64,000 nt of DNA, from the NCBI RefSeq assembly GCF_041956535.1, contig NW_027192213.1:261926-325925 (forward strand). The letters run 5' to 3'. The stretch's first letter is position 1. Each line of letters begins with the position of its first letter. Origin of the DNA: Calcarisporiella thermophila CBS 279.70 (taxonomy: Eukaryota > Fungi > Calcarisporiellomycota). Below, in pieces: positions 1 through 64,000 of this stretch. Below the pieces are notes generated by a model that worked only from the letters and a program-made list of their open reading frames with translations, did not search any database and was not told the origin of the DNA. A program made the position numbers and the translations under genes.

Positions 1-895
1 GGTGCAAAGTGCAGCTTTCAGAGAATTGGGAATCTTTAAGACATATCAGAGCTTCTTTAGCCAGATGGTAAGATGCAATTGCCCCATGCGCTAGGCAGGG
101 ACAAGTAGTGCTCGACATACTACTTACCAATTATGGAGAGGACCGGACCAGCTTTCAATAGAATTCGTCCTTTGAAGCAAAAGTTGTAGCCGCCCACTTC
201 TGCGAGGCATTTCAATCAACGCCTCGGATAGAATTGGCGTAGAGTTGTGGTGATAGGGGAAGCCTCTCGCCCGCGTTAAGGGATGGATAAGGGTCATCCA
301 GCAGAGCTTTTTTGGTCATCTAACCTTGAATAGGCCAAATTACATTCCTCCAAACCATCCCCACCCTTTGAAGCAGATAAGTTGAAGTAGGATCACTTTT
401 CCTACTTATCAATGTGCATTGTATGGGCTCCAGCCCGTGATACCGGCGTACTGTAAATACGCCCCTAACTAGAAAGTCGTCGAAACGAGCGCGTCCCGAT
501 TGTGATGAATGCTGACAAAGCGAATAAAAACATGGGTGGGCATTGAGTGCTTAAATTGCGCTAAACAATTGCCCTCACATTAAGGTCTAAGGGCAGCTTC
601 AGGCCCTATTCATAGAACGGGACAGTAGGAACTTTTCCAAATTGGCCCAAAGCACGAAACCGCGCGATTGAGGTGGGGGGGGGGAGGCGAACGGGATATA
701 GTAACATGACTTTATTAGAAAAAAAAGAAAGAAAAGACAAAGCAATGCTAGGGAACAATAATTTAAAAATAGTTGACGTAAAAGAAAAAAGTAGAACGTA
801 AGCAAAGAGAGAAAGGGTAGAAATAGCATAAAGAAAAAGAAAACACATTCGGGTTTAGTGAAGCAAAAAAAAAAAAAAAAACACACTCCTCGAAC

Positions 896-3800
896 TCATT
901 CTCGATCGCTCAACGCAAACGAGATTTCCACCTGGTCGTACCTTGGCCCCTCCTGTTGGCCAACGGCCATGGCCGACAGCGTATTTTCCTTGCGCTTCTT
1001 GAGATGAATCAGAGTATTGCGGAAGTGGCGCACCACAAAGTCGGCCACTGGCCCCTCGGGCTGCGCGAGGGCAGACGAGTTGGAGGCGGGGGGCAGTTGG
1101 TCTGGGTTCTCGAGGTTGGCGAGATTGGTGTTGATCAGATCGATGAGGCCGTTGAGGTACTTGACGGTGATCTTAAAAAAGGGGAGGAGGAGGCAAAAAA
1201 ATGAGCTCTAATCTTGCGATGCATTTTCAGCAGAGAGCGGAGAAAATGCTTACCGATTCGTTCCCCCGGTGGAAATAGTAGATGTAGCGATTCAGAATCT
1301 CCACAAACAGCTCGATATTCGTGACGGCGTCCATGCAAGCGTCGGCAATCTTGAGGGCCTTCTGGAGGCATTCCAGCACGCGCTTTCCATCCCTGAAGAG
1401 CTTGGCCTCATCCGTCTTCTCCTCCCTTCCGATCGCCTCGGTGCCCCACCACAGGTGGCTGCAGGTGTAGACGGCGCGGCACTGGTCCGGCTTCTTCAGC
1501 AGCTTGTTCCCGTGGAGCGCCGCCTTGGTCACCAACGTGTCGTAGTTCTCCAGGCCAAAGCATCGGGTCGTCTGGAGGGTGCCCACGATGAGAGTGTACG
1601 CCTGGAACTGCGCCTTGGACTCGGAGATGGACTCCTCGTAGATGGAGAAGGCCTGGACGAAGAACTCGTAGGCAATCTCCTCAAAGCCGGCCTCGTCGGC
1701 CGACTGCGCCGAGAGCAGGAACAGGCGCAGGCAAATGTCCGCCGACTCGACCCGGCCATAGAGGGTGGAGATGGCCTGGTGCATGAATCGGAACAGGGTG
1801 GTGCACTTTTTCTCCCACGCGTCGTCGTCCACCTCATGGGCCTTGTAGCGCCGCGCCAGCTTCGCCGCCGAGATGATCAAGGCGGGGAAGGTGTACTTGA
1901 TGCGCTCTCCCCCCTCGCTAAGCTGCTTGCGCGCCACCGACAGGAGCATAAACTGCCGGTCGGGGTCCTCGCTCCGAAGCAGGTGGACCATGCGCGCCAG
2001 CCACCCTTGCTCCTCGGCCAGCTCCTCTCGATCCACCGAGTTGTGGTTGGCCTCTCGCTTGCCGCCCCCGCCGCTGGTGAACCCTCCAAACGGATGGGTC
2101 TGCTTGGGAGAGTCCTTCTGCTCCTTGATCAGCACCGCGCACAGCTCCAGAATGCCCGCCGCCTGCTCCGGATCCTCGATCACCGTCTCGCGGCTTAGCA
2201 TCGAGGCCGCGATGGCATGGGCCACGGCCTTGCGGGTGGAGAAGGCCTGGACCTGCAGGAGGGGGGCGTAGTTCGACAGTTCCAACAGCGTCAGAGCGGA
2301 GGCGTAGTGGGTCACCGGGATGAGCAGGAGGTTTTGAAGGTTCTGCACCGTCCCGGGGGAGTGAAGGTCGGGGGTATCTGCAAACTCGTCCACCTTTTCT
2401 TTCGCGAACCCAAGCACCTGGTCGACGTAGTGGATCTTCTCGGGGTAGCAGCTGAGCGAAAGATTGGTCAGCGACACGAGGAGCGCGGTAATATCGTGGA
2501 TGGAGAGGTCGGGGCGAGCTTTCACAAGCTCCACAATTTGCTCCCAGAACACCTCGAAGAGGGGCACGTCCTCGGGGATCCCACGAATCTTCCGTGGCTC
2601 AGGTTTTCTCGGCTGCTCTTCTTTTTTGTCGGTGCCGCTCTTGTCCTCCTCCTTGCCCTCCTTTTCGTCCCTCTCCTCGCCCTCAGTGGCTTCGTTTAGT
2701 GCCTCGGGTTGAAGATCTCGCTGTGACTGCTCCTCCTTGGTCGCTTCCTTCTCCTGGGCTGGGTGCTCTTCAGGAGTCTCAGAATCCGCTTCTCGAGCGG
2801 CATAGGCGGCGAGGCGATCGATCAAAGTAGTGATGATTTGACGAATGTTGACTTTGGGGTGGAGTTGAGCTGTTGCCGAGAGGAAGGGGGCGAGGGTACG
2901 GAGGTGAAAATCATCTTGGAACACCTTGCGTGAAAGAGAATATTAATATTACGGAGAATACAGCCATTCTTCTTGTCCTCATCTACCTGGATGATGACCT
3001 CCATGAGATACTCCTGTGCTATCACGTCTTTGCAGATGACGATTTGTTCCAATATATTGGGGAGAATTTTCTGTGTTAACATAAAATAAAACAAAAATAC
3101 ATTGTGAGCCAAACACAAAAGGAAGGGATGAATGAAGGTAAAAAAAAGAAATTACCTCTTTGTAAAGCTCTAAATCCACTCCATCCAGCTGACTTAAACG
3201 TACAAGATTGGTTCCCACGAGTATCCGCAACTCCTTGCGCTCCATTTCGCGCTTGTCACGTTCACGAGAGGGTCCCTGGTGCTGCAGCCGCACCCATAGC
3301 TTGTTCATCTCGGTGAAGTTTGTGAGCACGAACGAGATAGAGTCGCTTAGATTTCCTCCGGCGCTTAAAGAAAAAAAAAAAATCAGTAAAGAGTGCAATG
3401 AGTATACACGTAGGTTAGGAGAGAGAGAGGAGCTTACCCATCCTCTGTCCCCGCTGGCAAATGATCTTTCGTCATTCCACTCAAGTAATGCCGTAGGAAG
3501 AGCCCGCGCGTTGGATGTTGAACGCCTCGGCACATTTCAAGCATGTCCCTCAGAATTTCTTTTTTCGGCGCATCTTCCATTCCCAAATATACACAACCTA
3601 CCGTGATCATCAGGTAGAGGCGCGGGACTATGTTGCCGGCATATTGTACAAGCTCGTAAAGATCCGCGAGGTGGTGGCGTTGGGAAACATGAGCATCGTT
3701 GAGGTATGAGATAAGGTGGCGGAGGGCATTGAAGATGGACATGTCTAGGAGAGGAGAAAAGAATTCCGGCCGGCATGATGGATTAATAGGCTGGTTTTGG

Positions 3801-4126
3801 ATTAGACGCGTCGATCGGCAACAAGAGACACTTACAGAGTTCGTAATAGTTCTTGGGCGTGAGGGCGGAGGTGCGCAGTTCGGCGAGCATGGTGGAGCAA
3901 TGCTTCAACCCATCCATGAGCTTGTTATTATCCTAGAATTAAGACATGGTCAATTCACCCGGTCCACGGACAACATTGGCACGGCAATGAAAATCCCCCG
4001 CCGACGGAGGGGGTGCTTTACCAAGCATTTCTTCATCTGAAACGCCTGAACTTTGACGACGTTGAGCGCATCATCAAGGATTTTGGCCTGGTCCTCAAAA
4101 GCGACCGGTACGCTTGCAGAAGACAT
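896..4126 (-). CDS. VPS35: Vacuolar protein sorting 35 (retromer cargo-recognition subunit), 7 exons
   Basis: Start [35 protein letters not shown]; hallmark segments [77 protein letters not shown]; six GT-AG introns join the frames; last exon ends ..[16 protein letters not shown]. Confidence 0.97.
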
Positions 4127-4364
4127 GGTTGGACTGCACTTTCTCTATCGTCCTTGCTTCCGGGTGGGATTTAGATTTTTGAAAAAGGGAAACGACCCCC
4201 ACTGTGACGGGACGAGGCCAAGATATAAAGAAATTCGAGCGGAAATCCAGCCATCCAACCTATTCGGCCATTTCGATTTCCACAGCCAGTGAGGCTGGAG
4301 AATGCAGAGTCGCGTTTTGGTCCTATTTGATACAAAATAGGCGGCGGCCAATCTCGTCGACAGC

Positions 4365-6572
4365 ATGCGCACAATATCCCTTGTGAATCGATTGAAGTGG
4401 CAATGGACAGGAAACATGAACCCCCAGGCCATTGCTATTGGCGATGTGGACAACGATGGGGTTAAGCTTCTCTCTCCGTGGCCGCGATGGTGTCCACGAG
4501 GCTCAATTCTCTCTCTTTAAGAATAGGACAATGAATTCGTGGTGGGCAATCTCAACGGCGAAATGGGGGTTTTCAAGGGCGAAAGTGCGACAGGGACACC
4601 GTGGCTTGTGTGCCGGGATCTGGGGACAGTGCGTAGCGTGTTCTTTGCAATGCGAACGCTAACCAAATAACTCATGGCCTTCCCCATAGATCACTTCCAT
4701 CGCGGTGGGCGATGTGCTCAACCACGGCAAGGTAACGCATTGCTCGTGGCTGTGTGTTTTTTAGGCCGTGGCATCACGTCTAGTGTAGAATTCCATAGTA
4801 TGCATAAGCGCGGAGGGATTTGCGCACATTTTCGACATCCCCAATCCCCACGAATCGACCCCCATGATCTCCACCACCGCGGACACGCCTACAAGTAACC
4901 GCCGCCGCTCCTCCGACACAACCGCGACCAACTCGTGGATGACCATCATGGAGCATTCCAGAGTTATCGAGCGGCCAAGTTTGAAATTCGAAGTCGAAAT
5001 CAACGTTAGCCGGGTGGTCATCGCCGATGTCAGTAAGTGGTTTGGTTTTCCCATTCTGACGCCAGGGGCGATCGGTTGGAAACACGGTTTTCTTTCTCTC
5101 TTCGCCGTACAGACAACGACGGGTTGAACGAGATGATCCTGGCTCGCACCGACTATATCCTCCACTATTTTCAGCTTCAAATGCGGCCCAGCGCGGTGCG
5201 GGTTGCATCGGGCCCCCATCCTCCCGCCTCCACATGGTCGCGAGAAACTCTGCTGCGCAGCGGGGGCGGAGGCAATGGCAACAAGGGGGGGAGCCCCTCC
5301 CACGAGGCTCGCCCCGCCTCTCGTCCCCTACTGCTGCGCAAGCAGGACTGGATCTTTGATGCGCAAATCACCTCTCTGACCGTGGCGGAAGACCCTGCGA
5401 ATGGGAAGCCACTGTTAGTGGTGGGGCAGCCCGGGGCGCGGTACATGTTCATCGATAGCGACGGGAACAAAGTGGAGCCCACCATAGGAGCTCGGGACGA
5501 CCGATACGAGGAGGTGGGCTATGCCGGGGACCAGAACGACGAGGAAGACACGATGCAGTCCACCGAGGTGGCGTGGTGTAAGATGAGTGGAGGTAAGCAA
5601 GCTGGAGGCTTCGTTTCTTTCTCCTTTACACTATCACCCAGCTTTGCGCTAGCATCCACCTTCGGGTGCCCGTGCTCAATCCATATCTTTCTTTATTAAA
5701 TCATGTAATAGAGAAACAGGGATTTCTCGGCCTGATCACCATGGACGGCCGTTTCTTCATATGCGACCTTGTTCGTAATGTTTGCCGCCAGGCCAATCTG
5801 CCCGTAATGCACAAGCTGTTCGGCCTGTTCACGCTGGATGTCTCCGACAAGCGTTCCTACCGGCACGCGAGTTCGCCGCCGCCCTCCGCCGGATACTTTC
5901 CCCCTCAGGGGCCGGAGGAGGGGGACAATGTGTTCGTGGCATGTGCGTGGAATGGATCCACGTATTTCATCAATCCGAGTGCCGAAGAGGTGGAGTTGTC
6001 GGAAGAGGAGGGCGGCACCGCCATAGAAATGGTGGAGTTTGGATTCGAAGGGCGAGTGTGTGCATTTGCGGCTGGTAAGGGCCCACTCCACCATGCGTGG
6101 CTCCCGAGTGGCTTGGGATGGAGACGCTGATGGTTCTTGGATGCTTAGGGCGATATGCGGTGTCACAGGGGGTGAACGTCCCATGCCTGTTCTATGTGGA
6201 TTTCGATGATAGCATCTACGTCTACCATGACGTGCGGTTACGGCCGGAGCCAGTGACCAGCTTCTTGGAACAAGTAAGTGGGCTGTTTTTTCGGCCTCCA
6301 TCCTGTCAGCCTCATGGAGCTAACATCCTACCGCCCTCCAAGTACGAGGATGCCTTGCGCGAGGAGATGCAGCAGATCGAGGAATTCGATCCCGAGCTGA
6401 CGCGGGGCGGGATGCGCCCATTTGTGCGCCAATGCCTCTATAATTTCGAGGAAATCAAGGAGCAGCTCGAGCGGGAGATCGGGGTAAGCGCTTTTCCATC
6501 CGTGGGGCATGGCAGCTGATGATTTGACCCGCATCTCTTTTCTCACAGTCGGGGGCTAAAGGAGCGAGTTGA
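4365..6572 (+). CDS. ITFG2: ITFG2-like FG-GAP repeat protein (KICSTOR subunit homolog), multi-exon
   Basis: N-terminus MRTISLVNRLKWQWTGNMNPQAIAIGDVDNDG|DNEFVVGNLNG..ITSIAVGDV; ADV..DGLNEMILARTD; HKLFGL..LDV, VACAWNGSTY, F.FEGRVCAFAAG.Y, PCLFYVDFDDSIYVY match the ITFG2 layout; last exon approximate. Confidence 0.85.
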
Positions 6573-7017
6573 GACGTTTATTAGCTTGCTTTTTCCTACT
6601 GAAATTTAAGCCATTCTCGTTTCTGTAGAAATACATCCAATTTCCTAATAACCTAAAAGACGTATGAATTTGGCAGTTAAAAAAAAAAGGAGGCCTTGTG
6701 TAAAAAATAAAAAGGGTAGAGAGAAGGTATTCAGTAATAAGTAAGGGGGGAAAAAAAATAGAAAAGAATGACACGAAAGGCGTAAATAAATAGTACTTAT
6801 ACTTGGTCCTCAGGTTCAGATGAGGAGGATAAAAAATAACAATGCTGGTAACAAAAAAGGAACGTGGTGGCTAAAGAGGTGACAAGGGAAGAGGAGGGTG
6901 AAGATGAGAAGGAGGGAAGAGGAGGTAGAAGAGAGGAAGCAAGTAGGAGAATATATATATATATACACACAATAAAATAAAAGAATTAGCTGTCGAAAAA
7001 TAAAACTCAACCCTCTA

Positions 7018-8871
7018 CTAGGGGTATGAATACGTCTCTTGCTCCACCCAGGTATCGCCGGCGGCCGCCAGGGAGAAATTGTCGCGCTCGAGGGGATAAT
7101 GATCGGGGGCGATCAAGTTCCTTCCGTCGGCAGCGGCAGGCGAAGTGCCCAGTAGGTCGGCGCCATTGGCCCACGCGGCGGCCGAGTAGGCCTCCATGGT
7201 ACCGACCCCGGGGGACACGGAGGACGCGGGCGAGGAGGTGGAGGGCGTGGAGGCGATGCCCAGGGTGTTGAACTGCTCCGGCGATAAATAGTCGATGTCT
7301 TCGGTGGTGGACCAGTCGAGGGCGGTGTCGACGTAGAGCGGGTGGGGCGGGATATGGGTTGGGGTGGGGGGGATGACTTGGGTGATGATGGACCCGTCCA
7401 TGTCCTCTGCCGCATCCATCATTACTGCAGAGCTAGAGGGAGGATGGGACAGGGCTGGGTAGGGGATCGGCATGGACCTGCGGTAGCGACTCTTATCGGC
7501 GTCCGCTCCGTCCGACGGGCCGCCCTGCCGGGGCAGCGCGGCCGAGGCAGGGTCTAAGGGCATTGTCGGCGGACAGCTCAGGCGCCGTGCGGGGTCGTAC
7601 GCGCCGTCTGTCGCGAGATGGGGCTCGAAGCAGGTGAGTTTCCCCAGCGCTGGATCGGCCGAGACCAGCTCCGCGATCTGCATCTTGAGCGGGATGCTCA
7701 TTCCGCGTAGCACATGCCGCATGCATTTGGAGGCCTGCTTGCCCTCGGTGAAATCGCTGCATTGCAGCCACTCCTCGGGCTTCTCCGGCTTCGCCGCCTC
7801 GTCGGGGGGGTCTCCTGCGTCGTGCTTGTCGCCCCCCCGAGCCTCCTTGGCCATGTAGAAGACGGGCGGCGCGCTCAGCTCCAAGCCCACCTGCGCAAAC
7901 ACCGCGTCCAGGGTCACGAACTCGATCTTGGTGATGGCGGAGAAGGGGAACTCCATCTTGAGCCGGTGCTGGTTGTCCTGGATGTGCCACGACATCTGGC
8001 GCTTGGAGGTTTCGTAGAAGCAGTGCAGGTCCATCGGGTTGATCACCATTCGGCGCCACGTGCCGATGGTCAGCATGTCGCAGGTGAATATTTTGAGCGG
8101 CGACTTTGCGTTGGCCGCGAGGAGATCGGGCGTGTCGGCCCTCAGGGGGGACGGCGACCGCCCGGTGCTGGGGGCCGGCGAGATGGTGGAGAAGCGTCTG
8201 TCGGGGGTGGGGCTGGGAGAGGGGCTAGCCGCCGACAGAGGGCTGTATCTCCCCATGAAGTAGGGGTCCCAGGCGGCAACCATCGACGGGTCGCCCGCGA
8301 TCCCCACCATCCCAGGCATCGGCCGGTACGGGTGATAGCCGGCCACATAGGGCAGATAGTTGGTGGCGCCTGTGATGGTAGCAAGGAACTGTTGAGAGCG
8401 CATCGTCTCTCGATGTGCCATCAGGGCACGCTTCTGGAGTAGCTTGCTCTTGGCGCGCCGATTCTGGAACCAGATCTGGACGGAGCGCTCGGTCATCCCT
8501 AGGCGCTTAGCGAGAATATGCCGAAGTCGGCTGTCGGGCGAGGGGATCGAGAGGAACATGTCCTCGAGCACGGCGAGCTGTTCCGGCGTGGTGCGCAGCC
8601 GCTTCCTAGGCTTGGAGTCTTTGTCCTCCCCGTTCTCATCTGACTGCTTCTGCGATGTGGAGGAGGGGGTGGGGAGCGAGGGGCGTGGAAAACCATCGGA
8701 GGATGTGGACGGGGGAGTGTCGTCGGCGGATGAGGATGGATGATGTTGCGGGATGGCCATGTCGTCGAGGGATTGCGGTGGATTATCAGAGGCGGGCATT
8801 AGCATGGGGTAAGGAGATGCGGTGGAGAGAGAGTTGTACTCAAGGGTCTTTGCAAATGCGTCGCCACCCAT
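7018..8871 (-). CDS. Homeodomain transcription factor (Phx1/Pah1-like), intronless
   Basis: KPRKRLRTTPEQLAVLE...LGMTERSVQIWFQNRRAK homeodomain; downstream conserved block CDMLTIGTWRR...KMEFPFSAI...W.QCSDFTEGKQAS..RHVLRG. Confidence 0.93.
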   Translation of the reverse strand: MGGDAFAKTLEYNSLSTASPYPMLMPASDNPPQSLDDMAIPQHHPSSSADDTPPSTSSDGFPRPSLPTPSSTSQKQSDENGEDKDSKPRKRLRTTPEQLAVLEDMFLSIPSPDSRLRHILAKRLGMTERSVQIWFQNRRAKSKLLQKRALMAHRETMRSQQFLATITGATNYLPYVAGYHPYRPMPGMVGIAGDPSMVAAWDPYFMGRYSPLSAASPSPSPTPDRRFSTISPAPSTGRSPSPLRADTPDLLAANAKSPLKIFTCDMLTIGTWRRMVINPMDLHCFYETSKRQMSWHIQDNQHRLKMEFPFSAITKIEFVTLDAVFAQVGLELSAPPVFYMAKEARGGDKHDAGDPPDEAAKPEKPEEWLQCSDFTEGKQASKCMRHVLRGMSIPLKMQIAELVSADPALGKLTCFEPHLATDGAYDPARRLSCPPTMPLDPASAALPRQGGPSDGADADKSRYRRSMPIPYPALSHPPSSSAVMMDAAEDMDGSIITQVIPPTPTHIPPHPLYVDTALDWSTTEDIDYLSPEQFNTLGIASTPSTSSPASSVSPGVGTMEAYSAAAWANGADLLGTSPAAADGRNLIAPDHYPLERDNFSLAAAGDTWVEQETYSYP

Positions 8872-9759
8872 AGTCAGAAATAAGGTTTTGGAATGAAGAA
8901 TTAGATTAGTAAATAAACGGCGATTGATTGAAGGGTGAGGCGTGAGTGTGAAATGGGATGCATAGAAAGAGCGGGGGAAAGGCGGGGATGATGGCCGCAG
9001 GCGGGAACAGATCTAATGGCGAGAGGAAAACAAACGAATGGCGAGGGGCAGGGAATGGAATGGTGGAAGCGAAAAAAAAAAAAGTTGAAAAAGCAAAAAA
9101 AAAAAAGTGGACCCAAAAAAAAAAAGAGAACGAATTGGTCTTTGCTCGCAACCTTAAAAAACTCAGCGCGAAATGCCACAAGAAAATCACTAGCAAACAA
9201 ATAGAATCGACGCTTTCGTCGGCGAGCGGCCCGCTCGCGGGCGGATTTTTCGTTCGGAAGCCCGCACCCGTCACCGCCCTCGCCCAAGCACCAGCGCAAG
9301 CCGGTGGCTGAATCCGCCGCGGCCGCAGTTTCCGGCCGATTTCCCGGCCGAGGCTCGCGAGGTTCGCGAGGGCTGTGCCCTGCGGCCGGCTCGACTGCAT
9401 TCGAAATGGTCGCTCAGGTCTCGTAAACAAATCCCCAAAGAGAAGTCACTCTGAGCAGATTTCTTTTTTCCTTACGCTTCTCTGTCGAAAACTGCCAGTC
9501 TTGATCATTCTTCCCCCCCCTCCCCCCCATTGGCACTCTGGTGACATCTTGCCGGGCATCATCCTAATACCCATTCATCGGAAAACTCAGAACATCGTAG
9601 CCTGCGAGCTTCTCCTTCCCCACTCCTATCTCCTGATCTTTAGATTTCGGAAGGAGACCTTATTAAGAACATTGTGCGGGACGGCGCGAGTGTCATCGAT
9701 CATAATAAACACCCCCATTCCCATCGACAAAGTAACCCATCTCAAAATAAAATCTATCA

Positions 9760-12700
9760 ATGGAGCAGCAGGTGGAGCAGGCCGTTGCTTGTGCGCTGAG
9801 CCCCCACTCGGATGCTCAGCTCAAGTCGCAGGTAAATCTCATTCTCATCGCCAATCCATTCCTGATTTTTATCTCGCGTCTCTCTCTCCTGTCTGAAACC
9901 CACTCTCCCGTAAATGCATTCTAATGCGCTCTCCCATTAATCCTCGTTAGGCCATCGCTTACCTTGATCAAGTTAAAGCATCCCCCGACGGCTGGCAGCT
10001 TTGTCTCTCCATTTTTGTGAAGGAGCCCAAAAGGTATAATCTCTTCGACATCTTATTTTCAATCTGGAGCTTTCGCGTTGCGCCCTTGATCTCCATGGAC
10101 TAACCATCTCCATGCCAAAATCAGACCCCCCGAGGTGCGCTTGTTCGGCTTGCAAGGTCTTGATGATGCTCTACGTAACAGGTCAGAATAGACAAGTCGA
10201 TGTCGATTTTATTTTGGATTAATTTTCATGGCCCTCTAGCTCTATGGATGCTCAAGCGCTGCTCTTTCTGCGTCAAACCCTTCTAGAGTTCGTCAACCGA
10301 GAGTACGTCCTCTCAAGCGTCGCCGAACCCCAATGTATCTACTGGCCTACATCTACCCTTCGCGGGCTCAGCCCTATTCTAATTTTTTTTTTTTTGCCTA
10401 TTATTTAGACCTCAAAAATAAGCTAGCTCAGACGATAACCTACCTTTTTCTCCAACAATACCCCTCCGAATGGCCTTCCTTTTTCGACGACCTCTTGGTC
10501 ATGACAAAACTCTCAGATTCGGATCAGCTCAACGTACGCATGGTGGACTTGTTCCTGCGCATATGTGTGGCAGTCGACGAAGAAATCGCCACGGTGGGGA
10601 TTTCGCGTGGCCGCAATGAAACCGCCAGAAACACGCTAATTGTAAGAGGGCTATTTCCCACCTCTCACTCCCTATTTCCATTGAGAAGCATTGACACGCT
10701 CCCCGCACTTTTTACAGAAAGACACGATGCGAGAGCGAGAAAACCAGAAACTGGTTGCGATATGGCTTAAATTTCTCCAGGAATACCGGCAGAGTCGCCC
10801 AGATATTGCTGAGCTAATCCTTAGGTGCATCGGCGGCTATGTTGGTAAGTGGCTCCCTGCTTGGCCTCCCCCCCCCCCCCGGATTATGGCTCACTTTCTG
10901 CGCTAATCAATGCAGCATGGATTGACATCAATCTGGTGGTGAATGATTCTTTTGTCTCGATGCTCTACCAATTTATGACCGAGCCGCAGCTCTGTATTGC
11001 TGCTTGCGAATGCCTTATTTCGGTGAGCTAATGCGGCCTGCTTCGTGCTTGTGGATGTCAACTTATGAGGGCTCTCGGTGCCCCATTCTCTCTCTCTTTA
11101 GATTATCTATAAAGGTATGAAGCCGCAGGATAAACTTAATCTCATCCAATTCCTCGGTTTGCCTGACATCATTGGACGCGTGAATGTGGTATGTCTATTT
11201 CCCCATCGCGATGCCGCCCTACGAAAAACTTTTTGCTTACCTCGACCAACTTTTGTAAAATAGGCTGGCGAGACGGAGTTTGCAGAACACGTTGCAAAGC
11301 TGGTGAATGTATTGGGCGTGATCCTCTGCCAAATATGGGCCGACAACCAGGTGCAAGACGAGACTAGAGGTAATTCGATCCTCTCCTTTTTTTCGACTTT
11401 ATCAACAACTTCATCTTGTTCTTATGCTCTCTTTAAGCGGCCACCTACATTGTCATCGAAAAACTGCTACCCTATTTACTTAAATTTTTGGCGGATGAGT
11501 ACGATGATACCTCGTCGGCAGTATTCCCCCTGGTGTCCGAGCTATTGCAACTGGTACAGTAGAGCATGTTTATGGCATCTCAGTTTCCATGCGCCCCCCT
11601 CCTCCCCCTTCTCCTTATGCTAATCTTTCCCTCGTCCTCATAGTTGAAGAGGCAAAAGAAGCTCGCGGGATCGCTTTCTCAGCCTCAGCAAGATTTCTTG
11701 CTTAGTTTGTTGCGTGTGGTGGTGATGAAAATGAAATATGACGAATCCGCAAACTGGGGAGGAGATGATGATGAGGAAGAGGAGGCATTGTTTTTGGAAA
11801 TGCGAAAAGTAAGTGCCCCGCGCGGAATATCCTTGCGGCACGGATTCTTATTTGTTTTATGTTTAGGGGTTGAAGGTGTTTTTCGACAATATCGCCGCCA
11901 TCGACGAGACTCTGTTTTCCTCGTTCGTGCTCTCTGCCGTCGTGAGCACATTGGACCGATTCCAGGAACAGGGCAGCAAAATGGACTGGCGAGATTTGGA
12001 ATTAGCCCTCTACGTCCTCTACTTGTATGGCGAAGCGGTGAAGGAGGCGGTGAAAGGTAAATCCTACGATTACTTTGCCCTCTAGGTACACGGCTAACCA
12101 TGGATAACTAGTGGGTCAAATGCAGTTTGCGGTTACCCAGGGTGGCAGCACCCAGCTCTTGCCGCTGGGAGAGATGGTTTGGAAAATGGTTACCAACAGT
12201 GAGTCTTTGACCGACCGCTTTTGTGCCGGGATCCAAGGTTTCTAATCTCCTCTTCTTTCTTTTTCATCTACTTCATCTCCATGGGGGGTATTGAAGACGT
12301 CTCTACACATCCCCATCCTTCCGTGGCGCTGCACTTTTTCGAGAATGTCGTACGTTATTATCAGTTCTTTGAGATCCAGCCGGACTGCATTCCGACCGTT
12401 CTGGGCGCGTTCGTGGATGGCCGTGGCCTGCACCACTCCAAAAAGTCCGTCCGAAGCCGATCCTGGTACCTCTTCTACCGATTCGTCAAGATACTTCGCC
12501 CGCGCATGGGAGCATTCGTCGAGCGGGTTCTCTCGAGCATCCAGGACCTCCTCGTCATCGAGGCCGAGCTGCCTCCTCCTTCGGACGCTGCAAGCGAGTC
12601 AACTACAACCGCATCGGCGGGAGTGTTTGACAACCAGATATACCTGTTTGAAACCGTGGGCACCTTGATTTCCCATGAAGCTGTTCCCGAGGTTAAACAG

Positions 12701-14106
12701 GTGGAATACCTGAGCGCGGTGTTGAACCCGCTGTTGCTGGGACTGCAGGAGTATCTCCCCAAGGCCATGGCGGCAGGAGAAGATCCTTTGCCATCTCTAC
12801 AGTTGCACCATTTGATCGTTGCTGTTGGAAGCGTTGCCAAAGGTACAAACTATTTCCACTCCACGGTTAAGTATTCCAAGTGACCACACCTGACCGTCGC
12901 TGCCTCCTCTACCTAGGATTCCCGGACGCCCCCTCGGGTCAAGAGGCACTGGGAGGCTACGCAGAGGTCTTCAAGCAGTCCGTAGAGAACATCTTGACCG
13001 TATTGGAGCATTTGAACCAGATCGATGTCATTCGCGAGGCGGTAATATACACATACTGGCTCTATTCATCATGTCCGTGCTTACATCTAGGCTCACCTTG
13101 CATGTAGGCAAGATTCTCCTTCTCGCGCTTGATAAGCTGCCTCGGAGCCAAAATCCTCCCCTATCTCCCCCCCGTGATCACTGGGCTGCTCACCAACTGC
13201 AAACTTTCAGAATTGGTGGACTTTTTGCCCTTCATCGGGCAAATCATCTACAAATTCAAGGTACAGCCTTTGACGAATCTCCAACACGGCATTAATGTCC
13301 ATCCATTATTAAACCCTCCATTCTACCGCTAGCCCTCTATCTTTAATATCGTGAACGACTTACTACTTCCTCTTGTTAAACGCGTCTTTGTGTTCCTGAA
13401 CCAAACCCCCTCCGGCACGGATGAGGCGCTCATGCTCATTGACCTCCGCAAGGCCTACCTCAACTTCATCCACATGTTATTTAATTCGGAATTGGAGCGA
13501 GTGTTCATCAGTGACCGTAAGCTCTCCCCCCTTCCCCCTCGCCAGACGCCTTTCGCGCTAACTCTCTTGCCTAATAGTCAACCGACCCCACCTTAATATC
13601 ATCCTTCAAAGCATCCTTCATTACGCAAGCGACACCTCCAATGTCCAAAGCCAAAAGCTTGCTTTTGGCATCCTCCTTAAGATGGTGAACGCGTGGGCCG
13701 AAAATCAAGCCAACGGAACCAACTCCTCCGTGAACCTTCCCGGATTCGACCAGTTTGTCTACGGCGATCTTGTGCGCGCGTGCTTCGAGGTGCCAGCCAA
13801 GCCTGGCTTCGACCTGACCGATGGGCAGACGGTGTTGGTGGTTGGGGAGATTGCCCTGCTGCAACGCGCCATTTTTGAACGCGGGGGGGCCGCGTTTGCT
13901 GACTATTTGCGCGAGGGATACCTCCCCTCGATCCAGTGCCCGCCCTCGCTGGCCGACGAGTATGTTCAAGCCTTACAGCAGCTGGATGCTAAGAATTTCA
14001 AAAAATATTTCCAGGTAGGGGCGGGATGCAATTTTTTTTGCCAAATATGTCACTAACCTATACACTCTGCTTCTAGACTTTTGTTCAGAAATCCAAAGCA
14101 TTATGA
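9760..14106 (+). CDS. LOS1: Exportin-T (tRNA exportin), about 18 introns
   Basis: MEQQVEQAVACALSP..; LKNKLAQTITYLFLQQYPSEWPSFF; RNTLIKDTMRE; DWRDLELALYVLYLYGEA; FFENVVRY; RSWYLFYRFVK; ends KNFKKYFQ|TFVQKSKAL*. Confidence 0.95.
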
Positions 14107-14740
14107 GAAAAAAAAAAAAGAGTTAATATGCGTTTATTTTATTTTTATTTTTTTACGTTTCTCCGGGGATAATTGCTTTTTTTTTAACATAGGGTTGGGC
14201 CTTTGTCAAAAAATTTTATTTCTTTTGTTCTTTTTTTTTTTCTTCTGCTTCCATTCCTAAACACTTTCATCCAATTTCTAAACAATATGAGATAATCGCT
14301 TTAGATATTGGAATTAGAAGAATGTTGAAATTCATTTTTATATATTCTATTTACTTGGGAGATTGCAATGTCTCTATTTCTTACTTCTTTTTCTCCTTTT
14401 GTTTCCACTGTTTTTTTACACAAATAAAATGGACAATTATTTAGCTCTTTGTCGAGGATACGGTGCCTTTTTTTTCCGTTAGCAGACGCTGTTTATCCCG
14501 TTCGTTGATTGAGTATTACTAAGTATGAATCGAAGGGACAGACGCTTTCAGCATTCATGAACTGCTCCTGGCGTCTCTCTATAATGGATTTTCCATGGAG
14601 TTTTACCGCTCAGTTTGTAGCCACTTGAAATGCATTGCTTGATGTTATACTAGGGATAGACTTTGGGCCCCAAGAAAAGCTCATCAAGTTCTCTTGGACA
14701 ACGGTCGCCTACGAGAATGGAACTCGTTCTCAATCAGGAG

Positions 14741-14779
14741 ATACGACTCTCAGATCATAATATGATCTGAGAGTCGTAT
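14741..14779. repeat. Perfect inverted repeat, 19-bp arms with 1-nt spacer
   Basis: ATACGACTCTCAGATCATA-A-TATGATCTGAGAGTCGTAT read directly. Confidence 0.97.
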
Positions 14780-14967
14780 TATTCGCATTTCTCCTGGGGA
14801 TTTCTGGGATATTTCGACCGGAGTCTGATTGGGAGGACCAGCCACTGTTGAGGGAAGTTTTTAGCGGTTCGAATGAATGAAATAGCGCAAAGAGAGGTTA
14901 GAAAGATCTTCCTCCATTACCATCCCTCTACACACTACTACTAGGGAAAACACATCCATCAGCAACC

Positions 14968-15693
<726 letters not shown>

Positions 15694-15845
15694 GACCCTC
15701 ATCTCAATAATAATAATAATAAAGTTGTGCTCTCGTTGGTTCTCTATCACATCCTGCTCGACCTCCCCCCCCCCTTTACACTATCCAAAATGGAGGGCCG
15801 GCTATTTAGCTTCGGCAATCACGCTTAAAAAAATATAGGAGCAGT

Positions 15846-16255
15846 TTATTTTTTATTCTCGTAGATTGCATCACAATACTCGGCCGCCTTGATATCGCGG
15901 CTAGAAAGCCCTTTACACTCGTGGGTGGTCCAGGTCACTTCAACCCGGCTGTAAACCTAGTGCCATGGAGTGGAAAATTAACCATCAGGCTTTTCAAGCA
16001 ACAGTCTTTTTTAAATACATTAAACCACTCCGGGTGATGATTGTGCTTCTCACTCCACAGCGCGATTCGGGACATGAATGCCCACGCGTGGTTGAAGTCG
16101 GAAAATTGAAACGTACGTTGAATGGCATCGCGTTCAGAGGGAATGCGCCATGTCTTGGGAATTGCCTCGCGCTGTGACGCGGTGAGAGTGTTTATGTATC
16201 GGGAAGACGTGCGTGTCTGGACCTGTGGATAAGCTTGCTTGAATGCGCGAAACAT
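15846..16255 (-). CDS. Pterin-4-alpha-carbinolamine dehydratase (PCBD/Mco14-like), 2 exons, probable mitochondrial presequence
   Basis: [38 protein letters not shown]|[29 protein letters not shown]. Confidence 0.93.
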
Positions 16256-16403
16256 GGTCTATTGGCATTAATATTCTGCTTTCTTGCAAGTGACACTGCC
16301 ATTGACCAATATATTTGTTGAGGGTGGCTTCTTCAATTTTGCATCCTTATTTCACCTTCTCTTTAATAGATTTCAAGAGAGTTTAGATCTACAGTGCCTT
16401 ACC

Positions 16404-19400
16404 ATGTACAGAAGAACCCTCCGTCCTGGAGAGGGATCTCTTAGTTCTCGCATCCCCCAACCTCGCTCCTCCTCCTCTATTCTTTCTTCTTCTCTCAATA
16501 CTGTTAACAATAAGTCAAAACCCAGCGATCCGCCGATATTTCGCGACATTCAGTCGGATTTTAGCCGATTCTTAAAATCAAGCCAGACCTCGACCTCCGG
16601 AAATGTAGCCATTTGATTAGATATACCTGCTTTACTCTTCAGATCGCTAATGCTAGTTTATATTGGAGTAGTCCGGCCTAAGTCTTAATCTCTATGATCT
16701 AGAGAGCCCGTCGCTGTCACGAGAAGTTGGCCCGGACGCCGGATCTTCGTTTGCGGCCTCGACACAATCAGCAGGTTGGAATCACCATATGTATTGATAT
16801 TGGCCACTGTTCTTTCTTCTCACCCCATTTCTGATCTGTGATAGATAAAGATTTGGAAGAGGCCAGGCTTCGGGCATCAGAATTCCGTCGCAAGGCAAAA
16901 GAACTCACCTACGAACTTTCCAACACGAAGACCGATATGCAGCGTAAAATATTGAGTCTGGAAGCGGATAAAAAAAAGCTGGAGTCGCAGATTAACGAGT
17001 TAAAGTTAAATATCGAGGTAGGATCTCATTTCACACACATTCTCGGCTTGACTCGCGTGTTAATCTTGAGTATTTAAAGAAATTGGAGCAAGATAGACGC
17101 ACTCTCCACGAGCATAACAAGGAATCAACCGAAAAATTGCGGAACTTGGAGAAGAATGCGTCGCGTTACCGGCAGGAGGCTGAGCGCGCCTTGAACAAAC
17201 TCCAAGAAGAGAATCGCGCCCTGCAGAACCAAATGACTGAATCACAGTTGGCGGCCCGGGAGAGCGAAGGTGAGGCCTCCCAAAAAGTGCGGGAGATGTC
17301 TTCGCTAGTTGAATCTTTAGAAAACGCGCTGGAGACCAGCAGAGAGCAGGTACCTAAATTTATACTTTACCCACATTGCGGGCAATATTAATGACAGGGT
17401 GTGTCCTGGTTGTGTTATTTGCACCCCATTACGGTAGCTTAAGCGACAGACGGAACTCACCAAAACGCGCCAACAGCAACTCGAAGAAACGCAATTGCGT
17501 CTGGCCAAAGCGAAGGACGAGCTGCAATCGATTCGTTCTGAGAACTCGGATCGCCCAGAGTTTGACCTGATTCGCCGAGAGCTTCACGGTAAAGTTGATG
17601 TCTAGGGCATGCACTCCTAACCTCTGTAACTAAACCTTCTCAATTAGACCAAGTCGACTATGTAAAGCAATTGGAGTCTCGGAATCGCGAGCTGCAGCGT
17701 GAGGTTGCACAGCTGCGAGAGAAGCAACAGGATGTCCTAGTGATTAAGAAGCGTAGCCAAGAACTCGAAAACCGCCTGATGCAATTCAGCGAGCTGCGAA
17801 TCAAACTCAACACAGCTGAGCTTGAGAATGAAAAATTGCTCAAGAAATTGGCTGCGCGAGGGTAATACATCCGTGCTTGCTGGACAAGGCTACCGATGAA
17901 ATAACGTGGACTATTTGCTATTGGTAGAGAGGACTCGGGTCAAGTGGAAACGCTGGAGGCCGAGTTAAGGAGTCGGGACGCGTTAATGATGTCGTCCGGG
18001 AAAATGGTAGTTTCGCCGTTGTAAAGCTTTATCCTAATGCAACTCGTTGATGGCTGTTTCTTTTTTGCTATTTGTTCTCTTGCTCAGATACAAGAGTGGA
18101 AGGAGAAATGCCAGTCGATGGAGGAGCGGCACCGGAAGGACCAGCGGCTAATCAAGCGACTGGAGCGAAGTAAAGAGCTTGCTCAACGTGAAGTCGAGTT
18201 TTTAAGACAGCAGCTGGTGCGTTATTCAATCCAGAGTCCAAGTTTATAATGATGGCGCTGATTCACTCTTGTTTCCCCTCTATTTTAGAAAACGCTAGAC
18301 TCGGATGAAACCGTGGTTATCCCAGCACAGCAGTCCAATTCACAGGCCGTCCAGCGTGCGGAAATGCTCGAGAAGATGGTGGACGAATATCGCAAGCAGA
18401 TACGGGAGCTCACAGAAGAAACCAAGGCATTGCGGTCAGCTGCTCCTCCTAGGCCGGAATCGATAGGGAGCGAAGAGGCCAAGGCAAAGCATGACGAGGC
18501 CCTTCAGAATAAGCTCAAGGATCTGGAGCAAGAAAATGCGGACCTAAAACATGAGATCGAGATTCTCGACAAGCAGGTGGGGGAGCTGGAGCAGGCTGTC
18601 GGCCGCGGAGAATACGACCGGCGGACCACCAAAATTCTACAATTGAAGGAGAACCCCGCAGCCATGTCTCAGGTGATTCGTGAGAACACATTGAGCAATC
18701 TTCGGGCCGAAAACAACGCCCTTCTGCAACAAATACGGGAGCTTCAGCAGCGAATCCATTCGCCTGCGGGAGAGAATGAGGGCGTGGGCCAGAAGCGACT
18801 GAGAGACGAGAATCAAGGGGCCGGGGCCGCGAAGCGGGTGTGCGCAGGCGACGAACCCGACAACCAAATGGCGGTGGACGTCTCAATACCCGAGTCGGTT
18901 AGGGAGGATTTGGTGCCACGGATGAGCTTTGTACGGCTAAAGGATGAGAATCAACGCCTAGAGAATTTGGTGGCCGAGAAGGACAAACGCATGATGCGGC
19001 TGAAGGAGGTGAGGGTTAACTCCTCCGTTGTTCGATGATAATTCCTTTTGCTCACCCCACTCCCCTCCCCCTTTTTTCTCTCACCAGGTTTATAAGACAA
19101 AGGCCCAGGAGGTGCGGGAGGCGGTATTTTCACTTCTTGGCTACAAGCTCGACATCCTCGAGAACGGCCGCGTACGCCTCACCTCGATATACTCGGAGAA
19201 GGATGATCACTCCTTCGTCTTCACCTCCGAGGACAACGATTCCGGCACCATGCAGCTCATCGGGGGCGGCAACATGCAATACGTGCGGTCGCTCGAGAAC
19301 CACATCAAGTTTTGGGTGGTGGAGCGGGGCTCCATTCCCGCCTTCCTGAGCACCGTCACCCTGGAGCTTTTTGAAAAGACCACTGTGATGCAGGGGGCGG

Positions 19401-19435
19401 TGGGTGGGAGTGGGGCGGTGGCCACGGAAGGATAG
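16404..19435 (+). CDS. MAD1: Spindle assembly checkpoint protein MAD1, multi-exon
   Basis: Long coiled coil; Mad2-binding motif TKILQLKENPAA; KRMMRLKE|VY (RLK motif); C-terminal RWD domain EVREAVFSLLGYKLDILENGRVRLTSIY...SIPAFLSTVTLELFEK. Confidence 0.93.
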
Positions 19436-19611
19436 GATCCCCCAAGGAGAGGTTTGGGTTGCCTTTGAGATCGTGGTTGGCTCTCTCATCTTTTGTATAT
19501 TTTTACTTCGCTTATTTCATTTTTTTAAAAAAAAAATATAATTATTAATTCTATCTGCATATTTCACAGTTAAAACAATCTTCTGCCATTAAAGTATAAA
19601 CATGGTTTTCT

Positions 19612-20540
19612 CTATTGCGACGAAATGTCCTGCTTGGGCACACGGAAATAGACGCGCTCCCAATCCACCGCCTCCCAAAACTTCTTTACATAGTCCTCTT
19701 TCCCTCTTACTCCGTAATCTGTCAAATAAGCGTGCTCCCACACGCTCAGGCCCAGTAACGGGATATACGAGTTGGCATGTTGAGGGGGATGGTGGATGGA
19801 AGCGGAGGAGAGAGCCTTGGTATTGGGGTCGGTGGCCTGGGTACGCCACGGCCGGTGCGGGGTCCCGCCGTTGTATGTGGTGAGGATATCGAGCTTTCCA
19901 GCGGGTGACTCGACGAGGAAGACGAATCCGGAGCCACATAGTGAGAGGGCCTCGTCTGTAAACTTTACGATGAGAGAATCACAAAAAAAAAAGGGGGAGG
20001 GGTGAGTAGGGAGGCGGCGAGACAGAAAGAAAACGATGCCCGAATCCACGGGGGGTCGCCTACCTTGGCCTTCAATTCCTCAATGCCTCCAAAATCCTCG
20101 GTGATGCGCTTCTGCAGATCGAAGCGAATTGCTCGGGCCGGCGAGGATGTCAACGAGCGGAGGAAAAACTCGTTATTCCATGCTTGTGATGCAACGTTGA
20201 AAACGTTGGCCCGCAGCGGATTCTCGGCCAAAGTAGTGACCAGCTCAAACACCGATGCATGCTCCAAGTCGGTTCCTATCCCATTCTTCGTTCAGCCACC
20301 GGGCATTATCGTCAAACGCACACAATAATAAGACTCACCGACTACAAGCTGATTTAATCGCTCCAATAAGCCCTGCTGATGCTCCTCCCAGAGAACGCGT
20401 ACGGCCGCGGGTGAGAGGAACGGAGAAATGCCCTCTGATGCGGGGAATGGCAGACGGTTGAGCCGATGAAGGTTTCGTACCTGTATGATATTACGAGAGA
20501 AGGAGGAGGGTGAATGGAGGGGTAATAGTCTTCGAAGCAT
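19612..20540 (-). CDS. RSM26: Mitochondrial small-subunit ribosomal protein mS42 (Fe/Mn-SOD-fold, non-catalytic), 3 exons
   Basis: Presequence MLRRLLP..RNLH; EGISPFLS..W.EHQQGLLERLNQLV; FNVASQAWNNEFF; PLLGLSVWEHAYLTDYGV.GKEDY; SOD metal ligands mostly replaced. Confidence 0.85.
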
Positions 20541-20690
20541 GGCGATGAATTTTTGAATGGAAGGGCATAGTTTCGAGCCCTCCGCCGTTTTGTTGACGGG
20601 ATAAGTGACTTCTGGTGGCTGAGTTAATGGAACGGCATCCATCCAACTTTATTAAAATGTACAATCGATCAAGATAAAATATACAAATGG

Positions 20691-22476
20691 CTAGCCTTGG
20701 TAATGTCTACTCTTATTTGCGATTCTTGTCATTCGCCTCTGTACATTTGTGGGCGCTTTTCCATTATATGGAGAAGGATAGGGAGGGTGGTTGCCTCCGT
20801 AGGCGTTTAGGGAAAGGTTGGACATGGCAGTGGCGAGGCCACTATTTTGCGGCTGAGGTGAGGCAGGATATGGGTTGGGGCCACGGTAAGGGAAACTGTG
20901 CTTTGGTACGGGCGGGGGAGGTTGGTTTTCATGCGGGGGAGGCGGGTATCCTTTTGTATATATAGGGTATCCATGGGGGTTAGGGAGAGAGTGTGCGAGA
21001 GAACGCGGCGAGCTGGTGGGGTAGTGTGGATATCCTATAACATCCCCCCGATTCAAACTAAGGGAGGGTGGGGCCAGAGAGTGCGAGCCAGAGTGAGAAC
21101 GCAAGAGGCCTTTGGAGTTGTAGTTTGGCGGGGGCTTTCCTGGCGGCGTGTTGCCGCGTCTATGATTGTCATAGTTTGGTGGCATTGGAGGCAAATTATG
21201 TAGTGTGGAAGGAGAGGCGTCTGGATGCGGAAACGGTCTATAATGTGAAGGGTTGGGTGTAAATCCTTGAGAGGCAGGAGGAGTAGAATGGCTAGGCTCT
21301 GGATAGGAGTTTTGTCTTTGGGTCCGGTAGGCGGGGGTTGGGTGAGGTGAGTCGTGTCTGCCTGGAGGGTTGTTCTGTGGTGGCTTCCCCTGATGATACC
21401 GACTAGGGGCAGCCTGGCTTGGATAGGATTGGGGTGGGCCTATTCCCCTGCCATGCGCGAATTCTCTACTCTGCACATTCCCAGTGGGATATGAATCGGA
21501 TCTTTTCAACTGTCCATAGGGAGCAGGAGAGCCTTGCAGTGGAGCCTGGGGCCCTCTACCGGGAGGTTGAGACTGGTTCGGTACAGGTGGCCGCATCGCA
21601 GATGGAGGATATTGATGCTGATGTTTGGGCGCAAACGCATGGGGCACCGGACGCTGAACGGGAGGTTGCTCGTAGGACTGTGGTTGGAATTGCGGAGGAT
21701 TCGGGGCAGCTGGCGATGGAGAATCCGAACGAATATGGGCTCGTATGTCGGTGGGATGCTGTGTTTTTGGATGCTGCTGTAGCTCTGGCGGCAGGTTCTT
21801 GAGGAGCGGAGGCTTAAGATTCTAACAAAATGATACAGGATCATAAACATAAAAGCAAGCTCCTTCAACTTGAAAACAATTTACAGCTAGACTCTGGTAA
21901 AAAGTGAACTCCAGATACAACTCTCCAGCGTATTTGCCATGGTACTTCAGCTGGAACCAGTCTATCCATTTGGGAGAAAAAGATTCAGTAAACTGGGCTG
22001 AGCAGAAGAAGAGGTGCCAAGGGCTCAGCGATATTCACCGTCCAGCTCGCCATTATTCAATGCATCAGAAATGTCGATAACCGTCTCCCCAATAAGCTCG
22101 TTATTCATCCCATCCTCATGGAACACCTGAATAAATAGTCGTCGCTCCGTGTCCTTGATATCAAAGTTCAGCTGCTCGTCCCACTCTGGTTTCTGCCCAC
22201 CGCGCTGATCGATCTTTGTGCGCTTTCTTGGCCCAGCAGGCCCCAGCCGAAAGACGCAGAACGGGGACTGCTTCCCTATGAGCTCGCGATTAGGGAGGTG
22301 GCGCTAAAATGGCAAGCAAATGGATGGAGAGAATGGGGCAAGAATTAGTTGGCACGGATCGCTAAAGAAGAAACCCCAAGCGGCAGGGCTGCGTGGGGCC
22401 AGGATGGAAGGCTCACCCCCTTTATGACCACGACGACCAGCTCACCCTCCGGATCTTCTTTCGCATTATGAGACAT
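20691..22476 (-). CDS. N-terminal C2 domain + long Pro-rich tail (Fic1/Inn1 ingression-protein-like)
   Basis: MSHNAKEDPEGELVVVVIKG|RHLPNRELIGKQSPFCVFRLG..KRTKIDQRGGQKPEWDEQLNF..LIGETVIDISDAL..DWFQLKYHGKYAGELYLEFTFY, then P/Q/S-rich exon. Confidence 0.85.
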
Positions 22477-22863
22477 GCTCTTCTTTCAGTGGCAAGAACA
22501 GAGAGAAACCAAGGTTTAATTATTAGGTTTGAAGCGCTTATTTCATCCGTGGGGGCGCACAAGGATTGTTTTGGGCCAATTTCGTGCTTCACCCGCAGGC
22601 GGAGGGTCATGGCCAGCTGCCGGTCTAGAATCTCCGCAAAAAGCTCGAGCTTCTCTCCATTGCTGGGCCCGATGATCCACCGCGATTCGACGCAGAAATT
22701 TTTTCCAGCGCTTTTACTAAAAATCACGGGTGCGCATCCCGGGGAGATTGCTTGGAAACAGCATGATCAATAGACAAAGATATATGAAGTATAAACCCGA
22801 CTAGAATGGTTAACGCGGAAGAAAACAGGGGAAATGCAAAGATCTATCCACTCTATCCCATCA

Positions 22864-23695
22864 TCATTCGGCAAGCTTCTCCACGCCCGGGGGGCGTTCT
22901 AACCCCTCGCTCTCCTCCTCGACATGCTCAGCCTCCTCGCCCTGCTCGTCCTCATACTCTTGGTATCCATCGGGGTCCTCGTACTCTTCAAAGGATTCGA
23001 TAACTGCATCCGAAGGCAGGTCGATGCCTAACGAGGCAAGATCCAAATCCTCGTCTCTGCTCGAATTGAGAAAAATTAAAAGCCATCCGTATTGGCAAGC
23101 CTGAAATAACCTACTCATAGTCGAAGTCATCCAATTCGACATTGGACACCTGAAAATAGTACACATGCGACTCAAGTAGCGAGGTACCGGCTTTGAAGTT
23201 CCCAGTAGATGAGTCATATTTGCTGTAAATCGGATCCAATTCATCGACATTATGTCGAGCACATCCTAAATGCATCGTGACCATTGAACTTACCGCACTT
23301 GCGCAACTTCTTCGAAACGCACCGACTTCTTCTTATTCTCGTATTCTTCCCTAAAGACACAATGTTTCTTAGCATCCGCTTTTTTCACGCTTTCTTCCTA
23401 TGAAATTTTCTCACGCTTCCACATTATCAAAGGCCGAACTCCATTTCATGTTCACTTTCTCTAAATCTTGGAGTTTACGCTTCGATGTGCTTGGAACGCA
23501 CGTCTCCTCATGATCGGGCAGGCTAGGGAATACGGCTAGTTCTCTGCATCTCGGCGGTAAATGCTGGGTTTCCATTGGATTGTCAAAGGTGGATACATGG
23601 GAAGCGAAGCTATTCGTGCCCTGTCCCTCAACCAACGACCGGGCCTTAATTGCCTCAACCCACGGGTGGCAAGCAAACAAGGCCTGCGCCACCAT
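22864..23695 (-). CDS. Hypothetical acidic protein with RVxF PP1-docking motif, about 4 exons
   Basis: Hand-spliced frame-consistent model (introns 23455-23398, 23293-23223, about 23112-23058): ..KRKLQDLEK|EESVKK..NKKKSVRFEEVAQVR|KYDSS..ELDDFDYE|DEDLDL..EEYED..KLAE*; start ATG uncertain (23695 or 23575). Confidence 0.6.
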
Positions 23696-23850
23696 CTCTC
23701 CGGAAGGATGAATGGAGAGGCCCAATAAACTTTATGGCTCTTAGCATAGAGATAGGCTTCAGGTGAGCAAACCATGATCCAAAGTTGGGTCGGACAAACC
23801 ATATGAGTAAAAATAAACCTATTTCGAGACAATCTCTATACACTCTATCG

Positions 23851-23880
23851 ACGCTTTCATACGCTTTCATACGCTTTCAA
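23851..23880. repeat. Tandem 10-bp repeat x3 (ACGCTTTCAT)
   Basis: acgctttcat acgctttcat acgctttcaa. Confidence 0.9.
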
Positions 23881-24292
23881 GAGTATGTTTTTTTTTATAT
23901 CAGCCCAGACAGAAGAGCATCCAAAAAAAAAAAATAGAATATCCAAGACCAGAACATACATGCATTTATCTCGGGGGCTTTTATTTAGTTTTCTACCCGG
24001 AAGCTAACCCGAAAAGCCATGGATGTCATAGTAAAATATTTCCCAAAAAGCCTAGTAAAATAAAGAAGATTTTCTCCTCGAGGGGTGAGAATATCATCAT
24101 GGGAAAGAGAGGGCTGAAAAAAAAAAAAACAAAGATACTGGATAAAAAAAACAAACCACTCCCAATGTATAAATATATTTATATATATTTGAAACGTCCA
24201 GAAATAATAATATATAATCTCCCAAATATTTATAGCCCAACACATTTAAAATACGAAAACTTGATGTAGCGTGAGAAAAAAAAAACGACCCT

Positions 24293-25625
24293 TCAAGGTC
24301 GCCGCTCGAATTGTCCGAATACCAAGTCGTACCCGTTGAATTCGTAGACAATTCTCTCCGTGCGCTTGTATCCCGTAATGGTATCTAACGACCTCGCCAT
24401 GCGTGCTCGTTCGCGATCATGTCGCTCCCAAGCCTCCTCACTCGCGTCGCCGGGAGGGTGCGAGGAGAAAGCCGTGACGCTGAATTTGCCAGGCCGGAAC
24501 ACTCTCGTCACTTCTCGGATCAACGCCTGGACCACCGAGGGTTTCCCTCCAGTTGGGATATTGGTCTCGAAGCTTGCGTAGGAGCAGGCGGGCTCCGGCG
24601 TGACATGAATCGTATAGTAGCCTTGCTTGAGGAGAGCGTTGGCCGAGTAGCCGCAAGGGGTGAACAGGAAAGAATCCACCAGGGCCTTGGGGTAGAGTGT
24701 GTCAAGCCCGGTGTCCTGGTCCACACGGCGTCCCCCCGTGGTGCCGCCCTCTTCCCCAGGACGCTGGTAGAATGGGATCATCGCCTCGGGGTCAAGGTGT
24801 GTCATCAGGATCTCAATCGTTTGATCGTGCTCGTCAGGAACTTGGGGCACCATCTCCTGTGAGTCGTCCTCGCCCGGAGTGGCAATGTACAGGTACCATG
24901 GGTCGCCGCTGTTCGCCCTTCCCACGGTGTAGGCCGCTCCATTCGTAAAGTACGTGTCGAGGCACTCCACCTCCTTCCCCCAATCGCGGTGCGGGTCGAG
25001 CTGGCGTTCAGGGAACATGAACGACTTGCGGGAGTAGAACACGCGCCAAGCGCGCTCAAACCCGCAGTACTCAAGCGCAATCTCAAGAATGCGGGGTACG
25101 GCATGTAGCAGGGTGGTGGTACCACAGGTCTTGAGAATCAGCTTGTGAGGGTACACGAAGAAAGATGACTCACTAAGAATAGGAGAAAAGAGGGTCAGGC
25201 TAAACAGGGGGTCGAGGCCGAAAAGAAAGGGCATGTATCGCTCACCTCAACAAATAGGCATCCAGATGTTCATTTTTGACGACGTTGAGTACCTGGCAAC
25301 GAACAATGGCCAACATCTCGCTCCAAACGCACCGGTCCACCTTTCTCAAACCCTGGCGCGATTGACCCTCCACATCCAGTGTGGCGCGATGGGCAGCGTG
25401 GATGCCGCCACAAAATGGCTCGTCACCCTCGCTATCGCTGCTAAACGTGCTATTGCGAGAACGGACAGTCTCGGCAGCGGAGGGGGCGAACCAAATCTCA
25501 AGCAGTTTTTCGGGCCCCTCGAAAGAACCGGCCTCGTACTCGGCAGGTGGGCAAGCGGAAGTGGGCTCGTACGAAGAGGCTCCCCCGGGTTCCAGATAGT
25601 GATCGTCGCGAATTTCACCAACCAT
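24293..25625 (-). CDS. SPE2: S-adenosylmethionine decarboxylase proenzyme, 2 exons (25625-25246, 25172-24293)
   Basis: SFEGPEKLLEIWF; YLLS|ESSFFV (pyruvoyl self-cleavage site LSESS spans the intron); LILKTCGTTTLL; FTPCGYSAN; YYTIHVTPEP.CSYASFETN. Confidence 0.98.
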
Positions 25626-25769
25626 TTTTTTTCGATAGAGCAGAAAATAGAAAGTCGATTCGATAGCAGTCAAAAGGTGAGGAAAAGGAGTAGGAGGGAT
25701 TGGGGATGGAATAATATAAGTGAAAAATAGTTAAAGGAGATAACGAGATAGTTAATTAATTAGGGCAAG

Positions 25770-25988
25770 TTATGGTGGTTCTTTGGCAGAGTAGTTTTTG
25801 TCAAACGTCGGCAGGACGATGTGAGGGTGGTTGAGTTTGCTTTTACGTCCTACTGGCGACAAAACGGCAAGTGTATCTAACCAGGCGAGCGAGGGGGATA
25901 GGGAGATGAGATTAAGGATGCTATCGAAGGAAGTTAGAAAAATGGAGGCGGAAGGGAAGGTCGAAGAGAAAGCGCGCGGCGAAGCCGT
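25770..25988 (-). promoter_or_regulatory. Candidate non-AUG (ACG-initiated) regulatory uORF ending ..NYSAKEPP* in SPE2 leader
   Basis: Frame open from 26051 with no AUG; actACGgct at 25988 in strong Kozak context; terminal di-proline; stops 145 nt before the SPE2 AUG. Confidence 0.55.
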
Positions 25989-26007
25989 AGTAGTAGTCAA
26001 AACGCAT
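25921..26007 (-). promoter_or_regulatory. AUG uORF MRFDYYYGFAARFLFDLPFRLHFSNFLR* overlapping the EPP uORF
   Basis: Only AUG between 25626 and about 26250 on the minus strand; weak context (catATGc). Confidence 0.45.
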
Positions 26008-26875
26008 ATGAGAGCGGAAGACAGCTTTACAATCAAGTATGTCGCCTTCAAATTTCACGTTTGAAGACGAACGAAAATAAGGTGGGGAGTTGTTGGAAAG
26101 AAAATTGGAAATAGTTAAAAAAAAGGGTAAATATAAACAATCGATTTTTGGGCTTTGGAATTGCTTCTCTTGGGATGAATGGTGAAGAATGGGATTCAAA
26201 AGGCAAGCTTATACGGGTCGAGATGAGTGCTTAATTATTCAAATTATATGACATGATGTGCTTGATCATGTCTTAGGAACAAACTGGAAAGGAGTAACAG
26301 GTTAAAGAATGAAGGAGGGAAAAAATTGCTTGGGTGACGTTTTATATTTGTCCTTGAAAAATATCAGCAGATTTTTTTATACCCAGGAACAATCTATTAG
26401 AAAATTAAACACTCAGCCAAACAACCAACAATTTGAGTGTGAATAGATCAGTACACTAACAATATACAGCGACCTCACCCCATACCACAACCTCTCTCCC
26501 CCATTGCCTATCAGCGGCAAACGCTGCTTGTTTGCGCTTGTGGATTTAAGGAAAGGGCTCGCACCGGGGAGTCTATATTCCCATCCTCCTATCCTTTTTT
26601 CATATTTAGTGGGTGGTTCCTACACTCTTCGGTAGGGTCACCACCGCCATCATCAGATATCGATAATCTCCGTAAAATTCTGGGTGATTAGCTTGGCGGA
26701 GAATACTAAAGAAGCCCCCCCAACTCGAGTAACTCGATTTCCCTTTTTTTTAGCATTTGTCGGAAATGTTTTTTAAGTTAATTAAGCTAGACGTCATCGC
26801 TCATTATACCGTTTTCTAAATCTCTGAAATTAACCCAAAGAAGCCTGTGCGCAAGTCCAAGAAAAATGCGGAAAA

Positions 26876-29136
26876 ATGTCACAGCGGCGACGACGGAACA
26901 ACAATGCATTAAATCAGCGTCTTTGGCGGAGAGAAGGTCAAACCTCATCTTCTGGAGGTGAAGCCGATGTCTCATCGGAAATCGATGACACCCCTACTCC
27001 TACATCATCGCGATCCAAGTAAACATGACGCCTCGATCTGTACTCTCTTTAATTTTCTCCTTACAAGGTCTCCTCTACTCGGCTAAATTAGAATCACCGC
27101 TTATCGCCCTCCCTACTGCCCTTCATTCACCATAGCTTTCAAACTCATCTTGGTAGCTCGCCTCATTGCCGCCCTTACTACTTCAATATCGGACTGCGAT
27201 GAAGTTTTCAACTACTGGGAACCTACTCACTATCTCCAATATGGCTATGGGATGCAAACTTGGGAATATTCACCCGTATATGCCATTCGAAGTTGGGCAT
27301 ATGCGGGTCTGCACGCGTTAGTAGGGATGCTTGTGAGTTTGCTCACAAAAAACAAGGTATAGACCCCATGGAGTTAGCAAAGACGCGTCTTATTCTAATT
27401 TGGGGCCTCTTCTCTATAGGTGCAGACCTTTTATCTTCTTCGTTTGGCATTTGCAACGCTTTGTGCCTATTGCGAAACGGTTTTCTATCGGTCAGTAGTG
27501 ACGGAGCTCAACCCCCATATTGGGCGGTACGTGCTAACTGCACTAATTGTGAGCGCTGGTATGTTTCAAGCTGCGACCGGTAAGAGAGAGATTTTGTGTG
27601 CCATATATCTCTTTTTTTTTTGGCTTTAATTGTGTGGACTATTAGCATTCCTTCCCTCGACATTCTCAATGTATACAACGATGTTGGCTTTTGCCCACTG
27701 CTTGCGCCCCCCGTCGGATATCTCGGGTTCTCGCACTTACCGCGCCATTTTTTGGTTTGGAGTCGGAGCTCTTCTGGGTTGGCCATTCAGCGCCGCGGTT
27801 GGAATTCCATTTGTGTTCGAAGAACTGCTTATGGTCGGCAAAACACACCCCACATCTCCCACCTCCCAACGGAAAAAACCTAGCACGATTGATTGGAGAG
27901 TGAGACGAGTAGTGAGATTTACCATTGCGGTTCTTGCTGGGTTACTTGTCCTGGTAAAAATGCATATACAATTCGCCACGATGGATCTATCTAATAGGAC
28001 TCTATTTATTGCAGCTACCTATCATCTTGGTTGACTACATCTTTTACAAGAAAATCGCCATAGTTCCCCTCAATATTGTGCTATACAATGTATTCGGTGG
28101 GGCGAATCGTGGCCCGGATATCTTCGGCACGGAACCGTGGTACTTTTATATCCTAAATGGATTGTTGAATTTCAACATCCTCTCTTTACTTTCCCTGGCA
28201 AGCATCCCAATATTGGTAAGTGTTTATTAGCCAATGGGTATGAAGAGAATGAGTATTCACATTCTGTAATGCTTTTAATCTTAGTTGGTTTCTCGGTTTT
28301 TGGATCCAAATTGCCTGGTGATATCTTCTGGTACAGCCAATCCAACCACCCTCCTTACTCTCAAGCTGCTTCCTCTCTACATTTGGATGGGTATTTTCAC
28401 ACTTCAGTCGCACAAGGAAGAGCGCTTTCTCTTCGTTGTTTACCCGCTTATATGTTTGAATGCTGCTGTTGCCCTCTTCTTGCTTCGCGGACTTCTACAG
28501 CGAGTTGCGGGCAAACTCAATATTTCCTCCTACCGACTTCTCTCAACATTTACCGCGTCAATATTGCTGCTTTCCGCAGTGCTCTCGATATCCCGAATCG
28601 TCTCCCTCTATTCGCATTACCATGCACCCCTCGAGGTGTATGAGCACTTTTCTCTTAAAGAGTGGCCGGCCTTTGTCCAACGCAATATGACCACTCAGAA
28701 CGAGGAGGTGAATGTTTGTGTTGGCAAGGAGTGGTATCGTTTCCCATCCCACTATTTCCTCCCTCATGGAACGCGACTTCGGTTTCTTCGTAGCGAATTC
28801 CGAGGCCTACTGCCTGCCTATTTTGCCGAAGGGGAAAGTCGAAGGGATGGTACCTCAAGACTACCCCAGTGGAAAATGAATGATGTTAACCGAGAGGAGA
28901 TGGATCGATATGTGCCCGTGGAGGAGTGTACATACCTAGTGGATTTCGATACCGGGGTGGAGACGAAACTCGAGCCACGCTATGTGAATGATGCGAATTG
29001 GGAACGTGTCATTTGTAAACCATTTTTAGATGCCTCTCGGACGCCGAGGCTCTCGAGGGCTTTTTATCTTCCTTTTAATTCAAGGACGAAAAAATGGGGC
29101 GATTACTGTTTATTAAGACGGCAAACACGAGGCTGA
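26876..29136 (+). CDS. ALG9: Dol-P-Man-dependent alpha-1,2-mannosyltransferase ALG9, multi-exon
   Basis: ISDCDEVFNYWEPTHYL.YGYGMQTWEYSPVYAIRSWAY; AFLPSTFSMY; GWPF; QSHKEERF; VCVGKEWYRFPSHYFLP. Confidence 0.97.
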
Positions 29137-29523
29137 AAGCTAGGAATTTTCATCCATTGTGTGCTCAATGTTTAATTGTTTTTTACTATAATGCTATATT
29201 AATTTTCATTTTAATAATTCGTTTTTGAACTGAATATGCTAGGCTCTTTTTTGCCTCTTTTTCTAGTGCTTTTCCTCGGATATGAATCTTAGTCATTGAA
29301 GGGCTTGAAAAGGCCTAGAAGAGAACTTGTGATAATCCACTGGGAAGTTATAGGAAAATCATAGAGAAAATGTTAATGTGCTAGTGTAACGCCACTCATA
29401 ACGATCTAATGTATTAGCGGACTTCTCTTTATTTTTTCAAACCGCATGTATTACTCCCCTCCCCCCCCTCTACTTTGACTTAGTATTCAGCTAATTAATA
29501 CCGGTACAACCAGCAGCACTACT

Positions 29524-31606
29524 ATGTCCAATCAAGCCATCCTTCGCATCCAGAAAGAGTTAGCGGAGGCAGGGTATGTTATGCGCCGTTTGTCTTTCCT
29601 GCGCTCATAACGTTTCGATTCACACTTTTGCTCTGAATCTGGTATTGAAACAGCAAAAATCCTGATCATTCAATCTATCTTCATTATGATGAAGATGACA
29701 TGCGAAATGTCAAGGCGCTGATTACGGGGCCACCTGATACACCGTAGGTTAAAATTTTCAGAGTTTTTCATATCATCTCCACTGAAAATGCTGTGATACG
29801 CTCAATTCAGCTACGCGTTCGGCATGTTTGAATTCACCATGCGATTTCCCGATTCTTACCCTTCACAACCCCCTAAAGTAGCAGCATTGACAACCAACTA
29901 CGGCAGAACCAGATTCAATCCAAATGTAGGCTGTTGGGCAGTCCCTTGATTTGTGCTAATGATTAGATTTAATGCTTTTTTATCCCAACAGATATATGCG
30001 AATGGGAAAGTGTGTTTAAGTATCTTAGGTGCGTCGAGAATATTCCTCCCTTTTATTTCCTGTTTCTCTGTTCTTACCTCCTGCTTTATGCAAACGTATA
30101 GGGACTTGGCCGGGAGAAGCGGGAGAGCAGTGTATGCACATTCTTGTCGCTAATATCTTATCTGATAGAAGACTTACCAATCGCATTGTCTTCTCTTTTC
30201 GTCATGGTAGGGCGCCCTGCACACGGAATATCATCCGTTCTATTATCTATACAGAGTTTGATGAGTGATAAGCCGGTAGGGTTCTTAATGCAGTTGCTTG
30301 GGCTATTCGAGAGAATAATTGACTTGTCGCCCTTTCTTAGTATTTAAATGAACCCGGATGTGATAAGGAGGACAACACACAAGTAATTGAGGGCTACAAT
30401 CACAAGATCATTCACGGTATGGTGAAAGATTTGAAGTTGTTTTGAAATATTCCACACCCCTCAGCTGAACCTCAACGTCTCTTTAGAAACTATTCGGATA
30501 TCTATCTGCGATCGATTGGAAAACTTTCTTGGGCTGAAGAGTGGAAATGATTTCCCCCAACTCCCCAACGGTACTGACTATAAATCCGCCATAGAATTTA
30601 CCACACAATCGTCTTCACCTATCTCCTCCATCGCTAATAACACCAACTCCACAAACTCTGCGTCATCAGACACCTCAACACCTATAAACTCTGCTGGCGC
30701 CTCACATCCTGCAGCACCTTCATCAACAGCGAAGCCCGCACTCCCCGGCTTTAATCCTGGCTTTTTTCAGGACGAATTCTCGTCTCGCTTCGCATCGAGT
30801 TCAACCCAAGGACACGAATTTGAGGATCTGTCAAAACGACTATTCATGTGCTATTACGAAAACGTCATTGTAAGTCCGAATGTTAAATTGGGTGTTTCTG
30901 CCTTTTTTTTACGTTAACCACATCTTGGGATCAACTCAATCTGTAGGACATTATCAAAAGAGAGGGCAGTCATACAAAAGAAGGTGAGCAATTCGAGCTC
31001 ACCAAATTCGAGAGTAGATCGAACGGAATGGAGGGGGTATACCGTTATCCCAACTTGGCTCAGCGGATGGCTGCGATTCGCGACGCCATCAACCGTGAAA
31101 CGGATCAGTGGATTCAGCAAAGTCGCCGTTGGATAGAGAAGGACACCACAACAGCAAGCAATTTAAAGCGGCAGTTTGAGCAAGTGAAGAACTATCTTGA
31201 CGCGAGCTCAGGAAATATCCAAGTCGAGCTCGAAGACAAAAACCCTTTCGTCTGGATGATACTCATTTTTGGAAAGCCGATGACCAACTACGACGGGGGT
31301 ATCTTCAAGGCTAAGATTGTGTTCCACGACAAATTCCCTGAGATACAGCCGAGAGTACGATTCATTACTCCCATATTCCACCCCAATATTACAGAAGAGG
31401 GGATACCGTTCTACCGTGCATCACGCCAAGATGACGTGCGCAGCCTTGTGTTGGCCCTAAATGCCCTACTGGAGGATGAGCCGAATACGAATCCCGTCAC
31501 GCATGTGAACAAACGAGCTGCGAAGCTGTATTTTGGAAGCAAGGAGGATCGGCGAGAGTATAACCGGAACGCTAGACGGTGTGCCGGGCGATCTCTGGAG
31601 TATTAG
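29524..31606 (+). CDS. UBE2Z-like ubiquitin-conjugating enzyme with a second, Cys-less UBC (UEV-like) domain
   Basis: [53 protein letters not shown] (catalytic Cys) ..YLNEPG; C-terminal GKPMTNYDGGIF..FITPIFHPNITEEGIPFY lacks Cys. Confidence 0.88.
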
Positions 31607-32551
31607 TGGATTTGGCTGACGGCTAGCTTGGCTATTTTGCCCTATTTTTATTTTGACGACAAAAACCAACCTGACCCTCCTATTTCTCCTCTATTAATAA
31701 TTATTGCATGTGCCGATGTCATTCTTCTCCTTTTCAAATTTGATTTTCTTTTGCTTTTCTTGGTGACTCATTAAAGTATATGAGTGTAAAAATTTGTAAG
31801 AGAATGTACAAAAGGAGTAAACCCATCTTTTAATACTTTCCCTTTTTTTTCTTTTTTCGTTGGATTGTTGAACAAATGGCGTACCTTGCCTTTCATTTGA
31901 AAACTGTTGAGTTTTCGAAATCCCCGTGGAACCACGTTTGCACACATGTTGGTGAGCAACTCCCATCCGTGCATCGATGCGAATATTCTGGAATTACGAT
32001 ACGTGGCCATTTCGTGTCAAGATGTTAGAGGCTATCGAAAGTTCCCTCGACGGTATACTCTAAAAACGCTTACTCGGCTGAGGAGAGCACGAGGATTTTT
32101 GCCATAATAAGAATTATAGTATTAAAGTAGGCGTTTCTAGAAGAGTTCGAGCTTATTTTTTCAATTCTGCGATAAATATCTCTGCGGTAGAGTGTAGGTA
32201 TAGAAGCCAGGGATAAATCAGCTACAATTTAATACATATCTTAAATGAAAAGTAGAAATGAACCAGACCCTGATCTTTATCATCTAGATATTGGTTGTCT
32301 TGTGAGGTTGATCGAGATAAAGGCGCATTTGTCATCTCCAAGCAGCTCTTCTGAATGAAATAGAAACCTTAACTTTACGGGATATCTGATTCTCCACAAA
32401 AGCCCCTCATTGGATTTTCGTCATCGAGTACGTAATAGACGGACGGATTCGGGTTGTGACTTCAGCCGGTATTTTGTTTCTATCGTTCCTTACTATTCAT
32501 CTCCGTTCCTTTTACTTGAACCATTTTCACTCTTAAATCCACGCCGGCAGG

Positions 32552-34733
32552 ATGCACATCCCAAAAACTGCCGCATGTGCGAAGTTTGCGGCAATCGCTA
32601 AAGCGAAGCATCATATATCGGCTGCAGTTTGGAAAAATGCTCCCGCGCTAACCACCTCCAACTTTCCGATCCCCCCTTCCGCTCCTTCGTACTTCCCCTC
32701 TCAAGAATCTCCAGCCCGATGTGATTGTTTCCAACTGCTCCGCCGACCGCACTCCCTCAGACCTCAAAGTAGATCCTTGTATACTTTGCCCGATTTCTTG
32801 TTCCCGCGTCGAAATACCGACTTCACTTCGTCACTTATCCCGAAAACCTTTCCCTCCCCTCTCCTCCAAAAACTCGAGAAACCGCAGACATCCCCTCCTT
32901 CCCCTATAATAACATTTTCACCTCCCCCCTCATTCTCACACACACCGTTACCAACATCTTCGCCTACGCCTTCATCCAACTATTCCCCGCTCAAAATTCC
33001 ATTCACGCAACCTCCAGTACAAAAATTAGCTCAGACTTCTCTACCTACACCCACCCCCACTCTCCCAGCTACTCCTTTACTCCACCACTCTCCACGTAGT
33101 ATTCCGCTTACTCAATCCTCAGTTAAACAATCCGCTCAGACGCAAGTATCAAGCGATGGGCTAACAAGAATAACGACATTAGCTAATGGTGTGCGTGTGG
33201 CGTCTTTTAATGCGCCCGGTCACATTGCAAATGTGGGTATTTTTATACGCGCTGGACCAAGATTTGAGACGGAAAATATTAAAGGTGTTAGTCACATTCT
33301 AGATCGAATGGCATTCAAGGTATGTGACATTGCCATTTTAGCTTGGATGCCATTTACCATCAAAGCTTGTACAATTTTTTTCCACAAGTGATTCTAATAC
33401 CATTTTTTATCCTATACAGAGCACAACAAATCGAACTTCTGAGGAGGTTCTTCAAGAAATTGGAGCCCTTGGGGGTCAAAGCACCTGTACCTCGTCTCGT
33501 GAAGCCATAATCTATCACAGTGCAGTGTTTAAACGCGACTTGCGACGGACTTTCTCTCTACTTTCCGATATAATCCTCCACCCGAAGCACACTCCCTCGG
33601 AGATTGCAGAGCAGTGCGAAATCGCTGCGCGGGAGGTGCAGGAAATCGTCTCCCAGCCAGATATGCTTCTGCCTGAAATTCTTCATATGACGGCCTTCAA
33701 AAAGAATACACTTGGAAATCCAATGCTTTATAATGCAAGCCACGGTAAAGTAAATCCGGAGATGGTACGAAAGGCGTGGCAAGGCTGGTTCACCCCGGAA
33801 AGAGTCGTCATTACCACGACTGGAGCAAATCATGATGAAGTTATTGCATTGGCAGAAGAGTATTTTGGAAACTTTGGAGTCGAACCCAAGGAGGATGAAA
33901 AGCGGAAGCAGCGAAGCTTGAAGAGTCTCTTTAGTCCACATCCTTTATCCACATCACCTCGTTTCCCCCTGTTACGACGTTCATTTTCCACATGCTCTAC
34001 CAGCGGCATCGTTACGAAATGGGACCCAAGTACCAGAGTTGAGGAACATGCACGGTATACGGGCGGGGTCAAATTGATTCCCCAGCCGGACATGCCCTTA
34101 ACGCATCTGTACCTCGCATTCGAAGGCGTCCCCGCCCATGATCCCGACGCTTATCCTTTGGCCACACTACACACGCTATTAGGGGGCGGTGACGCATTCT
34201 CTTCGGGGGGACCCGGAAAGGGCATTCAATCGCGCCTCTATGCAAAAATTGTTGCAAAATATGACTGGGTCGAAGCTTGCAATGCTTTCCAACACGCATA
34301 TTCAGACAGCGGGCTGTTTGGTTTACGGGCCGTTTGTGTTTCAGGCCAAGGCCTGCAACTTGTAGCCATGATTGCACGAGAATTGTCCCTGGTGCTTCTC
34401 ACCGACACAGAACAATTGCGCGGCGAGCAGGGTGGAATTACTGAAGCTGAGCTCCAACGTGCTAAGAACAAACTAAAGGCGGCACTGCTCATGAGCTTGG
34501 AAACCAGTGCGATTCAGATCGAAGAATTGGCAAAACAAGTACTTTTGCTGGGACGATGCGAGAGTGCTGAAGAAATTTGCGAAAAGATCGATCGGATCAC
34601 AGTAAGGGACATTGTACGTGTTGCACAAAGGATCTTCCGGGGACGAGTCACCATTGTCGCCCAGGGTGAGGTGGAGGGGCTACAGCATGCGGAGAAGATC
34701 CTATGTAGGTGTGGCATCGGAAAATTATCATGA
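32552..34733 (+). CDS. MAS2: Mitochondrial processing peptidase alpha subunit (M16B), 2 exons, long N-terminal extension
   Basis: RITTLANGVRVAS..RFE..GVSHILDRMAFK|ST; NTLGNP; Gly-rich loop LLGGGDAFSSGGPGKGIQSRLY; YSDSGLFG; ELQRAKNKLKAALLMSLE. Confidence 0.9.
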
Positions 34734-35034
34734 ATGCTATCCTTGAAGGCTACTCATTTAGCAACCGAGAGTGACGAGAATCCAATTTTGAAATATATAT
34801 ATTTTACTCTTGTATACTCATTATTTAACTAATTCTTGGATATTAGTTTCTCTCTCCAGTCTATTTCTCGCTCTTATTTACATATAATTACTTGTTTATC
34901 CTTTCCAAGATAAATACATAAAGAAATCCCAGTGATAAAAATTAAAGAATGGAGAATAATCATGAATACTATTACTAACACTATCTAAAGGGAAAGAATG
35001 ATTCGCGCATCCGTACATCGCACCCTCCTCTCCC

Positions 35035-35963
35035 TCAAACCAACTTCTTGGACACAAAAAATCCGTGCATGCTCCTCATCTGCCACAGGCAGGTGATGCC
35101 CAGCACTATGATCTGTACGATGGCCCAAGTCACCACGCGCGAGTTAGTTGCCTCTGACATGTCTCTAAATTCCACTTCGCGTTCCTATGAAAACACGTCC
35201 GCAAAAATGATCAATATGAAGATGGGGGTAGAGATGGTCAGATAATATACTCTTTGGTAACCCTGCTCACGTCGAATATCATTTACGCGATTGTTGAGGT
35301 CTCGGATTCGGGATACCATCACTTCAATATATATTCTTAGCATACCTCAGCCAACTAACCGTATTAAAACTAAAAGACTCACTCTGTAATGCATCCTTCT
35401 CTGCCTCTTCTGTGTCCGCGAGGGGCCCCGCGCGTCCAGAGGTCATGTCAATATGAAACCGCTAAATTGGCACAAGTTGTACCACTCAATATCTATTAAC
35501 TATGTAGTGTTCTTTAATACAGCTTGAAGAATTCTCACCAGTCTGTGATTCTTTGACCAGGAGGTGGAGTTTGTTGAGAAGCACACCAAATGAGAACCTG
35601 ACTCATGCGCCGTGAAGACGAATCGCCCCATAGTACCTGATTTCAAGTTCAAGACATTGCGATGTTCGGATACCTCCTATTGATAAAATGAATATTATAG
35701 TGTGCTCTACAGATCATTCGTTAATTTAGGCTGGATTTATCTCCTACCTCTGCAGAAATTTGAACGCCGATTTCATCGTTATGCATATACTCTTGCTGTG
35801 TATCGCTCCATTCCTCAACGCGAAATGCACCCGACACTATTGTCCCAGAGGGGACCTCTTCTATGAAACATTTTGAGAGCCCTGGTCTGTCGAAATAGAA
35901 GTAGATTGCAAACGACGGAGAAAAAAGGAATGCAAGAAATATGAGGGAGGACAAATGGCGCAT
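35035..35963 (-). CDS. ERP1: p24/emp24/gp25L family cargo receptor (p24-alpha, Erp1-like), multi-exon
   Basis: Signal peptide; [11 protein letters not shown]; [20 protein letters not shown]; [10 protein letters not shown]|[20 protein letters not shown]; ends FFVSKKLV* (dilysine motif). Confidence 0.9.
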
Positions 35964-36440
35964 GGTGAATGCTATTGTTTAGCGAATTCTCTTTTTGACT
36001 CCCTTCTCTTGTTAATGGGATCTAAGTGTAATTACGGCACAGGGAAATAAGTGAGGGTACAGAGAAAAATATTCATTTGATCAGTGATCGGGAAAATACG
36101 CTAAGGCTTTTAGACACATTTCAGACTTTTCTATTCCATATTTATCAAGAATTCAAAAAGGTATAAATTCCAGATCCATCACGCAGGAGGGGGCCGAAGA
36201 AAATTTAATATGGTAAAATCGATTTAGTTGTCAAGATATTGAATAGTTACAAAGCAGATAACCTAATGTCTAGCCTAAGGTGAAAAGCATATATAAATAC
36301 ATTATAAATATAAGAAATAGTACGACTAACATAGAGATGGTTGTAAAATAAATAGAGGAAGGATAATAAAATATATACAAATCAAAGTCATGTAATACTA
36401 GCATACATTGGAGGGATAGATGGGTTTACTGCAATCAGGG

Positions 36441-37317
36441 CTATCTTCTATCGGGAGACGTCGGGATAACGCAAGAATATTCTGGAGGTGATGCACGTGT
36501 TGTTTGCGCGGTAGAGGTTGAGGGCAAGTCTGGATTATAGATTGGAGGTGGAGTGGAGACAGGAGGCACATATATCGGCAAAGGTGGAATGTCCGAAAAT
36601 CTAAGCAAAATCGCCTTTTGCCATAGAGAATACCGTCAGTCATCTCTGACCCAGCATTTGGAGCAAGACGAAAAGGCTTACATAGGTCCAAGGTCCTTCT
36701 GAAGTATACGAGCCGTCAGGATTCAGACGAGGTGCCTCCGTACGATATTTTTTTAATGAATACTCGATGTCGGGAGAATCTAACTCGGTTAGCTCCGCGC
36801 ATGCTTGGTTTACTGCTCTCTCGAACTTCACAATAAAAAATAATTATTCTCTGAGCATGAGGGGGTTAGTAATATCAAATAGCACTTGCCTTTGATTGCC
36901 GCTTATCAATATAGATTTCTGAAATGAGCGCAGCACATAACAGCAAAATTATTGCAGCTACGGTTGCACTCCATTGAATGCCGGGAGGTATATCGGGTCT
37001 CCCTTGGAGGATAGGTGTGAAGGCAAGCGCGGTGGCAATAATTACAATGACACCGGCCATAAATGACCAGAAGAGTATCCGGGCTAACCGCGTTTCGGAG
37101 AGAGGCTTGAGCCCACTACTGATGAGCACTCCATTAATAGAAGAAATTCTTAATGAGAACGTTTGGGGAGACATCTGAAGAAATTTGCATTAAATATTAG
37201 AAACAAAGGAGAGGCCTAGGGCAAAATGGTTCATACATATCCATCCAGCTCCTCAGGAAATTTCTCATCAAACTTGTTTTGCAACAAATTTAGTTTAATT
37301 TCGACATGTTTTTCCAT
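36441..37317 (-). CDS. ERF4/Golgin-A7-like two-TM membrane protein with C-terminal PY motifs, 4 exons (about 227 aa)
   Basis: Exons 37317-37237, 37174-36890, 36825-36682, 36614-36441, all phase 0; KFDEKFPEELDGY|MSPQTFSLRISSIN resembles the ERF4 core; two hydrophobic helices; tail LPIY, PPIY, PPEY. Confidence 0.7.
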
Positions 37318-37514
37318 TGTAATCGTTCATCATAACGAAGACGTGTCAATTTCTTTACCCACGCCAATGTAGGTAGAGTGGTTTCAGTTTCTTTTACGAC
37401 AAATTTAAAAAGAAAATGTGACTGAGTGGCAAACCGCTACGCCATTGATAAATTGTTTTTTCATATGCATATCCTTGGTTTTTAACGGTAGTTTTCACTT
37501 GCAACTACACAAAG

Positions 37515-39468
37515 ATGGGAGACATCAATGCCACTGTAGACACTAGCAAGCATGGTGCAATGTATCGATTCCTGTACTTCCTATGCCGCTATTCTTTATG
37601 GGCTTTCTTCAGAGAGCACCATGTTGTAGACAATGGTAAAGTGCCAGTGACCGGGCCAGTATTAGTGTGAGTACTTTGCTGCGAATGAGAGCAAAAACAA
37701 TTAGAATAGTAGTTTGACATCCGATTCTCTTGTCCCTATTTTATGCTGTCCTACTCCATTGATGATCGAAATCTACAGAGTCAGGTGAGTTGTTTGCTTC
37801 AATTTCGCGTATTTTTTTTTCCTCATTATTTGCGTTGGTTAGCAATCATGCTAATATGGTTGTTGATCCGGCCATTCTCATCGCCACGTTCCCACATCGG
37901 CGTCAGGTTCATTTTTGGGCATTAGCAAAGTTTTTTAAAAACAGAATCACCCGTGCCATTTTGACATCAGCCGGAGTTGTTCCCGTACAGTCCCAGAGTA
38001 AGGACCATACGAAGCTTTTCCAGTCCACTTGGGAATCGCTTGAGAAAGGAGAGGTGGTTGGACTTTTCCCAGAAGGTGCGAGCACAATAAGAGGGCGTGT
38101 TTGTATCAGTATCATTATACCGCTTTTTGTTTCTAGGTACTTCCTATACCGCTCCTCATATCCTCCCCCTGAAGGACGGCGTTTCCTGGGTACGTTTTTC
38201 CAAAATTGAATTTCAAAAGTGTCAAACTAAATCTTATTTTTCTTTTTGAAATAGGCTGCGCTGGGATACATGAAACGAATCATTGAGTCCAACCTATCCA
38301 ACAAGAAGGCACCAGTTATTATCCCAGCGGGGATTACTTATGCCAACAAGTCCAAATATCGGAGCACCGCAATTATCGAGTCAGTTTGCTTTTGCCTTAG
38401 AGGCCCAATACTCTTCTAATTCCTCTACTCCTGCACTTCTAGATATGGCGATCCGATTTTTATTGAGCCCTATGTGGAGGATTTCTTGAGAGACCCTAAA
38501 CCGGCGGTGAAGAGATTGACCAAAGAAATCCAGGAGGCTATCGAGAGAATCACCGTGAATGCGCCGGACTGGGAAACTGAGCGCGCAATGAGAACGGCTA
38601 GAAATGTCTTGTTTACCGGCAGCAATAGTATTCGGACTGTAGATTACGTTAAGATCATGCAAAGGTAGGCTCATAGGTGAATATTTAGTCCCTTTTTATC
38701 TTGATCGCTTATATCTGAGCAACATTTAGTTTCGCGAATATATTCACTAAGTGCAAAGACGATCCCAGCGTTGAACGTTTACGCTCAGTACTGCTTGAAT
38801 ATTCCCACACGCTCGATTCCCTTCGTCTCAGCAATCTTGAAGTATCGTCATATCATAAGATTAGTATTCTAAGTGCGACTTTCCGCCTAGTGCGTGTGTT
38901 CCTTGCTTTCTCGCTTGGTTTGCCTCTTTTTCTTCCAGGACTTTTGGTTCATGCGCCATTTTACTTAGCTGGCAAGTGGGCCGAGCGCAAGGAAGTATAC
39001 CTCGAACAGGTGGCTCAGGATAAGATATTCACGGCACTTGGGCTGACGCCATTCGTGTATGGTACGTTCTTCTGGCTTGTATGGCGGATTACCGGGTACT
39101 CCACCTTTGGGCTCGCATTTGCTCTACTCCTTATTCCTTCATTTGCTTGGTATCACATTTTGCTCGTGGACGATCGATATGATATGTTCAAAAACCTGGT
39201 CGCGAGTTGGAGGCTGTTTGCGTCCGTAAGTGGATGGGAGTCTGGGACAAAGCACGAAGTAGACCAGCTGGTGAGGCTACGGAGAGAGTGCAGTGAATTG
39301 TTGCGGAGCGTACTCTGGAACTTGGCGGATGTGCATCACCAACCAGACGCTTCTTATTTAGTCGAATACGCTAAGCCTCTGTTCTCGCAGGGCAATGGGA
39401 GGGCGTCCCCTTCTCTTGAAAGCGAAGATAGTATCAAGAGAAGCATGGAGAATGATAAAGATAAATGA
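37515..39468 (+). CDS. Glycerol-3-phosphate/DHAP acyltransferase (Sct1/Gpt2-like), multi-exon
   Basis: GPVLVVSNHANMVVDP (HxxxxD), VGLFPEG|TSY, PLKDGVSW, IIPAGITYANKSKYRS, ITVNAPDWET; C-terminal TM helices. Confidence 0.9.
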
Positions 39469-39953
39469 AGAAATATAATTTATATAATTTATAGATATAT
39501 CTTGTTGTTGTGTCTTCTATTCTCAACCCCCTCTTCTCCAATGATCATTCACATATGATATTCTTATTTCTCTATCTCAGTATTTTTCTTTTTAGCTCCA
39601 CACCTATACTACTACATATACCGCTTCTTACCTACTTTTCTCGATTGCCTATGCTAAAGCTTTGGTCCCCAACATAAATTAAGGCAATGCCCAAGGACAC
39701 AGGCTTTTTTTGCCACCTTCTTGCATACTGCAACGTCATCTAAATAAAATGAGAAATTGAAATGGACGGCTGCCCCTGATTTTTTTTCCTCTTTTCTTTT
39801 CTCGTCCTTTTCTTGTTTGCTTTACAAATTAATTATCGTTTTCCTTTATATTTTCTACATTTGAACGGTAACCTCTTATTTTAAATGTATATGCTAACAA
39901 AAGATGCTAAATAATTCTCTCATTTATTTCTCTAGCTTTTACAATAATAAAAG

Positions 39954-40688
39954 ATGGAAAAGTTCAAGGAGGTAAGTGTTTTTTCTATATTTCACGCGTT
40001 GCATCCTAGATGTTGGTTGTTACGGAGGTGATTTATCGTCTGTTGATAATATCAACCCTCATATTTTTTAACTCCATCATCATCTAACGCTTAAACTTTC
40101 TTTCGCCCTTGAATGATCATCTGGACCAACTAATAATCATCTGTATTTTAGAAACTCAATTCGCTCCGCGAGGAAGTCGATAAAGCCAATGTTCGTGCTG
40201 ATGAAGCAGAGCAAAAATACAAGCAGCTTGAGCAAGAGTTAACTGCCAAGGAACACGAAATCCACTCCCTTCAAAATCGCGTCACCAATCTTGAGGCTGA
40301 GCTCGATAAAGCAGAGACACGCATTCGAGATGCCAAGGCTATTGAGGAGGATGAGGCGAACTCGAAAAACCAGAATGAGGCTTTACTGCGAAAAATCGAC
40401 ATGCTCGAACGAGCTCTCGAGGAGGCGGAAAAGAACCAGCGTGAGGCGATGACCAAGTACGTACATATTTTCTACTAGTTGTATTAGAAACACAATGAAA
40501 TTCATATATACCATCGCGTCAACAGCTTCCGTGATGCTGACGTCAAGGCTGAGCAACTCGAGCGCAAAATTCAGTCTCTAGAGAACGAGCGTAATGAACT
40601 CGAGAGGAAGAACGAAGAGCTTTTGGAGAAGCACAAGAAAACCGAAGCCGAACTCGAAGCCCTCACGAAGCAATTGGAGGATTTGTAA
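39954..40688 (+). CDS. TPM1: Tropomyosin, 3 exons (absent from the ORF track)
   Basis: MEKFKE|KLNSLREEVDKANVRADEAEQKYKQLEQE..KEHEIHSLQNR..LLRKIDMLERALEEAE..|FRDADVKAEQLERKIQSLE..ELEALTKQLEDL*. Confidence 0.93.
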
Positions 40689-40938
40689 AGGGAACGGATT
40701 TTCTTTCTTTTCATTTATAGTTTTTTTTATAATTTTCTGGAAATTATTTTTGGTCATCTTAACAATAAAACGCAATAGCCTCTTCTCAATAACACCATTT
40801 AAAATTATTGACAAAGTGCTCGGAGTAAAGTCGATAGATTTATTTTGTAAATGTTCGATAAACGCGACGGTGATGAGTTGGTAAAGACGATTGCATGTTG
40901 CCGTATATACAGGAATCATAAAATAAATAATCTAAACA

Positions 40939-43377
40939 TCACTCGTCTGACTTTTTGGCTTTCTTTTTCTTTTTCTTTTTCCCTGATTCTTGGGTCGTAT
41001 CTGTTTGCTTCTCGGCTCCATTATCGCTTATGTCCTGGCTTTCTTCTCTGCTCCGTTTTACGCCTTTGGTGGAGGTGGATTTAGAAGAGGGTAGCCGCCA
41101 TTTCTTGTTTGGAATTGCTTCCATTTCTTCCCGATGCTGTTGCTGTAGCTTCATCCTAAACATGCGCAGTCTCTTCTTTTTGGAGTATTTACGCAAGTCA
41201 TGTTCCTCCTTCTCTGGTGGACGATAGGGTGCAATCTTCTTGAGCGAAACAAACTCGTTCAGCTCCTGATCATCAGCCAGTAAAATCTCGACTGGTGTTA
41301 GGCCATAGCTTGCCGGCTTAACTTGACGATACTTGAAGCGAGTGGGCTGGTCGCCAACCTAATAAAATGGAGCTATATTAAGGCCCATTGCAAACGGCGG
41401 ACTCTATATTTATAGTTACCATATCCTCGTAATCGAGTTGATGGTATTCCTCCAAGTATTTCTCGAAGTCTTTTTTCGAGATTTTATCTCCCGCTTTTGA
41501 ACTTGTCGCTTCGTGTCCTTGTGTGGTACCTTCGTCATATGCGTCTCCTCCCGGTAGATAGTCAGCATCCATGATAAAATCGCCATCTTCATCTGGCTGC
41601 TTCTCTTTCTCTTTCTTCTTCTTCTTCTTCTTCTTCTTGCCATCTTCTGGAGCAGCAGTCTCCTCTACCTCTGATTGCACATTTGGTGCTACCTTCGCAC
41701 TGCTCTCGACTTCATTTCCTACGATGTCGCTAATATCAATGTCATCATCCCAGGTTGGCTTCGCATTCTTGTCCTATTAGAATAAAATCATGATATGTAC
41801 CGAACTTACTAAAACAACAGATTCACACGTTCAACCTACCTCTTGCTCATAGTAGTCGTCATCAAACATCTTTGACATTTTTTCGTCATACTTATCAGGA
41901 TCAAACTCCCCTTCTAAGTCTACCTCGTCTAATCCGACAGCTAGAATTTTCATACATTAATAAAGATGTAAATAATCAATAATTATGACACTAAAAAAAC
42001 CTACATGTATTTCCGGTGATCTCTTGAATTTGCTTCAACTTCTCGAAGATTTCCTTCTTCTTAAGGTTCTTGAGTCTCTTCAACTCCTCTTTCTTTTGCA
42101 ACTTCTCCTCTTCTTTACGCTGTTTAAGGGCTTCACGCTTCTGTTTGCGTTTATCATCCTTTCGACGAACGGAGCCTTCCACATTACGCGAATAAGTCAT
42201 GATCTCTGTAGCTCCCCTAATGAGGTAGTATAATTGGGTAAGAAATTGGATCATATGAAAAAGATTAGACAACTTACTGTTCCTCAAACCGGAAATTATA
42301 CTGACTCTCGAATCGGTCAGCTTCCTCCAGCTGCTCCTCGTCCTCGGTATCGTGATGTTCTCCCACAATCTCTTGGTATGAGGGTACGCGCTTCGCCGAT
42401 TTATCGATCCATCCCCGGTTAAGGATATAATCCATAAGGAATTTTTCGTCTTCATCAATCTGCGAATTGTTCTGATAATTTCGCCATTCCTGGAATGCCT
42501 CCATGCCGTTATCCTCCTACGATTTCAATAAAAAAGAACAACAACGTATTAGACATCAACTCCAAAACCAATAATGAAATAACGCTTACTGTCATATTCT
42601 CCAACAAAAATTGTCGATATGCCTCCTCCTCTTCCTCCAACTCCTCTTTTGATTTCACTCGCTTCTGGAAGAAATTATCCCCCTCTTCTTCCATGTCTTC
42701 CTCATCTCCATCACCAGTGCTAGCATGAAATGCTGCCGTCACCTCCTTACGTATTGCCTCTTGCTCCTCAGTATGTGTCATAGCATTTCCATCCTCCTCC
42801 TCAATAATCCCACCATCCTCAAGTAGCACTTTACGGTGATAATCTTTGAGACGCACAGGTTTTTCCGCCGTAGTCTGCTTTTCCTTCCATTTCTTGCGAG
42901 CATTTTCCACTGCTTCGTCTAGATGATGCTCACTATGATCAGTCATAATATTTACCATGAATTTTGCAATAGTAAAATTTACCAGAAAAAAAGGCTGTAT
43001 TATTTTCGTAAATTTTCGGATTCTTTGTTCGAATGGCAGCAATTGTTTTGAGAATCTGAGCGTCAATTTCTGGCGTCACTAGTTCCCCAAACTCATCTTC
43101 CTCGACATCCTCCTCTGAATCCTCATCCTCAAAATCCTCCAACGTTGCATCTTTGCCATATTTTTCCTGTACTAATTTTGCAAACGAGTAAAGGTAGTAG
43201 GTTTAGTCTATTGGAAAGGAAGGCATAGGAAATGGACGAGGGCCCGACAAAGATATCAAATCGCTTACGTTTCGATAATTCTTCCCCTCGCTTCTTCTCC
43301 TCGTACTTCTTCGCATAGGCCTCATTGATGGTGAGGGAATTCTCCTCCGCAGTGTCGTCGAAAATTATTTTTGGCAT
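40939..43377 (-). CDS. KRI1: KRI1 (40S biogenesis, Krr1-interacting), multi-exon
   Basis: LTINEAYAKKYEEKKRGEELS; EIDAQILKTIAAIR; FLMDYILNRGW; FESQYNFRFEE; TYSRNVEGSVRR; LDYEDM|VGDQPTRFKYR..YGLTPVEILLADDQELNEFVSLKKIAPYR. Confidence 0.96.
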
Positions 43378-43639
43378 CGCCTTAAAATCTCCCGGCTAAA
43401 TCGATTCAAAGAATTCTGAGATAACTTAGAGGTGTGGCCAGACTGTGACTTTTAAATTGAATGTAAACATCAGTATGTGACGGTCGAGGCGAAGTCATCA
43501 GAAATCAATCAAGATCCATTGAAAAGGTAAAATTGAAGGTACATAGGAATAGAAATATCTATAGTAGCGTCAGATATCCAACGCAATACATTTATTTAAT
43601 ATCAACAGCACAAAATATAGTAGAAAGGGTTTATGAATT

Positions 43640-44126
43640 TCAAATGTCAAAGTTTGACGGATTGTTGCCATTTTCGCGCTGCTCATCCCAACGAGAGATC
43701 TGCCAAATTCAAAAAAAAAGAGAGGGTTATAGTTAGGATGACTATCGTAACTGCAAATTCTTAATAAAAAAAATTGCATACCCATTCATTGGGGCACAGG
43801 CTGTGATAAGCTTTCCAGAACTGTTTGCAAGGGGGGAAATCTTCACCACGGGCCTTAATGCACTTGTAGTAATCTACATAGTTTTGCCAGCAGTGCTTAG
43901 TTTGGTTCTGGTTAGGGAAGCTATAGAAAAAGGGATGATAATAAGCATCAACCATTCTCTCTAATGGATCTTTAATGTACTTACCGGGCATCAAAACCAG
44001 CTATTCATCAAAAGAAAAAAATTAATCAGTTGGCGGATCTCAAAAATCGACAGACACCAAATAATAGTAGGATGAAGATGCCAGATGCCTACCTGTGGAA
44101 AGAGTGACAGACTGTGCTTCAGACAT
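43640..44126 (-). CDS. COX12: Cytochrome c oxidase subunit 6B, 4 exons incl. a 16-nt exon
   Basis: LSTA|GFDAR|FPNQNQTKHCWQNYVDYYKC..CKQFWKAYHSLCPNEW|ISRWDEQRENG. Confidence 0.97.
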
Positions 44127-44330
44127 TTTTAAAATAAAGTAGCTTTGGGCTTTTGGATCGCTAATTGGAAGGAAAAGATGGACCTTTTTTCGGGTTGCAA
44201 ACAAATAACACCCCCCTGCGATATTTATTCAAAACCAAAAGCTGCGCCACATTTTTTCTATTCTTCCTCAAGTGTGAACAAACATAGTTTTATTTTATAT
44301 AATAGAAAACAAGGAAAAGAAAAACAATAT

Positions 44331-45290
44331 CTAAGCGGATTTAGAGGAGACAATACGTTCTACATCTTGAATGCTTTGGGCAAGAATTTGATCTTGCAGC
44401 TTGGGGTTCTGAAGCTCTGCCATAACCTTTTCAATCACGGATTTCGCGAGGTTCTTCTGTTCACGCTCGCGAACGGAAGATTCGTAGCGTACCCAAGAGT
44501 CGAGCACACTTTTAACCTCCTGGGCCATGGCAACACGCTGCTTAAGCTCGAAGATTTCAGCCTCCATTTGGGCGGTTTCCTAAATACAATGATATGGATT
44601 TAAGAGGGGAATGAAGATAGTGCCAGGCTTTAATATGGAGGAATACCTTAGAAATAGTGAAAAGTCCCTTAGTCACATCAACAACATCCTTCATCTGTCC
44701 AACCTGTTCAATACGATCTTGAACGGCGCTCTTGTGGTCCTCGCGAGCTTGGGTGAGAATTTCACGTTGGCGCTATATGGGGAATAAATATTATTAATCA
44801 CCTACTCTGGATTACTCGAAACCTTGGTAAAATTGAGCATTACATTAATGTGCGCATCAGCCCACTCAACATATGGCTGGCGCAAGAATTTGCCAATAGA
44901 ATACACCAAACCACCAAAGCAGAGAAGCACAAGGGTCTCCTCATTGAATACATAGAGTTCCTTCGAGATGGCAAAGGTGGTCAAACCAGTACCCAAAGTA
45001 AGATAACCAGTCTTGGAGATGAGAGAGTTGCCAGGGAGAGAATCGATGATGCTCAAGGCTTTCTTGCGAGGCTCACTCTCGACAGCAGCCTTCTCTGATT
45101 GCTGACCTTGTGTAGCAGCAGAGTAGGTGCGCACAGCAGCGGTAGCAGCAGGACGGGCAGAAATGCTGAGCAATGGCTGGGTAGCTATAAAAATTAATCG
45201 CAGATTAACATGATGAAATGACCACATAAATAGCCCAGTTTAGCAAAACAACTTACCCACGGCAGAGCGATTCAAGAGACGAAGAGCCAT
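44331..45290 (-). CDS. ATP4: ATP synthase F0 subunit b, 4 exons
   Basis: MALRLLNRSAV; PRKKALSIIDSLPGNSLISKTG; AISKELYVFNEET; VKSVLDSWVRYE..REREQ. Confidence 0.97.
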
Positions 45291-45487
45291 GCCGAATGGA
45301 ATATTAACTAACAGGATGAAAAATAGTGATTAATTGTTGAATTCAAACACATCGATGAGAAGGATATTTGTGCCTAGTTGCATTTTTTTTTAAGCCAATC
45401 GACATTTCAAAACATAAACATTTTCAGCCCCATCGTTTTGCACACTCACCTACTTATATAATGTGCCTGATGCAGAGTCGTCGCGAC

Positions 45488-45590
45488 ACGCAAACAGTAA
45501 CTGGTGAAAAAAAAAAGTAATTAAAAAGATTACTCGACACTGTTTGCGTTTACACCCGAATGTTGGCCAGGGGGTCTTGTGTGACGTCAC
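45488..45590. promoter_or_regulatory. Bidirectional ATP4/TIP20 promoter elements: inverted pair ACGCAAACAGT and a CRE palindrome GTGACGTCAC
   Basis: ACGCAAACAGT 45488-45498, its reverse complement 45539-45549; GTGACGTCAC 45581-45590. Confidence 0.5.
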
Positions 45591-45662
45591 GGAGGCTTAG
45601 ACATATAATATAGGATGATTTGGTGGCGAACAGTAATATAGGAGAGCATAGGAGTGCTGATA

Positions 45663-48600
45663 ATGGGGAAAATTTCTACCGCGCAAGACACGTCTCAGTT
45701 GTTAGCTGATATAGAATCAAAAGTATCAGCATCAGCCAAGACTAAAGAAGATGAAGATATTGCTTACGCAGTAGCGAGTTTTCTAAATGAACAATTTGTT
45801 ACGACAGAGGATCTTTTTACAAATGATAAATTAGAGCGAACACTGATAGCACAGAAGAAGCAGGTTGATGAGATTGAAAAGAAGGTTTGAGCATTCACAA
45901 ATCATATATTTGTGTTGATATTTTGCTTAAAGAAATACCCCTTATTATTTTTCAGTTCTCCGCAGTGAAAAAGTCTACTTCTGATGCCTTATCAAGATGT
46001 CTAAAGAAATCTCGAGAAACGCTCGACGTTCTCGACAAACTTCAAACGACAAGAATGGATTTAGAAGATGAAATATTGGACTATAACGAATCGCGTCCTC
46101 AGACCGGTATCAATAGGCTTACAGCTGTAGACGAATTCGCGGCTATGCAAGCTGAACTGCAGACTTTAGAGCGAACTCGGTATTATCTACGACTTCTGGT
46201 TTCGGCTGAACATTTAAAGTATACTCATTTATACGTGCATTTTTACAAGCATGATTTTAATTTTATAATTTTGACAAAAAACAAACGACCATCAGATCCC
46301 AATCTCTTCAGCTAGTAGAAAAAACTCCACGGAAGGCGTTAAAGCCCTATTCACAACTAGTTAAACTGGAAGATATGCTAAGGAAGCACCTTAAAGAATC
46401 ATGGCCACGATTGAGGGAACACTTGGTTGACGTGAGGAAATCTCTTTGGGAAGACCTCAAAAAAATTCTTTCAGGGTATGTATTTATTTAGAACTCCAAT
46501 GCAAAGGATTATCTTTAACATTCTTTGTAGCAATTTCCGAAAAGTATTGGAATCAATTCAATGGCCTGCACCCATGAAACCACCGTTTACTCAACTCACC
46601 GCCGAAAAATGGGAGGCTTTTCAACAAGCTTTTCTAGATCTACTTTTGCTTCAGCAGCCGTAATTGAACTGTTTACCTGAAGAGTTTTTGGAGTGTATCT
46701 AATCTCTATTGAAATAATTAAGGCCTAGCACAATCCCTGATGAAGGTCCTGCAATTGAACTTCCTCCTTTACTTCCTATAGAGGTGATGGTTGAGCCTAT
46801 CGGTGTTAGATTCAAATATCATTTCGATGGAAAAAGGCCTACCAATCGGATAGATAAAGTAATGCCTCTAAACTCTCATTTAAATATCTTAGTGAAATTA
46901 TTGACCCTATTTTTCATAAAATTCTCATGATATCATGATATAGCCCGAATGGTTTTTTTCCTATATTCTTACATCCATCCGCGATCACAATATATTTTTA
47001 TCTACCAAAATTCAGGATATCGTTGACGAGGCCGGCTATGGAGTGTATGATACGAGGGTAATAAAATTATAATTGTATTCTTTAACCCTTGATTATATTT
47101 ATATGACTTTTCTATTTAAGAACGATTTTGTTAGAGGGCTCCTAACTCTGGTTGAAGGCAAATTGGAACGCACTCTTCCAAACCTTCTTGAGACACCTTC
47201 ATATCTTTCTCACACTGTCTATGAGACTCTGCTGTTTGATCAGACTCTGCGAGAATTTCATCAATATTACCCGCCAGGTACTGACGACTGGCAAGGCGGA
47301 TGCGTGGAGGTAATTACCGGACGACATGAATGGTTTTCCGCTTGGTTCGACATGGAGAAGGAATTCGCACTTTCGAGATACAGGGAAATTATTGAATCTC
47401 CAGACGCATGGGAATTGCAATATGAAGAAGTAGAGGAATATGAGGAACTTAGGCCAACTCGATCCGCAGAGGCATTAATGACCCTCTTAGAGATTATTAC
47501 TGGTAATACCTTATTCTTAAACGAGTCATTTAATTAATGTGTATTAATTTAAATATTCAATTCTCAGACCGATACCGTCAACTCCCTTCCTTCGACCAGC
47601 GAATCCATTTTCTCATGGAAATTCAGATTCATCTCCTTTCGTCTTACCGTGCTCGGATCGAATCCGCTGTGGATGCGTTTGATACCCTTAATTCGGCATT
47701 TGTACGTGCGGTCCCTGGTTCGCTGAATGAGCAAGCACGCACGTCGACAGGAGGCGTAGAAGGATTGAAGAGGCTCACCCGGTGGATATCCAGTGCTAAA
47801 TATGTTAGCCGCATCCTGCAAGTGTGGGAGGAGGAACCCTTCTTTATTGAGCTATGGCAGGAATTATCAGAGAGAGCTCGCAAACGAACCTCTCACGGCT
47901 TATTTGAGATGACAGAGGGCATGGACCGGCGATCGGCCGAAGTTAAAGAAGAAGAGGAGGAATCAATTTTTGACGAAATGATTGTGGCATATGAAAAAAT
48001 ATACTCACGAATTGAGCAGATCATGGTGGAGAGTGCAACCAGGGATTTTACAAGCTTATTGAAATCCTATCGCTCCAAACGGGATTGGTCCGCGTCGCCA
48101 AGTTTGCTTGAGGTTGCAGCCGCTTCACTTGCAGGTCAGGTCGAACCTCAAGTTTCTCAAGAGCTTTTCCCAGCGCTGACAGAGCTCGCCAAATCCCTTG
48201 ACTATCTTTCAAGCACTATCCCGGATACTCTATTTGCATCACTTGCTGAAAAAATTGCAAAGGAAACTGATCAGTGGATTTGGCGACAGGTAATATTGCG
48301 TAACCAGTTTTCCGAAATGGGGGCTTATCAGTTGAAGACGGATTATGAGATGGGGATATTGCCAGCATGGAGACAATGGTTGATACATCCAGAGGAGCAG
48401 TTGGCACGGGTAAGAGAGTCGATAACACTATTATCACTGCCTCGAGAGGTGAAGCAGCGGAGTGAAGAAAAGAGAGAAACAAAAGTACAAGATGAAGAGG
48501 AGCGACTCCCTGAAACTCTCTCAGAAGTGTACAATTTACTCTGCTACGTTGTGGATGTAGACGAAGAAGGCGAAGCTGCCCAGCGGGCAAGAGCGCTTAT

Positions 48601-48682
48601 GAACAGCTTGGAAATCGATACGTTAGATGTTAGAGAGGCTTGTGAGGTGGTAACTCGAAGGGTGGATGGTGACTGGTTGTAG
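45663..48682 (+). CDS. TIP20: RINT1/Tip20 (Dsl1/NRZ tethering complex), multi-exon
   Basis: LESIQWP; LLPIEVMVEPIGVRFKYHFDGKRPTNRIDK|PEWFF; LSHTVYETLLFD; WFDMEKEFALSRY; |DRYRQLPSF..FLMEIQI; FSEMGAYQLKTD. Confidence 0.94.
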
Positions 48683-50241
48683 TTTATTATTTAGATATTG
48701 TATACCTTATTATCCTTTAACAAAAGATCCTGCACCGGCTTATCAACAGCAAATAATAAAAAAAAAAAATGCAATTACAATTAAACAAAGAAATTGCAAG
48801 TAAGATCGATCAAAAACATTAGTGAATTGGAATAGCTGATGAACGGCCTCTAAAGGCATACAAAATAATTTCCCTTTATTCTATGCTTTCAGGCAATTCA
48901 ACACACTTGGAAGGGGTAATTGTATGCATCTACGTTTAACAAGATATTCTTTTCCTTTAAAGGCCTCGAATTCTTCCGGAAATCTAGGTTCTTGATTGAT
49001 TTCAATAGTGAAATAGGATTAGTAGAGATAGGGTATAGCAGTACAATGTAAAATGTAAAATGATCAAATATCCCTTCAGCTTAAGTTGTTGTTGAACTTG
49101 GTGTTGAAAAAATTAAAACAATTTGTAGGTCTTTCGCCATCCTCTCTTTTATTTCTCGACCCACTTCGCTCTAAACCACCTCTATTTTTGAACACGCGTC
49201 AAGAGAAATGACTGCTGACCCAATGCGTTTGGACCATTTCCAAATCGATCTTTCTAATCAACGTTCTTTAAGTGCGAATATGTCACGAAGCACTAGAGTC
49301 TAGATACATAGTTGTGCAGCTTCGGATTTCTCTCAATCAGATCGAGATGATTCTACGCGAGAATATCAGCACAGAATTAGGTCGTTTGTGTTAAATCGAT
49401 ACTTCAAAGGGATGTCATGATTCGAAAGTAGCCATTGAATACCCTATTATAATATCTGCTCACAAATATATATAATTCTACTCACGACCATAGAATAGAC
49501 AAGTTCATGTTAAACTTTGCCGATATAATATGTGCCATGTTCAGAAGTGCCATAGCCGGCTAAAGATTTTACGAACTAGTGAGCACAAGAGTAGTCCTGC
49601 TTTCTAATCTAGTAAAAGAATTACCCCGAAAATAGAAAGATTCACTCAAGAGCAATCATAGGAACGATCACACGCTCACTACTGATTACAATGAAGGCTA
49701 AGTATAGACCTGAATAATAGTTTTAGTTGCTCATTCTATATGATCGTTTTTGCAAAATTTCGCGGGCTAAATACCAAACTTAGTACTGCGACTGGAATTC
49801 TAATGTGGTTCATAACTCGAAATTGGATTGAATAGATTTCATTCCAATTGGGACTTGATAATGTAACCTCTAGCTAAGTGGCCTTTTAATTGCATTCCAG
49901 AAAACTTGCGAAGGCAATGACGATCCGGGGATAGAATATCATAATCACCTCTAGGATAAGAGCAGTTTCTAAGCAGTATGCAAATGAAGTCTTCTGACTC
50001 AGCGTTCATGGTTTTAAATTTAAACGTACACCATTTAAAATGGCTCTCTCTTTTTCTACAAACCATCCATATATATATTAAAAGAGAGGAGGTGAAACTT
50101 CTTTTATTAGCTTTTTAAAGTGTTAAATTTGCAAATTAGGTTTGTCAAGCTGAACCTGAAATCTTTCATACGTTATGGTCTCTAGTTAAAAGAGCAGAAT
50201 TAAGGTGATTACAAATCCAATCAAAACAAACCACCAGGAAA

Positions 50242-53016
50242 ATGGAAGAGGAGTCGTCCTTACAACGGAGCAGGAGTAGCCGAGCATGTGATCAATGCCG
50301 ACGTAAGAAAATTCGGTGTAATATAAAGCAGAATGCGTCCGTTTGTTCAAATTGTGAACAAAATAACATTGAGTGCACGTTCAATGACTCAACGAAGAAG
50401 AGAGGCCCACCAAAAGGGTAAGTGTTAAAGACAAGAAGAAATTGATTATTTTAGACCGATATATGACGACTTCGTCATTGGTAGCTATATCGAGGCTCTA
50501 GAAAGTCGATTACGAAGAATGGAGAATGTGATAATGCAGAGCATTATTGAGAAGACTTCCTTGGACGAAGAGAAGCGAGTCGATCTTGACAAAATTCGCC
50601 AGGAGATTGAAAACACACCCACACTATTTTCATTAAAAGACAATCCAATACGAAAGACCAGAGCTAAACAAAACACCAACCAACAACTACCCATTCATAC
50701 TTCCTCCCCACTCTCGACAATTAACTGTAATAACTTCGAGCAGAGCTCCAGTGATGATAACGAAGACGATGACAGTGAAATGTCTTCTCGAATGGAGCAA
50801 CTTTATCTAGAAAATAGCTCGAGCCTGAGTTATTTAGACGATCCGCATGATGTAGTGTTTGAGACTGCACTAGGGCCTAACAAGCCGACGGGTATGTTTG
50901 AACTTCCCATGCTCCATACTAAAGGTGTGCAAGTGTTTGCGTCAAGAACTGCTAGGAGTACGAATACATTCCTGGTGTTGAGGCAAAAGGAGGAAGAGCC
51001 AATTGAGAAGATTATCGATATGCCGCCAAAGGAGATTTCCGATTCCTTGATAGACGCGTATTTTACCCCTTGTTGATGGCTTCACATTGGTTTTACTCGC
51101 TCTAACCAGATTTCTGTATTATAGATACTTTGAACGTATCCATTCTTTTATTCCTGTGCTTCATAAAACACAATTTCTCAAACAGTATCGCGGTGAGATC
51201 GAACCATTTCCTTCCCGTTTTCTCCTAAATTGCATATTCTCGATCGCATCCCATTTCTGCAATCTACCAGACTTGGGCATGAATGTGTCTAATAATGGTG
51301 GGCATGGTGGAGCATTCATGGCCAGCATTTTTCGAGAGCGTGCACAAAAGTATATCTCCCTGAATCCAAATATCTCGAACTTATCTTACTTACAAGGGCT
51401 GATAATACTGATGGGTGGCGAGCGAATTTACAACCCTATGCAGAAGACCATTTCGCTCTCGGGAACCGTAATTTGCCTTGCACTAATGTTCAGTATTAGC
51501 ACACTGCTTTATTGATTGAGATCTTATTGTTCCTCTAGGCTGCGAAAGTGGCTCATGAGCTGGGACTGCATCGCTCTACTAAATTGCTCTTCTCACCCGC
51601 AGAGATGGAGACTCGCCGGCGGACTTGGTGGACGCTTTATCAATTAGATCGAGAAAACAGTGCCCTTACTGGTCGCCCTATGATTTTCCACGATATGGGT
51701 GAGATAGCCTTATTTTTTGGTATGCATTCTCTCACTTCTTACTTAAATTTACTTTGCTTGGTGTGCTTTTCCAACCAGACTGTGATGTTGATTTCCCCTC
51801 CGAATATGATATTGACGAAGAAGACACCTCAATTTCATCAGAGAGCCAGACTCGAATATATAAGCGTACGCTTACTTCGCTCTATTTTCACCATTGTAGC
51901 AAACTTTGTAAAATTGTTGGCCGGATACTTTCTGCACTGTGTACGCCTGCTGGTCAAAAACTCACTGCTGCGGGTGCGCATGAGCCCGTAGTACAGCAGC
52001 TTCTCCAAGAACTCCGAGAATGGCGCACTAGCCTTCCACCCGAGCTGGCATTTGACGACGACGAAATTAAAGTTACGCGTGGTGCATCTCATTTTTCTGA
52101 TATTCTACAAATCACTTACTCACTAGTCCGCATGCGGCTTCATCGAGCATGTCTACGCGCTGAAAAGCACACAAATGCAAACTCTCCCGCTCTTCTCTCG
52201 CTTTGGCAATTCAGTTACCAAACTGTACGTGCTCTGGAACTTGTAATTAAGAAGCAGGGTATATATATAGCCGAGATGATGTTTGCATCCACATCCGTTT
52301 GGCTTCTCTTTCTGAACACAGGAAGAATTAGAGGCAGCGATGTGCCTCCCGAAGTTCTACTGCATTTCACCCGTATTTTAGTACTTGCAGTGCGTTTACT
52401 GAAAAGGTGTAGCTACCGGGAAAGCTTTTTCAAATTTTTCAAGTAGGTGCAATACAGAATGAGCTACTAAATACGATCAATTTATGCTAAACGAATATTT
52501 CCTTGAATATTTAGTTTTATCTTAGCGTACCATAGAATTCGCCTAGACCGCGACCTGTGGGACTCCGTCGTTGCTGAGTTTATGCCCTATTTTGGAGATT
52601 TTGACGACGAATGTGTGGCCGAATCCTTCATGGACCCAGATATAGTGCTTCAGAAATTCATGTCGAAAAGTGTTCTTGCATCCTCACAAAACCCAATTTC
52701 CTTCTCTCATTCTTCGTCTAACCCCTCCAATGGAATCCATTTTTCTCTCGAGTCGAGCTCAGAGCCCCCACGCAAACGTGTTCACGCCGAGTCTGAAGAT
52801 GCTTCAGCCGGTCCCGTGAACTTCACAAGAACCTTCTCGCCCGTGTCCTTAGCAAGTCAACCTGACTTTACCTTTGATCCATCGCTGCTGTTGAATACCC
52901 ACGTATATGGGACAGGCCTCAATAACCAGCTTCTAGCCACATTTATGGACTCTTCCGTTCCAACACAAATGAATGACCTATTGAATGAATTTGGATATGG
53001 ACAAAATTTAGGATGA
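50242..53016 (+). CDS. Zn(II)2Cys6 fungal transcription factor with fungal-specific TF (MHR) domain
   Basis: RACDQCRRKKIRC..CSNCEQNNIECTF..KKRGPPKG|YIEALESRL; YFERIHSFIPVLHK; AHELGLHR; ETRRRTWWTLYQLDR..GRP. Confidence 0.94.
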
Positions 53017-53622
53017 GGAGTCACATACAAATAGAATCGAAGGCTAAGAATATCGTTGACAACAAGCGTGTGGTTTTCTTTATTCTTTCTTTTACTCTTG
53101 TTCGTTATACGCTCGTATATTTTCAGGGCGCTTCGTTTCTGTTATGTACCCACTATTAAAAACCCGTTTGCTTAGAATGTCCACCGCCTATATACCTCCT
53201 ATATCTACATAAAGATCAGTAAAATCTTATTATAGTGGATCAGGGAAAACTTAGCTATAATATTTGTAACGCTTTAAATATAATATTCATTCCCTAACGT
53301 TGCACATCTCTGCATGTAATTTTCCATCAAGGAATGGCTATTATTTAATGGACTCTAATTAGCATATATTAATCCTTCCATAATACCTGTGCAAGTTTTT
53401 GTACTCTCACTCCAGGTGAAACGCCTCGTCAGATCTTAAAACGATCATACCCTTAGAATAGGCCTGTTCTTTGTGCTCCGCAGACTCTCTGACCACTAAA
53501 CATGAAGTATTCAGTTGATTTTCTTTTATTTGTATTGCTCCCGGGTACACTTTATAGTGAAAACATGATCCCCGCCTATATACAGAGAAATAGTGGAAGA
53601 TATTCGGAGTATGAAAATAAGC

Positions 53623-53630
53623 TGACGTCA
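53623..53630. promoter_or_regulatory. CRE/ATF site TGACGTCA about 80 bp upstream of COX13
   Basis: gcTGACGTCAc read directly; function inferred. Confidence 0.4.
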
Positions 53631-53710
53631 CTCCGTCTTTCACCCCAGACATTTTTATTCAATCTCCTCTATCTCTCCGTTAGTTATTCATACTCAACTG
53701 ACTTTTTGCG

Positions 53711-54276
53711 ATGGTTTCCCCTTTAATTATTGCAGCACGCCGAGTGGCTCCCACCATTCGCGCCTCGGGAATGCGATATTCGTCCTCTACCTCAGCAGCA
53801 AATTTTGCTGCTGAACGGGATGGTATTAAGAAGCACGCTGGCGGTAAGATTGTTGTTTCTTATCAATGGATGGATTGGAGACGAAATCTGGGTGGTGGCC
53901 AAATTTATTTTAAAGCATGCATTAATTCATGTATTCGATTATATCGGAACCATTGCACCTGTAGAAGCTGCTAGCTTGTGGCGCAAAATCTCGATTTTTG
54001 TCTGTGTGCCAGCCCTTACGCTTGCCGGCATCAACGCATATAATCTTGCTATGGAACATGCAGAGCACATGAAGCACCATGAAGATGAAGAAAAGGTTAT
54101 TTATCCGCACATGAAGATCCGTTCAAAGCAGTTCTTCTGGGGTGGTAAGGATTATATTATCTCAGTAGGATTTATGAACAGCATTTAATCTAATTTTCCT
54201 GGCTCTCTCTTTGTATACTATTGCTATAGACGGGGACACCTCCCTCTTCCACAACCCCAAGGTCAATTTCACTTAA
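53711..54276 (+). CDS. COX13: Cytochrome c oxidase subunit 6A, 3 exons
   Basis: NFAAERDGIKKHAG|EAASLWRKISIFV..EHAEH..YPHMKIRSKQFFWG|DGDTSLFHNPKVN. Confidence 0.96.
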
Positions 54277-54699
54277 ATCTACGAGGTTTCCTAGTGATGT
54301 CTCGGGCAGGAAATCTGTTTTGTCTTGATATGCCCATATGTGAATGGATTTTACATTACCAGCAAATAAATAAACAACTTTTACTACTATATCAAAGAGT
54401 TTTATCTCACTATATTTTTGTTATATTTATAAATAACTAAAAGAAAAAAAAAAGGAAATAGTTTAGAGGAATAAATAAATAAATTCTATGTAAAAAAAGA
54501 ATCTTTTCTCTCATCTTTCGAAAAAAGAGGAAAGGAATAAAGAAAAAATACACGTATCAGTTATAAAAAGAAATAGAAATGGATATAAGCTGGATATTTA
54601 AAGGTAATAGCAGACAAGAAAAAGTATAGAAGAAAGTTTATCAGACTATAAGGCTAAGAGAAAAATATTAAGGATATGAAAGGGGAGGGCGGAAAAAGC

Positions 54700-56673
54700 C
54701 TATAAGTTTGAAGTGGATCGCTCTCCGTCCAACTTCAATGCGATTGACATCTGCCCGCCGGCAACCATGGGTCCAGATCCAGCGCCGGATCGCATAGCTA
54801 GAGGCGCATCTTCTCCTGTTTCAGCAGATGTGGGTGGGGTGGGAGCCATGGTTAACGAGGCAGTCGTTGGTGGAGTGGAAATAGGAGGAGTCGACCCTCG
54901 AGAAATGGTGGGCTCAGGGTAGGGGTGAAACCGCGTTTGCAATCCTTCAAGTTTAGAGGGCCTGGACGCCTTTGTCTTACCGCGGGCGATGGAGCGCGAG
55001 TAACGCAGGCCGCAAGCATTACAAAGAGTCTTGTGTCCAGTAGGGCCTTTACGCCATTCAGGACTGTTGCTGGTGCCGCAACTCTCGCATACTTTTCGGA
55101 AGACAGCAGCACGGTACATCGCGTCTGCATAGACTTGAGTTTGGGCTGGTCCCGTCGCTGCCGTTGCCCCACCTTCAATGTAGGGGGGCGGGGGGGGATA
55201 CTGCGGATGTGTCGGAGACGCAGGCGACACACGCCGAGCGTATGGGATAAGGGGCTGTGAGCGATCACCGGGGGGAGAGTTGCGCCTCTCTTCGTAATTT
55301 GGAGGGGGTGCGTAAACGAAGGTAAGGTTCTGCTTCGGGTCTATAACTCCACCTGGCATCAACTGAGGCGACCCGTGACCAACCGGGGCCGCAGCAGCCC
55401 CTATTTTCTGATGACCAACGGTGGGCGATGGCAGGCTTCCTCCTGCAGCGGCTGCAGCGGCTGCGGCAGCTGAGGCATGGTTCATTGCCACCGCCACGGC
55501 AGACAGTTTATTTAACATTGCCAGCGGTTCAGTGGGCGAAAGGACCGTTGTTGGGATGATCTCGAAACTTACAAAAGTTAAGGAGCCATACGGAATCACG
55601 ACTCCTTCAATCAGGCGTGTTACCCCATGAGCATAGGTAAGGGCTTGCTTAGCTGTATATCGCTTCATGCATGCGGCACGTCCTGTGTTGGGTCCAAAGC
55701 TCAAGTCTGTGAGACGGTTACGGGCAAATGATGAAGGTGAGCTTAGCTCCTTAGCTAAGCGAGCTAGATCATCCGGGCGGCAGTCAACTCCTATGGTCTG
55801 GCTACCTGGGAAAGGTAAAGGATTATCTGCCACGGGTCCGAGATTTGCCCCTGGCCACGTTAAAAGTAGTTCGCCGCTTTTTGTGTCGAGAATCTGAAAG
55901 ATGCGCATTGGGGATGTAACAAAAAAAGTCCCCTCCGGATCTACGGAAAAAGGCCTGTGCTTTCTATCCTTCTCAGTCACCGTGCGCTCAAGTGAATCCA
56001 ATATACTTTGGATATCCTGTTTCAAAAATACGTTAATGATTCTTATTAGACTCTTGTGATATAAAAAAGGTAAATAGCACACCAACCTCCTGATTAAAAA
56101 TTGCCTCGCCGCATATTTCTATTTTGTTTTCAACTGGTGGTTTGGTGATCTCCGGAACTTCTATGAATAACACACAGCTTATGAATAGGAAAACAGTATA
56201 AGTGTATGTATTATTGTTGATACGAAATTTACCCAAATGAAAGAAAGCCAAGACGACATGGTCGCTGACCACATTCATCACCACATCCAAAACAATGTAT
56301 TCTTCTTCTTTCTGTTTGGTTGCTTTGCCATCCGATAGCTGACTCAGATTACGATAGCGACATCTGTTTCATTTAAGATTCGGACAATCAATGTTAAAGA
56401 ATAATCGGGGGGAGGTAATAAATCAAAATCGTACCTGGTCACCGATCCAAACAGTGAGCGTGTATTCAGGAAGTTTGTGAGATCCGCCCGTGCATAACAG
56501 GACTCTTCGGGATGCACAAAATCAAAAAATGAACGGCCAATTAAAGGAAGTGCATCGGTTGCAAAGAGAGAGACAAATGCTGGGCACAGGTAATAAAAAC
56601 GCAAGTCATTGGCAGAGAGCAAAGCCCAAAAGCAAGTACGGATGGGAGATTTAACCACGTTGGTAGGATGCAT
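54700..56673 (-). CDS. PAS-domain GATA zinc-finger transcription factor, multi-exon
   Basis: N-terminal PAS-like [14 protein letters not shown]; GATA finger [30 protein letters not shown]; first AUG (MHPT) at 56673. Confidence 0.9.
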
Positions 56674-58353
56674 GGAAGGAAGGGATGTTCTTGGTGAAGT
56701 ATACAACGTTGGTTGCCTCGTACTCTTGGATCGAGAGGACCAACTTTGTTTATGGAAAAGGAAGGAAATTGGATTAAAAGAATTTTTATGAGGAAGATTG
56801 AGCAGTTATAATTAGGAGGTTGATTATGCGCAGGCTCGAGGGGTAACTACCAGTATATGTAGAGGGGGGTATAGCTTGAAAGAGAAGAAAAGAAAAAAGA
56901 TTTAAAGGTTCATAGGTGAACTCAAAAAGTGATGAGAAAGCGAGTAGAAAGAAAGAGTACGAAAAAAGAAAATAAAGAAATACGAGGCTGCGACTGCGAT
57001 CGGTTGGCCCAGTGATTTTGATCAAAAGAAAAAAAATAATAAAATCTCTCGCTCGTTCCCACCCTATTTTCTCATTCAGGGCGGGCGCTCCCTCATCGCC
57101 CACATCGGCCCACTTTCTTCCCCCAATGCTACCGATGCACTCAGGACATATATATTCCCAAGATCGAAGCGCTCGATCACACTTCACCTTGCTGTGTCTT
57201 TCTCACTATAGAAGCAAACGGAAGATCACGCTAACGCTTTGAACTTTACCTTCTGCTAACCTAACCTACTATTGTGTATTCCTCGGTTCCTGTGCGCTTG
57301 TCGACACTAAATCGAGCACAAACCAATGGGATCTTCGAAAATAAGGCTGAGTCCATATTAAGGTAAAAAATCAATCGAAATAAATTTAGATTATTAATAG
57401 CTTACAGTAACAACCGGGAGCCACGAATCGTGAACACGCACGCCAGAGAAACTATGTGCGAATTTTGGTTGTGCACAATTTTCAAGCCGAGTGTGAGCGG
57501 CTATGTGGGGACCAACGTATGTCTTTTGTTACTTGATTACTCGGAATGGCAAAGGTGAATATGCCTAGAGAAAACAGGTATAACAAGCACCAAACGAAGT
57601 TTGAGAGATGACAAGAATGGCTCAAACTCCAAGGATGCATTAAATATTTTCAATGTTTATGTGTATAATCGTCCGCTTTCTTCCTAAAAGCATGCCACCA
57701 TGCCATCATTATTATATACTGTATGTCCACTTGAATATAAAGTTCCCATAAACGGAACTACCTTTTAAGGGTATCCTTAAGCTCATCCCTCATCCCATAC
57801 CAAAGAATCATAGTGCTATTAATGCTGGATAGGGGGAAATGGTTATTAACGCGTATATGCAAGTGCTTTGTCCTCTATTTTGAGGCATGATGTAAGGGTT
57901 ATGTTGTATGCAACACAATATACAACCCATTTTCTAACGCAATAAGCTACTCTATTTAACCATACTGATTTGTATTACTTAAATTCACTTGAAATTTTTT
58001 GAAACACATCACAGTGCAGATATATTCTGACAATAACAAAGGTATGGCCTAATGCAAACTAAAAATATATAAATGAATGAAGTGGGGTTTCAAAAATATT
58101 AATCACATTTCAAATGCGATCAATATGTGGTAGCTCTGATAGCTACAATTGTCCGCAGAATTGCACTAGCAAGACACACGAATCTACTCAGGTGCTGATA
58201 ACTTTTCGGAGATAAAAAACCAAATACCATATATGATCCGTCAGCCCACAATTGATTAATATCTTTGCCAGAAATGATAAGCATGCTAGCCCATTGCTCT
58301 GAAGAGAATATAAGCAATTCTAGGCAACATAGTCAATTACGGCAATCAATTCT

Positions 58354-59762
58354 CTAAATTATCTTCAAGCTTATATAAAGCGGGACATCTTTTAACACTA
58401 GTGAATGATTCATTGCATAGCCACTTCCTAGGCTTACATCTAAATTAAGGTTCAATTCCGCCTTTACGTAGAAAACTCATGGAATTATTACTAAGGCTGT
58501 TATGAAAACTGCCGCGAATTTTCAAACATACTAACTTACCTTGAAGTTTCTATTGTACAAGAATATGGGTCGGAAGGGAACCCTCAATTCAATGGGTGGC
58601 AAATTTGAGCGCTGCTTCGGTGGAATAATACTTCCTCCGAAATTTATATCGAAATCCATTTTAACCTTGTTTTCAATAAGGATATACCCATTTACACGAT
58701 TGAAAACTATGGGGACGCTGAACATGTTATTTATCTTCACATGTGCCTTTGCTAAATGGTTGATGAAGTAGCCCATTGTCGGAAAGGCGTCGATGCGTGA
58801 AATGAAACTCTCTTTCAACGAAGGCAGACTGACCATGATATTCCACCCGTTCAATGCTGGCTTCAACAGATCTATGTCCGTCGTATTATACGATCCAATG
58901 GCAGTGAGTTTGGACGGTTTTTGCTCAACATAAGCTTTGATCAGTTCATTGGCAGCGGTAAGCTCCTCTCCTTGGGGATCAAAATTCATGCTCGCATTTA
59001 TCGTATTCACTCTATTAATCAGATTGAGGTTCGGTATTAACACAGTACCCACTCTCTTGTCGGCGAAAATAATGTTAAAAACTAGATTGCCCACTGAAGC
59101 TTCAAGCCCAGTAGGGTTCTCCATGATACCCGATATTGCGCAGATCATCTTCTCTGGTGTTGCTCCCGTGATATCAAAGCTTGTAACTTTATATGGTATT
59201 CCGTTGAATCGGTTAAGACCTGGAAAGTTAATCATGAACTCGAATTCCTTTGGTGTTCCTTGAGCCACACTCGTAGAAATCACATAGCTTCCTCGCAATT
59301 TCAGTGCAACTTCAGGCTCTCTTATTATCGATTTGTAAAAATTGGCGGCAGGGACGACTTGAGCTCCGTCAGTCAATACTGGGACGTCCTTGAAACGGGA
59401 AATAAAGCGAGTTGGACTTACAACAGTAACATTATGGTCATTAAAAGAGAAGCTAGAGACGGCGATATTGCTTTTTACAATGGTAATATTGATATGAAAG
59501 TCAGTTATGGGATCTGTGTTGGGAGAATGACTGAACTCAATCTGTTTAGACGATATCAGTGGCTCAGAAGAGTTGCTGGACGTAAAAGCAAATGCGATAT
59601 GCTTGACTGCTATGTAGGAAATAGACACGTCGCCTTTAAGTTGAATAGAGATCTGGTACATTAGCAGAAGTAAAATATTTGAACATGAAAATATATCTAA
59701 CCTCTCACTGAATTTATAATGAAAAGGACAAGCAAAGCAATATAAAGAGCAGAATATTGCAT
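58354..59762 (-). CDS. Secreted DUF3712/Tag1-like (LEA2-like repeat) protein, 3 exons
   Basis: Signal exon MQYSALYIALLVLFIINSVR|; ENPTGLEASVGNLVFNI..VGTVLIPNLNL..; GSYNTTDIDLLKPAL; terminal exon AELNLNLDVSLGSGY..KDVPLYISLKII*. Confidence 0.75.
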
Positions 59763-60959
59763 TTTAGTGCATTTGATCTATGAATGAAAATAATTCAAGC
59801 AAGTTGTGTTTATTTATGGGTAGAATGACAAGGGCATCTATGAAACCAAATGGAAATTCGCATATATTGCTATCCCCGGCTTTAAATGATTTTTTTTATC
59901 CTTCAATTAGCCCATATAAAACACCATTGAATGATCAAATGTTTGTAAATAGTAAATATATACATCATGGTATGTTAAATATATATGAACACTATTTAAA
60001 GTCTGTGATATTAGAATTGTCTCATAACAAGATATACTATTAAGTGTTAATCGAGTATAAGCATGTACAATTCCAAATTTGGTAATCCCTTGGCCAAATA
60101 ATTTTTTATAGGATATGAATCGAATTTACGGCCAAGTATAAGAGTGATGCTATAAACGGAAGCTAGAGATTTAATTAGAAAAAAAAATTGATAGAGAGTT
60201 TCTTAAATTTGTTTTGTAAATAATTATTGTTGTGCTTGACTATTCATTTATAAGAACACAACTCAGTAGGTGGGAAAAGAGTATATTTGCGGCTAATGAG
60301 TTTAAGTTCCGCTGAAGTTAATCTATGTAGTCGCAAGGAAACAGTAAGATGGTTTCATCCAAAAGATAATATCGAGTAATAGCTGCAGATTTATTGATAG
60401 TTCCAATATTCAGAAGCTCATATTGTCTCGGAAAGTGATCTATTATCAATTGCAAAAATGGAATTTACGGAAATGGTCGATAATGCGGGAAAAAGTCAGT
60501 AATCCTTTATATTGCCCGAAGTTTACTCCACTATATTACCATCTGTGGCATATGCAAAAAAGTGTAATATAAGCGAAGCTAAAAGGCTATTTAAATCAAT
60601 TGATTCCTATGCGGATAAATGGTACGATTAAAGAACTACATGATTCTAAGAAACTCGATTAAGTTTAAGTTGACCACAGGGAGTACTTGAAAGAGGCTGA
60701 GGAAAACCTATTTACCGTACAATAGCCAAAGGTTCTGGGATTGCTTTTAAATTTTGCTTATAAACCGCTTTAACTGAGCTTTGCATTGAGCGATGAACGA
60801 GCGTGTAGACTAGTCCAAAACTCTGTATAAACTTTTTTCTCATTAAAGATATAGACCGTCTGTTCAATACACTCACCTAGAAATCTATAAATACCCCACT
60901 ATAACAAGACAAAATGTTTCTATAACAACCTCTCGCTTATTACCTCATCTCTCTGTAAT

Positions 60960-61214
60960 ATGCAGAAAGCAATTTTTGCCTACCTACTTTTGAGTCTCTT
61001 CTCCGTGGTTTTTGCTGGTCGCTGCTGGTATCCAGCCGATAAATGCCCAGGTGAAAGTTATACCGGTCAGGCCACTCGGGAATGTTGTATTAAGACAGGC
61101 GGGACAGTGCACGGGTCAGGAAGAAATGTAGAATGCAGCTACGCGGGAGGAAAGTTTAGGAAGTGCTGCCAGTCAGACTACGACTGTGATTCTGGATTGG
61201 TGAAGAGCGAGTAA
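60960..61214 (+). CDS. Small secreted cysteine-rich protein (84 aa, 8 Cys), KP6-like motif spacing
   Basis: Signal peptide MQKAIFAYLLLSLFSVVFA; C-x6-C-x12-CC-x15-C-x9-CC-x5-C; TATAAATA about 70 bp upstream; AATAAA downstream. Confidence 0.85.
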   Translation: MQKAIFAYLLLSLFSVVFAGRCWYPADKCPGESYTGQATRECCIKTGGTVHGSGRNVECSYAGGKFRKCCQSDYDCDSGLVKSE

Positions 61215-61953
61215 TTATTTGATTGCTTTATTCTTTGACTGGCATATCAGAACTATTAAACTGGTACTGAATATTAATAAATGATGTTCAATATTTGTAT
61301 TAAAGTAATTGCCAAATGAATTGTATCTTAGTTACTACAAAAGCAGCACAGACCAATTCCACCACACTTTTATTCGTGTACCTTTGACCTAGAGAGCTAC
61401 ATTATACATCATAGAAGAGTAGATGAAATAACAATGAGGCTAAAAAATCGAGCTAACTATTATTAACTAATATAATTTGACGCAATATTTCACTATAATT
61501 TTCTTTCTCTCTGAAATCTAAACTCTTACGCCAACTCCTAACGATGATGTCTACTCTTGCAGAAAGTTTAGCAACGTACGTAGCTGTTGGCCTAACGATT
61601 TTCCGATCCGAGTGCGCATCGATATCTAGGCGATTGATGTATATTGAAATCTACGCGTCTTGTTAATAAAAAGGAATTCTTGAGAAATGTCGTCTAACGG
61701 TAGAGCTTATAAAAGATTAGAAAAAGTCTTTTAAACTGCTTGTAAACATAATAAGACAATGCTTAGCATTGTACGCTGATGAATAGATAAAGCATTCATT
61801 ATTGAATGTCGTTCCCATCCATCTTTTCCCCGACTGAATATTGGACTACTTAACGGCTAATGAATTACTCTCTTAAATATCTATAAGTATTCCCTATGTT
61901 CAGATCAATATACTTCGATAACAACCACCGGTTATTTTGATTCATCTCTGAAA

Positions 61954-62100
61954 ATGTATAGAATAATCATTGCCTACCTATTGTTGGCTCTTTCTCCCAT
62001 GGATATAATTGGTCATTGCTGGTAACCTGGTGTTAGGTGCCTTGGCAGATTGGTAGAGCGAGCTACTTTACGGTGCTGCCCTTAAGAAATGCAGACAAAT
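61954..62100 (+). pseudogene. Decayed tandem paralog of the 60960 secreted Cys-rich protein
   Basis: MYRIIIAYLLLALSPMDIIGHCW*PGVRCLGRLVERATLRCCP* aligns to MQKAIFAYLLLSLFSVVFAGRCWYPADKCPG..QATRECCI; TAA at 62023 replaces Tyr; similar upstream TATA/leader. Confidence 0.8.
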
Positions 62101-62689
62101 GAGTTTTTGAGTTAGCTTAAGTTATTTATGTAGTTATGTTTTATCTCCCATTCAATTATACTTTTCGGTTCTCAAACATATTTTTAATTTTCTCAGAATC
62201 TAAAAAGCAAGTAATTTTGAAACCGAATTTTAATGCTGAGTTTGGAAATCGAAACACCATTTTTTAATATTTCCTAAAATAAGTAGATGTCAATTGCAAT
62301 CATAATTGCATATTATTATACTTACTAGCTCTAGCAGTATTCTACTTTCATATCTATAATCTCACCGATTTCCACTTGTATTGAATACACCTCTTTGTAA
62401 AGGAGATATAGTAAAGGCGTAGAAATTTTACGGTTTACACAATCTTTATACATGTAAGCAACAATTGTCACAGCAATATGTCTGATTTCAATTACATGAA
62501 TATTATATGCAGTTACGGGACATTCCACTTTCAACCAGTGTATATTGAATTTTTTTTTGGATATTACGCTTCTTGTTTCTTTTCTCTGATTTATTACTTT
62601 CAATCAGGCTGCCTATAAATATTAAAAAAAAATTGGACACACATAGAATCTGAAATAATAGATAACAAGATATGATTAGAGTAGTTCAC

Positions 62690-63901
62690 TTATAATTTGG
62701 ATTTGCCTTTCACTTTATCTGTCCACAAGCCTATTTCTCCTCGAATCAAAGGCTTTAAATATTTCTCATATCCAATAATGACACCTCGTTCATCGGTCCC
62801 AAGTTCTCGATTGGCATTGAGTGGTTCATGTTCAAGCCACTCTACTAGCCGCTCGTATGCACGTCCATCATACGCTCCTAGTGCTGAGTTCAGCAAGAAA
62901 TCCTGACAATTGAGCGCATCTACAATCGACACAGCATTGGGTCGAATTTTTCGTAGGCAATCCTTTAGGCCCAAATGAACAAGCTTAGCTTGCTCGGGGC
63001 TAAAATATCCATCTTCTAAAAAGTCTACTAGTGACTGTTCCATCAAATGAAAAGCATAGAGATCTCGGAGATCTGAAAGAACAGCTTTCACGCCGGCTGA
63101 CGTTTTATGATCTAACTCGAGGATCTGATTTGTAAAATTTGATACTAGAAGAAGTTCACAGTGAGCATTGCTAGCACGGAAGCACTCGACATTCAGATCA
63201 TTCCAATCGGCGCCTTCCTTATTTGCTTTCGAGAGTTCGTGGACAAGTCGAGCGGCACGATGTTGAAAAGCATATAGCTGCAGAGTAGGATCATACATTT
63301 CGACAAGTGTGTGCGCATGACATCGTTCACGAGTGAATTCGTGCATATTTTTAAGCACAGATAAATAGGATATGGTTACTTGAGCCGAATCGTTTGAACT
63401 CAAACCTGCATTCAGCTCTCCATTTTCGTTCCTGAAAGCAAAAGTTGCTTTCATCAAATATCGCGCCGTTTGTTGGGTCAGCAAGTAACTATCCCCTTCA
63501 AAAGTTTGCACCGCACGGTATGTCCTCGAGTAGTCTTCGATTCCCGATGCCATGGAATATCCGTGGCCTCCCATGCACTTTCGGGCCTCTTCAATAGCCT
63601 GCGATGTTTTGAGGGAGGTATAGCTTTTAAGTCCAGAGCTATACGCATGCACATCAGCGAGCATCCTGAATTCTTTGCGATCTATTTCTTCATTTAGTTT
63701 GATGAACATTGATCGCATCCAAAAACTAGTGAACATGAAGGCAAAAGTTTGTGCCAGAAGAGGGAACAGCCTATATTGCTGCATGCTATAGTCAAGCACA
63801 GAAGGTTCAATATCGGACGTTTGCCTTGCTGTCCCCTGCCTCCTGACGGCGGAATATCGAATAGATATTGTGACTGCACGAGAGAGTGAATATGCCGCCG
63901 C
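62690..63901 (-). CDS. POX1: Peroxisomal acyl-CoA oxidase, last exon (gene continues beyond the window)
   Basis: AVTISIRYSAVRRQ; LDYSMQQYRLFP; HAYSSGLK; IEEARKCMGGHGYS; TFEGDSYLLTQQTAR; LNSALGAYDG; C-terminal PTS1 SKL*. Confidence 0.96.
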   Translation of the reverse strand, partial: AAAYSLSRAVTISIRYSAVRRQGTARQTSDIEPSVLDYSMQQYRLFPLLAQTFAFMFTSFWMRSMFIKLNEEIDRKEFRMLADVHAYSSGLKSYTSLKTSQAIEEARKCMGGHGYSMASGIEDYSRTYRAVQTFEGDSYLLTQQTARYLMKATFAFRNENGELNAGLSSNDSAQVTISYLSVLKNMHEFTRERCHAHTLVEMYDPTLQLYAFQHRAARLVHELSKANKEGADWNDLNVECFRASNAHCELLLVSNFTNQILELDHKTSAGVKAVLSDLRDLYAFHLMEQSLVDFLEDGYFSPEQAKLVHLGLKDCLRKIRPNAVSIVDALNCQDFLLNSALGAYDGRAYERLVEWLEHEPLNANRELGTDERGVIIGYEKYLKPLIRGEIGLWTDKVKGKSKL

Positions 63902-64000
63902 CTGAACAAAAAACAATATATGAAACAATGAATAGGAAATTTTAATGAATTGTTTGAATTGAATGGGAAAAAAAATTAAAGACACTAGGGATCTACCTGT

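What the first reader, a model, noticed from the sequence alone, without database searches (positions are those of the whole stretch)
25770..26051. Non-AUG uORF ending in EPP-stop in the SPE2 (AdoMetDC) leader: candidate polyamine-sensing translational switch
Seen: a putative leader of about 550 nt (TATAAG at 26213-26208) holds only one AUG but has a 93-codon stop-free frame with a near-cognate ACG in optimal context (actACGg, 25988; TTG at 26051 is an alternative). It encodes ...GRKSKLNHPHIVLPTFDKNYSAKEPP* and stops 145 nt before the main AUG. Known: polyamine-pathway mRNAs are controlled by arrest-peptide uORFs (mammalian AMD1 MAGDIS, plant AdoMetDC tiny/small uORFs, the AUU-initiated AZIN1 uORF with a PPW motif, PS-stop uORFs), where high polyamines inhibit eIF5A at proline motifs and ribosome queuing boosts weak-start initiation. 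Inference: this is a lineage-specific PP-stop version of that feedback on spermidine synthesis.
Basis: partly seen in the sequence, partly recalled or inferred. Interest (0 to 1): 0.8.

Follow-up and report, generated by a model that had tools for sequence, protein, structure and literature searches.

The report
Conserved AUG uORF in SPE2 leader
The long non-AUG frame ending in Pro-Pro-stop upstream of the fungal S-adenosylmethionine decarboxylase gene is no longer than chance and is not conserved, but it overlaps a short AUG-started upstream reading frame whose peptide is kept almost unchanged across three fungal phyla and is the likely translational brake on spermidine synthesis.

Summary
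The window is from Calcarisporiella thermophila. The gene downstream is single-copy AdoMetDC (SPE2), on the minus strand with its AUG at 25625.

The frame is not special, though:
- 27% of dinucleotide shuffles of this G-poor leader give an open stretch as long.
- Its tail matches nothing in 12 orthologous leaders.
- In 4 of 6 comparable taxa that frame holds a stop where its proposed starts would lie.

ATG 26007 to TAG 25921 encodes 28 codons, MRFDYYYGFAARFLFDLPFRLHFSNFLR*.
- The same uORF precedes AdoMetDC in Basidiobolus, Jimgerdemannia, Umbelopsis, Lichtheimia and Rhizopus, with a divergent form in Phycomyces.
- The LPFRLHFSNF block is invariant while 9 of 10 third codon positions vary.
- The AUG context is always weak, the stop is always followed by C, and the length stays at 26-29 codons.

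I read it as a nascent-peptide stalling uORF that represses SPE2 translation, probably in response to polyamines. That mechanism is inferred, not shown.

Side finding: other relatives carry a different, ATG-less conserved frame ending in PP-stop. PP-stop control therefore exists in this gene family, but the Calcarisporiella frame cannot be shown to belong to it. The scan had already noted the AUG uORF on this same stretch (s1-610620).

The parts
25921..26007 (-). Conserved-peptide uORF: ATG 26007-26005, 28 sense codons (MRFDYYYGFAARFLFDLPFRLHFSNFLR), stop TAG 25923-25921
   Evidence: Translation. The same uORF lies upstream of AdoMetDC in six other taxa. It is the only one of six frames open in all taxa compared.
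25930..25959 (-). Invariant peptide core LPFRLHFSNF (uORF codons 17-26)
   Evidence: All 10 residues are identical in six taxa while 9 of 10 third codon positions vary. Variable columns by codon position are 7/4/16 of 17, Fisher p = 2e-5.
26004..26013 (-). uAUG with a conserved weak context (ctcatATGc): never A at -3, always C at +4
   Evidence: Contexts in seven taxa. Codon 2 is R, H, Q or L, always starting with C. The main AUG context is aaaaaaATGg.
25918..25926 (-). Last sense codon, stop and following bases: CGA TAG CAT
   Evidence: The stop is followed by C in 7 of 7 taxa and by CAT in 6 of 7. The last codon is CGA in all four R-ending uORFs and TCC/TCT before TGA in the three Mucorales.
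25770..26051 (-).
   Evidence: Present. Its length is at chance level and it is not conserved.
25770..25778 (-).
   Evidence: One PP-stop per 600 nt appears in 19% of shuffles of this leader.
25986..25988 (-). Near-cognate ACG proposed as the start; it lies inside the conserved uORF, spanning its codons 7-8
   Evidence: No counterpart appears in the aligned orthologous sequences.
25246..25625 (-). SPE2/AdoMetDC exon 1 (main ATG 25625-25623)
   Evidence: Pfam PF01536. The annotated protein P0001 has 419 aa.
25173..25245 (-). Intron (GTGAGC...TTAG); the join restores LLSESSFF, which contains the proenzyme cleavage motif
   Evidence: Read. The exon lengths add up to the 419 aa of P0001.
24293..25172 (-). 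SPE2/AdoMetDC exon 2, with stop TGA 24295-24293
   Evidence: Pfam PF01536, 1e-94. Single copy in the genome.
26208..26213 (-).
   Evidence: The sequence is present. There is no transcript evidence. ATG density rises upstream of it.

Best explanation
The SPE2 leader of Calcarisporiella carries an ancient AUG-initiated conserved-peptide uORF at window 26007-25921, minus strand.

Shown here:
- The uORF peptide, above all its C-terminal LPFRLHFSNF(W/L)(R/S)-stop, is under strong purifying selection at the amino-acid level across three NCBI phyla.
- Its length is held at 26-29 codons.
- Its AUG is always in a poor context.
- Its stop is always followed by C.

Inferred mechanism:
1. Most scanning ribosomes leak past the weak uAUG and translate SPE2 from its strong AUG.
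2. Ribosomes that do translate the uORF stall at or near termination, because the nascent C-terminal peptide acts inside the exit tunnel.
3. The stalled ribosome blocks scanning ribosomes behind it. Queuing may also raise initiation at the uAUG.
4. The stall is probably strengthened by spermidine or spermine, giving negative feedback on decarboxylated AdoMet supply, as with mammalian MAGDIS and the plant small uORF.
For: Identity of the gene
- The gene is AdoMetDC and is single copy.

Conservation of the uORF
- It occurs 75-301 nt upstream of the AdoMetDC AUG in Basidiobolus (L012), Jimgerdemannia (L003), Umbelopsis (L002), Lichtheimia (L004), Rhizopus A (L005) and, in divergent form, Phycomyces (L010).
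- In the 17-codon core, variable columns by codon position are 7/4/16 (Fisher p = 2e-5). Synonymous sites are saturated (dS above 1.6 or not computable). dN is 0.03-0.36.
- This is the only one of six frames that is open and conserved in all six taxa: 13 of 21 invariant residues against 6 or fewer in any other frame.
- No consensus RNA structure is predicted and there is no Rfam match.
- The core motif occurs once in the 28-Mb genome.

Start and stop signals
- The uAUG never has A at -3 and always has C at +4. The stop is always followed by C.
- The main AUG sits in aaaaaaATGg.

Precedent
- AdoMetDC mRNAs of animals, plants, algae and Pezizomycotina are controlled by uORFs, some through polyamine-dependent termination stalling (PMC2811004).
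Against: - There is no transcript, ribosome-profiling or reporter evidence. No RNA run was listed, so neither the start site nor translation of the uORF is shown directly.
- The effector is inferred from the gene context alone.
- The peptide has no similarity to any known arrest peptide. It lacks the penultimate proline that Ivanov et al. found in nearly all AdoMetDC uORFs.
- The uORF was not found within 3 kb upstream in 6 of 12 relatives sampled: Podila, Linnemannia, Gigaspora, Geosiphon, Apophysomyces P0003 and Rhizopus B. It is therefore dispensable in some lineages.
- Conserved bases after the stop (CAT), and the invariant CGA last codon, hint at a nucleotide-level or other-frame constraint that this model does not fully explain.
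Confidence: 0.7

Rival explanations
1. The ATG-less frame ending EPP-stop (26051 or 25988 to 25770) is translated from a near-cognate codon. It senses polyamines through eIF5A-dependent Pro-Pro-stop pausing, as a lineage-specific or highly diverged member of a PP-stop upstream conserved coding region.
For: - PP-stop frames are over-represented in the 600 nt upstream of 13 AdoMetDC genes: 7 observed against 1.74 expected, P = 0.002.
- An ATG-less frame ending IPF(H/R)PP-stop is conserved between Apophysomyces and Rhizopus paralogue B (z = 7.0, with 5 synonymous changes in the last 6 codons). A related frame occurs in Podila and Linnemannia.
- Jimgerdemannia has the same geometry as Calcarisporiella: a PP-stop frame at +1 relative to the conserved uORF, ending 20 codons after its stop.
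- Known AdoMetDC uORFs almost always have a penultimate proline (PMC2811004).
- The ACG has A at -3 and G at +4.
Against: - The frame length is at chance level.
- Its tail has no detectable homologue.
- The profile of the four conserved PP-stop frames does not score it, and pairwise scores are z <= 1.2.
- The enrichment of PP-stops is carried by the four related leaders. The remaining leaders show 2 against 0.83 expected, P = 0.2.
- The ACG is not conserved.
- The +1 frame is closed upstream in 4 of 6 taxa.
- The ACG lies 19 nt downstream of a conserved AUG, so ribosomes initiating at that AUG never scan to it.
Confidence: 0.17
2. The two frames are coupled. Ribosomes translating the conserved uORF shift +1 at its stop (CGA UAG C here, UCC UGA C in Mucorales) in a polyamine-dependent, antizyme-like way. 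They then continue in the reader's frame to the PP-stop. In relatives that carry only the PP-stop frame, the two parts have been fused by mutation.
For:
- The last codon and stop are fixed as CGA TAG C or TC(C/T) TGA C, and the following CAT is conserved in 6 of 7 taxa.
- UCC UGA is the classic antizyme shift site (my own knowledge).
- The PP-stop frames of Apophysomyces and Rhizopus B contain FRLL about 8-16 codons before their PII(P/S)xE motif, which loosely recalls PFRLH in the uORF.
Against: - Homology between the two elements is not significant (p = 0.08-0.7), and the nucleotide alignment is ambiguous.
- The +1 extensions in Basidiobolus, Lichtheimia, Rhizopus A and Phycomyces are 7-11 codons long, unrelated to each other, and lack PP-stop. 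In Umbelopsis the extension runs 77 codons without PP-stop.
- No stimulatory structure is predicted.
Confidence: 0.06
3. The conserved block is a DNA or RNA element, such as a promoter or enhancer site or a structured RNA like the Pezizomycotina SDC hairpin, and is not translated.
For: - Some conservation extends outside the coding frame: CAT after the stop, and CCCTG(C/A)TATGC around the AUG.
- An untranslated hairpin controls AdoMetDC in Pezizomycotina (PMC5640933).
Against: - Substitutions show a three-base periodicity, with invariant amino acids and saturated synonymous sites.
- The frame is kept open, with AUG and stop retained, in all seven taxa, while the other five frames are broken.
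- No consensus structure is predicted and no pairs covary.
- There is no Rfam match.
Confidence: 0.04

Closest known systems
Mammalian AMD1 (AdoMetDC) uORF encoding MAGDIS
   Same: An AUG uORF in the AdoMetDC leader whose peptide sequence matters. It acts in cis by stalling at termination and is modulated by polyamines (PMC2811004).
   Different: MAGDIS has six codons and sits 14 nt from the cap, with no sequence similarity. Here the uORF has 28 codons and lies deep in a long leader, with a conserved weak AUG context. Stalling and polyamine response are not shown here.
Plant AdoMetDC tiny and small uORF pair (CPuORF homology group 3)
   Same: A conserved-peptide uORF upstream of AdoMetDC, repressing in a sequence-dependent way, with start-site choice part of the switch (PMC2811004; PMC2075485). 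The overlap of two frames here is superficially similar.
   Different: The plant small uORF has 48-55 codons and ends in Pro-Ser-stop, and its peptide is unrelated. The overlapping partner in plants is a conserved 2-3-codon AUG uORF. Here the overlapping frame is ATG-less and unconserved.
Upstream conserved coding region (uCC) of ODC homologues and AZIN1 (Ivanov et al. 2008, 2018)
   Same: The ATG-less PP-stop frames found in Apophysomyces, Rhizopus B, Podila and Linnemannia look like this kind. Such regions are reported for Zygomycota ODC (PMC2811004).
   Different: The described cases precede ODC or AZIN genes, not AdoMetDC. The Calcarisporiella frame fails the conservation tests. The conserved uORF here is AUG-initiated and has no proline motif at its end.
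Fungal arginine attenuator peptide (N. crassa arg-2, S. cerevisiae CPA1 uORF)
   Same: A fungal AUG uORF of about 25 codons, with a conserved peptide and a weak start context that allows leaky scanning. A small metabolite of the same pathway strengthens a nascent-peptide stall (PMC2811004; PMC5640933).
   Different: Different pathway, effector and peptide. The arginine attenuator stall does not depend on termination. Here the conserved stop context suggests that termination is involved.
Pezizomycotina SDC RNA motif with uORFs upstream of AdoMetDC (Li and Breaker 2017)
   Same: A fungal AdoMetDC leader element that represses translation (PMC5640933).
   Different: The SDC motif is an 11-bp hairpin restricted to Pezizomycotina species. 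No structure or Rfam hit is found here, and conservation is at the peptide level.

Membership tests
Conserved-peptide uORF controlling AdoMetDC (functional class: MAGDIS, plant small uORF) | A short AUG-initiated ORF in the 5' leader upstream of the AdoMetDC start codon | tested here: met
   ATG 26007 to TAG 25921, 295 nt before the main AUG. The same arrangement occurs in six other taxa. That the leader is transcribed is inferred, not shown.
Conserved-peptide uORF controlling AdoMetDC (functional class: MAGDIS, plant small uORF) | Peptide sequence conserved by selection on amino acids, not on nucleotides | tested here: met
   Variable columns by codon position are 7/4/16 of 17. LPFRLHFSNF is invariant with 9 of 10 wobble positions changed. 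It is the only open conserved frame of six.
Conserved-peptide uORF controlling AdoMetDC (functional class: MAGDIS, plant small uORF) | Sequence homology to a described AdoMetDC uORF peptide, or the penultimate proline shared by most of them | tested here: not met
   The peptide ends F-L-R-stop (F-W-R or F-W-S in relatives). It has no penultimate proline (against PMC2811004). The peptide strings are absent from the searchable literature. It is therefore a separate sequence family.
Conserved-peptide uORF controlling AdoMetDC (functional class: MAGDIS, plant small uORF) | Polyamine-dependent ribosome stalling and repression of the main ORF | not testable with these tools
   This needs toeprinting, profiling or reporters. 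No RNA data were available.
   The tail has no counterpart. C-termini of the same frame in six taxa are unrelated. Profile and pairwise tests are negative.
   The ACG is not conserved. The +1 frame has a stop inside the region in 4 of 6 taxa.
   CCA CCA TAA at 25778-25770, with no ATG in the frame. However, one PP-stop per 600 nt appears in 19% of shuffles.
Pezizomycotina SDC hairpin motif | A conserved hairpin of about 11 bp immediately upstream of AdoMetDC | tested here: not met
   No consensus pairs are predicted in the alignment. No RNA family matches at E <= 10 apart from a chance snoRNA hit.

The most novel reading that the evidence does not exclude
Early-diverging fungi may control AdoMetDC with a two-part translational sensor. 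The first part is the ancient AUG uORF, whose conserved stop site (CGA UAG C, or UCC UGA C) would allow polyamine-stimulated +1 frameshifting, as in antizyme. The second part is a downstream frame that ends in Pro-Pro-stop. In Mucorales paralogue B and in Mortierellomycotina the two parts would have become one ATG-less PP-stop frame.
Probability: 0.06. Interest if true: 0.85.

Novelty: new variant of a known kind. Interest (0 to 1): 0.55.

Why it matters
AdoMetDC is the committed step for spermidine and spermine synthesis, and its uORF control is a textbook case of metabolite-sensing translation. The 2010 survey (PMC2811004) lists AdoMetDC uORFs in animals, Pezizomycotina, plants, algae and diatoms. 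It notes a penultimate proline in nearly all of them.

The uORF found here lies in lineages that survey does not list: Calcarisporiellomycota, Basidiobolomycota and Mucoromycota. Its peptide is unrelated and has no terminal proline, and its 10-residue core has stayed invariant across phylum-level divergence. That makes it a candidate new arrest peptide and a further independent origin of uORF control on this enzyme.

It can be tested in tractable Mucorales such as Rhizopus, Mucor and Phycomyces. In those fungi two AdoMetDC paralogues appear to carry different leader elements. That is a natural experiment on how such sensors are divided between gene copies. For the scan, the lesson is that long stop-free frames in pyrimidine-rich fungal leaders are expected by chance, and that the lone AUG deserved the attention.

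Tried and rejected
1. **RNA evidence.** Transcription start, leader introns and expression are therefore untested, and read laying was not used.
2. **Rfam.** A scan of 25400-26700 found nothing relevant. RNAalifold on the uORF alignment predicted no pairs.
3. **Metagenome scan.** A degenerate pattern for the core returned one Rhizopus contig (L017). The other five loci did not carry the uORF. L013, L014 and L018 fall inside or next to genes on bacterial-looking contigs, and L015 and L016 show no AdoMetDC. No new taxa were gained.
4. **Protein word search.** Repeated with 45-residue stop-free stretches, it found nothing, as expected for uncalled uORFs.
5. **Homology of the AUG uORF to the PP-stop frames of relatives.** The profile test was not significant (p = 0.08-0.7), and the MAFFT alignment offered two incompatible registers. 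This is left open.
6. **Membership of the Calcarisporiella frame in the PP-stop family.** The profile gave no hit, the conserved nucleotide motif is absent from the window at up to 3 mismatches, and pairwise z was at most 1.2.
Uninformative, because the competing frames are penalised simply for containing stops.
It resembles the N-terminus ...NYSAEEGCFEGPEK of Mucorales AdoMetDC. I judged this coincidental. The Calcarisporiella main ORF has its own counterpart (PPAEYEAGSFEGPEK), and four shared residues are within expectation for the number of comparisons.
9. **Ivanov et al. 2008 (PNAS).** The paper on ODC upstream conserved coding regions is not held, so the Zygomycota ODC sequence could not be compared.
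11. **Spliced model.** The SPE2 exons were searched separately by reference.
Full report
**Identity of the locus**

The window belongs to Calcarisporiella thermophila. Exon 2 of the gene below the finding is 100% identical to the protein VTP21DRAFT_5676, 419 aa. NCBI places the species in its own phylum, Calcarisporiellomycota.

The gene is S-adenosylmethionine decarboxylase (Pfam PF01536 on both exons). It lies on the minus strand:
- ATG at 25625;
- exon 1 at 25625-25246;
- a 73-nt GT...AG intron at 25245-25173;
- exon 2 at 25172-24293.

It is single copy in the 28-Mb assembly. I searched the exons separately by reference and did not join them. Where a full-length protein was needed I used the database entry P0001. 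The next most similar AdoMetDC in the databases is only 53% identical, so no close relative was available for comparison.

**Check of the observation**

- a frame open from TTG 26051 to TAA 25772-25770, 93 codons, with no ATG in it;
- an in-frame ACG at 25988 in the context actACGg;
- the C-terminus ...PTFDKNYSAKEPP-stop;
- 144 nt between the stop and the main AUG;
- a TATAAG at 26213-26208;
- a single ATG (26007) in the putative 588-nt leader.

The open frame is not remarkable. The leader has only 64 G in 588 nt, so stop codons are scarce. A second frame of the same leader is open for 95 codons. Dinucleotide-preserving shuffles give a longest open stretch of 84 +/- 22 codons, and 27% reach 95. 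A Pro-Pro-stop somewhere in 600 nt arises in 19% of shuffles of this leader.

The scarcity of ATG is mildly unusual: 1 against 4.0 expected (P = 0.07), with 10 ATGs in the next 587 nt upstream. That fits a long leader but does not prove one. No RNA run was listed for this stretch, so the transcription start is unknown.

**Comparison with orthologous leaders**

I fetched the genomic surroundings of twelve AdoMetDC genes:
- Podila and Linnemannia;
- Umbelopsis;
- Jimgerdemannia;
- Lichtheimia, Phycomyces, Apophysomyces and two Rhizopus paralogues;
- Gigaspora and Geosiphon;
- Basidiobolus.

It did show a striking conserved peptide in another frame. ATG 26007 to TAG 25923-25921 encodes 28 codons, MRFDYYYGFAARFLFDLPFRLHFSNFLR-stop.

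The same uORF stands 111-301 nt upstream of the AdoMetDC AUG in Basidiobolus, Jimgerdemannia, Umbelopsis, Lichtheimia and Rhizopus A. A divergent version (...VPFRLHCDYWS-stop) stands 75 nt upstream in Phycomyces. By NCBI taxonomy this spans Calcarisporiellomycota, Basidiobolomycota and Mucoromycota.

**Is it a translated peptide or a nucleic-acid element?**

In the gap-free 17-codon C-terminal core of six taxa, the variable columns number 7, 4 and 16 at codon positions 1, 2 and 3 (Fisher p = 2e-5). The ten residues LPFRLHFSNF are invariant while nine of their ten third positions differ. Synonymous divergence is saturated (dS above 1.6 or not computable), while dN is 0.03-0.36.

Of the six possible frames, only this one is open in all taxa, with 13 of 21 invariant residue columns. 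Each of the other five, including the antisense frame whose wobble positions coincide, carries stops in two to four taxa and has at most six invariant columns.

RNAalifold finds no consensus pairs and Rfam finds nothing. The degenerate core motif occurs once in the whole genome. I conclude with high confidence that this is a conserved-peptide uORF.

**Further conserved properties of the uORF**

- *Length.* It is 26-29 codons in all seven taxa, although the N-terminal half varies in sequence.
- *Start context.* The AUG never has A at -3. Position +4 is always C, although codon 2 encodes R, H, Q or L. The main AUG in Calcarisporiella sits in aaaaaaATGg.
- *Stop context.* The stop is followed by C in all seven taxa and by CAT in six.
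- *Last codon.* It is CGA in all four uORFs ending in Arg, although the other Arg codons of the uORF vary freely. It is TCC or TCT before TGA in the three Mucorales.

From general knowledge, a pyrimidine at -3 is a weak initiation context and stop-C is the weakest termination context in eukaryotes. Both fit a uORF that is entered by leaky scanning and acts at termination.

- Its 49-residue tail downstream of the uORF stop, including PTFDKNYSAKEPP, finds nothing in the six-frame translations of the twelve loci (best E >= 1, at irrelevant places). The only significant match of the whole frame is to Basidiobolus, over the part that overlaps the conserved uORF. That match follows from shared nucleotides.
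- In the same relative frame the orthologues end after 21-91 open codons with unrelated C-termini.
- In Jimgerdemannia, Umbelopsis, Lichtheimia and Rhizopus A the frame contains a stop inside the uORF region. An ORF starting where TTG 26051 or ACG 25988 lie cannot exist there.
- The ACG has no counterpart in the nucleotide alignment.

A role peculiar to Calcarisporiella cannot be excluded.

Counting CCN-CCN-stop in the 600 nt upstream of all thirteen genes gives 7 against 1.74 expected (P = 0.002). All seven frames lack ATG.

Four of them form a real family:
- Apophysomyces (L009, stop at 2900) and Rhizopus B (L011, stop at 2993) share ...FRLL...PII(P/S)xE...V-GF...VQ--IPF(H/R)PP-stop. The local score has z = 7.0 against shuffles, and there are five synonymous changes in the last six codons.
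- Podila (L001) and Linnemannia (L008) share P(I/T)I(S/P)SET...KPP-stop (z = 2.9) and the nucleotide block CCC AYC ATY YCG TCA GAA.

These four are exactly the leaders that lack the AUG uORF. A protein tree puts them in a separate Mucorales paralogue clade and in Mortierellomycotina.

The Calcarisporiella frame, however, is not detected by a profile of these four. It lacks their nucleotide motif and scores at shuffle level against each. Once the four related leaders and the ascertained window are set aside, PP-stops are not enriched: 2 against 0.83 expected (P = 0.2).

Jimgerdemannia resembles Calcarisporiella in having a PP-stop frame at +1 to the uORF. That is suggestive but is a single case. 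I tested whether the two element types are homologous and could not show it.

**Mechanism**

Shown: a translated-looking, deeply conserved AUG uORF with weak start and weak stop contexts, in front of the strong AUG of a polyamine-pathway enzyme.

Inferred, by analogy with MAGDIS, the plant small uORF and the fungal arginine attenuator peptide (PMC2811004):
1. Most ribosomes scan past the uAUG.
2. Those that translate the uORF stall at termination through the conserved C-terminal peptide in the exit tunnel.
3. The stalled ribosome blocks scanning ribosomes and may promote further uAUG recognition by queuing.
4. Polyamines lengthen the stall, so SPE2 translation falls when spermidine is high.

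The effector is a guess from pathway context. Decarboxylated AdoMet, AdoMet or no ligand at all remain possible.

**What is known, and novelty**

[quoted passage not shown] It states that all but the vertebrate and sea-squirt ones carry a penultimate proline. It mentions Zygomycota only for ODC. The Pezizomycotina SDC element is a hairpin confined to that subphylum.

The peptide strings of the present uORF occur in no paper of the searchable library. Targeted searches found no description of AdoMetDC uORFs in Mucoromycota. The library is incomplete, so prior description elsewhere cannot be ruled out.

I class the conserved uORF as a new variant of a known kind. The logic and the gene are the same as in known cases. 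The peptide family is unrelated, there is no terminal proline, and the lineages are not previously listed.

My analysis confirms that the uORF is real but did not test the leader intron that note proposed.

**Verdict**

- The specific interpretation is not supported for this frame.
- The general idea, uORF-based feedback in the SPE2 leader, is supported by a different and much better conserved element that overlaps the finding.

Noticed in passing
L009:2591-2902, L011:2813-2995, L001:2865-2960, L008:2499-2693: ATG-less frames of 31-103 codons ending in Pro-Pro-stop lie 5-307 nt upstream of AdoMetDC in Apophysomyces (P0003), Rhizopus paralogue B, Podila and Linnemannia. They are conserved (Apophysomyces against Rhizopus B z = 7.0, with IPF(H/R)PP-stop carrying 5 synonymous changes), and all four share the motif P(I/T)I(P/S)(S/L)E. 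This looks like a non-AUG upstream conserved coding region for AdoMetDC.
   Followed up: partly
Protein tree of P0001-P0105: Mucorales have two well-supported AdoMetDC paralogue clades. The sampled members of one (Lichtheimia, Phycomyces, Rhizopus A) carry the AUG uORF. The sampled members of the other (Apophysomyces P0003, Rhizopus B) carry only the PP-stop frame. Gigaspora and Geosiphon showed neither element within 3 kb.
   Followed up: partly
window 25918-25926 (-) and the equivalent sites in L002, L003, L004, L005, L010, L012: The last codon and stop of the conserved uORF are fixed as CGA TAG C (four taxa) or TCC/TCT TGA C (three Mucorales). The latter matches the classic antizyme +1 shift site. 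CAT follows the stop in 6 of 7 taxa. This nucleotide-level constraint is unexplained.
   Followed up: partly
L012:2674-2694: In Basidiobolus a six-codon frame, KSLFPP-stop, ends one nucleotide before the AUG of the conserved uORF.
   Followed up: no
This resembles the N-terminal ...NYSAEEGCFEGPEK of Mucorales AdoMetDC proteins. I judged it coincidental, because the main ORF has its own counterpart of that segment.
   Followed up: partly
L003:614-2868: The Jimgerdemannia record carries two overlapping AdoMetDC gene models, starting at 614 and at 947. The uORF-to-AUG distance is 266 or 599 nt depending on the model.
   Followed up: no
window 27150-27630 (+): A divergently oriented gene starts about 1.5 kb upstream of SPE2. 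Its first ORF reads ...NYWEPTHYLQYGYGMQTWEYSP..., which looks like a mannosyltransferase. It sets the outer limit for the shared promoter region.
   Followed up: no
L013:553-579, L014:2205-2231, L018:1020-1046: Exact matches to the degenerate uORF core pattern lie inside or next to genes on bacterial-looking metagenome contigs (in L018, antisense inside a 534-aa ORF). They are unrelated to AdoMetDC and about as frequent as expected by chance for a 38-bit pattern.
   Followed up: yes
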